The notes under the pieces: model-generated
Seen by the model: the letters and a program-made list of their open reading frames with translations, nothing else
What the model was told of the DNA's origin: nothing
Database searches by the model: none
In this document: positions 1 to 64,000 of the stretch, piece after piece
Position numbering within the stretch: position 1 is the first letter of the stretch
Layout of the letters: each line of letters begins with the position of its first letter
Made by a program: the position numbers and the translations under genes
From: Candidatus Melainabacteria bacterium 17Bon1m
GTDB taxonomy: Bacteria > Cyanobacteriota > Vampirovibrionia > Obscuribacterales > Obscuribacteraceae
Assembly: GCA_032128875.1 (NCBI GenBank)
Contig: JAVLKG010000002.1
Span: 192,001-256,000, forward strand
Direction of reading: 5' to 3'
DNA: 64,000 nt

Positions 1-77
1 CGACCCCACGATATTATTTAGGTCGCATGAATGCGACCACACGATATTATTTAGGTCGCATGCAATGCGACCACATG
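1..77. repeat. Tandem 33-34 bp repeat containing REP-like palindromes GGTCGCAT-n2/3-ATGCGACC (runs off the window start)
   Basis: Units at 1-33, 34-67 and partial 68-77; the same palindrome recurs at 30138-30160. Confidence 0.85.
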
Positions 78-80
78 CTT

Positions 81-1568
81 TTACTTCTCTAAGTTCAAAT
101 CTGTGCGCAGCTTGCGAGGGTTTTGCCAGCCCATTTCATCGATAGCTGTGTCGAAATCGACGCGGCTTCGGCAGCAGTAGTTGAGCACGATAATCGCTTG
201 TTCAAGCTTCATCAAAGTGGCTTCAATGAGCGGTCTTACGATGTGCGCTGCTTCGAAGGTATTCTTGTCGAACTTGCCTGCTGAAACCAAAATGTCGACG
301 ATATCTCCGCCGTGTTTCCTCAGCACGGTCTGTGCTGTTTGAATATCAGTATCCGTAATAATTCCGGCTTGCTTGAGCAAATCGAACGCATTGCGGATCT
401 TTTGAATTTCTTCGGGAGACTTCTGCCCTTTCTTCAGAGGTGCTGCCGGCTTGTCCGTTTCGCCTGCTGGAGCGCTGGCAGCTGGAGTCGGTGCAGCAGA
501 TTTCTGTGGTGGCGCCGGTGGTGCGTTCTTCGCTTTGTCTCGCATTTTTTCCAGCACATCGCCAGTCAAATAATTGTCGATTCTCGAGCCTTCGCCGTGA
601 AAACGTTCAAGCGCAGCCGGCGCGATTTCCGGGTCGATCTTCCCGTCATCAACCATCCCTTGAATTTTGAGCGCGGCTTCCAATGTTGTCTGTTTAATCA
701 AATGCGCGTTGAGCAGCAGCGTGCCCAGATCCAGGGTCTGAGTCTTCGAAATCAAACTCATGTCGATACGCTTGAAGACGCCACTGTCGCCAAGCAAAGG
801 AGTCATGGCGGTCTGAGCCGGAGGCGGCGCTGCCGGCGCAGGAGCGGGCACAGGCGGTGCGGGAACTGGAGCCGGAGCCATAGGAGCCATCGGCATTCCT
901 GGCGCCATGCCTGGCTGCATCCAGGCGTTAGGATCGCCGGGCATTCCAGGCATACCTGGCATCATGCCTGGCATTCCGGGATACATTTGCTGAGGCATGG
1001 GCGGATAACCTGGCATCGGCGGTGGCGGATAACCAGGCATGGGAGGCGGATACATCTGCCCTGGCATGCCATAACCGGGCGGCGGATACCCACCGTAAGG
1101 GTTGTTGTACGCGGGCATCGTGCCCTGAGTAAAGTCTGAGCCGCCCGGAACCGGCGGGGGCGGCGCATAGGCCGGACCCGGAGGCGGGGTGACTTCAATC
1201 TTGTGGCTCTCTTTCGCCTTCAAAGAATCAGGAATTTTTGCGCCATCGGCATCAACAGCCGCCATGGCCGCCATGTCATACAAAAGTTGCAAGTCCGCCG
1301 ACCCGAAAGGCTTACTCCAGTGCATTTTCGAGTCTTCGCCCGACTGCTCATAGAGTGACCAAACCGGCAAATCCGCGCCATCTTCCCACTGGCAAGTGAG
1401 GGTGAACATCTGCCCCGGCTTCTTCGTCCGCCAAGGGACTTCAATCAGGCACCCGCGGCGGGTCTTGGACTCCGTGTACGCGAGGTCGATCATATGATAC
1501 GGGGGCAACTGGCTCTGAATGTCCAGTCTAAGACGATTTCCTGTCTTGGGTGGTGGTTGAGATTGCAT
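81..1568 (-). CDS. Hypothetical protein with central Pro/Gly/Met/Tyr-rich low-complexity region and C-terminal degenerate MshEN-like repeats
   Basis: 495 aa ORF; PPPMPGY repeats; LGTLLLNAHLIKQTTLEAALKIQ resembles the RLGxxLLxxGLIxxxxLxxALxxQ motif. Confidence 0.75.
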   Translation of the reverse strand: MQSQPPPKTGNRLRLDIQSQLPPYHMIDLAYTESKTRRGCLIEVPWRTKKPGQMFTLTCQWEDGADLPVWSLYEQSGEDSKMHWSKPFGSADLQLLYDMAAMAAVDADGAKIPDSLKAKESHKIEVTPPPGPAYAPPPPVPGGSDFTQGTMPAYNNPYGGYPPPGYGMPGQMYPPPMPGYPPPPMPGYPPMPQQMYPGMPGMMPGMPGMPGDPNAWMQPGMAPGMPMAPMAPAPVPAPPVPAPAPAAPPPAQTAMTPLLGDSGVFKRIDMSLISKTQTLDLGTLLLNAHLIKQTTLEAALKIQGMVDDGKIDPEIAPAALERFHGEGSRIDNYLTGDVLEKMRDKAKNAPPAPPQKSAAPTPAASAPAGETDKPAAPLKKGQKSPEEIQKIRNAFDLLKQAGIITDTDIQTAQTVLRKHGGDIVDILVSAGKFDKNTFEAAHIVRPLIEATLMKLEQAIIVLNYCCRSRVDFDTAIDEMGWQNPRKLRTDLNLEK

Positions 1569-1615
1569 AGGATTCTCTAGGACTTACTTTTTTCTATATG
1601 CCCTGTAGGTTTTGA

Positions 1616-4600
1616 TTATGACATTAGCTGTAACTTCGATGTGCCATTCATTTTCGTTATCTGAATGTGCGCTGGAAACATCTCCTTAATGTCGCTCATG
1701 TGGGTGATCACGAGGATGCGAGCAAAATCGTTTTGTATTGATTGAATTGCTTTTACCAGACGGTCGCGGCTGACCTCGTCCTGAGACCCGAAGCCTTCGT
1801 CGATTATCAGGGTCTCCAGCTTAGCGCCAGACCGGCGGGCGAGCAATCTGGACAGCGCAACGCGGACCGCGAAATTTACCTTAAAAGCCTCGCCGCCACT
1901 ATAAAGTTCGTAACTTCTGGTCCCCACCTCGTCAGCAATCATCAAATCGAGCGTCTCTACCATCGAGCCGGATTTTGTCTTTTGCTGGGTGACGAGAGCT
2001 ACGTGCATTCTGTTATCGGACAGTCTCGACAAAATTCGGTTAGCATCGCTTTCGATTTCGGGCACGGCGTTCTCGATGATGACCGCCTGGATACCCTTGC
2101 GTCCAAACGATTCCGAAAGGAAAAGGTAGTCATCGATATCTGCGTCGAGATCCTTAAGCTCTCGCCGGCGATCTTTCATTTGCGCAATTTCGTTGTTCAA
2201 TGTGTCCAAACGCGACTGTGAAATGGCGCAGCGGTTGGAGACCTGTTCTTTCTCTTTGCGCAGTGCTTCCAGCTCAGGCTTTATTGACTCCATCGCTTCG
2301 ATGCTATCAGGCAGTTTTTCCACCTGCTGTTGAAACGCAATCAGAGATGATTTAGCGTCTTCTAACTGAGTTTGCTTGGCTGCTTTCAAAGTCAAACACT
2401 CATCCAGGCTCTTCTTCAATTCAGGCTTATCTTCAAGTGCGCGCTTCAGCTCTCTGACCTGTTCAAGCGCTGGAGCTAATTCTTCCAATTCTTTGCGCAT
2501 CTGCAAGTGTTCGTCACGGTTATACTTCAGCTCTTCAAGCTTTTCTTTGACTCCTTTGAGCGCTTCGCGAGCCTCTGTGCCATATGTTTCGCCTTGCAAT
2601 TCGGCGTTTAATTTGGACAATTCTTCCTGACGCTGAGGCAGCTCGATGTCGAGTTCTTTGAGGTCTGCAAGGTCGCGCTTCATTTGGTTGAAACGCGATT
2701 CAATGTGCCGTTGAGCACGAACTTGCCCTTTCAAACTCGAATACGAAATGGGGTCGAAATCAAGCTTGTGAATCTCGGCTTTGACTGCGATGAGCGACTC
2801 TCTTTCTACTTGCGCATAGTCGCCGTCCGCCAATTGTTTTTTCAAAATTTCTAGTTCGTTTTTCACTGATTGGAAATTCTGAGCCGCTCGCTCAACTGCT
2901 GTGCGTCTCTCGTTGAGCTGACCAATTCGTTTGTCCAACTCTTTGCGATTTTCGAGTTGTTTTTTCAATTCGAGATATTTCTTGCGCAAGTCGCTCCGCT
3001 CTCCTTCGAGCTTTCCTTTGCGGCTTTTTGTCTCGGCGATTTCGCTGTCGATGTCTTCGTTTTGTTTTAAATACCTGGTGATCACAGCTTTGCGATCGAC
3101 AATTGGAGCGCAACACAAGGGACAAACAGAGCTGTGCTCGTGCTCTTCCAGCTCTTTGATTTTGTCTAGATTTTCTTTCTGGCGTCCCACCAAAACAGTT
3201 ACATGCGCATCCAAAGATTCAATCTCAGACTTGATTTCCAAGCCGCGCTGTTCAACTATGTCGAATTCAGCTTCCAGCGCATCGAGATTGTGCGATTCTT
3301 TTTCAATGGCATGGTGCTGCTCGTCGAGACTTTCTTTGCTGGTCAAAATTGATGCAAGTTCGGCCTCTTGCGATTCCTTTTGAGAAACCTTTGCTTCCAA
3401 TCGAATCTTCTCTTCAGTCATCTGAGAATTCAATTCGGCAGCTCTTTCGTTCAGCCTGGTATGCGCTTCTTGATTCTTCGATTGCTCTGCTTCTTTCTGC
3501 GACAGCTCCCGAAATTCGTCGAATTGCTTTTGAACCTTTTCCCAATCTTGAGTTTCTGTGCTCAATTTTTTATGACGCTTTTCGAGCTCTTTTAGTCTGC
3601 TCTCAACATTCTCAACCTGGAGTTCAAGGCGGCTTCTCAATTGTGCAAGCGTGGATTGCAAGTCCATGCGTTTTGTCGTCAGCTCCTGCTGAATCAGCGC
3701 TTTCTGCTCCATCTCCGTAAGCCCGGCTTTGAGCTTTTCGTACTTGGTCGCCTTCTCTTCAATTAGCGGTGAGTCGCTGACGAGTTTTGCAATTGCATCG
3801 AGCTTGTTTGTGAGAGTGACGGATTGCTCCTCGAGATTGGCAACAGCAGCAGTCAATTCTTCAATCTGTGTCTCAGTCAGCTCCATTTTTTGTTTGTTGA
3901 GCGTGAGCGATTGAATTTGCTCGTTCAGCTTTTGCGCAGATTCTTCTTGCGCGCTCAATTTTTCCGTCAAGGCTTCGAATTCGCCTTTCGCCTGCAGCAA
4001 GTCAGCATCCGCTTGCGCTAGTTCAGCCTCCGCCTCAGGCAAACGCGAGAGAGACATCTCCATCGCTTCTCGTTTGACTTTCAGCGCGCGTGCATGATCG
4101 CGCGATTGCTCTTTGAGTTTTTCAAAGTATGACAGTCCCAGAATTTCTCCGAGAACCTGCTTCCTGTCGGACGCTGCGCGCGTCGTAAATTCGTCTGCCT
4201 TTCCTTGCCGCAGGTAGGCGCTGTTGATGAAGGTGTCATAGTCCATGCGCAGAAGTTCGTTGATGTGCTTCTGCGTATCCTTCATCGTGTTGCCGGTCAG
4301 ACTGCGCCAGACGTCGTTTTCTCCGGGCAAGGAAGCGAGGACGTATCTGCGTCCATTACCGTTGCCGTGTCCGTTGCTCTCGCTATGTCCGTTGCCTTCG
4401 CCATGTCCGTGTTCTTTGCTATCTCCGGGGTCGTCGCTACTGCCACTGATGTGCGAATCATCATACTGAGCGGTATCCCCTTCACCGGCGCGGTTGAGAA
4501 TCTGAAATTCCAAGTTGCCTTTGGACGTTGTCTTCCCTCCCGACTTGCCGCCGCCCTTCATGCGTTGTCGTCGCACACGATAGGTGCGGTTTTCGTGCAA

Positions 4601-4819
4601 AAACGTGAGGTCAACCCAAGTCTCTTTCTCGCCAATGCGCATTAATTCGTCCGACGAAGCCCGCGCTGACTCCCAGAGCGCCCAAGTTACAGCATCGAGA
4701 ATCGCGGATTTACCCGCGCCATTGTGCCCGGAAAGGCACGCCACCGGTACCGTCGTCAAATCGAGAGTGGCGTCGGCGTAGCTCATAAAGTTGTGCAGTG
4801 TGATGGAGATGATAATCAT
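1616..4819 (-). CDS. sbcC: SbcC/Rad50-family SMC ATPase
   Basis: Walker A GHNGAGKS, long coiled coil with CPLC zinc hook, YSGGE signature, IIDEGFGSQD Walker B; ATG at 4819 follows AGGAG. Confidence 0.93.
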   Translation of the reverse strand: MIIISITLHNFMSYADATLDLTTVPVACLSGHNGAGKSAILDAVTWALWESARASSDELMRIGEKETWVDLTFLHENRTYRVRRQRMKGGGKSGGKTTSKGNLEFQILNRAGEGDTAQYDDSHISGSSDDPGDSKEHGHGEGNGHSESNGHGNGNGRRYVLASLPGENDVWRSLTGNTMKDTQKHINELLRMDYDTFINSAYLRQGKADEFTTRAASDRKQVLGEILGLSYFEKLKEQSRDHARALKVKREAMEMSLSRLPEAEAELAQADADLLQAKGEFEALTEKLSAQEESAQKLNEQIQSLTLNKQKMELTETQIEELTAAVANLEEQSVTLTNKLDAIAKLVSDSPLIEEKATKYEKLKAGLTEMEQKALIQQELTTKRMDLQSTLAQLRSRLELQVENVESRLKELEKRHKKLSTETQDWEKVQKQFDEFRELSQKEAEQSKNQEAHTRLNERAAELNSQMTEEKIRLEAKVSQKESQEAELASILTSKESLDEQHHAIEKESHNLDALEAEFDIVEQRGLEIKSEIESLDAHVTVLVGRQKENLDKIKELEEHEHSSVCPLCCAPIVDRKAVITRYLKQNEDIDSEIAETKSRKGKLEGERSDLRKKYLELKKQLENRKELDKRIGQLNERRTAVERAAQNFQSVKNELEILKKQLADGDYAQVERESLIAVKAEIHKLDFDPISYSSLKGQVRAQRHIESRFNQMKRDLADLKELDIELPQRQEELSKLNAELQGETYGTEAREALKGVKEKLEELKYNRDEHLQMRKELEELAPALEQVRELKRALEDKPELKKSLDECLTLKAAKQTQLEDAKSSLIAFQQQVEKLPDSIEAMESIKPELEALRKEKEQVSNRCAISQSRLDTLNNEIAQMKDRRRELKDLDADIDDYLFLSESFGRKGIQAVIIENAVPEIESDANRILSRLSDNRMHVALVTQQKTKSGSMVETLDLMIADEVGTRSYELYSGGEAFKVNFAVRVALSRLLARRSGAKLETLIIDEGFGSQDEVSRDRLVKAIQSIQNDFARILVITHMSDIKEMFPAHIQITKMNGTSKLQLMS

Positions 4820-5051
4820 CTGCCTGCTCCTGCGCTCGGGCGTCCGGCTTTTCCGCGGCCGGCTCAACTTTTGATTCTAACCTCTAATAATTGTCATGAG
4901 TGTTTGTATATATGAGCTATATGGTTTTAAAAGATGAAGTTTGAAAATCTCAGGTTCTGGTCGGGCTTACGCAAGTGCGCCTGAACACTGCCATAATCAA
5001 GAATGGCTGAAGTGCAGCGGTGTTGTGGGACGTGTTTGGGAGTTGAACTAA

Positions 5052-8021
5052 GTGCCCGGTTCCGGTCGAAAAACGATTGAAATCGCACTTTTAGTGAGTT
5101 TTGCGCTTTCCGGAGCTGCGGCTCTGCTGGCTCAGACTGTCTGGCAGCGCGAATTTGTTCGGCTGGTCGGTGCAACCACGCCGTCCGCGGCTGTTGTTTA
5201 TGCCGGAGTGATGGCAGGTTTGGGGGCGGGCGCTCTGCTTGGCAATGCCATTCTTGCGCGGGGGGGAGGTCTATTCAGCGGAGTAAATCCGCTTCGATTC
5301 TTGGCAGTGCTGGAGGCGATAATCTGTGGGTTCGCCCTTCTCTATGCGGTCTCTTTTCGTTGGTCTTCGTTTTCAGTCGCCGAATTGTCCATGTTTGCTG
5401 CTCTAGAGGACGAAACGCTTCGTCAAGCTCTAGCGTTTGTATTTGCTGCAGCACCGTCAATTGCAATGGGTGCGACCTGGCCTGCTGCTGTTGCGTCGGT
5501 AGAAAAGGTATCAATCGAGGTTAGTAAGGCGTCAATTATTTTGTACGCTGCTAATTTGGCAGGCGCGTTCATTGGTGTCGTATGTGGTGCTTTCTTTCTG
5601 ATACCTGCTTTCGGTCTTGCGTTGACGCTGGGTATTGCTGGAGCGCTAAACATTTTGGCAAGTGTCATTGCGCTGGTTATTTCATTGGCTGCTGTAAAAC
5701 TCATTAGTCCGCGCAATCTTGTCGATATTGCTGCATCCAGTCATGCGGATTCTGTTTTTCCGCAATTTGACTGCTTGTTGGTGTTCTTGTCTGCAGCCGC
5801 GGCTTTAGCTCTCGAAGTAATTTTTACTAGACTGTTCACACTACTGTTCGGCTCTTCGACATATAGCGTTGGTGTCGTTCTTTGCGGTGTGCTTCTAGGT
5901 GCAAGTGTTTCGGCTGCTGTTAGTTGGGTCTTAACGCGACGCACCAAGGTTGAAATTGCTACCAAAGCAGTGGTGTCTATGGTGGCTTCCTTTGCAGCGC
6001 TCATCGTATTTGCAGAAGCTTGTTTGATGAATCGATTTCCAGAATTGGTGCTGTTCTTTACACAACATGCTTCAGAACCTTCTCAAAGTTTGTCACTGTT
6101 CAGATCTTTTCTTTTGCCAAGAATTATGGCGTGCAGTTGTCTCGTATTCCCGCCGATAGTTTTTGTGAGCATCATTTTTCCGGTTGTCTTGTTCGGAAGC
6201 TTGCGTGCGGTCAACTCAAAAACGGCTCGGTCCAGCTGGCTTTATAGCGCGAGCACACTTGGCGCTGTGATTGGATCGCTAGGCACTGGTTTGTATTTGA
6301 TACCAGCGTTCAGCGAAAAATACGAAAGCGGCATGTTGGCGAGCCTCATAGTTGTCGCTGGAGTGTGTCTTCTAATCGCTGCGCTTGCAGCCTCTCATCA
6401 GATTTCAATTGTGTCGCAGAAAGAAAAACGTTCGGGAGTTGTGTTCTTATGCAGCGCCGCGTTAATCGGTCTCATAGCGACGCTATATCCACCGCGCGTA
6501 GATACCTTTATGCTCTCACAAGGACTCGGACTGCTGCCTATCGAAAGACCTCGAGTGGCTGGAAGTGTGCGCAAATCGATTGAAAAGCAGAGACAGAGCA
6601 CTTCGGTGGTGTTTTACAGAGATGGGTTAAACACGACTGTTACGGTCGAGGAAATGCCTAAAAATAATATTTGCGTGCTCAAGAATGACGGTAAAGTAGA
6701 AGCTGCTATCCCACAAAATCTGTCACTGCCTGCCCCGACAACTGACTATCCGACACAGATGCTGCTCAGTCTTTTGCCGTATGCGCTCAGCTCGCAAACT
6801 AAAGCTAATGCGGTTGTGATCGGTTGCGGTAGTGGCGCTACATATGGTGCATTGGCAAAGCAAAATAACATTGCAAGCTTGACGGTGGCAGAGATCGAAA
6901 AAGCGGTATTCGATGCGAGCCGTTTCTTTTTGCCGGCGGAAAAAAGGGCTGAGAGAGCCGATATCCGTAAGTTGGTATGCGACGCAAGAAATTTTCTTGC
7001 ATACTCGCCGGGCTCGTTTGACCTGATAGTTTCTCAACCCGCAGAACCCTGGGTAAATGGAGCCGGCGATCTTTACACCCATGAATATTTTGCGCTTATT
7101 GCCTCAAAGCTGTCTCAGAAAGGAATTTTCTGCCAGTGGTTGCAACTTTATTCAATTGATGAAAAGACGCTCTTGGTGCTGCTCAACACGGTTCAGAGCG
7201 TTTTCCCTTCTACATATGTATTCCACCCTCATGGCTCTGGCGAAATTTTGATTGTTTCTTTCAAGCCTCCGGTCACGAACGAAAAGCGATCTATTCAACC
7301 AATCAAAGAAATACCGGATGCTGCAAAGCTGAATGTTGTGCGCATAAGTGAGCTTTTGCGAGAACCGGTTCTTTCGCAGCAACTGAAGTACTGCCATATT
7401 GAGTCGGTGCCTGATTTGCTGTCCATGCTAGTTTTGACGCCGGTGGCACTCGATGAACTGCTCTGGAAAAAACTATCGACGGACCGCGTCGCTCTCAATA
7501 CCGATGATAATTTGACTAGCGAGTACGCACTTCCGTACCAGGTGATTAGTAAGGATGATCGGATTGAGAAAAACTTGGAATTGCTGCGCTCGTTTCGTTT
7601 TTACTTGCTCGCCTGTCTGAGTAATTTGCCGGTTGATGCCTCGCAGAAGGCTGAATTTATCGATAGAGTTGCGCTTTCCATGGCGGGTTTTTCTCAGAAA
7701 CACCCCGGCGAAGGGCTGGATGACGCGGCTCTTGCTGCCGCATACGAAGCCTGGACTATTTCAGAATCTCCGGCAACTGCGTCCGCTTGTGACGTTGTTT
7801 CATATATGACGGGCAGAATCGGTACGGAAAGAGAGCAGAAGACACCGGTCGTCCGAGTTGAAACGCTCACACCCGCGCAGGCATTTTGGGTCGGACAGGC
7901 AGAAGCGCTGAAAGGCAACAAGGCGCGAGCTATTGAGGTTATTCGCCAGGGAATTGCAAGAGACGGCGGCAAGAATCACGAGCTGAGCGATTTGCTGGAA
8001 AAGCTAACTCAGCGCCAATAA
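5052..8021 (+). CDS. Multi-TM membrane protein fused to spermidine synthase-like SAM-binding domain
   Basis: Many N-terminal TM segments; NDGKVEA, IGCGSG, AEIE, DARNFL, FDLIVSQPAEPW, CQWLQLY motifs. Confidence 0.85.
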   Translation: MPGSGRKTIEIALLVSFALSGAAALLAQTVWQREFVRLVGATTPSAAVVYAGVMAGLGAGALLGNAILARGGGLFSGVNPLRFLAVLEAIICGFALLYAVSFRWSSFSVAELSMFAALEDETLRQALAFVFAAAPSIAMGATWPAAVASVEKVSIEVSKASIILYAANLAGAFIGVVCGAFFLIPAFGLALTLGIAGALNILASVIALVISLAAVKLISPRNLVDIAASSHADSVFPQFDCLLVFLSAAAALALEVIFTRLFTLLFGSSTYSVGVVLCGVLLGASVSAAVSWVLTRRTKVEIATKAVVSMVASFAALIVFAEACLMNRFPELVLFFTQHASEPSQSLSLFRSFLLPRIMACSCLVFPPIVFVSIIFPVVLFGSLRAVNSKTARSSWLYSASTLGAVIGSLGTGLYLIPAFSEKYESGMLASLIVVAGVCLLIAALAASHQISIVSQKEKRSGVVFLCSAALIGLIATLYPPRVDTFMLSQGLGLLPIERPRVAGSVRKSIEKQRQSTSVVFYRDGLNTTVTVEEMPKNNICVLKNDGKVEAAIPQNLSLPAPTTDYPTQMLLSLLPYALSSQTKANAVVIGCGSGATYGALAKQNNIASLTVAEIEKAVFDASRFFLPAEKRAERADIRKLVCDARNFLAYSPGSFDLIVSQPAEPWVNGAGDLYTHEYFALIASKLSQKGIFCQWLQLYSIDEKTLLVLLNTVQSVFPSTYVFHPHGSGEILIVSFKPPVTNEKRSIQPIKEIPDAAKLNVVRISELLREPVLSQQLKYCHIESVPDLLSMLVLTPVALDELLWKKLSTDRVALNTDDNLTSEYALPYQVISKDDRIEKNLELLRSFRFYLLACLSNLPVDASQKAEFIDRVALSMAGFSQKHPGEGLDDAALAAAYEAWTISESPATASACDVVSYMTGRIGTEREQKTPVVRVETLTPAQAFWVGQAEALKGNKARAIEVIRQGIARDGGKNHELSDLLEKLTQRQ

Positions 8022-8116
8022 GGCGCTTTTAGTAACGCTTTGAGGTGTCAAGATGAATGATTCCTCCGGGAGGAGTACAATAGGCGCAAGGCTTACGGAC
8101 TGGAAGCGGTAGGCGG

Positions 8117-9049
8117 ATGAGCTATCGATTGCTGCTAATTGAAGACAGCCCGACTCAACTTCTCACTATAAGAAGGAATCTCGAGGCGGAGGGCTACACT
8201 ATTCTCGAAGCGCGAAACGGCGCTGAGGGGCTTGTGCGCGCTTACAATGAGCTGCCTGATTTGATCATTTCCGACGTCGTAATGACCGGCATCAACGGTT
8301 ATCAATTGTGCCGGCTGGTGAAAAACGATTCTGAGCTGTCGGGAACACCGGTAATTCTTCTGACAAAGCTAGATGGCTCCATCGACCGCTTCTGGGGGCT
8401 GAAGTCGGGCGCGGATCGGTACATTCCGAAAGAGCCCGGTTTTCAAAACTTGATTATGGCAATCAGAGAAATCCTGGCGGAGTCCAAGGTTCAGCCTCGC
8501 TTGCGTATTTTGCCTGATTCCTCAAGAGCACCAGCGCCGGAAGAAATCAACGGCAGACTCAATCAGCTGTTGGAGCGCTTGCTTTTCGAAGCGACAATCA
8601 TCGATGAAGTGCGCAGAATCGGTGAAGATCTTTTGGATCTTGATTTGATTACTGAGAAACTTTTCGCGCTGCTATCTTCAATTCTCAACTACCAGTCTTG
8701 CGCTGTTGTGGTGAATCAAGGCGCATATTCGAGTTTGCAACTTGATTTGAATGACGACGCGCAAGAAAGTGCAGTCAAATCGTATGTCTCCAAATTGTCT
8801 ATGCAATTGGGTCTTCCGCCAATGCGCGAAGAGGGAATCAAACCTGGTGGGTTGATTGAAAACGCTCTTACTCAGCCGATCGACATGACTGGTTTGCGTC
8901 TTGGTTTGTTGATTGTTATTCCGTATCCCAACCAGTCATATAAGCCTGGCGACCAAAAGGTTGTTCGACTAATTGCCGAACAGTTGTCCATTGTTTTGCG
9001 ACTCTATCGTTCGCATCAACAACGCGAAGGCTCTGCAATCTCTGGTTGA
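8117..9049 (+). CDS. Response regulator receiver domain plus C-terminal GAF-like region, no output domain
   Basis: LLIEDS, LIISDVVM (phospho-Asp), LLTK, GADRYIPK. Confidence 0.85.
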   Translation: MSYRLLLIEDSPTQLLTIRRNLEAEGYTILEARNGAEGLVRAYNELPDLIISDVVMTGINGYQLCRLVKNDSELSGTPVILLTKLDGSIDRFWGLKSGADRYIPKEPGFQNLIMAIREILAESKVQPRLRILPDSSRAPAPEEINGRLNQLLERLLFEATIIDEVRRIGEDLLDLDLITEKLFALLSSILNYQSCAVVVNQGAYSSLQLDLNDDAQESAVKSYVSKLSMQLGLPPMREEGIKPGGLIENALTQPIDMTGLRLGLLIVIPYPNQSYKPGDQKVVRLIAEQLSIVLRLYRSHQQREGSAISG

Positions 9050-9064
9050 TAGTCGAAGTTTGAA

Positions 9065-10732
9065 TTAGACGACGGCTGTCGCCGCAGACGATTCTTCTTT
9101 TAGAGTGGTCCTTTGTTTTGCGCTTCGTCGAGATACAGCATCAAATATGCGCTGCTCGAACAGTGAACCCGGCTGAAAGGATGATGGTGCTGCGATGCAT
9201 TTCAGCAGCCGAAAAGAGCGTGACGGAACTCGCAAATAACTCAGCACATAAAATACTGCCATGCCGATGATACGGTACATAAGAATTTCGAGTGAACTTA
9301 CGTGGCGACAAAATGTTTTTGCAAACGTGAAATCAAACTGTGTAATAAGTGCTTCGAAATAGTTGTCTCCGATCGGACCAAGTGCTCCCTCTTCATTGAG
9401 TTCGTCGAACAATTCCGATCCAGGATAAGGTGTGAACGCTGATACATTGCAATCATCAACACCCATCAACGCTAAGCGCCACATCATGAGCAGCGTTTTG
9501 GCAATGTCAATTCTCTTCTCGAATGGAAAACCAATGATGAAATTGACTTTCACAACGATTTTGTTTTCCAGGGCGGCTTTTATTGAAAGAAGCATGTTGT
9601 CCAAATTGACACGCTTTTTAATCATATTCAACGTGCGCTCGGAACCGCTTTCCGGTGCGTAGACTAGAAATTCGCAGCCGGCTTGTGAGAGTGACGATAT
9701 CACATTCTCATCTAGGCTTTCAGAGCGAGTGCCTGATGGCAGCTGCCAAACAACGTCTATGTTTCGCGCTTTGATTTCTTTCGTGAAATCGAGAATCCAT
9801 TGTTTTTGAACAATTGCTGTTAGATCATAAAAATCGATGCTGTTCACGTTGTAGCGACGGATGTTGTCCTCTATTTCTGAAACAACATCCTCGACTGAGC
9901 GCATCGTATAGCGCGTAGTCCACATTGTCGGATTGGAGCAGAAGGTGCATTGATACGGACAACCTCTTGTCGCCAACATGGCGATGTTTCGTCCACGTCC
10001 GATTCCCATTGTAAAATTTGGACGAAAGTAAGGCTCTACGTCAATCAAGTGCCATGCCGGCCAAGGCATTTGCTTGATGTTTGCGATTCTTGGCGCAAGA
10101 CCATTGTCGATATATTTGCCATCCTTTAAATAGCAAATTCCACTGATGTCTCCTACCGGCAATCCGGAGCGAGTCTTGTAGACAAGTTCTAGCAAGGCTA
10201 GCTCCCCTTCCCCTTTAATCAAATAATCAATGGCTGGGCAGTCCCTCAACGTATATTCGGCCATCGCGGTAGCGTGCTCGCCTCCCACAACGATAGTGGC
10301 ATCAGGAAAACGCTGACGTACCTTATTTATAAACTTGCGTTGGTGGGGCCACTCTTGCGAGAACATCGTGGAAATTCCGATCGTGTCGCTATTCGGATCG
10401 ATGAGTGCGAGTGCCTCATCGTCATTCACTCCCATAACGTTAAAACGGCCGTCGTCACTTAGCCTAATTGCTTCGACACCGCGTCCAGGTACGTCGATAA
10501 TCTCGACTTTGTACGAAGCTTTCTCTAGGACTGCGGCAAGATAGGCAATGCCGATCGGCATCGCGAGGGGAGTGCTGTAAGAATTTTTGGAAAAGACAAT
10601 CGATGGGCGAACGAGCGAGACAACCTTAGTCGACTTTTGATCGGGATTGGCAAAAGCAGAAAATGCATCTTCAAGCGGCGTCGGATTGGCGCGCTGAATA
10701 TATGCATTATTTTTTGGAACAGTGTAGGTCAT
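9065..10732 (-). CDS. Cobalamin-binding radical SAM protein (class B methylase-like)
   Basis: PIGIAYLAAVL and VVGGEHAT B12-binding features; RGCPYQCTFC CxxxCxxC motif; ESGS. Confidence 0.9.
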   Translation of the reverse strand: MTYTVPKNNAYIQRANPTPLEDAFSAFANPDQKSTKVVSLVRPSIVFSKNSYSTPLAMPIGIAYLAAVLEKASYKVEIIDVPGRGVEAIRLSDDGRFNVMGVNDDEALALIDPNSDTIGISTMFSQEWPHQRKFINKVRQRFPDATIVVGGEHATAMAEYTLRDCPAIDYLIKGEGELALLELVYKTRSGLPVGDISGICYLKDGKYIDNGLAPRIANIKQMPWPAWHLIDVEPYFRPNFTMGIGRGRNIAMLATRGCPYQCTFCSNPTMWTTRYTMRSVEDVVSEIEDNIRRYNVNSIDFYDLTAIVQKQWILDFTKEIKARNIDVVWQLPSGTRSESLDENVISSLSQAGCEFLVYAPESGSERTLNMIKKRVNLDNMLLSIKAALENKIVVKVNFIIGFPFEKRIDIAKTLLMMWRLALMGVDDCNVSAFTPYPGSELFDELNEEGALGPIGDNYFEALITQFDFTFAKTFCRHVSSLEILMYRIIGMAVFYVLSYLRVPSRSFRLLKCIAAPSSFQPGSLFEQRIFDAVSRRSAKQRTTLKEESSAATAVV

Positions 10733-10884
10733 CTAGGACTTTAGCCGGCGAAGTGATTTTTCAGCAGTGTAGCCGAGTGATGTCTTTACTTCGTTACGTA
10801 TTTCTGATTTCAATCATTTCATGATCTAAAAAACTTTTATTTCGAGGACATGAAGGTTACTCTAGATTCCACTATTCTGTGACG

Positions 10885-11700
10885 ATGAGTGCCGCCACCA
10901 CATACAAAAAAGTTGAAGCCGCTCCAGTCGGCAGTGGTTTCGATCCAAAGTTTTTCGCTGAGATTGCGGCTTTAGAGCAACACAATTTCTGGTTTCGCGC
11001 GCGCAACAGCTTGATTGTCTGGTTTTTGGGAAAGTCAGTAAAACCAGACGCACAGTTTTTTGAAATTGGTTTTGGCACGGGTGTCGTTCTAAACGCGGTC
11101 GCTAAAAGCTTTCCGGGCATGCGTCTTTTGGGCGGAGAGTTGTTCTCTGAAGCGTTGGAGTTTGCTCGAAAGCAAGTGCCAATGGCGAATCTCTTCATCT
11201 GTGATGCAACTGAGATTTCTGCTTTGGGAGACTACGATTGCATAGGTGCGTTTGATGTCCTAGAACACATCGAAGACGATCACCTGGCTCTTCGAAACAT
11301 CTACGCTGCTTTGGCACCGGGCGGATTTCTGATGGCGACAGTGCCCCAGCATACTTGGCTCTGGAGTCCTTCCGACGAGATAGTTTTCCATCACAGACGT
11401 TATTCACCCGGCGAACTCGAGTCCAAGCTTTGCGATCATGGATTTCACGTTGTTCGCTCCACCTCTTTTATGTTCTTTCTCCTGCCGCTTATGGCACTTT
11501 CTAGGATCTGGCAAAGAGTAGCCAAGCCCAAATTCAATGTGTTTTCCGAGCTGCGCGTAAACACGCTGCTTTCCTGGGTATTTTCTGCTGTTTTGCGTTT
11601 GGAGATACTAGCAATAAAAGCTGGAATCAACTTCCCTGCGGGTGGTTCGAGGTTTGTCCTTGCACGCAAACCGCTTACAGTGGCAAATGAAGGCATATAA
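10885..11700 (+). CDS. Class I SAM-dependent methyltransferase (glycan-cluster type)
   Basis: HNFWFRAR, EIGFGTG, FDVLEHIEDD, TVP, HHRRY motifs. Confidence 0.88.
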   Translation: MSAATTYKKVEAAPVGSGFDPKFFAEIAALEQHNFWFRARNSLIVWFLGKSVKPDAQFFEIGFGTGVVLNAVAKSFPGMRLLGGELFSEALEFARKQVPMANLFICDATEISALGDYDCIGAFDVLEHIEDDHLALRNIYAALAPGGFLMATVPQHTWLWSPSDEIVFHHRRYSPGELESKLCDHGFHVVRSTSFMFFLLPLMALSRIWQRVAKPKFNVFSELRVNTLLSWVFSAVLRLEILAIKAGINFPAGGSRFVLARKPLTVANEGI

Positions 11701-13501
11701 GGTCGATCTCTTCGATCTATTGCTTCTGGTTGCAGTAGTCATAACAACTCTTTTTTTGACGGCGACTGTCTTTTGGGGCCTCAACCGCGGCTTTGACTTA
11801 ACTGACGAGGGATATTACCTGGTTTTAGCGAGCAACCCTGCAAAATACGCAGGGGTAAGCGCTTTCCATTTTTTGTTGTCGAAGTTGCCGAATTTGACAA
11901 CATCCAAGCTGATTGATCTGCGCATCTTCCAGTTACTGGGCCAAATCGTCTCGTGTCTGCTCCTTTCGTACGGTTTCTGGCAGATGAATTGGTCGAACTC
12001 TTTTCGACCTACAAAGACGCAATTGGCGATCAGCGTTTTCTTTACTGTTCTGGCCAGTTTCCTCTTGCAAGCAATTTTTCCGCCTTCGCTTTCATACAAT
12101 GGACTGACTTATTTTTTGATTTTTTCTTCGTTTGGACTTCTTTTTGCCGCTGCTGGAGTGCCTTCCGGTAAGGCCAACCTTCCTGTGCTTCTCAGCTGCA
12201 TCTCGGGTTTTCTCTGCGTTTTTGAGCTGCCTGTCAAATTCACGGCAGGTGTTTTGTCAGTTTTCTTAGGCTTTGCTTGGCTCTGCATCAACAAAAACCA
12301 GCGCTCACTTTTGACGTCTTACTCGCTGGGCTTATTTGCCGGGGCCGTATTTTTTCTTTGCGTAATTCAGACTCCATCACAATTTCAAGAACAGTTGGAG
12401 CAAATAAGATGCTATGCGACGATGACGACAACGCACTCGCCGGGCGCAATTTTGCGAACCAACTTACTAAATATCAAGACAACATTGGAAACTGGCTGGG
12501 TTAACTTTGGTTTTGTTCTTTTAGTACCGGCTTTGTCCGCGACGCTCGCTATATTGGCTGCAAAGTCAAAGTTGCCGGCAAAGAAATATGTAATCGGACT
12601 TCTGGCGTCTGCGTGTCTGCTGCCGTCACTTTTTCTAATCAGCACCAAAAACGGTGCGTACTATCTATCGTACGTTGACGTACAAATTTCCGTATCACTC
12701 GGTATGTCGGTTTTGCTGATTTTTGCCCTAACGAGGTATACCCATGGTTTCAGATTGATTTCGCACCTGCAATTTCTTTCTTCTTTGGCAATCTTATTTG
12801 TACTGCCTCTCGTGTGCTCTTTTGGCTCGGCGAATCCACTGCCCTTTCAACTCGTTTCCTGTATGTCACCCGTCTTTCTGGCGCTCTCGGCAATCTCATT
12901 GAAAGTCCTTACTGGAGCGGTTGCTGCGCCGTTTCGATTTGCGTTGATCGGTGGGTTGACCAGCTTGGTGATTAAGGTATTTCTGAACGGATACATACAT
13001 CATCCTTATCTTCTGTACGGCAGTTTGGAAGAGCAACGGTATGATGCGTCCGATTTGCCAAACTTACGAGGCGTCAAACTCAGCAAGGATAGCCTGAACT
13101 TCCTGTCGTCAACATACGAAATTCTGACGCAAAATGGCTATCAGCCGGGCGATCCGATTATGAGCCTTTTCGATATTCCCGGAGCGGTCTATGCGCTGGG
13201 TGGAACTGAAGTAGGTTCTCCGTGGCTTTTGTCGCTACCTTCTTTCAAGGACTTTCGCCCTCGTTGGTACAGGAGCTGTCGTAAAGACGTTACGGACAAA
13301 CTTTTCGTCCTGAATTCCTGGGAGCTTTCTGCGCAAACAAGGAAAAGCCTGCTGGAAGCTGGTTTTGACTTCCCTTCGGATTTTGAATTGGTCGGAATGA
13401 CTGACATGAAACCGTATTCCTATGGGCTACAGAGTTCCGGAACGGGTGATAGATATTTGGTCGGAAAAGTCCGGCTTTATAGGTGGCGGGGCAGTCGATG
13501 A
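11687..13501 (+). CDS. Polytopic membrane protein, probable GT-C fold glycosyltransferase
   Basis: GFDLTDEGYY acidic loop after first TM, many TMs, soluble C-terminal domain; overlaps the upstream methyltransferase. Confidence 0.6.
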   Translation: MKAYKVDLFDLLLLVAVVITTLFLTATVFWGLNRGFDLTDEGYYLVLASNPAKYAGVSAFHFLLSKLPNLTTSKLIDLRIFQLLGQIVSCLLLSYGFWQMNWSNSFRPTKTQLAISVFFTVLASFLLQAIFPPSLSYNGLTYFLIFSSFGLLFAAAGVPSGKANLPVLLSCISGFLCVFELPVKFTAGVLSVFLGFAWLCINKNQRSLLTSYSLGLFAGAVFFLCVIQTPSQFQEQLEQIRCYATMTTTHSPGAILRTNLLNIKTTLETGWVNFGFVLLVPALSATLAILAAKSKLPAKKYVIGLLASACLLPSLFLISTKNGAYYLSYVDVQISVSLGMSVLLIFALTRYTHGFRLISHLQFLSSLAILFVLPLVCSFGSANPLPFQLVSCMSPVFLALSAISLKVLTGAVAAPFRFALIGGLTSLVIKVFLNGYIHHPYLLYGSLEEQRYDASDLPNLRGVKLSKDSLNFLSSTYEILTQNGYQPGDPIMSLFDIPGAVYALGGTEVGSPWLLSLPSFKDFRPRWYRSCRKDVTDKLFVLNSWELSAQTRKSLLEAGFDFPSDFELVGMTDMKPYSYGLQSSGTGDRYLVGKVRLYRWRGSR

Positions 13502-13691
13502 TTCGTTTCTTTCCAATTTGTAACCTTGGCTTTAATTAGTAATACTTGTGAAAGCCCGCCCTCTGCGATTCAGCAAGTGATCGGCTGGCTAAAAGGTGTT
13601 AAAAGGATAAAGACTTAATGCGTGAAAAGCAGACCTAGTGCGGAGATGGATGTTAATTTACGTGTTTAAACCAATGTCTAGTCTGAGTCTC

Positions 13692-14891
13692 ATGAGTACA
13701 GAAGAAATGATTACCGCCACAAAACCAGCGATTTTAGGCTCCCGCGCGACCTTCGAGTCTACGCTGCGACTTGTGATTCCGGACTTGCCTTCTTACTCGT
13801 CCATGCAATCTGAATTCTCTGATATCGTCGATTCAGGAGTTCTTACGAAAGGTCGCCATCTCCAGCAGTTTGAAAAGAGCGCTGCAAAACATTGCGGCAG
13901 CAACTTCGCAGTCGGCGTTTCCAGTTGCACCACTGGTCTCGTCTTAGCGCATAAGGCTCTGGAACTTCATGGAGAAGTGATCCTTCCAAGTTTTACTTTT
14001 CTGGCATCGGCACTTGGTTGTGCTTGGAATAACACTGTCCCCGTTTTTGTCGACATCGATGCCGATGATTGGACAATCAATCCGAAAGCAGTTGAAGCTG
14101 CAATCACGTCCAAGACCACTGGAATCGTAGCTACTCACGTCTTTGGCAACCCGTGCCAGATAGACCAGTTGGAAGAGATTGCGAAGCGTCATGGAATCAA
14201 GCTGATATTTGACGCGGCCCACGGATTTGGTGCTCTCTATCAAGGAAAAGCGCTAGGCAGCAGGGGCGATCTGGAAGTCTTTAGTTTGAGTCCGACAAAA
14301 CTTGTTATTGCCGGCGAAGGTGGCATGATCACCTTCAATGATGAGAAATTGCGAGACAAGCTTCAGGTCTTGCGCGAATATGGAAACGACGGTCAGTATG
14401 ACCTTATCGATTCTGGTTTGAATGCGCGCATGCCTGAGATCAATGCCCTTCTGGGTAACGAAGGTCTGAAGCGGCTTGAAGGCGTCGTAGAGAGACGGAC
14501 AAAGGTCGCAACCGACGTGATTGAGCATCTTAAAAATGTACCCGGAATAAAATGGCAGCAAGTTCGCTCCGGCAATCGCTCATCGCTTAAAGACCTAGCG
14601 ATGCTCGTTGAAGAAAAGACTTTTGGTATGTCTCGGGACATGTTGGCGAAGACTCTCGCCGCTGAAAATATCGAGACACGCAATTATTACGATCCGCCGT
14701 GCCATAGGCAGTCTTACTGGCAAGAGCGTTGTCGCGTGAATGGTACGCTGACCGTTACTGAGCAGCTTTCTAATGGTGCGCTGACGATTCCGTTGCATTC
14801 AAAAATGACTGATCAGGATGTTGCACAGCTTGCCGGCGCGATAACCGCTGCGCATAAGTACGCTTCGGAAATTCGCAAGGCAATCGGTTAG
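13692..14891 (+). CDS. DegT/DnrJ/EryC1/StrS-family PLP sugar aminotransferase
   Basis: SSCTTGL, PSFTF, THVFGNP, FDAAHGFG, FSLSPTK...GEGG; start codon uncertain. Confidence 0.93.
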   Translation: MSTEEMITATKPAILGSRATFESTLRLVIPDLPSYSSMQSEFSDIVDSGVLTKGRHLQQFEKSAAKHCGSNFAVGVSSCTTGLVLAHKALELHGEVILPSFTFLASALGCAWNNTVPVFVDIDADDWTINPKAVEAAITSKTTGIVATHVFGNPCQIDQLEEIAKRHGIKLIFDAAHGFGALYQGKALGSRGDLEVFSLSPTKLVIAGEGGMITFNDEKLRDKLQVLREYGNDGQYDLIDSGLNARMPEINALLGNEGLKRLEGVVERRTKVATDVIEHLKNVPGIKWQQVRSGNRSSLKDLAMLVEEKTFGMSRDMLAKTLAAENIETRNYYDPPCHRQSYWQERCRVNGTLTVTEQLSNGALTIPLHSKMTDQDVAQLAGAITAAHKYASEIRKAIG

Positions 14892-14910
14892 CTATCAAAC
14901 CGTAGCTCGG

Positions 14911-17157
14911 CTAAACAGCGGTCAAGTCTACTTCTTTTTCTGCTGCTCTGGAAGTCTGATTAGTGTGGTTGTCCATCATCCAGTATTTCTCGAAGAACAA
15001 GCCAGCTGTGGGATTCTTCAATCGGAACAGGATGGTCTTCAGCAATATTTTCACGTCCAACAAAGGACTCCAGTTAACCATATAGAGTACGTCTAGCCCA
15101 TTCAAGCAGTCGAAGTCCAAATCTCCTGTCACATTCATATGACACCACCCGGTCAGTCCTGGTCTTGTTGTCCATGCGGTTGGGTGGTTTTCTGGTCGAT
15201 CGCTTAGTTGAATTTTGGGGCGTATGCGTGTTCCGACAATACTCATGTCACCTTTGAAAACGTTGATGAGCAAAGGTAACCAAGCCAACTTGCAATAGAT
15301 GCTCTGATTTACTTTCCAATCACCAAAAGAATAAACCGCAAAGGTGTGGTTTCGCTTACCCATAACCGTTTGAAGTTCAAACACCGGTTTGCCTGCTTTA
15401 CGCGCGGACTGCCGAGCTAACGCAAAGACAGGTAAAAAGAATACTATAAGCGTCGAGGCTGCCGTAATATCAAAAAGACGCTTCGCAAGTCTCGGCGCGG
15501 GGACGCAGAAGAGACTCGCGATCGCCTCGAAGACGACCACTGGGTGATACATCGGTAGGATTCGACCTGCTTGAGAAAGCCGATAGCCAATGCGATCTCG
15601 CATTCTCTTCTTGGTCAACGCAAAAGGATATGCCAACCAAAAGAGCAGGGCGGGAAATATTCGCGCCGTATACGACATTACGGAAGCGAAGCTTGTGTTT
15701 CCATCTACGCGGAAGAGCGGTTGAATCAGTGTGCTAATTCTGTTTTGAAATTCAATTACGGGTCGATAAAGGTCGGTGAAATAAGGACCAGACATTCCTT
15801 CAATCTCATAGCGAAACTGAAGCGAAAGAATTGCGAGCAGCAAGAATGGTGCAATCAACGAACGCCAAGCAATCACATGCCAGCGATAGCCTGAATGTTG
15901 TGTCTCTGAATAGCATTGTTGATAAAGCTCGTTCAACTTTCTAACTGTTGATTTTAGCGAAAACTCATTGAGCATGAGTTCCCGTCCGGAGTTTCCCAAG
16001 CGTTGCGCAAATTCCGCATCTCCCAAGAGTCTGCTGATGGCCGCTGCAAGCTCCTCAGTATTATCCATCTCGACCAAAAGCCCGGTTTGTTCATGACGAA
16101 CTGAATCAACCATACCGCCAACTCTGGTTGCAACAAGAGGTCTGCTCATCAGCAAACTCTCAATCGTTCCACCCAAATTTTCACTGCGAGACAATTGCAG
16201 TGAGACTGAAAGCGACGACAAAATTTCCGGCACATTTTCACGATGACCCACAAAGTGAATATATTTGCTCAAACCCTTTGCAGCAACGCTGGCTTTAAGG
16301 TCTTCCATGAGCTTCTGACCGGGCTCGCCCCAACCATCTCCAACGAAAAGGAATCGCGCCTTAGGACACACCGAGAGGATCTGTGGAACAGCCTCAATAA
16401 GTGTTTCATGTCCTTTCATTGATTTGTTCCAAACGGACTTAGGATAGTGTCTGGATTCTGTAAGAGGAGCGTAGAAGTAAGCGACCATGCCAACTAATAG
16501 AACATCTTCATCTAATTCCAACTCTTCGATTAGGCGACTACGTGCGCTCTCAGCATCAAAGTTAGTGGGTGAAAAATTGCTCTCATCGGCACCGTAATAA
16601 ACTAATTCCAAGTTTGTCGCAGGTACCCCTGCGGCGCGATACTGTTGCCCCGAATACGTGCACGAAACAATGACACGTGAATCCATCCAGCAACTGCCCA
16701 ACTCGACTGCTTGCGGAATTTCCGCATCCATGTAGAACGGACCGGGGATCATACTCAAGCGAACAGGTACATCCGCGATCCAAGCAGCAAAACGGCTGAC
16801 AATCATTGATGGATAGAGGTGATGATGAACCACATCATATCGCTCTATGGTGAAATGTTTGGCGAGACTGTAGATGTTTTTAAGACTGGGTAAAGCCTGC
16901 CTAGAATGCCAGGGAAAGCCGATTTTATGAAAGCAATGATGCACTCCAAAGGAGTCGAGCTTCTTGCTGAGGTCTCCTTCTTCAGGAATGATCGACGCAA
17001 CTGAGTGGCCTAAGCTCTTAAGTTCCCTAAGTTGCTCCGCCATCCAGGTGGCACCGCGGGCAGTGTCAGCTGTATGGGCAATCTTAAGTTTGTTTGTGGC
17101 AGTAGGTGAAGTTTTTGCGCTCAAGATGCTTCGAAACTTTGCACTCAACCAGTGCAT
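14911..17157 (-). CDS. GT4 glycosyltransferase fused to C-terminal bacterial sugar-transferase (PglC/WcaJ-like) domain
   Basis: KGH, SRSENLGGTIESL, VATRVGG in the GT4 part; KRLFD, NVFKGDMSIVG, RPGLTGW, DVLYMVNWSPLLDVKILLKT in the C-terminal part. Confidence 0.85.
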   Translation of the reverse strand: MHWLSAKFRSILSAKTSPTATNKLKIAHTADTARGATWMAEQLRELKSLGHSVASIIPEEGDLSKKLDSFGVHHCFHKIGFPWHSRQALPSLKNIYSLAKHFTIERYDVVHHHLYPSMIVSRFAAWIADVPVRLSMIPGPFYMDAEIPQAVELGSCWMDSRVIVSCTYSGQQYRAAGVPATNLELVYYGADESNFSPTNFDAESARSRLIEELELDEDVLLVGMVAYFYAPLTESRHYPKSVWNKSMKGHETLIEAVPQILSVCPKARFLFVGDGWGEPGQKLMEDLKASVAAKGLSKYIHFVGHRENVPEILSSLSVSLQLSRSENLGGTIESLLMSRPLVATRVGGMVDSVRHEQTGLLVEMDNTEELAAAISRLLGDAEFAQRLGNSGRELMLNEFSLKSTVRKLNELYQQCYSETQHSGYRWHVIAWRSLIAPFLLLAILSLQFRYEIEGMSGPYFTDLYRPVIEFQNRISTLIQPLFRVDGNTSFASVMSYTARIFPALLFWLAYPFALTKKRMRDRIGYRLSQAGRILPMYHPVVVFEAIASLFCVPAPRLAKRLFDITAASTLIVFFLPVFALARQSARKAGKPVFELQTVMGKRNHTFAVYSFGDWKVNQSIYCKLAWLPLLINVFKGDMSIVGTRIRPKIQLSDRPENHPTAWTTRPGLTGWCHMNVTGDLDFDCLNGLDVLYMVNWSPLLDVKILLKTILFRLKNPTAGLFFEKYWMMDNHTNQTSRAAEKEVDLTAV

Positions 17158-17266
17158 TAAAATGGAGTGAGGATTTCAGTAGCAACCCTAAGTATACTTG
17201 AAGGTAAATATTGGCGAGATTGTTATTATTTCAGGCTTTTGATGTTGTAAAGGGTGGGTTTTGATA

Positions 17267-17887
17267 ATGAAGGGGCTTGTGAAGGTTGTCGTCATCGGCA
17301 CTGGAGGACACTCAAAGGTTGTTGCTGAGACGATTCTTATGGACGGTCGCTATGAGCTGTCCGGCTTTGCCAACGCCGAAGCTGATATCTCTGAGTTTCT
17401 TGGATATCCGGTATTTCGCTCCGTAACCGACTTTAAAGAATCTCACTTTATTGTCGCTGTAGGTAATAACGCTGCTCGGGCAAGGTTGTTTGCAGAACAC
17501 ACTAAAGACGGCCTTGTTGCCGTTTCTGCCATACATCCAAAAGCGATAGTGTCACCTTCAGCAATTGTTGGTGAAGGTACCGTCGTCGCCGCTGGTGCGA
17601 TAATCAACCCATATGCTCAGATCGGCCGAAACTGCATCATCAATACAGGCGCCGTCGTGGAACATGATTGCGTTATAGGAGATCACACGCACCTTGCTCC
17701 GGGAACGAAGCTTGCCGGCAACGTAAAAGTTGCGGAGGGTTCATTTCTGGGGATTGGAACAACCGTCATTCCTGGAATAAAAATCGGCGAAAACTGCCAT
17801 ACCGGTGCCGGCGCCGTAGTAATCAGGGACGTGGAACCATCAACAACAGTTGTTGGAGTTCCAGCAAAACTGCTATTGAAGAAGTAG
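17267..17887 (+). CDS. NeuD/PglD-family sugar N/O-acetyltransferase (hexapeptide repeat)
   Basis: IGTGGHSKVV, VAVGNNAAR, IHPKA, INTGAVVEHD, VGVPAK. Confidence 0.92.
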   Translation: MKGLVKVVVIGTGGHSKVVAETILMDGRYELSGFANAEADISEFLGYPVFRSVTDFKESHFIVAVGNNAARARLFAEHTKDGLVAVSAIHPKAIVSPSAIVGEGTVVAAGAIINPYAQIGRNCIINTGAVVEHDCVIGDHTHLAPGTKLAGNVKVAEGSFLGIGTTVIPGIKIGENCHTGAGAVVIRDVEPSTTVVGVPAKLLLKK

Positions 17888-17927
17888 AGGCGCATTGTAT
17901 GCGCGTGGTTCAAAGGTGTTCGTGGAC

Positions 17928-18001
17928 TGCGAAGTGCTGGCGAAGTGCCGTGATTGCGAAGTGCTGGGATTGCGAAGTGCTGGGATTGCGAAGTGCTGGG
18001 A
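17928..18001. repeat. Tandem 16 bp repeat TGCGAAGTGCTGGGAT (about 3 intact plus 2 degenerate units)
   Basis: Read directly between convergent genes. Confidence 0.9.
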
Positions 18002-18003
18002 GC

Positions 18004-18024
18004 GCCGGCAGCCTGCCGGCTTTT
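18004..18024 (+). terminator. GC-rich hairpin with T-tract, probable intrinsic terminator
   Basis: GCCGGCA-GCC-TGCCGGC-TTTT between convergent genes. Confidence 0.55.
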
Positions 18025-18033
18025 GAGCGGCTG

Positions 18034-21000
18034 CTACTTGCCTCTGTGATGACGTCGTCCGAGCATTCTGCGTCGCTTGGACAATGCGGACTCAGCATCT
18101 GCATTTGCGGCTGCCTTGTCATCACCGGCGGTATCGTCTTCTTGTTCTTTCTTGGCGTTGGCAGTGCCATTGTCGCTAGTCTCTGCCGTGGCTGAACCCT
18201 GAACTTCATCATCAGTAGAAGTGGCTGGAGCAACGGCTTCGTCGCTAGTGCTTGTTGTGCCGTCGGCATCAGCTTTCTTGATTTCGGCGTCATCAGCTGC
18301 TGCGTCTTCGCTAGCATCTTTGCTTGTAGCCGCTTTCCGCTCTGCTTCATCGTCCAATGCTACATTGTCAGCGACTGCATCTTGCGCAGCTTCATCTTCC
18401 GCAGACTCATCTTCCGAAGACTCATCTCCTGCAGATTCATCTTTTGCGTCTTCATCTGGCGCGGCATCATCGCGGGCGGCTTCATCCCGTGCAGCTTCAT
18501 CTTGGGCCGTTTTATCTTGCGCAGCTTCGTCTTCCGATGTCTCCTCTGCCGCTAAGTCTTCTTGTGCTGCACCTTCATGCTCTGCACTTTGCTCATCGGT
18601 GATCTCCACTTCAGGCAATTCAGGTTCGCTCACCTCGTCGGCAAGCTCTACGTAAGCATTTGTTTCCAGTGAAGTGATGCTCACGGAGCGTTGTTCATCA
18701 GCCTCTTCGCTGTCGACTACTTCAGCTTCGACTTGAACCGCATCATCATCGGATTGCATCGAAACTTCTTCTTCGTCGTCTTCTTCTTCAAATACAGGAA
18801 TAGCGGCGTCTGGAATTCCTTCTATTGCTTCTGCCGATTCTAGTGATTCGAGCGCGTCGGCGTCGTCGATGATATCTGCTTCTGCTGTGTCAGTTACTTC
18901 GACGGCTTCTACGGCTAGGTCTTCATCGACAAATGATTTCACGTTGCCTGCAAGAGCGTCTTCATCAATGATGGGCGGTTCCACCGTCGGCACTTGCCTT
19001 GCCATGTCGGGTGCTTCCATGTTTTCGGCGGCAGCTTCTTCAGCATCATCCAGTCCGATAACAATACTCGGATTGCTGCTGCCTTTTAAGGGGGTGTGGA
19101 ATGATTCTTCTTCTTCAGGCGATTCCAAACTATCGGTGGATTCAACAAACGAGTCTATTGAATCAGTAGATGCAGTAGCTGGGTCCGCGTGCGCCGGGAA
19201 TTGGTTAACTCCTGGAATTGACGGTCGCACCATGTCTAGTGTCTCAGACCTAGAACTTTCCAGAGCCTCTTGCGGTGGAACTTCCACTATGGCTTCTTCA
19301 CCAGTGATGGTTGTGCGTCCTGATTGCGAATCTAGCTGCAATTCAAACGGATTTTTCAAACGCTGCCAACCACCCGACATGCGCTTTTCCTTCGCGAGTC
19401 GCTCTTCTTCCTCGGTCGAGTTCGCTTGGTTATTTGCTTGTCCGGAGCGTTTTTGCTTGGACGGAATTATAAATTCATCGTCTTCCACATCCCAGAGCGG
19501 GCGGCCTGTTTCATCGTTGAGCTCTTCTCTGTATTCTTCACCAAGGAAGGATTTTAGCTCATCGTCGGGCTTGTTCTGTGGCTCGATCGCTTCAAGATCG
19601 AGGTGTCTGCTGATGTCGACTACTTCTGATTCTTGGCTTGCTGTTGTCGGTGGCATTCCTTCCTGATTTTCATGATCAGGCGCGTTCCACTCTAAATTGT
19701 CTTTCCAGCTCGGCACCGCATTCGATATTACAAGCTGGCGATCGCCGGACTCTGAATCTTCCTGTTTTACCTCACCAGATTGCTCGTTTTCATCCAGCTG
19801 AAAAGTATTATGCAGGGGCGGTCTGAAAGCTGGAATTCTGTCGCGTGTGGTTGATTGAGCCTTTTTGGAGTTGATGTCGTCGCCACTTGCTTGCCCGACA
19901 TCGATTTTTGGCTGCTGATCTCCTGATGCACTATCCAACTCGTGCAATGCGCGGTCGGTGAATGCAAACGCCGGAATGCGTTCGTGTGTGGAATCGGTTG
20001 TTTTGTCGCGACCTGAACCGTGCAAATCTAGCTCTGCATCAGCATCTACAGCTGGTGGTAATGATGCGTCAACTATGGCAGCGCCCGAATCGATGAGCGT
20101 GATGTTTCCTTCGTCGTCCTCTTCTTCATCTTCGTTTTCATCTTCATCATCGTCGCTTACGCGTTCTTCTGCATCAACGAAGCCTGGGAATTCAGCACCG
20201 CTCGATGCATCCATAAAACCGAGCTGGTCACTGGATGCGGTATCAGGTTCACCAGGAGAGATGGTCGCATTAAACGCTGGATCTATGTCATCAGCGCCGA
20301 ACAATTCTGGACCACTAGATAAATAACTCTCGGCCTGCGAGCCGGTCAATTCAATTTTCTTACTTAACTCACCAGTGTCGCGCTGGTTATCGGTCTTCTT
20401 GCTATCTGGCTTGAGCAATTCCTCTTTATACGCGGCACCTTCATAAGTGTCGGAAGCCACGTCTTGATTTGCGCTGCGATTGAGACTGGGATCGAATGCT
20501 TGAGCAACTTCGTGCAGCTCAATGTTTCGCTTTTTCCTGGGCTCTTTTTGCTCTTTTCCTGTAGGAGTTGTTTGCAGCGGCGGTGCCTCCGGCGGTGCCT
20601 CCGGCGGTGCAGCAGGCAAATTGGGTGCAGCAGGTGGTGGTGCCGGTTGAGAAGGTGGTGCACTCGCTGCGGCTGGCGCTTGAACAACAGGGTTTGAAGC
20701 AGAAGACGAAGCACCTTTCAGCAAGCCGCCCATTGTAGAAGGCGGTGCTGTAACGTCGCCGTCTTTCGAGCCGGAAAGAAGTTTGCCCAAAATGCCTGCG
20801 GCCTTCTCGCCATTGCCACTGGCGCGGGCTGATACCACATCTGGTGAGCCAGGCGGCAACATTTGAGCAAGCAAATTGGAATGACTTGTGATTTGTTCGT
20901 CAATTTTCGGCTGCAGCGGAGGCTGCGTGTAAACCGGCGTAGTTACCGGGCGATTCAATTCGGCTTCGGCCTCAGCTTCCACTTCTTCGAGGTGATCGAG

Positions 21001-21777
21001 ATCCGACTGAGTGACGTATCCGCGCTCGACGACAGTTTCTGCAACAGGAACGCCGCTTGACTCCAGCTCTTCCATTGCAGCTTGATATTGAACAACGGTA
21101 ATAAGTCCCTTGCGCAAAAGTTTTTGAGCAAAGAGTACTGCTTCGAGCTGATACTCTTCAATAAATCCTTGTTTGACGAGGAAGCTGCCGAATTGCATTT
21201 CCGGCATCGCCTTGTGCATGTCGCACGCGATTTCCAGCTCAGAGCCTTCTAGCAAGCCGGCGACATTGAGAAGCTCGCCAATCTTGAGATGCAATCTCTG
21301 CCCAAGCTCGCCCGGCTTCTTCTCTTCCGGCGTTTGCACCATAGATTCGCCGCGAAGACCCATGGTCCTCAAATCGTAATCGGTCCTGGTGACTGGATCT
21401 GAGAGGATGTCGTAGGCAATGCAGATAAACTTCAAATCGTAGAGAAGCTTGTTGCGGCGGTCAATGTCCGTCGTATTCAGCAACTCACGATGGATACCCC
21501 GAGTAAGTTTGTAATAGCGCGTGCGGACGCCTTCCATTGGCGACATCTGGGAGACGCCTAATAGAGTGTAAATGTCAGCAAGAGGTGACTCTTTGTCTGT
21601 CATTCGGTTTGTATCTGCACCCTCACTTGTTTTCCTCGGGCTTCCTGTCGACCCGCTCCTGAAAGCCAGCGGACCCTTTGGACCGGTTGTAATCTCGCCG
21701 GTTGTTTCTCCGGGCGAGAGGTCAATCCGTATAGGGCCGACAAACTCATTATGCCTTTCAGAAGTTGTATTAAACAC
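18034..21777 (-). CDS. Large protein: J-like domain, MshEN-like repeats, long acidic disordered C-terminal region
   Basis: DIYTLLGV...AYDILSDPVTRTDYD; KIGELLNVAGLL and FGSFLVKQGFIEEYQLEAVLFAQ; long D/E-rich tail. Confidence 0.8.
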   Translation of the reverse strand: MFNTTSERHNEFVGPIRIDLSPGETTGEITTGPKGPLAFRSGSTGSPRKTSEGADTNRMTDKESPLADIYTLLGVSQMSPMEGVRTRYYKLTRGIHRELLNTTDIDRRNKLLYDLKFICIAYDILSDPVTRTDYDLRTMGLRGESMVQTPEEKKPGELGQRLHLKIGELLNVAGLLEGSELEIACDMHKAMPEMQFGSFLVKQGFIEEYQLEAVLFAQKLLRKGLITVVQYQAAMEELESSGVPVAETVVERGYVTQSDLDHLEEVEAEAEAELNRPVTTPVYTQPPLQPKIDEQITSHSNLLAQMLPPGSPDVVSARASGNGEKAAGILGKLLSGSKDGDVTAPPSTMGGLLKGASSSASNPVVQAPAAASAPPSQPAPPPAAPNLPAAPPEAPPEAPPLQTTPTGKEQKEPRKKRNIELHEVAQAFDPSLNRSANQDVASDTYEGAAYKEELLKPDSKKTDNQRDTGELSKKIELTGSQAESYLSSGPELFGADDIDPAFNATISPGEPDTASSDQLGFMDASSGAEFPGFVDAEERVSDDDEDENEDEEEDDEGNITLIDSGAAIVDASLPPAVDADAELDLHGSGRDKTTDSTHERIPAFAFTDRALHELDSASGDQQPKIDVGQASGDDINSKKAQSTTRDRIPAFRPPLHNTFQLDENEQSGEVKQEDSESGDRQLVISNAVPSWKDNLEWNAPDHENQEGMPPTTASQESEVVDISRHLDLEAIEPQNKPDDELKSFLGEEYREELNDETGRPLWDVEDDEFIIPSKQKRSGQANNQANSTEEEERLAKEKRMSGGWQRLKNPFELQLDSQSGRTTITGEEAIVEVPPQEALESSRSETLDMVRPSIPGVNQFPAHADPATASTDSIDSFVESTDSLESPEEEESFHTPLKGSSNPSIVIGLDDAEEAAAENMEAPDMARQVPTVEPPIIDEDALAGNVKSFVDEDLAVEAVEVTDTAEADIIDDADALESLESAEAIEGIPDAAIPVFEEEDDEEEVSMQSDDDAVQVEAEVVDSEEADEQRSVSITSLETNAYVELADEVSEPELPEVEITDEQSAEHEGAAQEDLAAEETSEDEAAQDKTAQDEAARDEAARDDAAPDEDAKDESAGDESSEDESAEDEAAQDAVADNVALDDEAERKAATSKDASEDAAADDAEIKKADADGTTSTSDEAVAPATSTDDEVQGSATAETSDNGTANAKKEQEDDTAGDDKAAANADAESALSKRRRMLGRRHHRGK

Positions 21778-21881
21778 TTAATGTATATTCTTATGCTTAT
21801 AAGGGTGCCTTGGCATCTCTGCCGCCTCCCCTCGACTTGGCTGCAAGCGATTTTATGAGGGTTTGCGAATACAATTAACAG

Positions 21882-22646
21882 TTGAAAGTTATCAGTCCTT
21901 GGGAAGCCGCCGTGATTAAAGAAAGTCTGCAAGAAGCCCTGGAGCTAAACAGGGACGTCCTCTCGGCCTTAGACGCCGATAAATTCGAGAAATTGCGACT
22001 GTTTCTCAACTCTCTGATTGCCTACAACGAACACACCAACCTGGTCGCAAAGGCTGATGCGACCGTCCTTATCGAGCGTCATGTGCTCGATTCTTTGACC
22101 CTTTTGCCGATTATAAGGCGTTTTATGCCAGAGCAAAGTTTGACCACCTTGGTCGACGTTGGTGCAGGCGGCGGTTTTCCTGGCGTTATCCTGGCGCTAT
22201 CGCTGCCCGAATTGAAAGTCTCTCTCGTTGAAGCAACCGCTAAGAAGTGCCGATTCCTTGAACAGGCAAGCGATTTGCTCAAGCTTGAGCATCCCATAAG
22301 CGTTATCAACGGGCGGGCTGAGGAATTGGGTACTCTGTGCGACTACAGAGGCACTTACGATTTGGCTACAGCGCGCGCTGTTGGCTCGACTGCGTTGGTT
22401 TCTGAGCTGCTGATTCCGCTCGTTAAGGTCGGCGGTCATGCTCTTCTGCAGAAGACCAAGAGCCAGCTCGACCAGGAGATGGGCGAGGCTGAGAAACGGC
22501 TGAAACAGATGGGTGCGAGCGTCGAAGAGATGGTGAATATCGAGCCTGAAAAGGACGAAACCGAGCGAGTAGTCTTGGTCTTGAAAAAACACAGTGAAAC
22601 GCCGGACGGCTATCCGCGCCCGTGGTCACGAATTAAACGAGACTGA
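21882..22646 (+). CDS. rsmG: 16S rRNA (guanine-N7) methyltransferase RsmG/GidB
   Basis: NEHTNL, RHVLDSL, DVGAGGGFPG, EATAKK, GRAEE, ARAV, TPDGYPR; start may be GTG at 21912. Confidence 0.95.
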   Translation: MKVISPWEAAVIKESLQEALELNRDVLSALDADKFEKLRLFLNSLIAYNEHTNLVAKADATVLIERHVLDSLTLLPIIRRFMPEQSLTTLVDVGAGGGFPGVILALSLPELKVSLVEATAKKCRFLEQASDLLKLEHPISVINGRAEELGTLCDYRGTYDLATARAVGSTALVSELLIPLVKVGGHALLQKTKSQLDQEMGEAEKRLKQMGASVEEMVNIEPEKDETERVVLVLKKHSETPDGYPRPWSRIKRD

Positions 22647-22648
22647 AA

Positions 22649-23608
22649 CTAGCCGGCAGGCGTAGCCCAGTTGGTCGGCTCCGTCCCGCCTGGGGCGGTC
22701 CATTCATCAGGCTGCACTTCCTCGTCTCCGGTCAGCGGAACCATCCATCCTTCTGCCGATGCCTGCATGCGCGCCTTTTCATTGTCGTTGTCGATAGATA
22801 GCTCCAAGAGTCTGCGTCGGCTGCCGAACATATACTGTGCGCGGCTAATCAACGCAGTTACATCTAAGCAATCGTGAGCAAAAATGATGTTGTCCAGGTG
22901 CCTGTACCAATCATCGCCCGGGGGCACGATAATGTCTGCGATTAAATCGCCCACCTCCAGATTAACGGGTTGGCGGTTTGCGCGTGGCGGGAAATTAAGC
23001 GTATACAGCTTCGTATCGAAGCCGAGGCACTCGACCCGCCCCAGGTGCGGGGAAGTCTTCTCATCGAGGGTAAAACCTGCTTCCTCATATGCACGCAGTT
23101 CTTCATGCCAGAACTCGCGGAGCACTTCTTGCAAGGTGAGCATATGCGGCTCGAGGCGCCACATCTCGGTCGTCGGCATGTACGAAAGCGATGGGACGAA
23201 CTCCCAACTTTCTTCGCCGTATATAACATCGAATTGGTGCGTATATGCCCAGGATGTCATCAATACGCTCAACCAGATAGCGTTGTCGCGATAAACCTTG
23301 GCGTAGCTCTTCTTAAACCAATCCTGCCAATCTTCAAATGAATCGTACTGGCTGGAGCGCTTGTTCAGCCCGTCGCGCCATTCCTTTTCGTCCGGCGTGG
23401 TGTCTTCGGCGTTGAAGAATTCCGCCCAGTACGCGGTCACAATTGCCTGTTCGAGCAGCAAGGGTTCACTGCGCCCAACCTGCTGCTGCCAGAGCAACTG
23501 CACGGCTTTGAGCGTCTCTTCGCAGCGCGAATATGGGTTGGACTCTCTCAGATCAGGGCGGTGCCTGATCCAATCAATACCTGCTCGAATTAAGAATGCT
23601 GGATGCAT
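22649..23608 (-). CDS. Hypothetical protein
   Basis: 319 aa ORF filling the gap between recognised genes; no family recognised. Confidence 0.7.
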   Translation of the reverse strand: MHPAFLIRAGIDWIRHRPDLRESNPYSRCEETLKAVQLLWQQQVGRSEPLLLEQAIVTAYWAEFFNAEDTTPDEKEWRDGLNKRSSQYDSFEDWQDWFKKSYAKVYRDNAIWLSVLMTSWAYTHQFDVIYGEESWEFVPSLSYMPTTEMWRLEPHMLTLQEVLREFWHEELRAYEEAGFTLDEKTSPHLGRVECLGFDTKLYTLNFPPRANRQPVNLEVGDLIADIIVPPGDDWYRHLDNIIFAHDCLDVTALISRAQYMFGSRRRLLELSIDNDNEKARMQASAEGWMVPLTGDEEVQPDEWTAPGGTEPTNWATPAG

Positions 23609-23672
23609 AGTCAGATAAGACTATATCAACTGTTCGGGCTCTTGGTATCTGCTCAGCCCGGTTACACTGCAC

Positions 23673-24575
23673 TTATGGTTCGTCCGGTTGAGTCTGACAG
23701 CTCGAAATTACCGTAAGATCGGAATGATGCGACCATTCCATGAGTGAACCGTCGTAAACAGGTAAAACTTTTCCGGTCGCGAGTTCATATAACAGCGAGA
23801 ATGTCGCCGCGCGAACACCGACCTCGCAATAAGAAGCCTTAACATTCGAAAGTATGTTTTCGGATTCTAAGAGCTTTAAAAACTCGGTGTTGCCAATAAA
23901 TTTGCCGTCGTTTGCAAAGAAGCGGTCAAACCAAATGTTTACTGAGCGAGGCATGTGGCCCATGCGCGGTTGGTAGTCGTAGAGTCGCCCTTCGAATTCG
24001 AGTGGTGAGCGGGTGTCGACGAGAATCGGGTGTGTGCCGCCGTCTTCTTCCAACATCCTTTTCACATCATTGAGCTCGACTCTTCTGTGAGGTTGAAGTG
24101 AAACCTTAAAACTTTTGCGTTTTGCTTTTCGCTCATGCGCGGAGAGCACTTTGGTGGAAACTTCACCCTTCGCTTGGAGCCAGGCATTGTAGCCGCCATC
24201 AAGGATATAAACCTTCTCAATTCCGAAGTAAAGCAGCATCCATGCGACTCTTCCTTCGCGTCCTTTTGATGCGATGCCACCAGAATAGACAACGACTGTG
24301 CCATCGTTGGTGATACCAAGGTCGCCGAGCGCATTTTCGACTTTCTCAATCGATTCGACGTTCAGATTTCCCCAATAGCCTGGTTCGAACAGCGTAGACT
24401 TGGCTGAGGATGGCGCTTTCGAACACCACTCGAACCACTGATTTGAAATCGCTCCTGGAATATGTCCTTCTGAAAATTCCAACTCTTCACGAGTGTCGAG
24501 TAACGCAGCTGAGGTGTCTTTTTTGAGAAGAGCCTTGAGTTGTGTTGGGTTGATCAGGTGGATTTCTTGTTTCAT
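23673..24575 (-). CDS. Tandem-rhodanese sulfurtransferase (SseA-like)
   Basis: GHIPGA, RVAWML, ILDGGY, DTRSPLEF, YCEVGVRA active loop, YDGSLMEW; the ORF-track 5' extension runs through a REP. Confidence 0.9.
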   Translation of the reverse strand: MKQEIHLINPTQLKALLKKDTSAALLDTREELEFSEGHIPGAISNQWFEWCSKAPSSAKSTLFEPGYWGNLNVESIEKVENALGDLGITNDGTVVVYSGGIASKGREGRVAWMLLYFGIEKVYILDGGYNAWLQAKGEVSTKVLSAHERKAKRKSFKVSLQPHRRVELNDVKRMLEEDGGTHPILVDTRSPLEFEGRLYDYQPRMGHMPRSVNIWFDRFFANDGKFIGNTEFLKLLESENILSNVKASYCEVGVRAATFSLLYELATGKVLPVYDGSLMEWSHHSDLTVISSCQTQPDEP

Positions 24576-24588
24576 GTAATCCCGTTTT

Positions 24589-24641
24589 GTAGGGGAGCCG
24601 CAGGCGGTTCCCTGGCAGGGCGGCATATATGCCGCCCATAC
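24589..24641. repeat. Inverted pair of GTAG-type REP-like palindromes
   Basis: GTAGGGGAGCCGCAGGCGGTTCCCT and GGGCGGCATATATGCCGCCCATAC. Confidence 0.8.
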
Positions 24642-24643
24642 AA

Positions 24644-26377
24644 TTACTTAGCAGATTTTGCAGCAATTTTGCCAGGCAATCTGTCGGTCTTCGAAATCAG
24701 GTTTTGGAACGCTGAGATGTTCTCTGCATACTCTGGACGCTTTTCTAACTCGTCCAGGCTTGCTTCCAATCTTTGGCTCCAATTCACGTCACCGGCTGCA
24801 CCGGGTTCGTTGAATCTTTGCGTTGTTCCGAGCAGGTCGGTGATCATTAGCAAAGCCATCCAACATGGGCTTTCCATCAGGACTTTCAAAAAGGTTTTGT
24901 GCAGCTCTGGCGTGAAAGTGAGCGGAGGATTTTCTTCATCGAGACCAAGGAAGCGCATCAAGCGTTGAACTTCCTTCCAACCTTCGCTGCCATCTGGACC
25001 ATGCCACCATTCGACTAATCTTTCGTAATAGGCTTTCAACGGCTCATGGTCGTGAGTTCCGTAAGTTCCTAAACTCAGTGGCTGCATATCTTCACTTGGC
25101 TCGAATTCACGTGTTTCTTCATCTCGTTCGAAAATCGGAATTGCAAATCCTGCCATTCCCAAACTTCTTAGGAGCGGACGGACATATTTAGGAACGCACC
25201 CGAGATCTTCTGCGACTATCCACGCGCTTCCAGATGCTTCCATGACCATTTCCAGGAAGACTTTTCCTTCTTGCTCGTTCAGTTTTGCCTCTTTGGGTTC
25301 GTCATCCGAGCGCGGGAGAAACTGTGGAAGATTCCCACCGGTTTTCTCTTTCGCTTCTTCTTCAGTTAGCTCAGTAAATTCCCAGTTGCGTTCTGGAATC
25401 CACGGGAATGAGTAGATTCGGAAAAATCCGAGCACATGATCAATGCGGAAATCATGAAAAATTGATGTCGCCATTCCAACGCGCTGACGCCACCACTGGT
25501 AGTTATCGGCTTTGTGCTTCTTCCAGGCGTAAAGCGGAACTCCCCAGTTTTGCCCCCACTTTGCCGTGAAGGGATCTCCCTGGAAATATGCTTCCGGTGG
25601 TGCGCCACCGGACCACTCAAGATCGAAAAGATCACGTTGTGCCCAAACGTCAGCGCTGTATCGACTGACACCAAATGGGATATCACCCATTAAGCGCACA
25701 TTTTTCTCATCAGCATACTTTCGAACTTCGTGCCATTGCTCGAATGCTTGCCACTGGACGAATTCGTAATAGCTGATTAGTCTTTCGAAATCAGCTTTCT
25801 TGGGACTCTTCGCTATAAATGCGATTGCCTTCTTAGGATCTCTAAAGTCTTCTTCCCACTGCGTCCATACGCTGCTGCCGTTATGGTGATCGACTAGAGT
25901 TCTGTATAGCGCATACGGAATCAACCAGCGCTCATTGCTCTTCTTAAACTCTGCAAAGCGTTTAACTTCTGCGGAGTTTTTCTCACCTTTCTTAAACGAG
26001 TCGAATGCGATGCGTAGAAGCGCGTGTTTAAGCGCTTTAACCTCATCGTACTTTACCGGTCCTTCATTCAATCTGCTGCGAACCGCTTCAGTCACGACCG
26101 AACGAAAATCCTCATTCGACAACCAAGGCATCACTTTTGGTGTCACCGTCAGAAGTGTCGGGTCGAGTGCGACAGAACTGATTGCCGAATACGGACTGTG
26201 GTCACCACCGGTCTCGTTAATCGGCAGCGTCTGCAATTCGCCAATCTCGTGGCGAGCGCAGAAGTCGATGGCTTGCTTGACGGCGGTTGTATCACCGACT
26301 CCCAAATCCTCGTTGTGCCGCAACGCGAAAACCGGAATCAAAACACCAGCAAGTTTCTTTTTCGGGTCAATTCTCAT
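24644..26377 (-). CDS. malQ: 4-alpha-glucanotransferase (amylomaltase, GH77)
   Basis: LPINETG, SPYS, GDIPFGV, GAPP, GQNWG, RIDHVLGFFR, AEDLG, THDH. Confidence 0.95.
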   Translation of the reverse strand: MRIDPKKKLAGVLIPVFALRHNEDLGVGDTTAVKQAIDFCARHEIGELQTLPINETGGDHSPYSAISSVALDPTLLTVTPKVMPWLSNEDFRSVVTEAVRSRLNEGPVKYDEVKALKHALLRIAFDSFKKGEKNSAEVKRFAEFKKSNERWLIPYALYRTLVDHHNGSSVWTQWEEDFRDPKKAIAFIAKSPKKADFERLISYYEFVQWQAFEQWHEVRKYADEKNVRLMGDIPFGVSRYSADVWAQRDLFDLEWSGGAPPEAYFQGDPFTAKWGQNWGVPLYAWKKHKADNYQWWRQRVGMATSIFHDFRIDHVLGFFRIYSFPWIPERNWEFTELTEEEAKEKTGGNLPQFLPRSDDEPKEAKLNEQEGKVFLEMVMEASGSAWIVAEDLGCVPKYVRPLLRSLGMAGFAIPIFERDEETREFEPSEDMQPLSLGTYGTHDHEPLKAYYERLVEWWHGPDGSEGWKEVQRLMRFLGLDEENPPLTFTPELHKTFLKVLMESPCWMALLMITDLLGTTQRFNEPGAAGDVNWSQRLEASLDELEKRPEYAENISAFQNLISKTDRLPGKIAAKSAK

Positions 26378-26434
26378 GTCGAATCTCTCATAGCAGACAT
26401 CAAACGTCAGAGTTCCGAGCGTTCGAAAAGGCGA

Positions 26435-27730
26435 TTAGACGCCGATTCTGTCGAACACTACGTCGATGTTTTTCAAGTACTCATTAGGATCGAAGCAGGA
26501 GGCGATTTCCTCTTGTCTCAAGTGTTTGGTTACCGATGGATCTTTGGACAAATATTCTTTGAAGTTGCCGTTGTCGGAGTTCCACGCTTTCATTGCGTTG
26601 GTCTGCACCAATTTGTACGACTCTTCGCGGCTCAGTCCTTTTTCTATGAGTTTGAGCATCACAGCTTGTGAGAAAATCACGCCGCCAAATACATCGAGGT
26701 TGCGCGCCATGTTTTTCTCATACACCACAAGCCCAGCCATAATTTTGGTGAATCTGGCAAGCATGTAATCGAGCAAGATGGTGGAGTCGGGCACAATCAC
26801 TCGTTCTACGGAAGAGTGACTGATGTCGCGCTCGTGCCAGAGTGGAATGTTTTCCAATGCAGCCATCGCATTGCCGCGCAATATTCTTGCCAGCCCGGTG
26901 ATGTTTTCCGAACCGACCGGATTACGTTTATGCGGCATCGCCGACGAACCTTTTTGTCCGTGCGAGAAGGGTTCTTCCACTTCAAGGACATCAGTGCGTT
27001 GCAAATGTCTGATTTCAGTGGCGAACTTTTCGAGCGACGATCCAATTAGTGCCAGCGTAAAGAGAAATTGTGCATGGCGATCGCGCTGAATAATTTGCGT
27101 GGAAATCTTGGCTGGTGTCAGCCCGAGGATTTCGCATGTCAATCTTTCCACTTCAGGCGAAATGTTGGAAAACGTACCTACGGGTCCACTAATCATTCCG
27201 ACCGAAATGTTTTCAATTGCGTCGTCAAGACGCTTCTGATGGCGTCTTACTTCTTCGAGCCACACGCCGAGTTTGAAGCCAAAAGTCATGGGCTCTGCGT
27301 GAATGCCGTGCGAGCGCCCGATTTGAACTGTTCCTTTATGTTTGCGAACCTGACCCAAAATTGCGTCGTGCAAATTGTCGAGTTCTTTTCTCAGCATTAA
27401 ACCTGCGCGGCGCATGTTGATGGCAAGAGCTGTGTCAATGACATCTGAGCTGGTCAAACCGAGGTGGATGAAGCGGGAATTCTCACCGACGTTCTCGTTG
27501 ACGTTGGTCAAGAAGGCGATGACGTCATGTTTGACTTCTTCTTCAATCTCTTTGATTCTTTCAACATCAAATGTAGCTTTGGCTTTGATATCTTTCAGAG
27601 CTTCTTCGGGGATGACTCCCAACTTGACTTGCGCTTCACAGACGGCGATTTCAACTTCGAGCCAAGTCTGAAATCTGGATTGGTCCGTCCAGAGCGCGCC
27701 CATTTCTTTGCGAGTGTAACGGTCGATCAA
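26435..27730 (-). CDS. purB: Adenylosuccinate lyase
   Basis: KHDVIAF, HLGLTSSD, GRSHGIHAEP, GSSAMPHKRNP. Confidence 0.98.
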   Translation of the reverse strand: MIDRYTRKEMGALWTDQSRFQTWLEVEIAVCEAQVKLGVIPEEALKDIKAKATFDVERIKEIEEEVKHDVIAFLTNVNENVGENSRFIHLGLTSSDVIDTALAINMRRAGLMLRKELDNLHDAILGQVRKHKGTVQIGRSHGIHAEPMTFGFKLGVWLEEVRRHQKRLDDAIENISVGMISGPVGTFSNISPEVERLTCEILGLTPAKISTQIIQRDRHAQFLFTLALIGSSLEKFATEIRHLQRTDVLEVEEPFSHGQKGSSAMPHKRNPVGSENITGLARILRGNAMAALENIPLWHERDISHSSVERVIVPDSTILLDYMLARFTKIMAGLVVYEKNMARNLDVFGGVIFSQAVMLKLIEKGLSREESYKLVQTNAMKAWNSDNGNFKEYLSKDPSVTKHLRQEEIASCFDPNEYLKNIDVVFDRIGV

Positions 27731-27918
27731 TGCAAAAACCTCGGCTCTCGCCTTTGCAGGCCTATGTGGGAACGAACGCTATTTTACGACGTCGCCCGCA
27801 TTGCCGCACTGGGCGGTATCTTTCGGTAAAGTTGCATCTTTAGAACCACCAGAGCTAATGAATCCCAACCGCGCTAGAATATCGGCTGTTTAGCCTGGCC
27901 CTCAGGAGATTAAATCGC

Positions 27919-28827
27919 ATGGCTTCTCTTACAAATGGAAGGGTTCTTTTGCCGGTTGATGTAACTCATCCGACCAAAGACCTGGCCGAACGTCTCGAAC
28001 AAATCATGCCTTTGTCGGGCTTGAAGGCACACTTGCTTTCTGTAAGAGAGGAATTGCCGTCTTACGAACGTTTGTTGGCTACAGTCGCCGATTTTCCTGA
28101 GGATGTGCCGCACGCTTTTGAGGCGAAGGCTAAAAAGGTCCTCGATGGCGTGGCCGAAACGTTGTCCAAAAAGGGCGCTGAAGTTTCGCAAGAATTAGTC
28201 TCTGGTCCAACGGTTGCGATGATTGAAAAAGTCGCCAGGGATGAAGACTTCACTTTCACGGCTTTGGCGCCCGGAGCGCATTCGAAGGTAGAACTTTTCT
28301 TTCTGGGCTCGACAACTCTTAGAGTTGCGAAGCACTGCCCAGGAATGGTGCTTGTATTGCGAAACGCACAAGACACGGGCGAACTCGATACGGTTGTCTG
28401 CGGGCTGGACGGCTCTGAGAATGCGAAAGCCGCTATGGTTCAGGCAATCAAAGCATTCAAACTTTCCGAGCGCAATGTCAAACTCGTATTGTGCAGTGTT
28501 GCGTTCGTTCCGACTGCTCTGACTTTCGTTTCGCCTGTTGAGTTTATCGCTGCGATTGAATCAAATGCAAATCTGGCGGCTGAAACCATTCTTGCCGATG
28601 GTGAGAAAACCGCGTGCGATCTTGGAGTTAAGCAAGAAAACATCGAATTGATGGCAAGACATGGTGATCCCTCCAACGAACTTTTGCAAGCCGCAAAAGC
28701 TAGAAAGGCTGGATTACTTGTAATTGGTGCCCAGGGTCATTCTGCAGTTGAACGCTTTTTCCTGGGCAGCGTTGCCCAGCGCGCTGTCATGCACGCACCA
28801 TGCCCGGTGGCAGTAGTACGAAGCTGA
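27919..28827 (+). CDS. Tandem-domain universal stress protein
   Basis: Two USP domains ending FFLGSTT and GAQGHSAVERFFLGSVA...APCPV. Confidence 0.9.
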   Translation: MASLTNGRVLLPVDVTHPTKDLAERLEQIMPLSGLKAHLLSVREELPSYERLLATVADFPEDVPHAFEAKAKKVLDGVAETLSKKGAEVSQELVSGPTVAMIEKVARDEDFTFTALAPGAHSKVELFFLGSTTLRVAKHCPGMVLVLRNAQDTGELDTVVCGLDGSENAKAAMVQAIKAFKLSERNVKLVLCSVAFVPTALTFVSPVEFIAAIESNANLAAETILADGEKTACDLGVKQENIELMARHGDPSNELLQAAKARKAGLLVIGAQGHSAVERFFLGSVAQRAVMHAPCPVAVVRS

Positions 28828-28940
28828 AACAGCCGTGAAAAGATGAAGCAGTCGCTTGAACGTGATTCAGCAATTCGACGCTGAGCCTAGGGAAGGAAAC
28901 TGAGTTTATAGTCAAATCTCATTGGAGTTTGTGAAAGGTC

Positions 28941-30116
28941 ATGAATCATTCTTCCAAACCGCGAATCATTGCCGCATTGTTTGCCACTTTGGTGGCGGTT
29001 TCCGGTAGTGTGCCTGCGTTCTCGCAGGATGGCATGGCTGCTGAGCAAGCCAGAGAAAGACAAGAACTCCAAGATATGCGCGACGAAGTCGGCGACATCA
29101 AAGGCACCATTAATGATGCTATGCGTCAGATGACCGAGTTGAATAATCAAATGAAAAACAATGAGTATTTCGAGGCTCATTTGTTCGCCAAAGAATCTAC
29201 AGTGAAGGTAGCTGGCGATGTTTCGATAACTGCTCTAACCTATAATGGAAAACTCCCCGGACCAGAGCTTAAGTTTTTCCAGGGCGATAAGGTTAGGCTG
29301 GTCTTGCACAATCAAATGAAGTTTCCCACCAGCCTGCATCTTCATGGAATGATTATTCCCGGAACAGTCGATGGATTGCCGCGCCCTGACTCGGGTATCG
29401 TGAAGCCGGGTGCAACTTATGCGTATCAATTCATCGCCAATCAACCTGGGACTTACTGGTATCACCCACAAGTCATCCATGGAGATCAGAAGGCGAAAGG
29501 TCTCTTTGGCTCTTTTGTAATTTTGCCGAAGGGCAATCAGCGTGCTGATGTGCCTGACAAAGATGTTGTACTTGTTATAGGCGACATGAAAGCTGAGTAT
29601 CGGAGTTCTGAGAGCAGAGCAAGCGCTCCATCCGGCGGTTATGACGGAGGCACCACTGCAAAAGGCGATGCCGCAAGTCAGTCGTTGTCTGGCTCACCAA
29701 TGCGAATTTTTCAAGCCGTTGCGACGAGCAAAAAAGACGCTCAAACTTTCTATTTGATCAATGGTAAAAGTGCACCAATGGCGCCACCAATCGATGTGCG
29801 CCGTGGGCAGAAAGTGCGCTTGCGCATCATCAACAGCGGGCAAACTGCCGTGCCGCTGCACTTAAGCGGACATAGATTCGAAGTGCTCGCGAGAGATGGC
29901 AGCGACATGCTGGAGCCTCGGGTTTACCGGGACACAATCACGGTTAATGCGGGCGAGCGTGTCGACGTTGAATTCACGGCGGACAATCCCGGACTCTGGG
30001 CGTTGGCGTCGGAAGTGTTTGAGCAAGCGTCGCGCGAAGGTCGCACTCCTGGTGGCATCGCTTGCATTCTGCGCTATACCGACATCGTAGAGCCAGCGTT
30101 GCAAAACCCTAACTAG
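28941..30116 (+). CDS. Secreted two-domain multicopper-oxidase-fold protein with degenerate copper sites
   Basis: Signal peptide; YNGKLPGP, TSLHLHG, GTYWYHP, INGK, LHLSGHRF, ADNPGLW. Confidence 0.85.
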   Translation: MNHSSKPRIIAALFATLVAVSGSVPAFSQDGMAAEQARERQELQDMRDEVGDIKGTINDAMRQMTELNNQMKNNEYFEAHLFAKESTVKVAGDVSITALTYNGKLPGPELKFFQGDKVRLVLHNQMKFPTSLHLHGMIIPGTVDGLPRPDSGIVKPGATYAYQFIANQPGTYWYHPQVIHGDQKAKGLFGSFVILPKGNQRADVPDKDVVLVIGDMKAEYRSSESRASAPSGGYDGGTTAKGDAASQSLSGSPMRIFQAVATSKKDAQTFYLINGKSAPMAPPIDVRRGQKVRLRIINSGQTAVPLHLSGHRFEVLARDGSDMLEPRVYRDTITVNAGERVDVEFTADNPGLWALASEVFEQASREGRTPGGIACILRYTDIVEPALQNPN

Positions 30117-30137
30117 ACAGCGAAGCGGTTCTATAGC

Positions 30138-30187
30138 GTGGGGTCGCATTGCATGCGACCGAATTGGTATTGCGCATTGCACGCTAC
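30138..30187. repeat. REP-like palindrome with degenerate partner
   Basis: GTGGGGTCGCATTGCATGCGACC between convergent genes. Confidence 0.75.
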
Positions 30188-30189
30188 TG

Positions 30190-30495
30190 CTAATTGCCTT
30201 CTCTAAGCTGTTCCAAGCGCAGGTTCACTTTCTCTCTGGGCAGCCCGGTATGCTGGCAGAATGCGCTCCATCCAACTTCAATCACTTCTTCCCAGTGCTT
30301 GAAGAAAATGTCTGTGTTGAAATAACCTTCTCCCAGCTCGAAAGAATAATCCGCGAGAATTGCTTTTGCCATGTCATGCTGAATCATGTGCTGGAGGTCA
30401 AACCACTGATCCTCCACCGCCAACTCGAACAATATGCCGAGAAACTCCTTTTGAGAGTAACGACTTTCGGCTAATTGTTTGAGCTTATCGTCCAT
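30190..30495 (-). CDS. Small hypothetical protein (101 aa)
   Basis: Protein-like sequence from MDDKLKQL; the upstream extension in the ORF track looks non-coding. Confidence 0.7.
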   Translation of the reverse strand: MDDKLKQLAESRYSQKEFLGILFELAVEDQWFDLQHMIQHDMAKAILADYSFELGEGYFNTDIFFKHWEEVIEVGWSAFCQHTGLPREKVNLRLEQLREGN

Positions 30496-30710
30496 CTGAT
30501 TTGTGTGTGAAACTGACGACCGTGATTCCAACAAATTCTTTCTGACTTGTCTGCCACGAAAACTAAGGCGGGCAGGGTCTGGACATATCATTAAATTAGC
30601 ATAAGAGTGAGTTTTCGCATCCAATTCCTCTCAAAATTTCATCTACAGGATTGCCGAAAAGGCTGATATGTCCTTGGTTTATAATGTGCATACTCTCGAG
30701 GAGCATATCC

Positions 30711-32045
30711 ATGCCTAATTTGACGAATGCTGATTGGTTGGAGCGCGACACGCGTTATCTTGCGCCCACCTATCACCGATGCTTCGAGATAGTTACCGAG
30801 AGTGCTAAGGGCGCATATCTCTACGACGTCGAGGGCAACCAATATCTCGATTTTACGATGGGAATCGCCGTAAACAACGTCGGGCATTGCCATCCCAGCG
30901 TTGTAAGAGCTGCGCAGGCGCAAGTCGAAAAATTGATTCACTGCTCGGCTGTGACCCGTCATACAATGAATATCAAGCTCGCGGAAAAAATTGCTGAGAT
31001 CGCGCCCGCGGGGCTCGATTGTGTTTTTCTCAATAACAGCGGTGGGGAAGCTGTCGACGCTGCCATCAAAATGGCGCGCTTCGTCACAGGGCGACCCAAC
31101 GTCATTGCCTTCAACGGCGCATTTCACGGGCGCACGCTTCTAGCAACCGCGCTAACGACGGCTAAATCACATTATCGGCAAGGCTACGAACCTCTGCCTT
31201 CCGGGGTTCTGCACGCACCTTACCCTTACTGTCTTCGCTGCCCGGTGGGTCAGGTTCCAGGCAAATGCAAGCTCGAATGCTTCGATGTTCTTGAATCAAT
31301 GTTCGCGCATCAGGTCAAGCCAGATACGGTTGGTGCAATTTTGATTGAACCGATGATGGGTGAGGGCGGGTATGTTGTTCCGGCGACAGGCTATAAGGTC
31401 GACAACGGATACATGCAACGTCTGCGCAAACTTTGCGATCAGCATGGCATCATGCTCATCATCGATGAAGTTCAGTCTGGTTTTGGACGTACGGGGAAGT
31501 GGTTTGCATGTGAGCATTACGATGTCGTTCCGGACATCATGATTGTGGCCAAGGGTATTGCAAGCGGTTTTCCAATGGCTGGTATCGTGTCCCGTAAGGA
31601 ATTGATGGACAAGTGGACGATGGGACGTCACGGTAGCACATATGGTGGCAATCCAGTCGCGTGTGCCGCTGCTCTTGCATCAATTGATGTGATTGAGAAA
31701 GACAATTTGCTGGAAAACACTCGCAAGATGGGCGAGTATTTTATGTCTCGCCTCAATGAGTTTAAGTTGCAATATTCATTTATCAAGGAAGTTCGTGGGC
31801 TTGGCTTGATGATTGGAATGGAAGTCGCCGATGAAACGGGCGCTCCTGATGGCCAACTTATTGAAAAATTGGTCGACGAGTGCTTTAAGAGAAAGCTTCT
31901 TTTGCTGGATTGCGGTATAAAGAATCACATCATCAGATTCGTCCCTCCATTGAATGTAACCAAGGCGGAAATTGATAAGGCGATTTCAATTATCGAGGAA
32001 GCTTTGCCTGCGGCGATTGCTGCTAGGTTGCGCTGCGCTGGTTGA
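30711..32045 (+). CDS. gabT: Class III aminotransferase, 4-aminobutyrate aminotransferase-like
   Basis: YLDF, VGHCHP, SGGEAV, FHGRT, IEPMMGEGG, DEVQSGFGRTG, AKGIASG, STYGGNP; GAGGAG RBS; substrate assignment less certain than family. Confidence 0.8.
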   Translation: MPNLTNADWLERDTRYLAPTYHRCFEIVTESAKGAYLYDVEGNQYLDFTMGIAVNNVGHCHPSVVRAAQAQVEKLIHCSAVTRHTMNIKLAEKIAEIAPAGLDCVFLNNSGGEAVDAAIKMARFVTGRPNVIAFNGAFHGRTLLATALTTAKSHYRQGYEPLPSGVLHAPYPYCLRCPVGQVPGKCKLECFDVLESMFAHQVKPDTVGAILIEPMMGEGGYVVPATGYKVDNGYMQRLRKLCDQHGIMLIIDEVQSGFGRTGKWFACEHYDVVPDIMIVAKGIASGFPMAGIVSRKELMDKWTMGRHGSTYGGNPVACAAALASIDVIEKDNLLENTRKMGEYFMSRLNEFKLQYSFIKEVRGLGLMIGMEVADETGAPDGQLIEKLVDECFKRKLLLLDCGIKNHIIRFVPPLNVTKAEIDKAISIIEEALPAAIAARLRCAG

Positions 32046-32050
32046 GAAGC

Positions 32051-32100
32051 GTAGGGATGATGCCTGGCATCGCCCGGTCGACGCATGGTGTCTACCCTAC
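32051..32100. repeat. Inverted pair of degenerate GTAG-type REP-like palindromes
   Basis: GTAGGGATGATGCCTGGCATCGCCC...GGTCGACGCATGGTGTCTACCCTAC. Confidence 0.7.
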
Positions 32101-32133
32101 AGTAGAATTGCAGAGGGTGTACTTTCCGCGTTT

Positions 32134-33015
32134 GTGTTGACGTTTTTTATTTGCGGTATTGCACTCGCGCAAGGTGGACTGGGCGAGCAGAGTGCACCCA
32201 GTGCACCCGGTGTACAAGCTCCAGCAAATCAACAAGCTCCAGCCAATCAACAGGCTCCAGCAAATCAACAGTCTGCAGTAATCGCGCCAGGAGCGCAAGA
32301 CTCCGCTGTTTCATCGACCAACCAACTTCGCCTGTTGCCGCTGACAAATGTGTTGCCGCCACAGTTTGTGCGCATGGCTCCCTATGGTTCGCCACCAATC
32401 ACATCTGACTATTGCGCGTCCGTTTTGGCTGCGACGAAAAATCGTGTGCTGCGTTTCAAAAGCATGCCGGTAAAGGTCTACATCACGCCTTTTCCCGAGC
32501 CCGGCTTTACCGAGTCGTGCATCAAAGGCTTTGATGAATGGGAGAATCGAACAAACGGTCTGATTGCATTTCTTAGAGTTGACGATCCAGAGCAAGCGCG
32601 CGTAAGAGTCGTCTGGAAGCGCCTCGGTGATAAGGGGAATTCGAAAGATTGCATGCTCGGAGCGCAGACAATCACGCGCTGGCAGGCAAAGCATCCGACT
32701 CCAATGGGGGTGGTGCCGGTATCAGGAATTCCTGTTCCGATTTTTATTCCAAGAATTGGCGCGCAATATTCGGTAGAGCCGCAAATCATCGAAGTTAATC
32801 TTGATCTGGTCTATTCGCGCGATAAGGACGTAAGACTCCTCGTTTTGAAAAACATCGTGACGCACGAATTGGGGCACGCACTCGGTCTTCTTGGGCATAG
32901 TCCGGTGCGAGCCGACCTTATGTATCCGGAAACAGATGAGACCTCGCGTCTGTCCCAACGCGATATCAATACGATCAACAAGCTCTATCAAATGAAAGTG
33001 GACATCCCTCTTTAG
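32134..33015 (+). CDS. Secreted matrixin/metzincin-family zinc metalloprotease
   Basis: HELGHALGLLGHS and Met-turn ADLMYP; 3x APANQQ repeats; start uncertain. Confidence 0.85.
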   Translation: MLTFFICGIALAQGGLGEQSAPSAPGVQAPANQQAPANQQAPANQQSAVIAPGAQDSAVSSTNQLRLLPLTNVLPPQFVRMAPYGSPPITSDYCASVLAATKNRVLRFKSMPVKVYITPFPEPGFTESCIKGFDEWENRTNGLIAFLRVDDPEQARVRVVWKRLGDKGNSKDCMLGAQTITRWQAKHPTPMGVVPVSGIPVPIFIPRIGAQYSVEPQIIEVNLDLVYSRDKDVRLLVLKNIVTHELGHALGLLGHSPVRADLMYPETDETSRLSQRDINTINKLYQMKVDIPL

Positions 33016-33196
33016 ACTCTCTCGATGTTTTTTAGCGGAACCTAGCATTGCCGTATGCCTCGGAAGTTTTATTACTGCTGAGGACATCGATCTTGGCGCC
33101 AGCCGCTCGAAAGACTGTGTCACCGAATATGGTGGCTATGTTGACCGGACAAACAACATGGAAGTGAGACCTGAATCACTGCGATGCAATTGCGCT

Positions 33197-33218
33197 GGGG
33201 CGCTTTGCATGCGCCTCC
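33197..33218. repeat. Degenerate REP-like palindrome
   Basis: GGGGCGC-TTTGCAT-GCGCCTCC between convergent genes. Confidence 0.5.
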
Positions 33219-33222
33219 ATTT

Positions 33223-33915
33223 TTATTCTCGACGCTCGTAAGAATTGCTACCGACATTGAAAGTTTGCCGCGTGCGCATATCCATCAAACGGTTGGTCTT
33301 CTCTAGTTGCAACAGCACGCGACGCTTGTCCGCCATGGTTCCGGCAATCGGACGTCCCGTTTTATCAACCGCCTTCGGATCACTGAGTACGCGCATGCAA
33401 TCCAAACACAAGTTCGACTGCTGCGTAACATAAATTGCATAGCCGCGATGAATCTGCTGGGTTTCCGACATGGAATCAAGCTCTTTTATTCGATTGAATG
33501 CCTCGGCATAACGCCCAGCCATGTCTTCTAAAAACTTCTGGTCGCCCTCCGATAAGCCGGAGCCCGGCGGCTTGTTCATGAGTTGGTCGAAGTACTGCCG
33601 CTCGTCTGGCGTGCTCTCGCATTTCCTGCGAATGTCGTCGTACTCCGCAAACCACCTGTCCACGTCGTTTACCGCCGTTGGCTGGTAATACTTGCTTGTG
33701 CCGGGGACGTACTTCTTATCGCCTTTCTGCTGCATCTCTTGGTCAGCAGAAGGACCTTCTTTAGCCTCATCTGGTTCGTCAAAGCCTGTTGTGTCATAAC
33801 CACCCTGGGCCACCGCGGCAGGCTGGCAAAGGTTTGCCAATGAAAACGCACCAATAGCCGACAGAACAGCTAAATTCTGTGCTTGTTTCAAACCAAAACT
33901 CAACAGGCGCCGCAC
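33223..33915 (-). CDS. Secreted helical hypothetical protein, paralog of neighbour
   Basis: GGAGG RBS, signal peptide, motifs shared with 33972-34655. Confidence 0.8.
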   Translation of the reverse strand: MRRLLSFGLKQAQNLAVLSAIGAFSLANLCQPAAVAQGGYDTTGFDEPDEAKEGPSADQEMQQKGDKKYVPGTSKYYQPTAVNDVDRWFAEYDDIRRKCESTPDERQYFDQLMNKPPGSGLSEGDQKFLEDMAGRYAEAFNRIKELDSMSETQQIHRGYAIYVTQQSNLCLDCMRVLSDPKAVDKTGRPIAGTMADKRRVLLQLEKTNRLMDMRTRQTFNVGSNSYERRE

Positions 33916-33971
33916 GTCCGACCTCCGGACTCAGTACATCCTATATATTCCCGTTTGAGCCTGGAAATCGA

Positions 33972-34655
33972 TTAATAGCGATAGGGTGGGATATTGAACT
34001 GCTGGCGCAATTGCTCGTCGAGCGCCTTGTTGTTCATGTCGAGCGTTTCGAGGGCTTGCTTTTTACCCATCAGCACACCCGCAAGCGGTTTGCCAGTGGC
34101 CTCATCCATTGCGAATAGGTTTCCCTGAACCCGCAGGTAGTCCGAAAAGAGCTCACGGGCTTGCGAAAAATATTGGTAATAACCACGATGAAGCTGCTCT
34201 GTCTCGCGAAAAAGGGGCAGTGCCTTCATTTGCTCGGCGGCGGTTTGATATTTGCCGACCAATTTGGACAGGAGATTTTGGGTCACGAGTTTCTCGTCGC
34301 CAGCCAGCATTGCACCCAGCCCTGACATGCCTTTTGACATCAATCCATCTGCTCTAGCCTTTTCTGCCGGCGACATTTGAGCTTGGCGTCTCACCTGGTC
34401 ATACCGCTCGAACCACTGATGAATGTTGCCTCCGCCGCGATTCATCTGATTCGCCTGCATTCCCATCTGACCCGCGGGCACCGGGCTGACCGGGATGTTA
34501 GCTATGTCGTTAGGGCTTTGCGCCAGCGCAACGGTGCAGGGCTGAACAATTGTCAAAACCATCACCGCCGTGCTCATAGCGAGCCTGGCAGCAAATTTCT
34601 GCTTGCCGTTTGAAACTTTCGCGAATGATTTGCTGACAAAAGGCAACATTGGCAC
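33972..34655 (-). CDS. Secreted helical hypothetical protein, paralog of neighbour
   Basis: Signal peptide ending ALA-Q; WFxxYDxxRR and ETxQxHRGY shared with 33223-33915. Confidence 0.8.
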   Translation of the reverse strand: MPMLPFVSKSFAKVSNGKQKFAARLAMSTAVMVLTIVQPCTVALAQSPNDIANIPVSPVPAGQMGMQANQMNRGGGNIHQWFERYDQVRRQAQMSPAEKARADGLMSKGMSGLGAMLAGDEKLVTQNLLSKLVGKYQTAAEQMKALPLFRETEQLHRGYYQYFSQARELFSDYLRVQGNLFAMDEATGKPLAGVLMGKKQALETLDMNNKALDEQLRQQFNIPPYRY

Positions 34656-34810
34656 CCCAGCAGGAACTGTAGATATTCTAGCCTTATCAAGCCAAACATG
34701 CCTGAAAGCCGGATTATGCGAAAGAGTAGGGTTTTCGGGTATGAAAGTTAAGAACGGCTTCCGAGCCCGATGAGACCGATAACTACTTCAGCAAGGGATC
34801 CTTAAAGATA

Positions 34811-35695
34811 ATGACGATTTTGGTAGCCGTCAAGAAGAACGGAAAAGTATATTTGGGCTCCGACCGAATCACGACGTTCGGCAACGAGTACGTGACTGAC
34901 TTAGTACGCGGGTCGAAAATAATCAAATTGAAGCATGCCTATCTGGCTACCAGCGGGTATTCTTTGCTCGACAATATTATTGAGCACCTGTATCGAAACA
35001 ATCACAAGATGATGGAGAACACCTTCTCCGACCGAAGCCACGTCTTCTCGTTCTTCCTAGAGCTGTATAACGAACTGAAGAAGTCCTTCACCCTTGTCGA
35101 GCCAGGCAAGGACACCTTTGCGTCGATGTACAACGTCTTTCTGGTCGTCACACCGACGAGCATTTATGGTGTTTCGACCAATTTGAGCGTTAGTGAATAT
35201 CCGCGTTTTGCTGCACGTGGTGCGGGTTCGGATTATTCCGTCGGCTGTCTGTATGGTCTATATGATGTGCTTGATGATGGTTTGGAACTCACAAGAGTGG
35301 CGTTAGAAGCGGCGTGCCACTTTAACGTCTATTGCAAGGAACCGCTAGATATTTTGGAAGTGAAGGCGTCCGATTTTGGCAAGTCCTTCAAAGACACGCA
35401 CAAGGTCCCGCAAAGTCATTTGACGACTTTCACGTCCTTGACTGGTCTGCAGGGTAAATTTGTTTCTTCGAATGGGAAGGGGTCTTCATTTTCTAAAATT
35501 GGCACAGCTGAAGGGCAGACCACTAGTGGTTCGGCAAAGGCAGCACGTGTGAGGAAAACTTCAAAGACATCCGCTGCAAAGTCAGCGGTTCCAAAGTCAC
35601 CAACTGCAAAAGTCTCGGCCGCAAAATCAACGCCGCGAGCGAAAAAGCCTATAACTACTGGTGGTGGCAAAGCGAAGAAAGGTCGCCGGAGGTAA
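34811..35695 (+). CDS. Ntn-hydrolase proteasome beta-subunit homolog (BPH/HslV-like) with basic C-terminal tail
   Basis: N-terminal Thr after Met, GSDRITTFG, SKII, GAGSDYSVG, ALEAACHF. Confidence 0.8.
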   Translation: MTILVAVKKNGKVYLGSDRITTFGNEYVTDLVRGSKIIKLKHAYLATSGYSLLDNIIEHLYRNNHKMMENTFSDRSHVFSFFLELYNELKKSFTLVEPGKDTFASMYNVFLVVTPTSIYGVSTNLSVSEYPRFAARGAGSDYSVGCLYGLYDVLDDGLELTRVALEAACHFNVYCKEPLDILEVKASDFGKSFKDTHKVPQSHLTTFTSLTGLQGKFVSSNGKGSSFSKIGTAEGQTTSGSAKAARVRKTSKTSAAKSAVPKSPTAKVSAAKSTPRAKKPITTGGGKAKKGRRR

Positions 35696-35740
35696 ATGGA
35701 TTCTGTGCTAATCTTGCTGTGTCGGTATGCTTGATTCGCT

Positions 35741-36481
35741 ATGGATGACCATATACAAGCCGTAATTACAATCATCGGAATGACATGCGACGTCATGGGT
35801 GGTCTGTATTTGGCATATGATTTGTTGGGTGGAGAGAATGGACCACTCGCTCGATTGACGAAGATAGTCAATTACAGCGTTTTGCTGGTGCTGCTTTTCT
35901 TGACGACAATGGGCTTCAAATTCGCGCTTATTGTAGGGCTAGCTTTTGGCACAGCGCTCGGATTGCATTTCGATAGAGCGGGGAAAGGCATTCCTGACAC
36001 GAATAAGTTTCTTCTTTTCACTGCTGTATTGCGCGGTGTCGCGATAACTGCAGCTGTTTGGATAAAGGAAAACCATATCTTGGGTCTGGTCATGGGTGCG
36101 CTGGTTTTTGGCATGTCTCTGATTTTGCCTCGTCTAAAGATTTCACCGACTACCCTATACAACTCAGGCAACAAGCCGCAATTGAGCTGGCGGCAAGTAA
36201 TAATTGCGTTCGTGTTGATGGCAGTAGCAATCGCTTCGGGCTTATTCGGCGCTAGTATCGCCCATGGTGATGCACGTACTATTGGTTTCGTCATCAAATT
36301 CGGCTTGACGTTTGGCTTCGCAATTTTTGTGACGTCAATCATCAGCCCCGTCATCGAATGGTATTCCGATCACCTGCCACCGCAATCGTTCGGCACCGCC
36401 GGAGTCGCACTCTTCATCATTGGTTTCGTCATTCAAGCCATTCCATCATTTGCAACGATTTTCGATATGACGAAGAGATGA
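35741..36481 (+). CDS. Hypothetical integral membrane protein
   Basis: 246 aa with multiple hydrophobic segments. Confidence 0.75.
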   Translation: MDDHIQAVITIIGMTCDVMGGLYLAYDLLGGENGPLARLTKIVNYSVLLVLLFLTTMGFKFALIVGLAFGTALGLHFDRAGKGIPDTNKFLLFTAVLRGVAITAAVWIKENHILGLVMGALVFGMSLILPRLKISPTTLYNSGNKPQLSWRQVIIAFVLMAVAIASGLFGASIAHGDARTIGFVIKFGLTFGFAIFVTSIISPVIEWYSDHLPPQSFGTAGVALFIIGFVIQAIPSFATIFDMTKR

Positions 36482-37107
36482 AAATTCCTTTTCCATCTCT
36501 TTCGTTTCCAAATGAAAGATTAGCATTCCGCACTATCGAAACCATGAAAAAGGTTCGGCACCTTGCGTGTGATTTGAAAGTCGTTGCGCAGGCAAGTTCT
36601 TGTGCAGAGCTAGAGAAACAATGGGTTTTGGAAAGTGTCGAAAAGCTCGAATTGTTGACTTACGAAATGATTCTCAACATACAGAACAACAATAATCTGA
36701 GCATCGTTGATGATACTTTTACTGAACATGATTTGGAAGAATTGCGTGCCGCAGTTAGTACCGAAATAGCCGAGTATGACATGGCTTCAGTGACCTGGCA
36801 GCAAATTCAAGACACAGAACTGAATCCATGCGTAGATGAAGAGTCAGCCAAAAAGTGCCTCAGGATTTACACATCAATTGAGCAGTGCCTTAACGCTTAC
36901 TGTGGCAAAATTCGCCGATTGCGATGTCGAAGGAACAAAAAAGTTGACTACGTCATTTATGTTGGCTATTTGCTGAGCTTCTGTGCAGAGGGAAAATTGG
37001 GTTTCTATCTTTTTCACAAAGAACTGGTTCCCGATAAGTTCTGGAGAAGCGTGGTTCAAGGTTATAGGCGAAATGCTGAAAAGAATTTACGTGAGATAGT
37101 GGGCTAG
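36478..37107 (+). CDS. Hypothetical protein
   Basis: ATGA overlap with the upstream stop; no family recognised. Confidence 0.6.
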   Translation: MKIPFPSLSFPNERLAFRTIETMKKVRHLACDLKVVAQASSCAELEKQWVLESVEKLELLTYEMILNIQNNNNLSIVDDTFTEHDLEELRAAVSTEIAEYDMASVTWQQIQDTELNPCVDEESAKKCLRIYTSIEQCLNAYCGKIRRLRCRRNKKVDYVIYVGYLLSFCAEGKLGFYLFHKELVPDKFWRSVVQGYRRNAEKNLREIVG

Positions 37108-37347
37108 GTATTCCGTACCTCTTGCAGTGATTAGAAACTTTCTTTCGCCGATTTCGATATGGCGATTATCTTTGAGCCAATTTAATGCAGACTCGATTTC
37201 GAGAACGTCTTGAATCCCTAGCAATTCCATCAAGAGCAAGCCTGATGCACCGCCAGGCTGATTGTTACTGTGTTTTCTTTGATGATCAAGTATCCGCAAG
37301 ATGCCAATGCGAATTCCTTCCTCATTCAATTTCTTTTGGTCTGTCAT
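37087..37347 (-). CDS. Small hypothetical protein, possible winged helix
   Basis: GGAG RBS; ESALNWLKDNRHIE...FLITARGTEYL resembles the wHTH wing pattern. Confidence 0.6.
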   Translation of the reverse strand: MTDQKKLNEEGIRIGILRILDHQRKHSNNQPGGASGLLLMELLGIQDVLEIESALNWLKDNRHIEIGERKFLITARGTEYLAHYLT

Positions 37348-37382
37348 TTCGAAATTGCTCCACTTCCAATATGACACGAAAC

Positions 37383-37438
37383 GGGTGAGGCATGGCCTCG
37401 CCGCTACACAACCGGTCGACGCATGGGGGCGACCCTAC
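37383..37438. repeat. Two REP-like palindromes; GTAG overlaps the aroA TAG stop
   Basis: Minus strand GTAGGGTCGCCCCCATGCGTCGACC and GTAGCGGCGAGGCCATGCCTCACCC. Confidence 0.7.
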
Positions 37439-38721
37439 AATAAAGACTTCAAATCATCCGCAAAGTTGGGATACGAAATTCTAGGTGATTCGGTTTCTTC
37501 AAGTTCCAAACTTTCGTCGCAAACCAATTGTGCCACCAAGCCGGTCATGGCGAGTCGGTGGTCGTCAGCGGTTGCCCAGTGCGAGCCGCCCTTCAAACGA
37601 TCGCTTCCTTTGATGGTAAAGCCATCTTCGCGCAGATCAATTTCTGCACCAGCGGCGCGTAAATTGTTGGCGATCAATGCGAGGCGGTCTGATTCTTTGT
37701 GGCGCAATTCTTCTGCGCCAGAAACAGAGAGCTCGCCTTTGCAGAGAGCGCCTGCCAGAGCCAAGATCGGTATCTCGTCGATGCCGCGCGCAATTTCCTC
37801 TCCAGTGACTGCGGCGGACGAGAGTTCGCCGTTGTAACGCACGCGAATGTCCGCAACTGGTTCGCCCGAAAGTGAATTTACTCCGATTACTTTGATGTCT
37901 GCATTCATTCGAGAGAGGACTTCAAGAATGAGCGTGCGTCCTGGATTTATGCCAACGTTTTTCAACGTAATTGACGAACCAGGAATAACTGCAGCTGCCA
38001 CCATAAAAAATGCAGCGGAAGAAATGTCAGCAGGCACAACCATGTCTTTCGATGGGATTTCGTCTTCGATTGCTGACACTCTGGTCGTCAATTCATCGGC
38101 AGCTTCAAACGGAATTTCCAAATAGGTAAACATCCGCCTGGTGTGATCTCTCGCGGGAAATGGAAGTTTCACTGTTGTCCTTCCACTTGCCTGCAAGCCG
38201 GCAAGCAAAATTGCTGTTTCAACCTGAGCCGATGCAACATCCAGATCAAATGTTTTCCCTGTCAGATTGCCACCCTTGATGCGAAAAGGCGCCAGACCCT
38301 CGGATTTCACCCAAGAAATCTCAGCACCCATCTCAGCGACACGTGTGAGCACGCGCTTCATCGGACGTTTGCGCAGCGACGCATCGCCATCGAATTCATA
38401 TTCATGCGGACGACCGGCAAGTAGCCCTGAGAGCAAACGCATTGTCGTCCCGCTATTGCCTGCGTCTAGAATTGCTGTGGGCGCGCCGATACCCTGTAAA
38501 CCCTTCGAATTTACAATCGCTGTCGGCGTGTCTGTGTCGTCGAGCAGTTCGATGTCCACGCCAGTAGAGCGCAAGCAAGCAACTGTACTCAAGCAGTCAT
38601 GAGCAGGCGAAAGCCCTTCAATTTTGGATGTGCCCGTGGTCAGGCATGCAAACATAAGCGCTCTGTGCGTTATGGATTTGTCGCCCGGCACAGCTATAGT
38701 GCCTTGTAATGCTTTATGCAC
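37435..38721 (-). CDS. aroA: 3-phosphoshikimate 1-carboxyvinyltransferase (EPSP synthase)
   Basis: PGDKSITHR, DAGNSGTTMRL, RKRPM, ASAQV, RDHT, ELRHKESDR, DHRLAM. Confidence 0.98.
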   Translation of the reverse strand: MHKALQGTIAVPGDKSITHRALMFACLTTGTSKIEGLSPAHDCLSTVACLRSTGVDIELLDDTDTPTAIVNSKGLQGIGAPTAILDAGNSGTTMRLLSGLLAGRPHEYEFDGDASLRKRPMKRVLTRVAEMGAEISWVKSEGLAPFRIKGGNLTGKTFDLDVASAQVETAILLAGLQASGRTTVKLPFPARDHTRRMFTYLEIPFEAADELTTRVSAIEDEIPSKDMVVPADISSAAFFMVAAAVIPGSSITLKNVGINPGRTLILEVLSRMNADIKVIGVNSLSGEPVADIRVRYNGELSSAAVTGEEIARGIDEIPILALAGALCKGELSVSGAEELRHKESDRLALIANNLRAAGAEIDLREDGFTIKGSDRLKGGSHWATADDHRLAMTGLVAQLVCDESLELEETESPRISYPNFADDLKSLL

Positions 38722-38834
38722 AGCCGATCACTCTTAATGACAGTAATTGAGACCGTTATTGTAAGATGTTTTTGACCTAAGTCTCACCACCTTTGCTCCA
38801 AAGGTTCACAATAAAGCGGAGAAGGCCCGTCTAC

Positions 38835-40127
38835 ATGTTGCGATTTTTTACTTCCGGCGAATCTCATGGTCCAACGCTCACGGCAATTGTCGACGGTATG
38901 CCTGCGGGCTTGATGATCGACATTGATGCGATTAATGCCGAACTTGCGGCGCGGCAGCAGGGGTATGGCAGAGGCAATCGACAAAAGATTGAGACTGACA
39001 CTGTTTCATTCGTTGGTGGTGTCAGACATGGTGTCACCACTGGTGCCCCGATCACATTGATGGTCGCTAACCGCGACTTTGCCAACTGGAAGTACGTCAT
39101 GTCTGTTGAGCCCACCGACATGACCAGTCCTGAGGCAAAAGAACAAGCTAACAAGAAGGCGATTGAAAGATTCCGCCCTGGCCACGCTGATTTGGCGGGC
39201 ACACTAAAATTTGATCAGTCGGATATTCGTGATGTGCTGGAAAGAGCCAGTGCGCGCGAAACAGCAGCCCGCGTGGCTGTAGGTGCGTTGTGCCAGCAAT
39301 TGCTCGCCGCTATCGGCGCGCGTTCTGTCAATCACGTCGTGCAAGTCGCTTCGGTGAAGTGCGCGGCATTGCCAGTAGATATATCTCTGGATGAGATTGA
39401 AAAACTGGCTTCTGAAAGTGAACTTTCAGCTACTGATAAATCTGTCGAAGAAGCCATGAAAGACGCGATCAAGGCAGCCTGGCAGGAAGGAGACAGCCTG
39501 GGTGGGGTTGTCGAGGTTTTGGTCGATGGTTTACCTGTGGGTTTAGGCAGCTACACACAGTGGGATAGAAAAATAGATGGTCGTATTGCACAGGCAGTCA
39601 TGAGTATTCAAGCTTTCAAAGCTGTAGAGATTGGAGATGGCGTCGTATCGGCGTCTCTGCCTGGCTCGCAAGTGCACGACCCGTTGTATCCGTCTGATAA
39701 AAATGGCAAGAATTCGAATCTGCCTTTCTCGCGCAAGACCAATCACGCGGGTGGAATCGAAGGCGGTATGACGAATGGTTCTCGCTTGGTGGTGAAAGGT
39801 TATATGAAGCCGTTGCCGACCATGCGCAAAGGTTTGGATTCGCTGTCATTTCCGGAGTTTGAACCTGCACGCGCGCACTACGAGCGCTCCGACGTTTGTG
39901 CCATCGCCGCTGCATCGGTCGTAATGAAAGCCATGGTCAACTACGTATTGGCTGATGCGCTGCTCGAGAAGTTTGCTTGTGATTCGATCCGCGCTCTTAA
40001 AGAGAGTTTTGAATCGTATACTTTGCGGGTGCAAAATTTTGCATCCAAGGGAGACCAGGCGGATTCTGAAAAGAAAGACGCCAATTTGAACGTTGAAGAG
40101 GGACCGGAATTGATAGGGGAGTTCTAA
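38835..40127 (+). CDS. aroC: Chorismate synthase
   Basis: TSGESHG, RPGHAD, ERASARETAARVA, GGIEGGMTNG, ERSD. Confidence 0.98.
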   Translation: MLRFFTSGESHGPTLTAIVDGMPAGLMIDIDAINAELAARQQGYGRGNRQKIETDTVSFVGGVRHGVTTGAPITLMVANRDFANWKYVMSVEPTDMTSPEAKEQANKKAIERFRPGHADLAGTLKFDQSDIRDVLERASARETAARVAVGALCQQLLAAIGARSVNHVVQVASVKCAALPVDISLDEIEKLASESELSATDKSVEEAMKDAIKAAWQEGDSLGGVVEVLVDGLPVGLGSYTQWDRKIDGRIAQAVMSIQAFKAVEIGDGVVSASLPGSQVHDPLYPSDKNGKNSNLPFSRKTNHAGGIEGGMTNGSRLVVKGYMKPLPTMRKGLDSLSFPEFEPARAHYERSDVCAIAAASVVMKAMVNYVLADALLEKFACDSIRALKESFESYTLRVQNFASKGDQADSEKKDANLNVEEGPELIGEF

Positions 40128-40129
40128 TC

Positions 40130-41281
40130 ATGACAGTGTCACGACACAAAACGCGTCACCGTGGTCCCGTTATCACAATGCTGTGGAACACGGCTCTAGA
40201 GGTGCGCACCAGGGTAGCAGTCGGCGCCGGAGCGCGCACGAAGTTGTCCGGCATTCTTGCACAAATCAACGCCGGCAAGCGCGTGTTGGTGCTTTGCCAA
40301 CCGACGACAGCCGTTCAATGGCTCCGCGAAGTTTTGGGTGCGATTCCCTCGGAAGATTATCAAGTCACCACACTTGAAGTGCCGGATGGTGAAACCTGCA
40401 AAACGACCGAATGGTTGTTGCGCGTTTGGGAGCACTTGCAAGAACGCCGCTTCGACCGCCGCGACACCATCGTCGCTTTGGGCGGTGGCTCCGTCACTGA
40501 CCTGGCTGGATTCGCCGCATCAACGTATTTGCGCGGGTTGAATCTGGTCATAGTACCGACCTCGCTTCTGGCGCAGGTTGACGCTGCCATCGGCGGCAAG
40601 ACTGGTATCAATTTGCCCGCTGGCAAAAACCTCGCCGGGACATTCTTCTTCCCGAAGGCCGTTCTTGCTGACCCGGAATTGCTTGCTACTTTGCCGAAGA
40701 AGCAGTTTACATCAGGTTTGGCTGAAGTCATCAAATACGCGATGATTGAAGAAACGGTTGCAAAACATACCGATTACGAAGTCGGACAAAAACGTCTATT
40801 TGATGTTCTGCAGCAATTCGTAGACAGTGAGTTTGACTATGAAGACCCTGTCTGCGCCGGTCTTATTACAAGTTCTATCAAGATGAAACTCTTTGTCGTC
40901 GGTCGCGATCCACACGAAGGTGGGTTGAGACGGGTGTTAAACCTCGGTCACACACTCGGACACGCGTTGGAGAAAGTTGCTGACTATCGCCTTACGCATG
41001 GTGAAGCAGTCGCAATCGGCCTCGCCGCTGTCACTAGATTGGCTGTTTCACTGAAGAAGTTTCCGAAAGGCGATGGCGAAAAGGTCATCAACCTGTTGGA
41101 AGGCGCTGGCTTGCCAGTTGAACTGCCACCAGGCGTCGACAGATCCAAGCTGGTTGATTCAATGTCTCACGACAAGAAGCGCGACGGCGAAGCACTCAAG
41201 CTGGTACTTCCGACCACCAAGATTGGCATTGTCGACTATGAGTACTCACTGCCTATGAGTGATCTCGGCAAGCTTATCTAG
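40130..41281 (+). CDS. aroB: 3-dehydroquinate synthase
   Basis: ALGGG, VPTSLLAQVDAAIGGKTG, KNLAGTF, LNLGHTLGHA, HGEAV. Confidence 0.97.
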   Translation: MTVSRHKTRHRGPVITMLWNTALEVRTRVAVGAGARTKLSGILAQINAGKRVLVLCQPTTAVQWLREVLGAIPSEDYQVTTLEVPDGETCKTTEWLLRVWEHLQERRFDRRDTIVALGGGSVTDLAGFAASTYLRGLNLVIVPTSLLAQVDAAIGGKTGINLPAGKNLAGTFFFPKAVLADPELLATLPKKQFTSGLAEVIKYAMIEETVAKHTDYEVGQKRLFDVLQQFVDSEFDYEDPVCAGLITSSIKMKLFVVGRDPHEGGLRRVLNLGHTLGHALEKVADYRLTHGEAVAIGLAAVTRLAVSLKKFPKGDGEKVINLLEGAGLPVELPPGVDRSKLVDSMSHDKKRDGEALKLVLPTTKIGIVDYEYSLPMSDLGKLI

Positions 41282-41309
41282 TTGTTCGGCAACCTCATTT
41301 AGTGAACCA

Positions 41310-42221
41310 ATGAAAAAACAGCAACCACTGCAAGTTGCCTTTCAGGGAGCGCCGGGTGCGTTCAGCCATAGGGCAGGTCAGATTTTTACACAGCAGAATA
41401 ACCTCGATGAAGACACGAAGTATGTGCCGTGTCGCTCATTTGATGAGGTCTTCGAATCAGTGCTCGACTATAAGTGCGCACTGGGCGTGATACCACTGGA
41501 AAACACTTCCATTGGATCAATCGTCGCCAATTTCGATTTGCTCTACCGGCATCCTGTAATGATGGTAGGCGAAATTTACATTCCCATTCACCATCAGCTG
41601 ATTGGATTCGAAGGGACATCACTCAAGTCGATTACATCGGTATATTCACACCCAGCTGCGCTCGACCAATGCAAGGTATTTCTCAAAAGTCTGCCGGCCG
41701 CAAAACCGCAGGCATATTGGGACACTAGTGGTGCTGCGCTTCATGTCAGCGCTTCCAAAGATCGCAAGTCCGCAGCCATCGCCAGTGAGTTTGCTGCGAA
41801 AGAAGCGAACCTCGCAATTTTGAAAAGAAACATTGAAGACCACGAGGGCAATAGCACTAGATTCGGTATCATTGTGCCGATCCCCGAGCATACGTCTGCT
41901 GACAGCAAGAAAAAGCCCGACCCGCGTGTGGCACCACTTGTGGAAGAAACAAGCAGAAAGTATCCGCTGAAAATGTCTTGTGTTGCTGAGCTTCCGCACA
42001 AGCCCGGAACCCTCGCTAATCTCCTCAATGGATTGGTGCACAATCACGTCAACCTCACCAAAATCGAATCGCGACCAGTACCGGATGCTCCTTGGCACTA
42101 CCGCTTCTTCCTTGATATGGTTCTCGATTCGAAAGAGAAAGAAGCGCAAGTTGTTGAAGAGCTAAAGCAACGAACCGAGAATCTAAAACTCCTCGGTCGC
42201 TACCAAATCTGGGAAGGCTAG
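41310..42221 (+). CDS. pheA: Monofunctional prephenate dehydratase with ACT domain
   Basis: FQGAPGAFS, PLENT, YSHP, NSTRF, LTKIESRP. Confidence 0.95.
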   Translation: MKKQQPLQVAFQGAPGAFSHRAGQIFTQQNNLDEDTKYVPCRSFDEVFESVLDYKCALGVIPLENTSIGSIVANFDLLYRHPVMMVGEIYIPIHHQLIGFEGTSLKSITSVYSHPAALDQCKVFLKSLPAAKPQAYWDTSGAALHVSASKDRKSAAIASEFAAKEANLAILKRNIEDHEGNSTRFGIIVPIPEHTSADSKKKPDPRVAPLVEETSRKYPLKMSCVAELPHKPGTLANLLNGLVHNHVNLTKIESRPVPDAPWHYRFFLDMVLDSKEKEAQVVEELKQRTENLKLLGRYQIWEG

Positions 42222-42228
42222 TCCTTTT

Positions 42229-42374
42229 GTAGGGGCGACGCTATGCGTCGCCCGGTTTTATATGTGGCGATGACATGCATCATTCGTTTTCGTGGGGGCG
42301 CGTTGCACGCGCAGGTTTCCGTAGGGGAGCCGCATGCGGCTCCCTGAACAGGGAGGCACATGTGCCTCTCGTAC
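42229..42374. repeat. Cluster of about five REP-like palindromes (BIME-like)
   Basis: GTAGGGGCGACGCTATGCGTCGCCC, GTGGGGGCGCGTTGCACGCGC, GTAGGGGAGCCGCATGCGGCTCCCT, GGGAGGCACATGTGCCTCTCGTAC. Confidence 0.85.
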
Positions 42375-42389
42375 GATTTGCAAGGTAGC

Positions 42390-43844
42390 CTAGTGCTTCA
42401 CTGCTTCTTCTTCCTTGGCTTCCTTGTCTTTGGTTTCGCTTACGCCGAATATCTGCATCAGAGTTTTGTTATTGCTGGTGCTGATCTTCGCGCGGAGCTT
42501 TTCCAATCCTTCGCAGGTGAGGAAGTTGTGCCCGACTTTCAACTTGGTGACTGCTTCCTTGTAGTCCTTCGACTGTGTGTCTTCGATAAGTTGTTCTTTC
42601 AAAATTTGTGTTAGCACCTTCTGTGCTTCTTCGTCTTTGACGCCATTCAAAAAGCGTTCTGCAACTTGCCACGGACCTTCACCGGCTTTTTGCGTGCCGA
42701 TTTCAATGAGCTTGTTTTCGTCAACCACTCCGTTGATGTTTACTTCAGGCTTGTCTTGCTTGTTTTCGGTGGTTTCCTTGTCGTCTTTCTTCTCTTCTTT
42801 GTTTTCTACTTTGTCTTTGTCTGTTTCTTCAGAAGAGTCTTTATCGTCGTCTTCTTCTTTCTCGTCCTTCTGCTCGTCCTTGTTCTCTACTTTCTCTTCG
42901 TCTTCTTTCTCTTCAGTAGTCGATGTGCCTTCTTTTGCTTTGTTTACGATCGCGTCTGCGGCTTCCTTTCCACCAACAGCGCCGATGATTGATTCTTGCG
43001 TAATGAAGTGGTCATTTGCTGACCAGAAATCGTAATCGGTCTTTACCAAGGTCGAGTTGCTGTCTTTCTCGTTGTTCTTATCTTCAAATGTGAGTTTCAG
43101 ATTCTCTACAGCCTTCAACTCTTCAGCTGAGAATCTCGCTCTAAATCCTTCGCTGTTTTTGACCCGCTCGAGGAAATCATCTACTTCTTCGTCCGTTAGC
43201 TCGCCATCACCTTTTTCGCCACCGATTTCGTCAACCGCAGCGAACAGAGTTTTGTTCTTCACGAACGTTTCTGCGATTTGTCTATTGAGTTCTCTGGTCT
43301 TTTCGTAGCCAACTTCTTTGGCTGCGTTTTCTTTGCTGCTTTGAAGGACATCAGCTAGTTCGCTGAATTCAAGAACGTCTTCACCGCCGTAATCGTTCTT
43401 TCTCAAGAGGTCAGCAGCATTGCCTAGCAATGCAACTTGCAAATCATCGACTTTGTTTTCGCCTTTGCCATAGGTTTGTTCAAGTTCTTTCTTGTCGAAC
43501 ATGCGCTCCGCTTGGTGCGCGACCTCTTTGGCATCGAATTCGTCTTTGTCGTCAGGGTTAGTGAACTTCTCTTTGTTGTCGTTGAGATAGCCTAGAGAAA
43601 GTCCGGGTAAGAGGTCTGCTTTGCCGGTGTTACGACCGCTCAAAGCCATCATCATTTCGTTTTCCCAAGTGTCCTGCTCAGCAGCAGTGAGCGTCGAAGC
43701 ATTCTTCCGCTCCGCCTTCAGCAGGTCATAAGCTTCTTGGATCCCTTTGTGGCTGAAAGCATCACGGATTGCTTCTGCATCTTTTCTAGCGTCTTCACAC
43801 GCGGCATCCGTGTTCACATTCGCAGCCGTAGCATCGTTGACCAT
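42390..43844 (-). CDS. Acidic hypothetical protein with EF-hand-like loop, K/E/D-rich linker and possible LysM-like C-terminus
   Basis: GAGGA RBS; DEIGGEKGDGELTDEEV; KAGEGPWQVAERFL...LKVGH. Confidence 0.7.
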   Translation of the reverse strand: MVNDATAANVNTDAACEDARKDAEAIRDAFSHKGIQEAYDLLKAERKNASTLTAAEQDTWENEMMMALSGRNTGKADLLPGLSLGYLNDNKEKFTNPDDKDEFDAKEVAHQAERMFDKKELEQTYGKGENKVDDLQVALLGNAADLLRKNDYGGEDVLEFSELADVLQSSKENAAKEVGYEKTRELNRQIAETFVKNKTLFAAVDEIGGEKGDGELTDEEVDDFLERVKNSEGFRARFSAEELKAVENLKLTFEDKNNEKDSNSTLVKTDYDFWSANDHFITQESIIGAVGGKEAADAIVNKAKEGTSTTEEKEDEEKVENKDEQKDEKEEDDDKDSSEETDKDKVENKEEKKDDKETTENKQDKPEVNINGVVDENKLIEIGTQKAGEGPWQVAERFLNGVKDEEAQKVLTQILKEQLIEDTQSKDYKEAVTKLKVGHNFLTCEGLEKLRAKISTSNNKTLMQIFGVSETKDKEAKEEEAVKH

Positions 43845-44013
43845 TACAAGATCCTCGGTAGATATAGAGAAGTACAGGGGGATGATGGGAGCCAAAGGGG
43901 GTTGGCTCCGGGTATTCTGCAACTCCCACATCACAGCCAGATAACAGGCGGAATTTTGGCACCTGTTTGCCGTCTGGGTTGTTTTCAAGCGCGAATTTCA
44001 CTTCCCTGTTAGG

Positions 44014-45579
44014 ATGAACTTTGCGTTGGGTCAGCGTGACTATGTGATGGTGATGCTGCAATCTGGTGGAGATGAATTAGTCGTGAATGCGCCGACCGAA
44101 GCTTCTGAGCTTCGGATGACGGTCGCTCTTCCAGAATCTGCACAGAAGGTGATCAGCTACCGTGCTGGATACGGGCTCTCTTGGCTGTTCGCTTTAATGA
44201 CACTAGGGTTCTTCGTCTGGGCTGTCGTTTCAGGCGCCTGGTCTATCCAGCGGATCAAGTTCTTGCTGTTGCTAGATCTTCCAGCGCTGAGACTCTGGTC
44301 TGAAATTCTCTTGAGCTGCGCGTTGCCGGTTTTTGCCACGACACTTGGCTCGGTCACTCTGCTCGTCGCCCGCAATGCTGAGGCGCCATCTATCTCATAT
44401 TCTGAAAGAGGAATTACTTTCGACGAGCAGTGGAGCGACACGTTGCTCGGTATTGAAACAAGAGAGTGGTCTGACATTCATTCTTTGGAATGCACAGGAG
44501 TCGTCAGCCCTAAGAGTATTTCCGAGTGGAAGTATTTCGATGGATGCTCACTGATAATTGATTTCAAGTCCGGTGGCAGTGCGCTTCTTGAATTGGACCG
44601 GCTACAACGCAATGAAGTAGAAGAGTTGTTTTTGGCGGTTGAGAAGTGGTCTGATCAGTCTGTACTATCGCGCCGGGCCTTGCTTCTCGAACGTGGCTTG
44701 GCCGCAGTCGACAACGCAATCTCTTTAAGTTACACATCCATATGGACTGATGCACTCGAATCGCAGTTTGCAGCAACCAATTTCGTTCCGCTCAAAACTG
44801 CAAGCACCCTTCAAAGCGATCGCTACGAAGTGCGCATGCAGTTGGCATCAGGTGGACTGTCTGCGGTTTACCTGGCAAAGATGAAGCCGGATTCTCGCGT
44901 TGTGTTGAAAGAGTCGGTCCTGCCCCCCGACATAGACGACAAGACTCGCGCGAAGGCTAAGGAGCTTTTCGAGCGTGAGGGACGCTTGTTATCACGCCTA
45001 GAACACCCTCAGATAGCCAAAGTTTTGGACTTCTTTGTAGAGGGCGGGCGTGACTACATCGCACTGGAATACATTCCTGGCGTCTCGCTTCGCCAGTTCA
45101 TCAAGTCGGACAATTATCGCGATGAGAAATTGATCCTCTCATGGGCAGCGCAGATTGCGGACATACTTTTGTATCTTCACGAACTTGAACCACCTATAGT
45201 TCATAGAGATCTGACACCAGACAATCTGCTTGCGCGTGATGACGGAAAAGTCGCCTTAATTGACTTTGGCGTCTCCAACGAGTTCATCAGCCGCGCGACC
45301 GGCACCTTAGTTGGAAAGCAAGCATACATCTCGCCGGAGCAGTTTCGCGGTAAAGCGGAGCCCAAGAGTGATGTCTATTCATTTGGTGCGACACTTCACT
45401 TCCTCCTCACTGGCGAAGATCCTGAGCCGCTTTCTACTTCCCGGCCAAAACAATTAAAGCCGGAAGTAAGTCCATTCTTAGATGAGTTTATCGCTCAATG
45501 CACCGATATGGATGTTGAGAAGCGTCCTGATGCGCGCGCGACTCTTGAAACCTGTAGGCGCCTTTTGGAAAGATACTAG
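44014..45579 (+). CDS. Membrane-anchored Hanks-type Ser/Thr protein kinase
   Basis: N-terminal TMs; LASGGLSAVY, VVLKE, HRDLTPDN, DFG, YISPEQ; start uncertain. Confidence 0.92.
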   Translation: MNFALGQRDYVMVMLQSGGDELVVNAPTEASELRMTVALPESAQKVISYRAGYGLSWLFALMTLGFFVWAVVSGAWSIQRIKFLLLLDLPALRLWSEILLSCALPVFATTLGSVTLLVARNAEAPSISYSERGITFDEQWSDTLLGIETREWSDIHSLECTGVVSPKSISEWKYFDGCSLIIDFKSGGSALLELDRLQRNEVEELFLAVEKWSDQSVLSRRALLLERGLAAVDNAISLSYTSIWTDALESQFAATNFVPLKTASTLQSDRYEVRMQLASGGLSAVYLAKMKPDSRVVLKESVLPPDIDDKTRAKAKELFEREGRLLSRLEHPQIAKVLDFFVEGGRDYIALEYIPGVSLRQFIKSDNYRDEKLILSWAAQIADILLYLHELEPPIVHRDLTPDNLLARDDGKVALIDFGVSNEFISRATGTLVGKQAYISPEQFRGKAEPKSDVYSFGATLHFLLTGEDPEPLSTSRPKQLKPEVSPFLDEFIAQCTDMDVEKRPDARATLETCRRLLERY

Positions 45580-45599
45580 ACTGTCCGGAGGTTTGTTTT

Positions 45600-47174
45600 G
45601 TGTGGGAAAGTGAGCGAGTACTGAGACTTCCGGCCAGTGTGCCATCGTCGGGGCACTATGTTCTTCACTACAATCCAGAGCGCGCCACCTTTACCGGTGG
45701 TATCGCAGCCAGTGCGCAGAAACATTTTCTAGGTTTTGCCTCAACCGTGATTGCAAGTCTTGCAGTTTTACTATTTGGCTTTTGCGCCGGTTTGGGAAAC
45801 ATCGCGATAGGCTCAGTCTTTTGTTTGCTGCTTGGCGTTCTAGTCATGATTGAACTGAGCCGCCCGACAAATCTCGAGTTTACACAGCAGGGTTTTAGAG
45901 TGCACTGGTTGCACCAACTTTTCTATTACTCTGGTCCATGGATAAACTGGGATTCCGTCATATCTGTTTCGTACAGTGAAGCAAGTGTGCCCGGAATTGA
46001 GAATGCAGAATGCTTTGAGATTACATTTGACCAATCCGGCTATCCGATGCGCCTTTTCGAGCTGATGTCCGTTCCGATTACAGCCAAGTGCGAAAGTCGA
46101 AAATTGACGCTGCGCTTTCTGGAATGTGGTTTTTTTCAGGAAGATGATCGTCTGAACTTTATTCGTGCGTTGCGAATGAATGTACCTGACGAGAAGATCA
46201 ATGCCGAGTTTCTCGCGCATGAAACGTTTGGCGAGGTGCCATCATACACAGCGCTTTGGTTGGAAAATTTGCACGGAGGTCGTGATACAGAGACCGGTGT
46301 TTTGCCTGACGGGGTAAAACTTGCAGACGGCAGGTATCTTGTTGTGAAACGTTTGGGCTCCGGAGGGCAAGCTGTAGTTTATGACGCCGTCGAATCCTGT
46401 ACGAGCGATGCCATGCATCGTCCCCAGGAAATTGCCGCGCGCGCCGGCATCCAGCCGGCATCGGGCAGCTTTAATGCCGAAACAGCAGTTGTCCTCAAAG
46501 AGTTTGTCCTTCCCGTTCGTGGTGGCAGAGAAATTAAACGAAGGGCGATTCATAATATTCAGCGCGAAGCAAATCTCCTCAAGTCGTTTGACCACAAAAA
46601 CATTGTTGGATACAGAGATTTGTTCATCGAAGGCTCGCGTGCGTATCTAGTGATGGAGCGTATTTTTGGTGAAACGTTGCGAAGAAAAGTTGAATCATCA
46701 GGAAAATTTTCAGCCCAGCAAGTTGTTGGTCTCGCACAGCAGATGTGTGTCTTATTGGAGTTTCTCCACGGTAGCGATCCACCTGTGATTCATCGTGACT
46801 TTACGCCTGAGAATCTCATGCTCACCGATGATGGTCAGCTCAAACTCATTGATTTCAACGTCGCGCACAGATTGGAATCATCATCCACACGCACGGTAGT
46901 CGGTAAGCATGCCTATGTGCCGCCGGAGCAATTTCGCGGCAAGCCGACCGAGCAAAGTGACATCTATGCGCTTGGAGCCACCATGTTCTATTTGTTGACC
47001 GGTGAAGATCCAGAACCCATCACTCGCTCGGACCTCACTAACGATCCGACGGTTCCTCCTGAACTGGCATTATTAATTATGAAAGCCACAGAACCCAACG
47101 CGAGTGACCGATTTTTTACCGCTGAAGAAGTACTTGCATCGCTGGACGGAATAAATTCGCAGGATCTTTCTTAA
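45600..47174 (+). CDS. Membrane-anchored Hanks-type Ser/Thr protein kinase (paralog)
   Basis: GGAGG RBS; LGSGGQAVVY, VVLKE, HRDFTPEN, DFN, YVPPEQ. Confidence 0.92.
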   Translation: MWESERVLRLPASVPSSGHYVLHYNPERATFTGGIAASAQKHFLGFASTVIASLAVLLFGFCAGLGNIAIGSVFCLLLGVLVMIELSRPTNLEFTQQGFRVHWLHQLFYYSGPWINWDSVISVSYSEASVPGIENAECFEITFDQSGYPMRLFELMSVPITAKCESRKLTLRFLECGFFQEDDRLNFIRALRMNVPDEKINAEFLAHETFGEVPSYTALWLENLHGGRDTETGVLPDGVKLADGRYLVVKRLGSGGQAVVYDAVESCTSDAMHRPQEIAARAGIQPASGSFNAETAVVLKEFVLPVRGGREIKRRAIHNIQREANLLKSFDHKNIVGYRDLFIEGSRAYLVMERIFGETLRRKVESSGKFSAQQVVGLAQQMCVLLEFLHGSDPPVIHRDFTPENLMLTDDGQLKLIDFNVAHRLESSSTRTVVGKHAYVPPEQFRGKPTEQSDIYALGATMFYLLTGEDPEPITRSDLTNDPTVPPELALLIMKATEPNASDRFFTAEEVLASLDGINSQDLS

Positions 47175-47237
47175 CGCATCTCGTTGGTTGGAATTAACTC
47201 GTCGACTCGCAGTGAGTTGCTCAGCAACACACAGACG

Positions 47238-48896
47238 TCAGCACCTCAAGTTGCTCAGCATCGTATCCGCCGAGAGGCGATAACTCTGCGCGTCGCGCTG
47301 TTTTCCTTGCATCTCTTTCAAATTTGCAACTGCGAGATATGTTCTTGCGATGTCCGGGTGTCCAGGCAGAAGCAATTGCTCGCGGATCTGAAGGCTCTCG
47401 TTGAGAAGCTTTTCCGCGCTGTTAAATTGCCCCGAGCGTACTTTAGAGTCCGCCCAATTTGACAGGAGTTTTGCCTTTGCCAAACGATACGATGGTTTGT
47501 CGGAGCTTTCCGCAATTCTCATCCCTTCCTCGACTGTTCTCTCCGCCATGCCGCTTTCAGAATTCATTGAATAGACCAACGCAAGATCCGCCAATGTGAT
47601 TGCGAGTTGTTCTTCAAACTGTTTTGGCATCTCTTTGCGAACTTTGATAGCCTTTTGCAGATGCGACTTTGCATCATCGTAAGAGCCCTTTATTGTCTCG
47701 ATTTTTCCTTTCAATACTAGGGCCGCAGCAAGCGCGAGTCTTGGTCTTTGCGAAAATCGTTCGTTAGAGAAATTGTCCTGTGCAAGGCGTAACGCCTTCT
47801 CGGCGTGCACAAGAGCTTCGTCGTACATGCCCATGTCGTAATAGATGCAACCGATCGACTCATTGCAAAGCGACTCGACTTCAGAGTTTTGATGGGTATA
47901 TCTGATCTCGGCATCGATAAAAGCTCTCTGAGTCTTACTATCATTTCCTCTTCGCTCAGGTTTGATGTTCGGGCGACTGGCGAGCGTGCTCAAAGCTTTT
48001 TTGCTGCATTGAAGCGCTTTGGGATACTGCAATTGTTCTTGCGCAATTTCCGCTTCCAATCCATATGCAACAGCGGTTTCGAAAGAGCAGTCGCTCATCG
48101 CAGAGGCAATTTTGGTGTTGAGTTTGGCGACCTTTTCTGCCCATTTGAAGTTGCGGTCGCGCGCTAGCGTTCCCGCTACTGCGGGCAGGAAAGAGATGAA
48201 TGCGATAAATCCCAGGCATCCAACAATGAGCACGATAAATGCCATCAGATTTCCCGGAATGGGTCCGAATTGCCAGCTATTGAGACCGTTTTTCAACCAA
48301 ATCATTGCCGCAGCAAATGCAGCGAAGAGCAGTGAAACCTTCACCGATATGTACTTGTCTTTCGGCGCTGCTGCTATTGCTGCACCACTGCTGGAATTCG
48401 ATAGAACTTGCCTCGGTCCGATGTTTGAACCGAAAGAACTGGAACTTGTGCCAAACCTTTGATCGGGGCATTTAGCGATGAATAACATGAGAATTGCTAT
48501 GGCAAAGACCATTCCGACCGAATACTGATTGACGCCGGTCGAAAGGCAAGACACTCCAGGATCGCCTGGCTTGTAGTGGATGGAGATTTGTTTTCCTTTT
48601 GGGAACGCGGCAACCATCAGGTCGTGACTTTGAAGTTGCATGCCGCCGAATTTTATGCGATCGCTGTCGAACGTTTTTCCATCAACTACGTATTGATAGT
48701 GAATTTGGGCTTCGTCGCGTGTTCCGTGTTTTGTCTGCACTTTCTTGACGATGGAGCTGGTCACCTTTGCGTTGACTGTCGGCCACTTTTCGCTGGCGAC
48801 GCCAAGGATGGTCTCGTTGACTGCATACCAGGCGCATCCAATGGCGATTGCATAGCGCATAAACTGCAGAATCGAATACAGAACACTGGTGTTCAT
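47238..48896 (-). CDS. Membrane protein with DUF3592-like N-terminal domain and C-terminal TPR repeats
   Basis: WPTVNAKVTSS...YQYVVDG...YKPGDP; LQIREQLLLPGHPDIARTY kinesin-light-chain-type TPR. Confidence 0.8.
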   Translation of the reverse strand: MNTSVLYSILQFMRYAIAIGCAWYAVNETILGVASEKWPTVNAKVTSSIVKKVQTKHGTRDEAQIHYQYVVDGKTFDSDRIKFGGMQLQSHDLMVAAFPKGKQISIHYKPGDPGVSCLSTGVNQYSVGMVFAIAILMLFIAKCPDQRFGTSSSSFGSNIGPRQVLSNSSSGAAIAAAPKDKYISVKVSLLFAAFAAAMIWLKNGLNSWQFGPIPGNLMAFIVLIVGCLGFIAFISFLPAVAGTLARDRNFKWAEKVAKLNTKIASAMSDCSFETAVAYGLEAEIAQEQLQYPKALQCSKKALSTLASRPNIKPERRGNDSKTQRAFIDAEIRYTHQNSEVESLCNESIGCIYYDMGMYDEALVHAEKALRLAQDNFSNERFSQRPRLALAAALVLKGKIETIKGSYDDAKSHLQKAIKVRKEMPKQFEEQLAITLADLALVYSMNSESGMAERTVEEGMRIAESSDKPSYRLAKAKLLSNWADSKVRSGQFNSAEKLLNESLQIREQLLLPGHPDIARTYLAVANLKEMQGKQRDAQSYRLSADTMLSNLRC

Positions 48897-49136
48897 CAGG
48901 CACCTCGCTTTATAGAAACTCGCGCCGAAGCGTGCGAAGAGGGGGCTAAGCAGGGCTGCTTAGTCTTGGAATGAAACTGAGGGAGCGGGCTCAGGATTTA
49001 CCGATTCTACGCCCGCGCTTGACAACATGGGTGAATCGTAACAGAGCCTTCATTTTTGGGCTTTGCCCTACCTATTAATGGAGGACCTGAAGGCTATCAT
49101 TCTGAAAGTCGTCGATAACACACTTCAGATACGGAT

Positions 49137-50213
49137 TTACAGATACGGAACGTATCCGTGCTCGGAGGCGATTGCTTTGTCTTTTTCGGCTTCCACTTTG
49201 TTGCCTAGCTTCTCGTTCAGCTCTGCGCGAAACCACCGCGCATCGATGCAGTATGGGTCCAATTCTGCCGCCGTGTTCAATTCTTGCAAAGCATCTTCGT
49301 TGCGCCCAAGCCGTAGGAGTGAAAGTCCATGGACTGCGCGCATAGAGGCATCTTCGGGGAGCTTTCCAACGGCTTCTTCAGAGAAACGGAGAGCCGTTTC
49401 GTTATCTTTTCTCAGGAGATTCAGCTTGGCGTTTTGCAAACTCTTGATTGCATCCTCTCGCTTTGTTTTAGGTGTGGCGAGCTGAATGCATTCTTGCATC
49501 TTTTCCAAATCGCCCTTATGCGCGTAGAGATCTGCCAAGTCTAGATAAAGGCTTCCTTTGTCGTTGCCTAGTTCTAATGCCTTTGTCATGTCTGCGATTG
49601 CAAGATCTAGTTTGCCAAGCCGGTTATATGCGAATGCTCTGATCGCGAGAGTAAACACCAATTCATCACCGGACACAGAATCGATCACTTCGTTGCACAA
49701 GTCGAGAGCATCAGTGTTCTTGTTCATCGAATGTAGTGCGTGCGCTTTGTGTACCTTTGCTGTTTTGAGAGTGGGGCAGTGCTTTATGACGTGATCAATG
49801 TCTTTCAGCGCATCTTCGTACTTGTATTGCTGAGTATTTGCCAGCATGCGAATCAAATACGAACCCGGGTGTGTCTGCCCAAGCTCGATTGCTTTTGTAC
49901 AGTCTTCAACTGCTTCTGCCGATTTGCACAGTGCGTTGTTCGCTGTTGCTCGAATATAGTGACAGTAGCCAGTGTCACCTTCGAGTTTTAGTGCGGCATT
50001 TATTTTCTCGATTGCTTTCTCTGGCTGGTGCAAATTGATGTGGGCGAGTGCCGCATTAGCGAGAGCACTTTGATCGTTCGGAGTTTTCTCCAATAGTCGA
50101 TTGCTCAATTCAAGAAACGTCGGCCAATCCTGCTTCTCAAACGCTGTTTTCATTGCGTTCTGCTCTGTGGGTTCGAGCTTGTTCTTCACCCAGCTGATGA
50201 TGCGGTTTATCAT
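49137..50213 (-). CDS. TPR repeat protein
   Basis: Repeated AxxDxxKAIEL helices. Confidence 0.88.
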   Translation of the reverse strand: MINRIISWVKNKLEPTEQNAMKTAFEKQDWPTFLELSNRLLEKTPNDQSALANAALAHINLHQPEKAIEKINAALKLEGDTGYCHYIRATANNALCKSAEAVEDCTKAIELGQTHPGSYLIRMLANTQQYKYEDALKDIDHVIKHCPTLKTAKVHKAHALHSMNKNTDALDLCNEVIDSVSGDELVFTLAIRAFAYNRLGKLDLAIADMTKALELGNDKGSLYLDLADLYAHKGDLEKMQECIQLATPKTKREDAIKSLQNAKLNLLRKDNETALRFSEEAVGKLPEDASMRAVHGLSLLRLGRNEDALQELNTAAELDPYCIDARWFRAELNEKLGNKVEAEKDKAIASEHGYVPYL

Positions 50214-50242
50214 GGTTTCCTTTTGGCTCTCAGCACTGGGCG

Positions 50243-51430
50243 TTACAAGTACGGAATGTAGCTGAAGTCTAATGCGATCTTCTTGTCCTTCTCTGCTTCT
50301 TCTATGTTGCCCATTTTCTCGTGGAGTTCCGCGCGGAAGTAATACGCTTCGGCTTCATAGGAATCCTGTTCGATTGCTAAATCCAGAAAACTTTTTCCCT
50401 CTTCCATTCGATTGTTTCTAAGCAACATGAGTCCATGTGTGGAATTCAATGCAGATCTTTCTGGTCCAATTTTCACAGCTTGGGATGAACATTCTAAAGC
50501 GCGCTCTGTATTGCCTGACAACAGCTGTATTCTTGCTTCATTGCTTTCGACGTACCCGTGACGAACCTTCAATTCTCTTTCTTTCGCGAGTATCAACGAG
50601 ATAAACGCACTATCTAAATCTCCCTTTCGACCCAAAATGTAGCATCTGTTTATGTGAACTTCTGCCGAATCTGGTTTTAGTTCCAGGACCTGATCAAGAT
50701 CGTCGACTGACAGGTCAAGATTTCCCAGCCTGCAGTTGATTAGCGCCCTGAGTTGAAGAGCCGATGGTAGTAGTGCGGCATTGCCATTTATCAATACCGA
50801 TGCAACTTCTCTCATGGCTTCAATATTTTGATTTCTGGAGAAGTAAATATGCGCCTTTATTAGGCATGCAAACTCAGGTCGAGTCTGCAATAAAATTGGA
50901 GCCTCTGCATCATTCAGTGCCTGTTCATATTCGTATTGTTGAAAGAATGCGTTAGCTCTAAGCCAGTGGGCTACCCAGCTGGTCTTGCCGAATTTCATCG
51001 CTTGAGTTGCATCAGTTCTACATTGTTCATATTTACCAGAGAAAAGATTGGCTTCCGCCCGCAGGAGGAACAGATTTTCAAGTTTTCCACCAAGGTCAAT
51101 TGCTCGGGACGCATAGTCGATTGCTCTGTCATAGTCCTTGAGGGCGTATGCGCTGTAAGCCGCAAGAACTCTAGGATACTGGTCTTGCGGGAATGCACTA
51201 GTTTGTTTCTCACAGAGCTCAATTGCTTTTTCATATTTCTTGTTGTCGTACTCGATTTTTGCCCAATGGGAGCGGCCACGCCTAATTGCCCAATAACCGT
51301 AGGCCACAACTCCGCATCCTAAGCATATATACAACTTCGGCACGTACACAGCTGCACTTCCAACCACCCACAGCACAGCGATGACGACGGCAAGTACAAA
51401 TAGCAAGTCGGCTTTTGTTTCTGGTTTCAT
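50243..51430 (-). CDS. Membrane-anchored TPR repeat protein (paralog of 49137-50213)
   Basis: Two N-terminal TMs, TPRs, shared C-terminus. Confidence 0.88.
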   Translation of the reverse strand: MKPETKADLLFVLAVVIAVLWVVGSAAVYVPKLYICLGCGVVAYGYWAIRRGRSHWAKIEYDNKKYEKAIELCEKQTSAFPQDQYPRVLAAYSAYALKDYDRAIDYASRAIDLGGKLENLFLLRAEANLFSGKYEQCRTDATQAMKFGKTSWVAHWLRANAFFQQYEYEQALNDAEAPILLQTRPEFACLIKAHIYFSRNQNIEAMREVASVLINGNAALLPSALQLRALINCRLGNLDLSVDDLDQVLELKPDSAEVHINRCYILGRKGDLDSAFISLILAKERELKVRHGYVESNEARIQLLSGNTERALECSSQAVKIGPERSALNSTHGLMLLRNNRMEEGKSFLDLAIEQDSYEAEAYYFRAELHEKMGNIEEAEKDKKIALDFSYIPYL

Positions 51431-51458
51431 TGGAATCAGAGTAATAATCTTTCAACCA

Positions 51459-52007
51459 TTAGATCATCCGCGCTAGCAAATTGTAGTTTCTGCCGCCGAA
51501 TTCGAAAGTATCCACAACCTTCATGTGCAGCTTGTTTTCGTGAGCAGCAAGAGAGCGTGGATTGGCATCATCGACGAAGCACATCGCGACCTCGAATTCC
51601 TTGCCGAACGTTTCAAAAAACGCGTTATAAATCGACTCGAAAATACCTTTGCCTCGTTGCGACTTCGCTATGCAGATCGGTCCGGTCATCACGATTTTGT
51701 ATTGTGCCAATGGCTTTCCATCAAGGTCAATTGATTCTGTTCTTTTGGAGATGGTCTTCAGCAGCTCTTTACCCTGATGCAATTCCAAATGCGACGTGCA
51801 TAAATAGCCCGCAAGTTTCCCGTCATCCTCCGCCACCATGACCGCAACGTCCCGGTCAAACTTCTTGAAGTCGTCTGCTGAGAAATCTCCTTGCACAAAT
51901 CCATCTTTGAGGTCGGCTTCAGCCACCTTTCCCAACAGGCTTTCATTTTGGATGGCGATTATCCCCTCGAGGTCGCTATCTTCCATCCGGCGGCAGTTTA
52001 CAGACAT
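51459..52007 (-). CDS. GNAT-family N-acetyltransferase
   Basis: GPICIAKSQRGKGIF, NPRSLAAH. Confidence 0.85.
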   Translation of the reverse strand: MSVNCRRMEDSDLEGIIAIQNESLLGKVAEADLKDGFVQGDFSADDFKKFDRDVAVMVAEDDGKLAGYLCTSHLELHQGKELLKTISKRTESIDLDGKPLAQYKIVMTGPICIAKSQRGKGIFESIYNAFFETFGKEFEVAMCFVDDANPRSLAAHENKLHMKVVDTFEFGGRNYNLLARMI

Positions 52008-52105
52008 ATGTCCCGTGGCTCCATAGTTTCCAGAGTGCTCTGATTGCCCATTATCTCCCACTGGCAGGTAGTTCGGGCTGCCGAAGATTAAATCCCAGCG
52101 AAAAC

Positions 52106-52131
52106 CGAAACTTCTTTCGCGGAGCGGTGTA
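52106..52131 (+). promoter_or_regulatory. Candidate ECF-sigma (SigW-like) promoter
   Basis: CGAAAC-N16-TGTA versus SigW consensus TGAAAC-N16-CGTA, upstream of the Spy-ECF operon. Confidence 0.35.
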
Positions 52132-52180
52132 TGTGCAGTCAGACGCGGCGGAGTCAAGAATGCTGGGAGGCATTGGGGAA

Positions 52181-52714
52181 ATGAGAAAGCTGGAAAACGA
52201 CCGAAAATCCAAGGGTCTTTTGGGAAATAGAACAGGCGCAGTGCTGGCGGTCGGAGCAGGCGCTTTGATTGCGGGGGCGCCATTCATGGCTCCGGCGTTC
52301 GCTGGACCATTGAATAGTGACAGCCTGGTCGATCCAGAGTGGGAAAGCGCTGTGCGCAAGCATGTTGAGAAGCGTTTTTTCAATCTGATCGATGCTACTG
52401 AAACTCAAAAGAGCCAACTGGATGACATTTTCAAGAAAATGTGCGAATCCAATAGGTCCACTCGAGAGCAGGTCAAACAGGGCGCGGTGGATGTGGCAAA
52501 TATGATGGCTGATGGTTCGACGAGCGATGAGCAGATTCGAAGTAAGGTGGCGGACATCAGAAAGTTGCGAGAAAAGATGCAAGATACGCGTCTTGATACG
52601 GCTTTGAAGGTTCGTGCCATTTTGACAAATGAGCAGCGTAAGGTCGTCTCAGACCGTGTTGTCGGTTTCATCACTGGCAATCAGAGGCGCGGCTTGTTGC
52701 GCTCCATGATGTAA
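52181..52714 (+). CDS. Spy/CpxP-family periplasmic protein
   Basis: Signal peptide (PAFA), ATETQK and AILTNEQRK LTxxQ motifs. Confidence 0.85.
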   Translation: MRKLENDRKSKGLLGNRTGAVLAVGAGALIAGAPFMAPAFAGPLNSDSLVDPEWESAVRKHVEKRFFNLIDATETQKSQLDDIFKKMCESNRSTREQVKQGAVDVANMMADGSTSDEQIRSKVADIRKLREKMQDTRLDTALKVRAILTNEQRKVVSDRVVGFITGNQRRGLLRSMM

Positions 52715-52744
52715 ACCGTTGGACCTGTCGAAAGGACGGGAAAA

Positions 52745-53422
52745 ATGCTAGAGATTTGCTCACTAGATCCAATAGACCTAAGACGATCGAATAATAGGCA
52801 CAAAGGAGCCACAGCCCTGTTTAGCAGCATCATAGCGAGAACACAGGTTGACGACAGCCTTGACGATTCAAGTCTCGTCAAGGCTTGTCTCAACGGTGAT
52901 AAGCGCGCCTACGAAGTGTTGCTCAGGCGTTATCAGAAGCTCGTTTATAACGTGCTTTATCAGATGGTGCACTCGCACGAGATGGCGGCAGATCTCACGC
53001 AAGAGACATTTTTGAAAGCTTATCGGGCGCTTGGCTCTTTCCGCACCGAAGGAAAGTTTAAGCCATGGTTGTTGCGCATCGCGACCAACACTTGTTTGAA
53101 CGCGATTCGAGACAACAAAGAGCACGATTCGCTGGATGACATTCTCGAAGAAAACCCGGGAGCCGAACCGGCTTACGACGAGAAGATTGAAGAGTTGGTT
53201 GAATGGAGGTTGACACATAAAAAATTGGAAGACGCGCTAAAACAGCTGCCGATGAGGCATCGCCAGGTTTTTATCTTGCGCTATCAGCACGATCTTCCAT
53301 ATGAGGAAATTGCAGAGGTGTCTGGCGAACCAGTGAGTACGATCAAGTCTTTGCTGTTTCGCATTCGAGAGAAGTTGCGCAAGATGCTCGCCGAGAGCGT
53401 CGAAAGCGGCATTCTCAGTTAG
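52745..53422 (+). CDS. ECF RNA polymerase sigma factor
   Basis: DLTQETFLKAY, FKPWLLRIATN, LPYEEIAE, TIKSLLFR; true start probably further downstream. Confidence 0.93.
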   Translation: MLEICSLDPIDLRRSNNRHKGATALFSSIIARTQVDDSLDDSSLVKACLNGDKRAYEVLLRRYQKLVYNVLYQMVHSHEMAADLTQETFLKAYRALGSFRTEGKFKPWLLRIATNTCLNAIRDNKEHDSLDDILEENPGAEPAYDEKIEELVEWRLTHKKLEDALKQLPMRHRQVFILRYQHDLPYEEIAEVSGEPVSTIKSLLFRIREKLRKMLAESVESGILS

Positions 53423-53429
53423 GAGAGAG

Positions 53430-53870
53430 GTGATAGAAATGGATGAGAAGAATATTGAGCGGGAAGATGAAGACGAGAAGGAAAATTCGTCCGAAACTCG
53501 CGTTTTCGATCCACCCGCGATTAACGTGTCGAACGATACGAGCGCACCGATGAAGATGCGCGTAAGCGACATTCAAGAAGCGTATCAGATACAGGAGATT
53601 GAGGCTGTGGCTGCGAGTTTGCCACAATACGATGTCTCTGAAGGCTTGACGCAAAACATCTTGCGCGCGGTTGAAGCCGAGCCCGCTTACGGGAAAAATC
53701 GGGATTCGATAATGACGGCTAGCATGATTTTTGCTGTTATTTTGGCGGCGCTTTTTGTGATTGAAACACAAGAGTCTGTTGGTGGAATTCTCTCTTGGAT
53801 GGTTGGTTTAGCTGTGATGTATTCAATCAGCTTGCTGGTATCCTCCGGTCATGAGGCGGAAACAGTTTGA
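53430..53870 (+). CDS. Putative anti-sigma factor, two C-terminal TMs
   Basis: Position after the ECF sigma; LPQYDVSEGLTQNIL resembles the post-ASD motif. Confidence 0.55.
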   Translation: MIEMDEKNIEREDEDEKENSSETRVFDPPAINVSNDTSAPMKMRVSDIQEAYQIQEIEAVAASLPQYDVSEGLTQNILRAVEAEPAYGKNRDSIMTASMIFAVILAALFVIETQESVGGILSWMVGLAVMYSISLLVSSGHEAETV

Positions 53871-54898
53871 AGAATAATCGGAACTGGCAATTTCGTAGCT
53901 ACCGTCTTGTCTGGTGTAGGATGTTAGTCGTCGTTTCCATTGTATTTGTTTGCACAGCGTCTGCTACCATCGCGCAGAGTCCGGCAGCAAAACATAGTGG
54001 ATATGATGAGAATGGTCAGTACTGGCAGTATTCCGATCAAGCTGATTCTGCGAATAAATCTAAAGAATCATCGGAAGTAACCGACAAATCAGCTACGGTT
54101 CAATCCGAGCAAGAAGTAGAACCACTTAAGAGAGAACTGAATTTGAGGGAGCTTCTCTCCAGTCAGCACTCGACTGAAGATGACAACTCATTCGATATGT
54201 CTGCCGAAGAGGAAGAAATGTCATCTACTCAAGATCTTTTGCTGGGACCTGGAAGATGGATTTACAATACGCGCATCGGCAAGAATTTAGCGAAGCATCA
54301 AAATGTCGATATTCGCAGACGACCGATGATGTACTGGCGTCGTTTTGCGGATCGACCAGTTCCACCTCGTGGCACTTTCTTGTTTTTTGTATTCTTCAAC
54401 AGTTTGATTTGTCTGGCGTTTAAGAAGCGTGTAGAAGTTGCTTCAAGTTGCGTGAGAAAGAGCTTCTGGAAGTCACTCTTCGTTGGTTTTACCTTTGTAA
54501 TTTTGATGGGCATCGCCGCACGGTTCTGTTTTGATTCGGCATTGTTTACGCCTGCTGCATTGCTTATTTTAGGCATTGTTCAATTACTTGTTTTGGCAGG
54601 ACTTGCGGTAAGTTCCATGACCGTTGGCACTGCGATTCTCAACAGGCTCGGTGTCACGACAATGTCCGTATCAGAGGCCGAAAGTGTAAGTCACTCAGCT
54701 CATTCGTTTGTAGAAAGACTGAAATGCAAGCTTCACTATCTAGCTCCAGTGATTCTCGCATCAGTGTTGGTAACACTCATCTCCCTGATTCCAACTTTAG
54801 GGTTTTTGCCGCGCATGGGCACACGTTTTGTAATGTGGTTCTGCGTCCTGGGTTTGGGCGCACTGATAAGAACACAGCTCGGTCGTAAGCCTCTATAG
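53867..54898 (+). CDS. Membrane protein, signal peptide plus C-terminal multi-TM domain
   Basis: TTGA overlap with the upstream gene; IPTLG...LGLGAL terminal helices. Confidence 0.7.
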   Translation: MKNNRNWQFRSYRLVWCRMLVVVSIVFVCTASATIAQSPAAKHSGYDENGQYWQYSDQADSANKSKESSEVTDKSATVQSEQEVEPLKRELNLRELLSSQHSTEDDNSFDMSAEEEEMSSTQDLLLGPGRWIYNTRIGKNLAKHQNVDIRRRPMMYWRRFADRPVPPRGTFLFFVFFNSLICLAFKKRVEVASSCVRKSFWKSLFVGFTFVILMGIAARFCFDSALFTPAALLILGIVQLLVLAGLAVSSMTVGTAILNRLGVTTMSVSEAESVSHSAHSFVERLKCKLHYLAPVILASVLVTLISLIPTLGFLPRMGTRFVMWFCVLGLGALIRTQLGRKPL

Positions 54899-54931
54899 CG
54901 GCAACGCCATGAGGCTAACGTCTCTAAAGGT

Positions 54932-54977
54932 GCGTCGCCGGGTTGCCGACGCCGGGCGGCATGTATGCCGTCCCTAC
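54932..54977. repeat. REP-like palindromes
   Basis: GGGCGGCATGTATGCCGTCCCTAC, near identical to 24618-24641. Confidence 0.75.
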
Positions 54978-55017
54978 AGCTGGAAGTCAGGACGTGATTT
55001 CTAGTTGTTTGTTGCAA

Positions 55018-56316
55018 CTACTCTACAACGGACTTTGCTCTCTGGAACATTTTTACCAGCTTTTCAAAATCCTTATCATCGAGCGCATCTGATGCTAGTT
55101 CCAGCTGTTTCACCAATTCTTGAATTGCTGCTTGCAGCTCTTCTTTGTTCTGATTGAAAAGGTCCAGCCACATTTCTGGCGGGCTCTCCATCAAGCGCGC
55201 GAGTTGTTTGAAGGCTGGACCGTGTAATTTCAATTCGTGCTCGGTCACGTTTTGGTCCGCAATTGATGCGCCGAGTGCGACTGCAATCAATTGGACCAGG
55301 TGGCTTGTGCGGGCGAGCACTTTGTCGTGTGATGCCGGCGATGCTTCAACTGGCTTGAGACCGAGACCTTCAAGCCAGCGTCTAAATCGTTTTACTGACA
55401 TTTGCGAGGACTTGTTGGTTGGAGTCAGGCAAAATACCGCATCATTGGTTGCCACCGCAGATGATGCATCCAGTCCTGATTTCTGCGAGCCAAACAACGG
55501 GTGCCCGCCGATAAAATCCGCACCGTGAAGGTCCAAATTCTCAGCTATAGTGCAGATTTCCTTCTTGGTCGACGTGACGTCAACAACTAATTGCCGACGC
55601 GAAAGTTTTGGCGCAATCGATTCCAGCAAGTCAATGTTCTTCTTTGGAGGCGCAGCCAAAATGATAAGGGAAGATCGTTCGGCGGCATTTGATGCCTTAG
55701 TTTCGGCGCAGTCGATCAGCCCTTCGCCGAGCGCTTTTTGCAAGACGTCTGGAGCATCGACTGCGGTGATATTTGTTTTCGGAGAGTGCTTGCGGATCAA
55801 TCTTGCGATTGTTCCACCAATGAGGCCAAGACCAATGATTGTTACTGTGGGAAAGTAACGTTGGGGATTGCGGGTCTGGGCGACCGTTTGCTCAGACGAA
55901 TCTTGGCTCGAATTTGCTGCGACTTGGTCGCGCTTCAATTCTTCTTTCGATTCTGAGTTTGCGTTCGCGCCCGCTTGTGCTTTTGGGCTTGTGGTCTCGC
56001 TGAGTTTTTCCTGCAGACCGCGGCTGCCGGCCAACATGGTCGTGTAGATGTCGACCAGTTGCGCGGCGATAACGGGGTCTGATGCTACTGCGGAGACGCG
56101 GCTAAGAACTTCCTTCTCGCGCTTGTCGTCCAGCACCGGTTTGTTCATGCGCTTTTTAGCTTCGCCGATTTCTTTGCAAAGCATGAGCCGTTCGTTGATC
56201 AGGTTGGCGATCAACTCGTCGAGTTCATCAATTCGCGCTCTTGATTCTTCCAATTTAATTGTTGGCTTTCGCCAATCCAGCTCATCGATTTCATCTAATT
56301 GTAAATGCATTGACAT
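55018..56316 (-). CDS. tyrA: Chorismate mutase (AroQ) - prephenate/arogenate dehydrogenase fusion
   Basis: LEESRARIDELD...ER...IGEAK...DDKRE; IIGLGLIGG, DVTSTK, GGHPLFG, HD...TSH; ATG overlaps the aroF TAA. Confidence 0.92.
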   Translation of the reverse strand: MSMHLQLDEIDELDWRKPTIKLEESRARIDELDELIANLINERLMLCKEIGEAKKRMNKPVLDDKREKEVLSRVSAVASDPVIAAQLVDIYTTMLAGSRGLQEKLSETTSPKAQAGANANSESKEELKRDQVAANSSQDSSEQTVAQTRNPQRYFPTVTIIGLGLIGGTIARLIRKHSPKTNITAVDAPDVLQKALGEGLIDCAETKASNAAERSSLIILAAPPKKNIDLLESIAPKLSRRQLVVDVTSTKKEICTIAENLDLHGADFIGGHPLFGSQKSGLDASSAVATNDAVFCLTPTNKSSQMSVKRFRRWLEGLGLKPVEASPASHDKVLARTSHLVQLIAVALGASIADQNVTEHELKLHGPAFKQLARLMESPPEMWLDLFNQNKEELQAAIQELVKQLELASDALDDKDFEKLVKMFQRAKSVVE

Positions 56317-57257
56317 TACCCCCGAGCTGTTTTGCGCGCAATGCGTTTACGCAGTGTGAGTTTGCCGGCGGATTTTGAACCAATGCCTTGAACCACTGTG
56401 ATCTGTCTTTTCTTTTCTACGTCGCCTGCGACCGAGCGGCCAACAGCGGCGGCGATAGGTTTGATGGATTCGACCAGCTCGACCATGTCTTCGAGGGACA
56501 AGGCTTGGCGGGCATCAGAGACTGACTTTTCCGGTTCGGGGTGGCACTCGATGATCAGTCCATCGGCTCCGCAGGCGACAGCGGCACGTGCCAGGTCTGC
56601 GACCAGTTCGCGTTTTCCGGCTGCGTGGCTCGGGTCTACGATGACGGGCAAGTGTGTCAGTTGTTTGAGAGCGACGACTGCGCCGAGGTCGAGCACGTTT
56701 CTGGTGAATGTGTCGAAGCTGCGGATGCCGCGTTCGCAAAGTACGACATTGGGGTTGCCGTGAGCCATGATGTACTCGGCCGCCAGTAGCATTTCTTCGA
56801 TGGTTGCGGAGAGGCCTCTCTTCAGCAACACTGGCTTTTTGGCTTGGCCAAGGGCTTTGAGCAATTCAAAGTTTTGCATGTTGCGGCTGCCGACTTGCAG
56901 CATGTCTGCCTTTTCATCGCAGGCAGCCAGCTGTTCCACAGACATTACTTCTGTGACTGTGGGCAAGCCATGCTTCTGGCTCATGGATTGTAGGATGTCC
57001 AGCCCTTCTTCGCCGAGTCCTTGGAAGGCGTACGGCGACGAGCGAGGCTTGTGCACACCGCCGCGAATGGCGCTGACAGAGCCTTTCAGCTTTTGTGCGA
57101 CGATTTCCATTTGCTCGGCATTTTCTACTGTGCATGGTCCGCCGATGATGACGATTGGCTTGCCGCCGACTTTAAGAGAGTCACCGATGGCGACTTCGGA
57201 TGTCTGACAGCCTTCGGCTCTGGCGGCTAATTTGACTTGGTTGCTAATCTCGCTCAC
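56316..57257 (-). CDS. aroF: DAHP synthase, type I-beta, without N-terminal regulatory domain
   Basis: [48 protein letters not shown] at 57257 follows GAGGA. Confidence 0.95.
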
Positions 57258-57274
57258 TGTTTGAATCCTCGTGT

Positions 57275-57311
57275 GAAATAGTGAACCCGGGGGACGTATC
57301 CTCCCGGGCTC
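57275..57311 (-). terminator. Attenuator 2 terminator-like hairpin
   Basis: GAGCCCGGGAGGA-TACG-TCCCCCGGGTTC followed by ACTATTTC (weak U-tract). Confidence 0.6.
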
Positions 57312-57346
57312 TTCAGGTAACTGTTTGGTGCACTCAGCGTGCCAGC

Positions 57347-57475
57347 TTAAACCTGCCCGGGCGTTCCCCCTGCAAAAAAGAAGAAGTACCAGTAGTAAGA
57401 AGTTGATGGGCATTGAGTCTTCGCGGACTCAGCGCTTCGGAGGGTTAGGTTGTGGGTTATTTCGGTGTTCATCAT
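57347..57475 (-). CDS. Aromatic amino acid leader peptide 2 (42 aa, MMNTEITHNLTLRSAESAKTQCPSTSYYWYFFFFAGGTPGQV)
   Basis: Hand translation; eight consecutive Tyr/Trp/Phe codons and no other aromatic residue. Confidence 0.8.
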   Translation of the reverse strand: MMNTEITHNLTLRSAESAKTQCPSTSYYWYFFFFAGGTPGQV

Positions 57476-57485
57476 CTTTAGCTCT

Positions 57486-57521
57486 TAAACAAAAACCGCA
57501 GACCTTGTTGAGTCTGCGGTT
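57486..57521 (-). terminator. Attenuator 1 intrinsic terminator
   Basis: AACCGCAGAC-TCAACAAG-GTCTGCGGTT-TTTGTTT, perfect 10 bp stem plus U-tract. Confidence 0.85.
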
Positions 57522-57547
57522 CACCAGTTGGGACAAAGTAAGCTATC

Positions 57548-57598
57548 TCACCCCTGGCGAACCTCAAAGTACCAAAAATAAAAACCAAAATTGCTCAC
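57548..57598 (-). CDS. Aromatic amino acid leader peptide 1 (16 aa, MSNFGFYFWYFEVRQG)
   Basis: GTG start after AAGAGAG; 7 of 8 consecutive codons are Phe/Tyr/Trp. Confidence 0.82.
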   Translation of the reverse strand: MSNFGFYFWYFEVRQG

Positions 57599-57650
57599 GA
57601 CTTACTCTCTTAAATGCCAGGGCGTGCGCCCCGGGCGTTCCAATGCACCC

Positions 57651-57679
57651 ATAGTATGTGCATACCGACGGTGTGTCAA
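57651..57679 (-). promoter_or_regulatory. Sigma70-type promoter of the aroF-tyrA operon
   Basis: TTGACA-N17-TACTAT on the minus strand. Confidence 0.85.
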
Positions 57680-57925
57680 TCAAAAAGTGTCCTGACGGCC
57701 CACGAGTGTCTGCAAAAAAATACGATGAGGATGCCGCAAATGCTTGGTAGTACAGGTTTTTGGGCGTGAAGCTTTTAGGTGCCATTGTGTAAAGCGTCAA
57801 TCGAAACATATCTGCGCAAAACCAAAACCACGCAAGTTCCGCATGTTTGGCGCGTCTTCACATACTTATGCTGACCGAACGTTCAACAAATGAATGCGAT
57901 CGAGAGAACTTCTTTCATTCAATAG

Positions 57926-57985
57926 ATCTCTTTGTCCAAATCTCTTCGTCTAAATCTCTTCGTCTAAATCTCTTTGTGCAAATCC
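57926..57985. repeat. Tandem 14 bp repeat ATCTCTTYGTSYAA x4
   Basis: Units start at 57926, 57940, 57954, 57968. Confidence 0.85.
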
Positions 57986-58253
57986 TTATATAGAAGAAGT
58001 TGGATCAAATCCGGGAAATTGGCTCCCTCTTTTCCGTCAGGGTGGGAAGATTGTTATAGGCATCAGTTATAAGCATCAATTCTTCCGCGGTTTTCGGAAT
58101 TTTTGGTTTTGGGCGTTCAAAGTAGGCACTATTGAGATTTTGCTGCGTCAGCGTTGTGAAAGGAAACTCTGATATCCACTAAGAGCAGGAAGTTTGGCGG
58201 TTCGCCATGGGCGAGAGACGAGACTGCGTTGAGAGTCTGTAAGAGAGAAGAAC

Positions 58254-58724
58254 ATGAGTTCAATGAACATTCTGGTCGCCATTGATGATTCGACGTTTTC
58301 GGACGCCGCTATCTCTTCTGTAATAGAGCGGAGCTGGCCGGAGGGCTCGAAGTTTAAGCTGCTCAGCGTCGTGGAGCCGTTTCACCCTGAATACGCCGGC
58401 TGGCATACAAACTACATGCCTGTGGCTGTTGAAGCTCAAAAGGAGTTGGTCGAGGCGGCAAAAACGCTGGTCAACGAGAAGGTAAAGCAGCTGACGAGCA
58501 CTTTTGGACGGGAAAGCGTCTTGGCTGAGGTTCGAGAAGGATATGTCACGGATACGATTCTGGAGGCAGCCAAAGAATGGCCGGCAGACCTCATTGTCGT
58601 TGGGTCACACGGGCGCACAGGCATCACCCGCTTGCTTTTAGGTAGCGTCTCGGAGGCGGTTGTATCTCAGGCGCCTTGCTCGGTCGAAATAGTAAAAATG
58701 CCCAAAAAGCATGCTAAGGCTTAG
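58254..58724 (+). CDS. Universal stress protein
   Basis: ILVAIDDS, DLIVVGSHGRTG...LLGSVSEAV...APCSV. Confidence 0.95.
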   Translation: MSSMNILVAIDDSTFSDAAISSVIERSWPEGSKFKLLSVVEPFHPEYAGWHTNYMPVAVEAQKELVEAAKTLVNEKVKQLTSTFGRESVLAEVREGYVTDTILEAAKEWPADLIVVGSHGRTGITRLLLGSVSEAVVSQAPCSVEIVKMPKKHAKA

Positions 58725-59210
58725 TTTTCGGCATTTTATTAGATTGAGTCTTTGTTAAAACGGCATGAAAAAGACGCCCCCTGGAGGGCGCCTGATTTCC
58801 TGAATGCCGGAATTAGGCGTGCTTTTCGGCTTCGTCTTCCGGAAGGTTTTCCCAAGAGTCGAAATAAGCCTTCTTTCCGCCCATCCAAAGCGAAAGAAGA
58901 ACCCAAATTCCCATAATGGAAATCAGAACGATTGGCGTTGTTGAAGCTGGCGTGTTTTCCATTGTTCACCCGGTATTTGACTGTTTTGAAAGCTGAAAGA
59001 CCTGCTACTGGCTGAGTATACAGCAATAGCCACTCCTCAGATTATAAACATTTGAACCGCAGGTTGGTAGTATTAACTCCAATTAGCTTCCTCTTGTAAT
59101 TGCCACAGATTGAGGCTCTGGCGCTATAAAGCGGCTCATGGCTTCTATTAGCTATGTGCTATAAAGACGGTTGGTTTCAACACCGTCAGGGTGAGAAGAG
59201 GAATTTTTCA

Positions 59211-60239
59211 ATGAGTTCTAAACGTTATTCGTCGCTGCTTTTGACTGCTTTGTTTATCAGTTCTACAGCAGCTGCCAACGCCGGTTCTAAGTCCATGCTG
59301 GACCCATACGCCGCCGTTCAAGCGCCTCCCAGCAAGAAACCGAAACCTATCGCTCGCCCGGCACATCAAGATGTGACCGAGTCGACGCATACAACTTATA
59401 TATCGATGCCGATGCCAGCCGAAGAAGCAGCGAAAGCCAATGGCGGTGGCGGAAAGTTCGGCGGGCTCTTTGGTGGCAAGAAAGAAAAAGTTGCCAAGGC
59501 TCCGAAGCCGGAGAAAGTTGCAGAAGCGCCAGCCGAGAAAGGTGATGGCATTGCAGCCAAGTCTCTTGATTCGGTAAAGAGTGCTGGTTCGACCATCGTA
59601 GGCGGCACTAAAGCGGCGGGTTCCAAAATCGCTGAAGGTTCGAAAGTAGTTGGTGGCGGCATTGCCACCGGTGCTAAGAAAGTGGGCGGTGGAATCGCCA
59701 GCGGAGCCAAAGTCTCCGGAGATTATTTGATGAAGGGCGTTCACGCCATCGGTCACGGTTTTAAGGCCACCGGTGAAAAGGTGAAAGACGGCGCCGGATC
59801 TGCAGGCTCTAAAGTTGCCGGGCTTCCCAAACTTCCCAAACTCTGGGGCAAGAAAGGCGGTGGCGGCCAAGAAAAGGCAAAGCAAGAAGCAATCGCCAAA
59901 GCAGTAGCTGAAAGAAAAGCCGCACAGCAAGGCGCTGCGCAACAAGGACAAGAAGTCGCCAAAGATTCAGAATGGAACAGCGATCCAGTAGCTAATGGTG
60001 AATCCAAGCCAGTTCCGATTGCCTCTCCTGGTCAACAAAATACTGTTGGATTCCAGGCACTGCAACAGCAAGCGAGCAGAGGACAGAGTAAAGGCGGCGG
60101 TATCACCGGCGGATTCTCGAAAGCAATCGGCAAGTTGAATCCCTTTGGTGGCAAGTCCAATTCAGCAGTGCACCCTGTAGTTCGCCCGCAATCAATGAAT
60201 CAATCGACTGCGGCAACTCAAGAAGCAATCCCGCAATAA
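59211..60239 (+). CDS. Secreted Gly/Lys/Ala-rich protein with 11-residue repeats
   Basis: AGAGG RBS, signal peptide, GSKIAEGSKVV/GGGIATGAKKV-type repeats. Confidence 0.75.
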   Translation: MSSKRYSSLLLTALFISSTAAANAGSKSMLDPYAAVQAPPSKKPKPIARPAHQDVTESTHTTYISMPMPAEEAAKANGGGGKFGGLFGGKKEKVAKAPKPEKVAEAPAEKGDGIAAKSLDSVKSAGSTIVGGTKAAGSKIAEGSKVVGGGIATGAKKVGGGIASGAKVSGDYLMKGVHAIGHGFKATGEKVKDGAGSAGSKVAGLPKLPKLWGKKGGGGQEKAKQEAIAKAVAERKAAQQGAAQQGQEVAKDSEWNSDPVANGESKPVPIASPGQQNTVGFQALQQQASRGQSKGGGITGGFSKAIGKLNPFGGKSNSAVHPVVRPQSMNQSTAATQEAIPQ

Positions 60240-60291
60240 CGCACTCGACTGCAATCCAAGAGTAGTTCACAGCAAATCTATAGCCAAAAAA

Positions 60292-61254
60292 GTGAAGTCT
60301 CTCGACCAATCACTGGACCATTTGTCCGCGGTTAGAAAGGCAATTCGCCCCACCACCCTTATCCGAAGCCCCAGGCTGGATGAGTTGGTTGGCGCCGAGG
60401 TGCTGATTGCCAGCGAGTCTTTTCAGTACACCGGCAGCTTTAAATTTAGAGCAGCCTATTCGGCAGCTTTTCGTTCGCCCGCTAGTCGCTTGATTGCCGC
60501 TTCTTCAGGCAACTTTGGACAGGCTCTGGCGTATGCCGCCTCCTTGATGAAAAAGGAGGCGATCATCGTCATGCCTGATAATTCAGCTGGGGTTAAGATT
60601 GAGTCTGTGAGGCGGTTTGGCGGGCGGGTTGAACTCGTCGAAACCAAGAAAATAAGCCGCGCTGAAAGAGTCGCACAACTGTCTGCAGAGTATCCTGATG
60701 CCCAGGTGTTGAGCGCTTACGACCACGACGATGTGATTGCCGGAAATTCTACTTTAGGAGCAGAACTGGCTGAGCGTGCCGGCGATTATGATGCGGTGAT
60801 AGTGCCTGTTGGTGGTGGCGGCTTGAGCGCCGGGTTGATCCTTGGAATGCGACAAGCAGGCTCCAATATGGACGTCTATGGTGCAGAACCTCTATTGGCC
60901 AACGATGGGAAACGCTCGCTGGATGCCGGCAAGATCATCGTAAACGAGTCAGAACCGCAGACAATTGCCGATGGTGCACGAACGGTAAGTTTGGGAGAAC
61001 GCAATTGGGCGATATTGCAAAACGGCATCAAAAACATTCTTGAAGTTAAAGAAGAAGAGATTGAAGGTGCTGTCCGCTCCTTGTTCAACCTGGCCAATTT
61101 GAAGTCTGAACCCACGGGCGGATTGGCTCTGGGTGCCGCAGTTGCACATAGGCAACTTTTCCAAGGCAAGCGTATTATCTGCATCGTCAGTGGGGGCAAT
61201 GTCGATACGGAAGTTTTCTTCCGCATTGTTGCGCAAAGCGAGCTGGCATCGTAA
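60292..61254 (+). CDS. PLP-dependent threonine/serine dehydratase family protein (no ACT domain)
   Basis: GSFKFRAA, SSGNFGQ, PVGGGGLSAG, TIADG, SGGNVD. Confidence 0.92.
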   Translation: MKSLDQSLDHLSAVRKAIRPTTLIRSPRLDELVGAEVLIASESFQYTGSFKFRAAYSAAFRSPASRLIAASSGNFGQALAYAASLMKKEAIIVMPDNSAGVKIESVRRFGGRVELVETKKISRAERVAQLSAEYPDAQVLSAYDHDDVIAGNSTLGAELAERAGDYDAVIVPVGGGGLSAGLILGMRQAGSNMDVYGAEPLLANDGKRSLDAGKIIVNESEPQTIADGARTVSLGERNWAILQNGIKNILEVKEEEIEGAVRSLFNLANLKSEPTGGLALGAAVAHRQLFQGKRIICIVSGGNVDTEVFFRIVAQSELAS

Positions 61255-61262
61255 GCACCGCT

Positions 61263-61287
61263 GTAGGGGAGCCCCATGTGGCTCCCT
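61263..61287. repeat. GTAG-type REP-like palindrome
   Basis: GTAGGGGAGCCCCATGTGGCTCCCT, near identical to 42321-42345. Confidence 0.8.
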
Positions 61288-61321
61288 GTCAGGACAGCTC
61301 GGCGCTTCCCGTATTATTCCG

Positions 61322-62059
61322 TTAGCGAATGATTTCGCATTCGGGCAGCCATTTCGTCAATTCGACCATGCCCGGATAAGTAACCAGGGTGCTGCGCAGC
61401 CAGAGTTCTTTCAAGCTGGTCATGCGACACAATTGAGTGACGCCTGCATCTGTCACTTTTGTGCAGTTTAGGCGAAGTACTTTCAAATTCTTCAATGACT
61501 TGAGAGCGCTCAGCCCCTTGTCAGTGATTTTGGTAAAAGACAGCGACAGTGTCTCCAGCGATTGGAGGCGGCCAAGATACTCCAGGGCGCCGTCGCCGAT
61601 GTCCGTGTCGTCCAGCTGGAGTTCTTTCAATTCACCGTAATAGGCAAACAGCGGGGCGGAAATGTTTGTGATTTTTGTCGATGAAAGGTTGATGCGCTTC
61701 AGTTTCGATAGACCTTCCAGAAAATGCATGCCGATGTCGCCGACATCAGTGCAGCTTATATCCAGCTGTCTCAGATGGATCAGGCGCCCAACATGCTCGA
61801 GGTCTTCATCTGTAATCTCAGCTCCCAGAAATGAAACTGAGTGCAGTACGTCATTTTGAACACGAGTCAGAGGCTGGCAACCCAATAGCTCGTCAAAACT
61901 AAAATACAACGCCAATTTAGCGTCGTTTGGCACTTTTACTGGGCCGATTGCCTCACCCAGAAAAGTCGTCGCACCATTGTCGCTCAGGGTATACAGCTCA
62001 CCCAAAGACCTTTCATTCGGAAACTGGATAGTTTTGACGTCTGGAATTGAGGACACCAT
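61322..62059 (-). CDS. Leucine-rich repeat protein
   Basis: 24-residue LxxLxLxxTxITDxGL repeats. Confidence 0.9.
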   Translation of the reverse strand: MVSSIPDVKTIQFPNERSLGELYTLSDNGATTFLGEAIGPVKVPNDAKLALYFSFDELLGCQPLTRVQNDVLHSVSFLGAEITDEDLEHVGRLIHLRQLDISCTDVGDIGMHFLEGLSKLKRINLSSTKITNISAPLFAYYGELKELQLDDTDIGDGALEYLGRLQSLETLSLSFTKITDKGLSALKSLKNLKVLRLNCTKVTDAGVTQLCRMTSLKELWLRSTLVTYPGMVELTKWLPECEIIR

Positions 62060-62375
62060 AGTGAGATCCCGAGGCATTTTTAGTCGCACAGCCTGACACG
62101 TCCGCGTGAACGCAATGAACGTGCCTTTTTATTATTACCCACCCAGTAAATTTTGCATAGGAACGCACCTGGAAAGAAAGTTGTGATCACCCAATTGAGG
62201 GATTCTCGCCGTGGGATTTTACCCTACCTCGTTAGGGTTGTGGCGCCGTAACTCGGTACCTCAAAGACAGCCCAGGACGCCTTTATCGGAAGTCTAGTTC
62301 TTCCGGAAACCGTTCCAAAAACCATTCCAAAAAGTGGTCCGAAAAACAATCGATGAAATTTTCCAACTGCGCTTC

Positions 62376-62415
62376 AAAGAAAAGACACCACAGGTGGTGC
62401 CCGTGGTGTCTTTTC
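62376..62415 (-). terminator. Intrinsic terminator downstream of speD (bidirectional shape)
   Basis: GAAAAGACACCAC / GTGGTGTCTTTTC inverted repeat with T-runs on both sides. Confidence 0.8.
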
Positions 62416-62443
62416 ATTTTAGAGATTTCTACCGCTAACTAAT

Positions 62444-62467
62444 AGGGAAGGCTTTCGCCTCCCCTAC
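62444..62467. repeat. GTAG-type REP-like hairpin after speD
   Basis: Minus strand GTAGGGGAGGCGAAAGCCTTCCCT. Confidence 0.55.
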
Positions 62468-62473
62468 AGATTG

Positions 62474-62899
62474 CTAGACTGAAGCAGCCATTCTTTCGCG
62501 TTCGCTTTCCACGATGCTGCCGGCTCTCGCCAAGCTGCGCGGGAATTCCCGTCCGCGTTGAAGCACTTGCTTCTCTACGGATGTGGGCTTGAAGACGCTC
62601 TTGAAATAATCGATTGCTGCGTCAACATCAAATTCACGGCAAGAGAAAATGTCGAGAGTGACAAATCCCTTATCCGGGAATGTGTGGATGGAGATGTGCG
62701 ACTCGGCGATTAGCACTACGCCGCTTACTCCCCAGTCATCCGGTACTGTACCGGAATATCTGAACACATACGGCGGCATGATCTTAGTCATATCTAGTTG
62801 TGCCGGGTATGCATCCAGCGTTTCGCTAACCAATCCGAGATCTCCGAGAAGATCTTTGGGGCAGCCATACGCTTCGAGAATGAGATGTGGTCCGAACAT
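62474..62899 (-). CDS. speD: S-adenosylmethionine decarboxylase proenzyme (pyruvoyl type)
   Basis: GPHLILEAYGC, GVSGVVLIAESHISIHTFP (ES cleavage site), DIFSC; GAGGGGG RBS. Confidence 0.92.
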   Translation of the reverse strand: MFGPHLILEAYGCPKDLLGDLGLVSETLDAYPAQLDMTKIMPPYVFRYSGTVPDDWGVSGVVLIAESHISIHTFPDKGFVTLDIFSCREFDVDAAIDYFKSVFKPTSVEKQVLQRGREFPRSLARAGSIVESERERMAASV

Positions 62900-63520
62900 G
62901 TTTCTTCCCCCTCTTGTGTGCTCGTTGGTGTGACGAACACGTAGTGGAATCCAGTGTGTCCAGAGCGAGAGCTCTGTGGGGTACACGAAACGCTTACTTA
63001 ACACCAGTGTTGGACTACTTCCTTTCTGGGAGTTGGGCGTTGTTGTGTGGTGCGAGTCGTCCTCCGTTGGGATTAATGACAAATGCGTTTCGCATTCTAC
63101 AAGTAAAAAGTCTGATTTGCACGGAAAATGTTCCCGCCGCAACATTTTCGCTCTTGAGCCCGACAGGCACCAAAGAAGCGCTCCTTGATAAGGTGGTTTT
63201 TTAAGCTCTAAAATCACCACTTGAAGACGCGCTATATATGCCGGTTTTCGACATTTGTTAGTTTTCGTTAATGTTGGGTTTCGCGCGCCATTTTCTCCCT
63301 CCTGCGGGGGAAGTCAGAGGCTGACAGCGTTTCCGTAAGTGTTACGAAGAACGGCTTGGTAAGCCAGTATTGCTAGACCAAGAAAAATTGGCCCAGTCTT
63401 TTTCAAGCCAAGCGGATCAGTTTTGTTTCATCTCTGAGCGCGCAACACTTTTAGCTTGTGCCTGTGAAGACCTGCTTCTGATGCGCGCTTTTGAAGGCGT
63501 CCTTAAGGTTTTGTTCAAAA

Positions 63521-64000
63521 TTAGACTCTCACGCGAGCAATCTTCACCGCGACATTGTCCTTGAAGTTGGAGGTGATGTTATCTGCCAATCGCTGGTCAG
63601 CGGTCACCCAAAACTGGCTTCCCACGAGGATCGAGTGATTCTTTTTGCCTTTCGGGAAATTCAGAATTACCGGATCTTCACCCTTGTGGACATTCAATAT
63701 ATCTTTCAATCGGTGCAAGTCTGCAAAAGTTTGTTCGGAGGAGAACGAGATGCTGACGAGCGAAGCATCAGCTATCAGGCGGACTGAATTGCACATCAGT
63801 GACAAGCCTTCATCGTTTTTCTTCGTCTTCGCTTTTACCAGCAACAAGTTTTGCGGCAGAAGAACATCGGCTGGAATCTTTTCCAACTGTTCGCCGTAGA
63901 TGACGACTTCTCGCGTGCCAAGCAGGTCTTCAAGCTTGACGATACACAGAAGTTTGTTCATCTTTGTGAGCTTCTTTTCTATGCCAGCTGCCAGACCGCC
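63521..64000 (-). CDS. dnaE: DNA polymerase III alpha subunit, C-terminal fragment (runs off the window)
   Basis: OB-fold ...KKLTKMNKLLCIVKLEDLLGTREVVIY and C-terminal LKDILNVHKGEDPVIL. Confidence 0.8.
   Translation of the reverse strand, partial: GGLAAGIEKKLTKMNKLLCIVKLEDLLGTREVVIYGEQLEKIPADVLLPQNLLLVKAKTKKNDEGLSLMCNSVRLIADASLVSISFSSEQTFADLHRLKDILNVHKGEDPVILNFPKGKKNHSILVGSQFWVTADQRLADNITSNFKDNVAVKIARVRV

Follow-up and report, generated by a model that had tools for sequence, protein, structure and literature searches.

The synthesis of all three aromatic amino acids begins with DAHP synthase, and the question raised by this locus is whether its aroF gene is controlled by two short, aromatic-rich reading frames that lie one behind the other upstream of it. 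A preliminary description of the window (the whole 64,000-nt stretch of DNA from Candidatus Melainabacteria bacterium 17Bon1m analyzed here) had listed on the minus strand, in order, a promoter, two leaders with hairpins, a GAGGA ribosome-binding site and aroF. All of these elements are present in that order (Table 1), and we consider it probable, at roughly 80%, that they make up a series of two transcription attenuators of the ribosome-mediated (leader-peptide) type, controlling the operon of aroF and a chorismate mutase/prephenate dehydrogenase gene. The evidence for this reading consists of the sequence elements and their conservation, the covariation between 2 segments of unit 1 (A1 and B1), and the common register shared by 3 segments of unit 2 (A2, B2 and C2); from these, we infer leader translation, stalling, termination, and the multiplicative effect of the 2 units.

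Table 1. Elements of the aroF leader region and operon, in the order of transcription (positions in the window).
Feature	Position	Strand	Details
Sigma-70-type promoter	57651-57679	-	-35 TTGACA 57679-57674; 17-nt spacer; -10 TACTAT 57656-57651
Small 5' hairpin	57617-57635	-	Just upstream of the leader 1 ribosome-binding region
Leader 1 ORF	57548-57598	-	GTG 57598 to TGA 57548; 16 codons + stop
Segment A1	57551-57568	-	UUUG-A-GGUUCGCCAGGGG; 5' arm of antiterminator 1; ends at leader 1 stop codon
Segment B1	57513-57532	-	CCC-AA-CUGGUGAACC-G-CAGA; 3' arm of antiterminator 1; overlaps 5' arm of terminator 1
Terminator 1	57487-57522	-	Arms GAACCGCAGACU / GGUCUGCGGUUU, 12 pairs; U run UUUUUGUUU
Leader 2 ORF	57347-57475	-	ATG 57475 to TAA 57347; 42 codons + stop; ...STSYYWYFFFFAGGTPGQV
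Segment A2	57351-57362	-	GCCCGGGCAGGU; 5' arm of antiterminator 2; ends one base before leader 2 stop
Central hairpin	57319-57347	-	Enclosed by A2 and B2; begins at leader 2 stop codon; conserved in genus
Segment B2	57300-57318	-	ACCUG-AAGAG-CCCGGGAGG; common to antiterminator 2 and 5' arm of hairpin 2
Segment C2	57271-57296	-	CGUCCCCCGGGUU; 3' arm of hairpin 2, with weak U tract (CACUAUUUCACAC)
aroF ribosome-binding site	57266-57270	-	GAGGA; conserved in genus
aroF	56316-57257	-	Type I-beta DAHP synthase; 313 aa; GTG start at 57257
Chorismate mutase/prephenate dehydrogenase fusion	55018-56316	-	432 aa; start overlaps aroF stop

The promoter, leaders and operon

The promoter matches the consensus at 10 of 12 positions. 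This match by itself does not exceed what chance would give (1 found versus 1.2 expected), and the TTGACA box is invariant across the 13-sequence alignment of the genus. In the small hairpin that follows, relatives from the genus carry CCGGG-ACGC-CCGGG and then AGAAA. Leader 1 has, in the window, a weak ribosome-binding site (AAGAGAG) and a GTG start codon; its peptide is VSNFGFYFWYFEVRQG, or MSNFGFYFWYFEVRQG with the GTG read as Met, and contains the run FGFYFWYF (57589-57566), in which 7 of 8 residues are aromatic. The corresponding run of leader 2 is YYWYFFFF (57397-57374). The leader 2 frame is open and free of indels in all 13 genus sequences, while both other frames contain stops; its codon-position bias is mild, with 15, 11 and 20 variable sites at the 3 positions and 48 synonymous versus 91 non-synonymous codon differences within the genus. 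As the preliminary description had pointed out, both leaders fall below the usual ORF cutoffs. In addition, aroF may be called too long, with its frame running across leader 2. The 365-aa ORF that starts at ATG 57413 is such a spurious extension, and gene calling is corrected on both points.

When the 7.55-Mb genome was scanned in all six frames, 26 stretches had at least 7 aromatic residues out of 8, mostly from poly-T runs; 2 of these are leaders 1 and 2, which lie 192 nt apart on one strand. Three other mixed aromatic stretches in the genome were judged by eye to be chance frames and rejected. No further copies of the element were found in the genome, and the RNA motif of unit 1 occurs only once in all 7.55 Mb.

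The aroF product matches the NCBIfam profile NF006421 (E 2.2e-117), with its residues 3-276 covering positions 64-337 of the 338 in the profile, and thus comes without the first ~63 profile positions; the missing N-terminal part is presumably the regulatory domain of related enzymes. Since the enzyme lacks this part, its control may rest on the leader. The fusion protein encoded by the second gene contains a chorismate mutase domain (residues 20-106) and a prephenate dehydrogenase domain (residues 157-430). A paralogous short DAHP synthase is encoded on contig 8, and no aromatic leader was found in the 500 nt upstream of it.

Unit 1 combines a predicted, covarying antiterminator with a strong predicted terminator

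Between leader ORF and gene, unit 1 contains a clear intrinsic terminator: the hairpin at 57522-57493, followed by TTTTTGTTT, is strong and was picked up by the terminator scan. The preliminary description had held that in each unit an antiterminator overlaps the 5' arm of the terminator, and had proposed looking upstream of aroF in relatives for covarying stems and short F/Y/W-rich ORFs. The A1:B1 helix is 86.9% paired across aligned homologues, versus 25-45% for controls slid along the alignment, and contains 36 double-change cells, well above the 12.4 ± 2.5 found in shuffles, none of which (0/500) reached 36; a separate count over 86 unique sequences agrees with this covariation. Terminator 1 is 100% paired in 35 sequences, 22 of which were chosen by a pattern that itself fixes terminator 1, and hardly varies, yielding only 3 double-change cells. 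Constrained folding is consistent with the overlap: when A1 is left free, terminator 1 is reduced to 7 pairs with GG between the hairpin and the U run, and when A1 is masked, as it would be by a ribosome at the stop codon, the full 12-pair terminator forms.

At one locus (L023), the conserved A1 sequence is translated in another frame, so that the conservation of A1 is one of RNA. For the same reason, we rejected the idea that the peptide tails EV(H/R)xG and RGSPG are conserved as peptides.

In four RNA-labelled sequencing runs from one sample, the stretch lies in contigs of 4.7-9.6 kb with flat depth; these data are genome-like, and the longest records of the runs reach 137-182 kb. One of the runs has contig breaks at 57502-57515, within the hairpin of terminator 1, which we treated as an assembly effect.

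Unit 2 follows the same design with a weak U tract

In unit 2, A2 and C2 each pair with B2 in one register across 50 unique triples, including changes that affect all 3 segments at a single position. Together with the A1:B1 covariation and the constrained folds, this common register supports the claimed overlap of antiterminator and terminator in both units. In simulated folding before C2 is made, A2:B2 forms; at equilibrium, hairpin 2 is favored (-32.3 versus -26.4 kcal/mol for antiterminator 2), meaning that switch 2 would have to be kinetic.

Hairpin 2 itself (CCCGGGAGG...CCCCCGGG, 57308-57286) is followed by the weak tail UUCACUAUUUC, and in the window it was called as a terminator by neither of the 2 terminator scans, which justifies the cautious term “terminator-like” used for it in the preliminary description. 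This raises the alternative that in this species transcription is attenuated by unit 1 alone, whereas unit 2, while still translated and structured, has a terminator that lost its U run and acts otherwise, through Rho entry or pausing, through the processing or stability of the RNA, or through aroF translation. The search for terminator 2 within the genus fits this alternative in that it failed in 10 of 13 sequences, all of which have such a tail, with better T runs present in L006, L010 and L013. Against it, A2, B2, C2 and the aromatic run hardly change within the genus. In addition, relatives carry TTTTTT at the position of the weak U tract, with the homologous cyanobacterial unit ending in this run and a hairpin plus T run detected at 72 of the 88 loci that have leader 2, and partial termination is still possible at weak U tracts. 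We therefore regard a system in which only unit 1 attenuates as unlikely, and favor 2 attenuators in series.

Conservation and distribution of the twin leaders

Short F/Y/W-rich ORFs are indeed conserved upstream of aroF in relatives, with both aromatic leaders present at 12 of 12 loci from the same genus. Outside the genus, unit 1 was found in 11 of 12 genomes of the family, and 9 of these 11 have at least 2 aromatic short frames. We scanned 185,579 species genomes with a DNA pattern composed of B1 and terminator 1, which returned 119 stretches, mostly from photosynthetic Cyanobacteria and some from metagenome-assembled genomes (MAGs) of Obscuribacterales/Melainabacteria. The twin leaders were found in about 100 photosynthetic cyanobacteria, among them Nostoc, Calothrix, Leptolyngbyaceae, and a Gloeobacterales MAG; the arrangement is not restricted to the lineage of this non-photosynthetic bacterium and is common to many photosynthetic cyanobacteria. 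Of the 68 unique instances among the first 80 loci of the scan, 67 have a leader 1 ORF with a start codon, and 67 combine F, Y and W in leader 1. Leader 2 is present in 64 of the 66 instances followed by 200 nt or more of sequence, and in 63 of the 66 it contains all three residues. The other 39 matches contain leader 1 in 30 cases and leader 2 in all 29 cases with enough downstream sequence. The gene downstream of pattern-found leaders is always a short DAHP synthase. In both units, the stop codon lies 0-3 nt after segment A and the aromatic run upstream of A, and most cyanobacterial loci have an 8-13-nt complement of the terminator 2 5' arm whose end is 0 or 1 nt from the leader 2 stop.

These loci also bear on 2 explanations in which the leaders would play another part. 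If the conserved hairpins served as an RNA switch that binds a protein or a ligand, with the short ORFs incidental, the conservation of A1/B1 and A2/B2/C2 as RNA, with A1 read in the other frame at L023, would be accounted for. Yet start codon, aromatic run and a stop right after A co-occur in the 67 of 68 and 64 of 66 instances given above, and changes inside the run keep aromatic residues. The RNA has just 2 alternative hairpins in place of a conserved multi-helix pocket, and Rfam offers no family match (cmscan of 56000-59000, with E up to 10, returned only three chance snoRNA matches). We therefore consider this explanation very improbable. Slightly less credible still is the notion that the leaders encode functional aromatic-rich micropeptides, with ordinary terminators and no relation to aroF control. 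While the conservation of the short ORFs agrees with it, the peptides are free to differ in length and sequence except in the aromatic run, their C-terminal residues track the RNA helix, the ORFs always lie directly upstream of a short DAHP synthase, and the helix in competition with the terminator takes in the end of the ORF. Taken together, the comparative evidence from these sequences supports the claim of the preliminary description that 2 F/Y/W-rich leader attenuators stand in series before aroF.

Judged by matches to the patterns, the twin element is widespread but not universal. A strict unit 1 pattern matched only 39 of 401 genomes of the phylum, ranging from 0 of 169 in one small-genome family to 21 of 45 in another. 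Probing of five pattern-negative genomes gave only a longer DAHP synthase (47-52% identical) in 4 and no match in the fifth. In the 900 nt upstream of the DAHP synthase at pattern-negative loci, no aromatic leader was found near the gene; of the 5 loci, 4 had no match at all, and the other (L154) had only two 5-of-8 aromatic frames, about 790-900 nt upstream.

Proposed mechanism

We propose that each unit would act as a three-segment switch. Segment A comprises the final 11-18 nt of each leader ORF and is immediately followed by the stop codon, and segment B could pair either with A, as an antiterminator, or with C, which together with the U run would form the terminator. With ample charged tRNA-Phe, tRNA-Tyr and tRNA-Trp, the ribosome would reach the stop codon and cover A, leaving B to pair with C, and transcription would end. 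When any one of the three charged tRNAs is scarce, the ribosome would stall a few codons earlier, within the aromatic run, so that A would stay free and capture B as it emerges, and the polymerase would read through. Since read-through would be needed at both units to reach aroF, the output may be roughly the product of 2 similar responses. No trpL-type 1:2 protector hairpin or fourth segment was found for A1 or A2 in the folds, and without a protector segment, an untranslated leader should read through.

Comparison with known systems

In the pheL-pheA and trpL-trp systems of Escherichia coli, a leader ORF contains codons for the amino acid of the pathway, and the position of the ribosome determines whether an antiterminator or a terminator forms. 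The aroF leader resembles these in the codons of its own pathway and in the choice between an antiterminator and an intrinsic terminator. It differs from them in having 2 leaders, three amino acids in each, and three segments per unit, where pheL and trpL have one leader, one amino acid, and four segments with a 1:2 hairpin. Serial terminators for one signal are known from tandem riboswitches and tandem T-boxes, and are thought to sharpen the response; there, however, RNA senses the ligand or uncharged tRNA directly, whereas here the translating ribosome would be the sensor.

The E. coli attenuators are mentioned in passages of a review (PMC11802643) which, citing Neshat et al. 2014, also describe the aroR leader of Corynebacterium glutamicum. 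This leader (Phe-Tyr-Phe) attenuates an operon with a DAHP synthase gene and responds to Phe, not to Tyr (PMC11802643). As far as these descriptions allow a comparison, aroR shares with our locus the mixed aromatic codons before a DAHP synthase operon, but is a single leader from another phylum, without a Trp codon in the quoted motif. In Acholeplasma, the uORFC-13-1 motif is described as a predicted uORF with Phe codons and an intrinsic terminator upstream of aroF, with 24 representatives from one genus and environmental sequences and “at least one phenylalanine residue” (PMC8632094). By that description it is a single predicted unit, in contrast to the 2 units with Phe, Tyr and Trp codons found here. 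The Salmonella mgtCBR leader, according to PMC3641672, has 2 short ORFs, mgtM and mgtP, which each drive an attenuation-like switch, but one switch answers to another signal than the other (ATP and proline), and their effects are additive. The mgtCBR operon is also not an amino-acid biosynthetic one, while both units at our locus have the same three codon types. The novelty that the preliminary description had suggested is therefore narrower: leader-peptide control of aroF was already known, as were tandem attenuators, but a tandem same-signal leader attenuator in Cyanobacteriota was not found in Rfam or in the literature searched. In line with this, a keyword search of the text of a 2015 review of cyanobacterial regulatory RNAs (PMC6596454) did not return the words “leader” or “attenuator.”

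Implications for Cyanobacteriota

A broader reading, which we hold tentatively and at somewhat less than even odds, is that the twin attenuator is an ancestral module of Cyanobacteriota, inherited by Obscuribacteraceae and oxygenic cyanobacteria together with a DAHP synthase that lacks the allosteric domain; the AroF phylogeny considered for it is a quick tree. It would then be the first ribosome-mediated attenuation recognized in cyanobacteria, in which enzyme feedback may give way to two minimal three-segment switches in series, whose output would be a squared, pooled measure of the charging of tRNA-Phe, tRNA-Tyr and tRNA-Trp. If the reading of 2 attenuators in series is true, classical leader-peptide attenuation extends to Cyanobacteriota, a phylum for which the literature searched yielded no report of it, and the locus would be a natural case of 2 translational attenuators for the same signal acting one after the other. 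Because the element is present in culturable strains, such as in a Nostoc punctiforme record (L139), the idea of an ultrasensitive response would be testable by ordinary reporter genetics.

Twin leader units upstream of aroF

The twin leader element upstream of aroF is real and, judged from comparative sequence analysis, very probably functional. A preliminary description had placed a promoter, two leaders, a terminator, a second hairpin and a GAGGA ribosome-binding site before this gene, and all of these could be located on the minus strand of the window.

Features of the aroF leader region in the window
Feature	Position	Strand	Called by
Promoter-like site, TTGACA-N17-TACTAT	57679-57651	minus	promoter scan
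Small GC hairpin between promoter and leader 1	57635-57617	minus	
Leader 1, MSNFGFYFWYFEVRQG	GTG 57598 to TGA 57548	minus	
Terminator 1, 12-pair hairpin, then UUUUUGUUU	57522-57493	minus	terminator scan
Leader 2, 42 aa, C-terminal end ...STSYYWYFFFFAGGTPGQV	ATG 57475 to TAA 57347	minus	
Hairpin 2, GC-rich, CCCGGGAGG/CCCCCGGG, tail UUCACUAUUUC	57308-57286	minus	
GAGGA, aroF ribosome-binding site	57270-57266	minus	
aroF start, GTG	57257	minus	

The promoter match alone is at chance level (1 found against 1.2 expected), and its TTGACA is invariant in the genus alignment (13 sequences). Scanning all six frames of the 7.55-Mb genome returned 26 windows with at least 7 of 8 aromatic residues, mostly poly-T runs; two of these are leaders 1 and 2, on one strand, 192 nt apart and before aroF, and the unit-1 RNA motif occurs only once in this genome. 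Leader 1 begins with GTG behind a weak ribosome-binding site. The small hairpin preceding it reads CCGGG-ACGC-CCGGG in genus relatives, where its 3' side enters the GGAG ribosome-binding site of leader 1, and may affect leader translation or RNA stability. Both the window and most members of its genus have a degraded U tract at hairpin 2, and unit 2 may there terminate poorly or act in another mode. In some constrained folds, the leader 2 Phe codons UUCUUC (57374-57390, minus strand) pair with the aroF GAGGA (57266-57270) about 100 nt downstream; such pairing was not seen in the cyanobacterial leader 2 sequences and may result from the choice of segment for folding.

The aroF product is a type I-beta DAHP synthase (NF006421, E 2.2e-117, residues 3-276 against profile positions 64-337 of 338), and the start of the next gene, a chorismate mutase/prephenate dehydrogenase fusion, overlaps the aroF stop codon. 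A 365-aa ORF from ATG 57413 (56316-57413, minus strand), which would extend aroF across hairpin 2 and leader 2 in a frame other than that of leader 2, was rejected: open frames at this position in relatives measure 324 to 343 aa, and the extension is not kept open. On this comparison we take the GTG as the aroF start; because relatives do not keep the extension, automated gene calling may place the aroF start wrongly and obscure leader 2.

Conservation in the genus and family

Orthologous loci were collected by a protein search of 40 related genomes. The preliminary description had pointed to aroF orthologues as the place to look for conserved short F/Y/W-rich ORFs, and both ORFs are indeed present in 12 of 12 same-genus loci, with RNA segments almost unchanged across the genus. 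In other genera of the family, 11 of 12 genomes have an aroF orthologue with unit 1, nine of them with at least two aromatic short frames; the remaining genome has only a distant, longer enzyme. Among the loci from relatives, L020 has unit 1 only, and the second unit of L019 is doubtful. At L021 (1159-1422; identical to L075, Melainabacteria), tandem copies of unit 1, with leaders MSSRRFYFWYFCEVHLG and MNTCKSGFYFWYIKEVHLG, replace units 1 and 2, so the tandem arrangement is apparently retained despite replacement of the second unit. No aromatic frame was found in the 700 nt upstream at five loci of other families in the class or in the family genome with the longer enzyme.

At L020, L021 and L023, a frame ending just before the promoter region resembles, by eye, the C-terminus of another aromatic-pathway enzyme, so the attenuator may be part of a larger cluster of aromatic genes.

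Alternative RNA pairings

Both units follow the same three-segment plan, in which A is the end of the leader ORF, A:B the antiterminator, and B:C with a U run the terminator. A1 reads (G/U)GGUUCACCGGG in cyanobacteria and UUUG-A-GGUUCGCCAGGGG in the window, and its last base lies 2-3 nt short of the stop codon; its complement B1 is CCCGGUGAACC(GC), with the window form CCC-AA-CUGGUGAACC-G-CAGA, and the 3' part of B1, GAACC(GCAGA), doubles as the 5' arm of terminator 1. A2 reads GUUCCGGG in cyanobacteria and GCCCGGGCAGGU in the window and extends to the stop codon, and B2 (CCCGGAAC; window form ACCUG-AAGAG-CCCGGG) pairs with either A2 or C2, the latter being GUUCCGGG plus U6 in cyanobacteria and CCCCCGGG in the window.

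The antiterminator overlapping the terminator 5' arm, as the preliminary description had it, is supported by comparison in both units. In an alignment of 35 sequences, the 13-pair A1:B1 helix is 86.9% paired and contains 36 double-change cells versus 12.4 +/- 2.5 in shuffles (0 of 500 reach 36); slid registers are 25-45% paired, and none of the covarying columns coincides with a base that the search pattern fixes. An anchored count over 86 unique sequences gave 88-100% canonical pairs at 10 of 11 core A1:B1 positions and 69% at the innermost, with one position read as G-C 42, A-U 15 and U-A 14 times. Terminator 1 is 100% paired and nearly invariant (3 double-change cells), 22 of the 35 sequences having been chosen by a pattern that fixes it. 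For unit 2, 72 of the 88 leader 2 loci gave a hairpin followed by a T run. In the majority of cyanobacterial loci, 8-13 nt complementary to the terminator-2 5' arm, a length rarely reached in shuffled controls, extend to within 0 or 1 nt of the stop codon of leader 2. A single register serves the pairing of B2 with both A2 and C2 (82-100% canonical across nine positions in 50 unique triples), and in five triples one position shows a three-way change, B2 going from A to G and both A2 and C2 from U to C.

Folding of the window sequence with the ribosome early in the aromatic run, or absent, gave the full A1:B1 helix and a terminator 1 of 7 pairs with GG before the U run; before the terminator 1 3' arm is made, the A1:B1 helix spans the whole 5' arm. 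With A1 masked, to mimic a ribosome on the stop codon, the full 12-pair terminator 1 formed. In unit 2, A2:B2 forms while C2 is not yet made, and once it is, hairpin 2 beats A2:B2 (-32.3 versus -26.4 kcal/mol), so the choice would have to be made kinetically, as other attenuators do; with a ribosome on the leader 2 stop, A2 is masked and hairpin 2 is left. No protector hairpin was found in the folds of either unit, so an untranslated leader should read through.

In RNA-labelled runs, the stretch lies in contigs of 4.7-9.6 kb, the longest records of these runs being 137-182 kb. Contigs of one such run break at 57502-57515, inside the terminator 1 hairpin, but contigs run across it in the other three runs from that sample; the break is probably an assembly effect.

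Probable translation of the leaders

Across loci, the aromatic run is found together with a start codon, in most cases ATG, and a stop following A; most substitutions inside the run either exchange Phe and Tyr or are synonymous. The 26 codons preceding the run of leader 2 are, in the genus, an open frame without indels in 13 of 13 sequences, both other frames having stops; the third-position excess is mild (15/11/20 variable sites by codon position), with 48 synonymous versus 91 non-synonymous codon differences. Since locus L023 reads A1 in another frame, we regard the EV(H/R)xG and RGSPG tails as by-products of A1 and A2.

Distribution and association with a short DAHP synthase

The B1-plus-terminator-1 sequence was scanned in one genome per species (185,579 species), yielding at least 119 matching stretches, of which 80 were examined first and the other 39 later. 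Eight of the first 80 were discarded as unrelated terminators from other phyla without a leader; the others belong to photosynthetic Cyanobacteria and Obscuribacterales/Melainabacteria MAGs, the photosynthetic carriers among the matches listed being Nostoc, Calothrix, Tolypothrix, Leptolyngbyaceae, Stenomitos, a Gloeobacterales MAG and others. The AroF segment of one named Obscuribacteraceae record matches that of a same-genus locus exactly, which places the window genome in this family of non-photosynthetic Cyanobacteriota. In the matching loci, a leader (e.g., MLNTNSYFYFWFRVVHRE) lies upstream of the unit-1 motif; a second leader (e.g., MTYFSSWFYGFYFWPRVSSG) separates terminator 1 from the gene and has a hairpin and TTTTTT of its own. 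Among the first 80 matches listed, leader 1 was found in 67 of 68 unique pattern-found instances and leader 2 in 64 of the 66 that extend 200 nt or more downstream; at L061, one of the two misses, leader 2 is there with an unclear start. The other 39 matches gave leader 1 in 30 by script criteria, with L144 a further locus missed only by the regular expression, and leader 2 in 29 of 29 leader 1 loci with enough downstream sequence. One locus labelled Candidatus Sericytochromatia (L131) has leaders and AroF almost identical to those of Stenomitos (Leptolyngbyaceae), and its label or binning looks doubtful; we do not trust the label.

Downstream, the pattern-found loci encode a DAHP synthase of the short type, roughly 285-300 aa long. 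Within its own family, window AroF shares 64-75% identity with the leader-linked enzymes; the figure is about 51-92% (median 70%) for those of pattern-found loci and only 49-53% for the leaderless DAHP synthases of other Vampirovibrionia. The strict unit-1 pattern, whose count is a lower bound, occurs in at least 39 of 401 sampled genomes of the phylum, with 21 carriers among 45 genomes of one family and 0 among 169 of a family with small genomes. Five pattern-negative genomes were probed: four have only a longer enzyme, 47-52% identical (open frames of 338-360 aa, one of 806 aa with an internal stop), and the fifth had no match. Of the five loci in those four genomes, four show no aromatic frame in 900 nt upstream; the other, L154, has only two 5-of-8 frames about 790-900 nt upstream and none near the gene. 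The window genome itself encodes a second short DAHP synthase (contig 8, 7719-8498, minus strand; 66% identical to window AroF), with no aromatic leader in the 500 nt upstream.

In a quick AroF tree built from 119 rows (stop-free HSPs, 220 aa or longer), 107 rows form the short, leader-linked clade, set apart from the long type with an SH-aLRT of 99. Inside this clade, the Obscuribacteraceae (29 rows, support 93) stand beside, not within, the cyanobacterial group (76 rows, support 90), and two rows are unplaced. This topology fits common descent, with an old transfer as a conceivable alternative.

Profile positions 1-63 of NF006421 are unmatched by window AroF, and we take the short enzyme to lack the N-terminal regulatory domain of I-beta DAHP synthases, which would explain a heavy reliance on attenuation.

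Proposed mechanism and relation to known systems

With charged tRNA-Phe, tRNA-Tyr and tRNA-Trp ample, the ribosome would reach the stop codon and cover A, B would pair with C, and transcription would end; with any of the three scarce, the ribosome would stall in the run, A would capture B, and the polymerase would read on. As all three codon types occur in both leaders, the units are presumably not specialised. Expression of aroF would need read-through at both, so that output would be roughly the product of two similar responses.

Leader-peptide attenuation is a classical mechanism, and two leader peptides have reportedly been described for ermB. A leader, aroR, with Phe-Tyr-Phe is described before aroF of Corynebacterium glutamicum in a review (PMC11802643), and a Phe-codon uORF motif is predicted before aroF of Acholeplasma (PMC8632094); the novelty raised in the preliminary description thus does not extend to leader-peptide control of aroF as such. 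It may hold for the pairing: in the main text of openly accessible literature, no tandem same-signal leader pair in an amino-acid operon, and no leader-peptide attenuator in cyanobacteria or Melainabacteria, was found. Neither appeared among the keyword hits in a 2015 review of cyanobacterial regulatory RNAs (PMC6596454), and Rfam 15 has no family matching the window leader. The tandem attenuators of Salmonella mgtCBR, called a singular example in PMC3641672, respond to different signals, whereas the twin units of aroF would respond to the same one. What is notable in the twin element is its tandem same-signal design, its predicted three-amino-acid read-out and its breadth across Cyanobacteriota.

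Follow-up and report, generated by a model that had tools for sequence, protein, structure and literature searches.

In the genome of Candidatus Melainabacteria bacterium 17Bon1m, an Obscuribacterales MAG (GCA_032128875.1; 7.55 Mb, 93% complete), the gene for DAHP synthase is preceded by two short open reading frames dense in aromatic codons, and the second of these leads into a GC-rich hairpin whose U tail is poor for an intrinsic terminator. What does this second unit do? The first-pass annotation of the locus had set several answers side by side, namely a weak or factor-dependent terminator, a pause site, or a translational control that would turn the whole leader into a mixed transcription/translation cascade. 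We addressed the question in a window of 64,000 nt (contig JAVLKG010000002.1, positions 192,001-256,000), to which all coordinates below refer. We consider it likely that the second unit is a ribosome-mediated (leader-peptide) transcription attenuator, placed in series with the first ahead of an operon for DAHP synthase and a chorismate mutase-prephenate dehydrogenase fusion (CM/PDH).

The locus and its second leader ORF

The promoter, both leaders, both hairpins and both genes lie on the minus strand. The features of the locus outside the second hairpin are as follows.

57651..57679, minus strand: predicted sigma-70-like promoter of the leader transcript, with TTGACA from 57679, 17 nt, and TACTAT to 57651 (10/12 matches)
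57548..57598, minus strand: leader ORF 1, from GTG to TGA, 16 aa, MSNFGFYFWYFEVRQG, part of attenuator 1
57487..57522, minus strand: terminator 1, a 12-pair stem (57522-57493) followed by UUUUUGUUU, the U-rich tail reaching 57487
57482..57486, minus strand: SD-like AAGAG of leader 2, 6 and 9 nt ahead of two ATGs
57347..57475, minus strand: leader ORF 2 including its TAA stop, 42 aa, MMNTEITHNLTLRSAESAKTQCPSTSYYWYFFFFAGGTPGQV (41 aa from the ATG at 57472)
57415..57430, minus strand: small hairpin GAGUC-N6-GACUC within the leader-2 coding region, from folding (96.9% of cells paired in the genus)
57374..57397, minus strand: sensor of eight consecutive aromatic codons, Y27-F34 (UAC UAC UGG UAC UUC UUC UUU UUU)
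56316..57270, minus strand: SD GAGGA (57270-57266), GTG start (57257) and DAHP synthase gene, 313 aa (Pfam DAHP_synth_1, E = 5.2e-74)
55018..56316, minus strand: downstream operon gene, the CM/PDH fusion, 432 aa (Pfam CM_2, PDH_N, PDH_C)

The arrangement is a stable feature of the genus, as all 12 other genomes contain the DAHP synthase orthologue together with the whole leader, and the tandem leader pair is thus kept in 13/13. The TTGACA upstream of the leader is present in 13/13 sequences and leader ORF 1 in 13/13 genomes; the stem pairs of terminator 1 are invariant or G-U in all 13 sequences, and its U run is retained in every sequence examined. Close relatives (85-97% protein identity) come from MAGs recorded as Candidatus Melainabacteria, Obscuribacterales or Obscuribacteraceae. 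In addition, the same genome encodes a second DAHP synthase paralogue on contig C8, which has no aromatic leader.

As a putative leader peptide, ORF 2 has an SD-like AAGAG, which lines up with the AAGGAG of Nostocales orthologues, as well as a start codon, a biosynthetic operon downstream and a cluster of codons (8/8 aromatic) for the end-product amino acids. Much of the first-pass description of this ORF stands: its ATG, which had been placed about 10 nt beyond terminator 1, begins 11 nt past the last U (first ATG, 57475), and the aromatic residues do form the single block YYWYFFFF, with F, Y and W occurring nowhere else in the leader. The length of 42 aa needs amendment, for a 42-codon ORF exists but its first ATG is found in 6/13 genus genomes, against 13/13 for the second (57472), and the conserved leader is therefore 41 aa.

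Runs of this kind are rare in the genome. In a six-frame translation of the whole genome, at least 7 aromatic residues in 8 occur at only 26 places, mostly poly-T runs, and both leaders of the DAHP synthase locus are among them. Four further aromatic-rich matches in the same genome were inspected (three mixing F, Y and W, one with F and Y only), and none has all three of a start, a terminator and an aromatic-pathway gene downstream. Within the leader-2 coding region, the GAGUC-N6-GACUC hairpin has one pair broken in 2/13 genomes and a U-A pair changed to U-G in 2/13; we tentatively suggest that it is a possible pause hairpin.

Two pairings that share a strand

Downstream of the aromatic block, the RNA can fold in two ways, which are built from the following elements.

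57351..57370, minus strand: 5' strand of the antiterminator, GGGGGA (57370-57365) and then CCCGGGCAGGU (57361-57351), ending at the stop codon, from the MFE fold
57319..57347, minus strand: inner stem-loop inside the antiterminator, AGCUG/CAGUU and GCAC/GUGC, from folding
57303..57318, minus strand: shared strand ACCUG-AAGAG-CCCGGG, which pairs with the leader 3' end or with the 3' arm of the hairpin, from folding and covariation
57286..57308, minus strand: terminator-2 hairpin CCCGGG-A-GGA UACG UCC-CCCGGG, nine pairs and one bulge, from folding
57275..57285, minus strand: degenerate U tail UUCACUAUUUC, 5 U in its first 9 nt

These elements agree closely with what had been read from the letters. 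Indeed, CCCGGGCAGGU is complementary to ACCUG(AAGAG)CCCGGG (57361-57351 against 57318-57303), the proposed inner stems lie at 57347-57319, and the GC-rich UACG hairpin, followed by UUCACUAUUUC, is found just 5' of the aroF RBS; the suggestion that the antiterminator consumes the 5' arm of the hairpin is likewise borne out, as the shared CCCGGG lies in both pairings. Within the genus, CAGGU:ACCUG is paired in 100% of cells and CCCGGG:CCCGGG in 97.4%, and all nine pairs of the inner stem-loop are invariant in 13/13, its loop varying at two positions. The third antiterminator helix, GGGGGA:UCCCCC, is paired in only 73% and is restricted to a few genomes, and the antiterminator of the window species is unusually long, at 17 pairs. 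The loop of the terminator-2 hairpin is free to vary in the genus (UACG, GAGCAAAGA, AGGACGAAAAG and others). The folding energy of the 241-nt stretch is unremarkable (z = -1.21; 28/200 shuffles fold equally well), and that of the 411-nt leader is low (z = -3.08; 0/100 shuffles as good).

The two pairings were followed in an alignment of 50 sequences (A2). In the hairpin helix 88.1% of cells are paired, 45 of them changed on both sides, against 60-61% in slid controls; in the antiterminator helix, where the 3' end of the leader meets the 5' arm of the hairpin, 80.2% are paired, with 44 changed on both sides, against 53-55%. For each helix 0/500 shuffles were as high, a comparison that overstates significance because the A2 sequences share ancestry; despite this kinship, the covariation rests on several lineages. 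A particularly telling position is column 96, in the shared strand, where a change from A to G is accompanied by changes in both column 113, its partner in the 3' arm (AU 23, GC 17), and column 37, its partner in the leader (UA 22, CG 23), which is the signature of a strand required to pair both ways. Counts at the level of the genus are uninformative, because the stems are invariant there. Thus, the mutual exclusion of antiterminator and hairpin that had been proposed from one sequence is seen in 50 orthologues, across which both pairings are kept with compensatory changes.

The pattern of conservation within the genus points the same way. In an alignment of 306 columns, the RNA between the start of the aromatic block and the hairpin is nearly invariant. 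Leader 2 is variable in its N-terminal half, although its frame is open in 13/13 genomes; the DNA upstream of the -35 box could not be aligned by eye across the upstream sequences of the genus. In one genome (L003), a frame shift between the aromatic block and the stop gives a peptide ending in AGDARAG, and the stop still adjoins the antiterminator strand. In two others (L004 and L005), the leader-2 stop lies four codons further downstream. Because the N-terminal half varies while the RNA is near-invariant, and because the stop position is kept in L003 despite the frame shift, this pattern fits selection on the RNA and on the position of the ribosome, not on the peptide.

How might a ribosome choose between the two folds? 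We modelled the equilibrium folds of the window RNA, taken through the hairpin, with a masking ribosome placed codon by codon. In this thermodynamic model, the free RNA has P(antiterminator) of 0.88; with the A site on codons 35-41 or on the stop codon P(hairpin) is 0.97-0.99, and with the A site on codons 27-31 P(antiterminator) is 0.86-0.997, codons 32-34 being intermediate. A ribosome at the stop would therefore mask the antiterminator strand, and one held on the aromatic codons would leave it free. Applied across orthologues, the equilibrium model says little except for the window and a few of its relatives. A clear switch, for which we required P(hairpin) >0.8 with the ribosome at the stop and a median <0.2 for the aromatic codons, was found in 10/78 orthologues, and in most of the 78 the hairpin is favoured in every ribosome state. 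Since the hairpin wins in every equilibrium state there, switching in most orthologues would have to be kinetic. Before the 3' arm is transcribed, the MFE structure holds at least 5 antiterminator pairs in 55/78 orthologues, compared with 14.5% of controls in which the leader strand was shuffled, which is consistent with a kinetic choice. The orthologue folding tests left out nine loci (L019, L020, L021, L076, L056, L058, L080, L106 and L109), in which the second unit is degenerate or type-1-only, or the hairpin had been wrongly picked.

From anatomy, homology and covariation, we infer that the second unit works as an attenuator in the following way. RNA polymerase that has passed terminator 1 would transcribe leader ORF 2. 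Where charged Tyr-, Trp- and Phe-tRNA are ample, the ribosome would reach the stop and cover CCCGGGCAGGU, releasing ACCUG..CCCGGG to form the GC hairpin with its downstream arm, and transcription would end before the DAHP synthase gene. Where any aromatic tRNA is scarce, the ribosome would stall on YYWYFF, and the exposed leader 3' end would pair with ACCUG..CCCGGG as the antiterminator, blocking the hairpin and letting transcription proceed. Because the aromatic block mixes codons for all three amino acids, attenuator 2 would be an OR gate for Phe, Tyr or Trp shortage, and two switches in series would multiply repression. A response to the shortage of any one amino acid should befit the first enzyme of a common pathway, and most likely the tandem switches turn on this first gene of aromatic synthesis upon shortage of Phe, Tyr or Trp. 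We found no protector (1:2) hairpin in the fold of the window RNA, and untranslated RNA is therefore predicted to read through, unlike that of E. coli trpL.

Four runs labelled as transcriptomic, all from one sample, contain all or 99% of the sampled query words. Over 56600-58100 they consist of contigs 4.7-9.6 kb long and of even depth, a pattern that is compatible with DNA in the libraries and uninformative on transcript ends. In one of these runs two contigs meet at 57502-57515, inside terminator 1, from which we conclude nothing.

The degenerate tail and competing readings of the second unit

Tail strength was scored by counting U among the 9 nt that follow the GC core of the hairpin. Among oxyphotobacterial loci, 52/55 have at least 6 U (median 8), and for the three low-U loci the script had chosen a wrong, more distal hairpin; other Melainabacteria have a median of 6.5 (n=16, three of these being type-1 terminators). 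The median in the window genus is 5, and 10/13 genomes read UUCACUAU[U/C], that is, 4-5 U. In the window itself, 5 of the first 9 nt of the tail, UUCACUAUU, are U, with interruptions. The member that branches earliest in a quick gene tree (L013) reads UUUCUUUUU, and two others (L006 and L010) read UUUCUUAUU and UUUCGUAUU, respectively. Weak tails likewise occur in three other Obscuribacteraceae (L014, L015 and L017).

Most oxyphotobacterial orthologues have 7-8 U in the 9 nt behind this hairpin, and the weak tail is therefore derived in the window genus, a lineage-specific weakening of a terminator that is canonical elsewhere. It is by homology to those canonical terminators that we infer termination at this hairpin. 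In Synechococcus elongatus, more U at terminators goes with less read-through (PMC12642595), and a leaky terminator is on that account the simplest expectation. In the window genus, attenuator 2 thus probably terminates leakily, or with the help of NusA or NusG, and the weak-terminator option of the first-pass annotation fits best, since the hairpin is orthologous to canonical terminators and only its tail is reduced, to 4-5 U.

The same observations could mean that switch 2 no longer terminates in this genus. With its U tail lost, the conserved hairpin and antihairpin would then serve as a hairpin-stabilised pause, or in RNA processing or stability, or would be a relic under relaxed selection, and regulation would be left to attenuator 1. 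The tail is weak in 10/13 genus genomes and in the three further Obscuribacteraceae, at a locus where terminator 1 has kept its U run everywhere; three genus genomes have a mere 6-bp stem; and most 3' ends of S. elongatus are described as non-canonical (PMC12642595). Yet the 130-nt 3' part is near-invariant where promoter-distal DNA and the N-terminal codons of the leader have diverged, which indicates continued selection, the stop has held its position relative to the antiterminator through the frame shift in L003, and the first two tail positions are still U. We regard a loss of termination as unlikely.

Translational control is considerably less probable still. In the MFE fold of the full leader, the aroF SD GAGGA (57270-57266) pairs with UUCUU of the Phe codons (57384-57380), and translation of leader 2 would open the SD, as P(SD unpaired) in the model is 0.42 for free RNA and 0.68-0.69 with a ribosome on leader 2. 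However, the helix has 5 bp, including one G-U, and closes a loop of ~110 nt, the modelled effect is small, and any translation of the leader, not starvation in particular, would bring it about. Both strands are invariant in the genus, leaving no covariation, and in relatives the leader-2 stop and the gene start are separated by anything from 61 to 423 nt, implying that the family does not work in this way. This spread, together with an SD that begins 15 nt outside the hairpin, also speaks against the mixed transcription/translation cascade suggested for the locus. An attenuator that sequesters the RBS was considered as a separate candidate and rejected, because the regulated hairpin ends at 57286 and so excludes the SD and the start.

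Rho-dependent termination downstream, with the hairpin merely marking a processed 3' end, would recall E. coli, for which PMC12642595 describes processed Rho-dependent ends in the form of GC hairpins with no strong U tract. The genome gives no match to Rho_RNA_bind (PF07497), a search that detects the domain in 9/14 known genomes when run as a control, and its best match to TIGR00767 scores 34.6 bits against a cut-off of 509; at 93% completeness rho is likely to be absent. We accordingly set Rho aside, and with it this form of the factor-dependent option, as highly improbable. Equally remote is the reading of the 42-codon ORF as a functional small protein with incidental RNA pairings, since, for all that its frame is open throughout the genus, its N-terminal half varies freely, its C-terminal residues change by frame shift in L003 (AGDARAG) with the RNA unchanged, it has no family in Pfam or NCBIfam, and orthologous leaders, of 19-54 aa, have in common only the aromatic run and the RNA-constrained tail. 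Among 5.8 billion proteins, leader 2 has a single look-alike, a predicted 46-aa 'hypothetical protein'.

The attenuator reading leaves room for a variant. In a lineage that has no Rho, the second switch, deeply conserved and with hairpin and antihairpin intact but its U tract lost, might stop or delay RNA polymerase by a non-canonical route, whether hairpin-only or NusA/NusG-assisted termination or a regulated pause, a possibility to which we give limited weight. If it were true, the element would offer a naturally occurring switch, under ribosome control, on which to test the as yet undescribed ways of terminating that PMC12642595 suspects in Cyanobacteriota. The tandem pair would then also be evidence, in a broader sense, for tight transcription-translation coupling and classical attenuation throughout the phylum.

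A family in the Cyanobacteriota and its known counterparts

The window element does not stand by itself. We scanned the 650 nt upstream of 98 DAHP-synthase loci for short ORFs with at least 5 aromatic residues in 8, and found at least 2 tandem aromatic leader ORFs in 84/98. Tandem leaders were not found in 14 loci. In 4 of these the sequence available upstream is <170 nt; 6 are distant relatives at ~50% identity, from the same class, order or family, in which the DNA ahead of the gene seems, by eye, to be in-frame, like an N-terminal extension; and in the other 4, all Obscuribacterales (L019, L020, L046 and L076), the leaders are weaker or single. Named carriers include records of Nostoc, Cylindrospermum, Brasilonema, Stenomitos, Desertifilum, Oculatella and Microseira, in which leader 1 typically reads ..SYFYFWFRVVHRE and leader 2 ..SWFYGFYFWPRxSSG. 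Because tandem aromatic leaders recur in Nostoc, Stenomitos, Desertifilum and others, the window element is one member of a Cyanobacteriota-wide family. What is peculiar to the window copy is local, namely its long leader, its three-helix antiterminator and its decayed U tail.

A covariance model of the second unit (R1) gives one match in its own genome (57276-57388, E = 5.1e-13), partly by construction, as the window sequence is in the seed; independent support for family membership comes from the alignment with 49 other loci and from gene context. In a set of 151 genomes sampled evenly over the phylum, R1 matches 24 at E <= 0.001. Among the 30 matched loci, a DAHP synthase orthologue lies within the same 3 kb in 20 (20 genomes, its own included) and in none of the remaining 10, which are weak matches plus one truncated contig end. 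A quick gene tree of DAHP synthase places the Obscuribacterales sequences at the base, with their order relative to the oxyphotobacterial ones unresolved, which is compatible with both vertical descent and an old transfer.

Rfam holds amino-acid leader families, among them Phe_leader and Trp_leader. A cmscan of the window from 54000 to 60000 at E up to 10 gave two chance-level matches only, and the same search of six orthologous loci at E up to 1 gave no amino-acid leader family. The element is accordingly without sequence or Rfam relation to E. coli trpL and pheL, and its likeness to them is one of design, in that the 5' arm of the terminator is shared with the antiterminator and a ribosome at the stop masks the antiterminator strand. 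It differs from them in sensing three amino acids, in placing two attenuators in series and in its weak U tail. The two ORFs of Salmonella mgtCBR answer signals different from each other, whereas both ORFs of the window carry the same Phe/Tyr/Trp codon mix.

Published accounts offer further parallels. Like the window element, trpL and pheL (summarized in PMC11802643) have in their leaders a short ORF in which codons for the regulated amino acid form a run, and for mgtCBR the account in PMC3641672 has two short leader ORFs, each thought to steer stem-loop choice and transcription of the coding region. Closer in gene context is the aroR leader that precedes aroF in Corynebacterium glutamicum, which contains Phe-Tyr-Phe and answers Phe, not Tyr (PMC11802643, citing Neshat 2014). 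Here too an aromatic leader peptide lies before a DAHP synthase gene and ribosome stalling boosts read-through, but aroR is, by its description there, a single unit, while the window element has eight aromatic codons, including Trp, in a tandem arrangement and in another phylum. In Acholeplasma, uORFC-13-1 with its Phe codons lies directly ahead of an intrinsic terminator upstream of aroF and has been proposed as an attenuator, with a distribution given as Acholeplasma and environmental sequences only (PMC8632094); as described in that paper it is a single unit in which the U run itself codes for Phe, in contrast to the tandem of the window.

In the open literature, that is, outside subscription journals and supplements, our searches brought up no description of attenuation by leader peptides for either cyanobacteria or Melainabacteria. 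The device is classical, and the mechanism is a textbook one; the family common to cyanobacteria and their non-photosynthetic relatives seems to be undescribed. On this one conserved hairpin the U tails found in nature grade from UUUUUU to UUCACUAU, which offers convenient material on what an RNA polymerase of the cyanobacterial type needs in order to terminate.

Leader-peptide attenuation requires a ribosome close behind RNA polymerase. Because a two-stage aromatic attenuator is kept from Melainabacteria to Nostocales, the family implies that such coupling, and control by attenuation with it, operate in this phylum. It also provides a hypothesis for how flux through the shikimate pathway may be set in cyanobacteria and their relatives, which would be of interest for metabolic engineering.

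Attenuator 1 and its counterparts in relatives

The first of the two attenuators preceding the DAHP synthase gene comprises a leader and a terminator:

57487-57598, minus strand: attenuator 1 (leader MSNFGFYFWYFEVRQG and terminator 1)

The core of the attenuator 1 RNA, GGUUCACCUGG .. CCAGGUGAACCGCAGA .. UCUGCGGUUUUU, is preserved with near letter-for-letter identity from this genus to the Nostocales, a degree of sequence conservation that is unusually high for a terminator stem. In X4, one of four runs from a single sample that are labeled as transcriptomic, one assembled contig ends and another begins inside terminator 1, at window positions 57502-57515. Contigs from the remaining three runs span the terminator, and the break in X4 is probably an assembly effect.

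Tandem units are arranged differently in a family-level relative (locus L021, genome G013), in which two type-1 units (the attenuator 1 kind) stand in tandem upstream of DAHP synthase, rather than type 1 followed by type 2. These copies carry a ..FYFWY..EVHLG leader with a GAACCGCAGA terminator, and the arrangement suggests that units have been duplicated or replaced. At the Stenomitos frigidus locus (L062), a cobalamin riboswitch (401-604, minus strand; 44.5 bits, E = 2.2e-8) lies approximately 800 nt upstream of the aromatic attenuators, on the opposite strand. The genome that contains the window (G000) also encodes a second DAHP synthase:

G000 contig C8:7719-8498, minus strand: DAHP synthase paralogue, 66% identity

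No aromatic leader ORF was found within 600 nt upstream of this paralogue.

Repeats in and upstream of the leader

On the minus strand, the 12-nt sequence GGAACGCCCGGG is present as two identical direct copies, one in the 5'-terminal part of the leader transcript (57630-57641) and the other within leader 2 (57356-57367). In the minimum free energy structure of the 411-nt leader (folding energy z = -3.08), the distant regions holding the two copies pair with each other. At the 5' site, relatives carry a CCGGG-ACG-CCCGG hairpin. Farther out, approximately 270 nt upstream of the promoter, a unit of about 15 nt resembling AGAGAUUUAGACGA occurs three times head-to-tail at about 57935-57990 (minus strand); these copies may form an array of binding sites or may simply be a repeat.

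An open frame overlapping leader 2

A longer frame overlaps the leader ORF of attenuator 2:

56316-57413, minus strand: 365-aa ORF, in frame with the DAHP synthase gene

It starts at an ATG within leader 2, out of the leader-2 frame, and continues in frame into DAHP synthase. Because the length of the extended open frame varies between relatives, from 324 to 370 aa across the genus, the N-terminal extension over leader 2 is judged non-coding. A gene caller could wrongly lengthen DAHP synthase across the attenuator 2 region.
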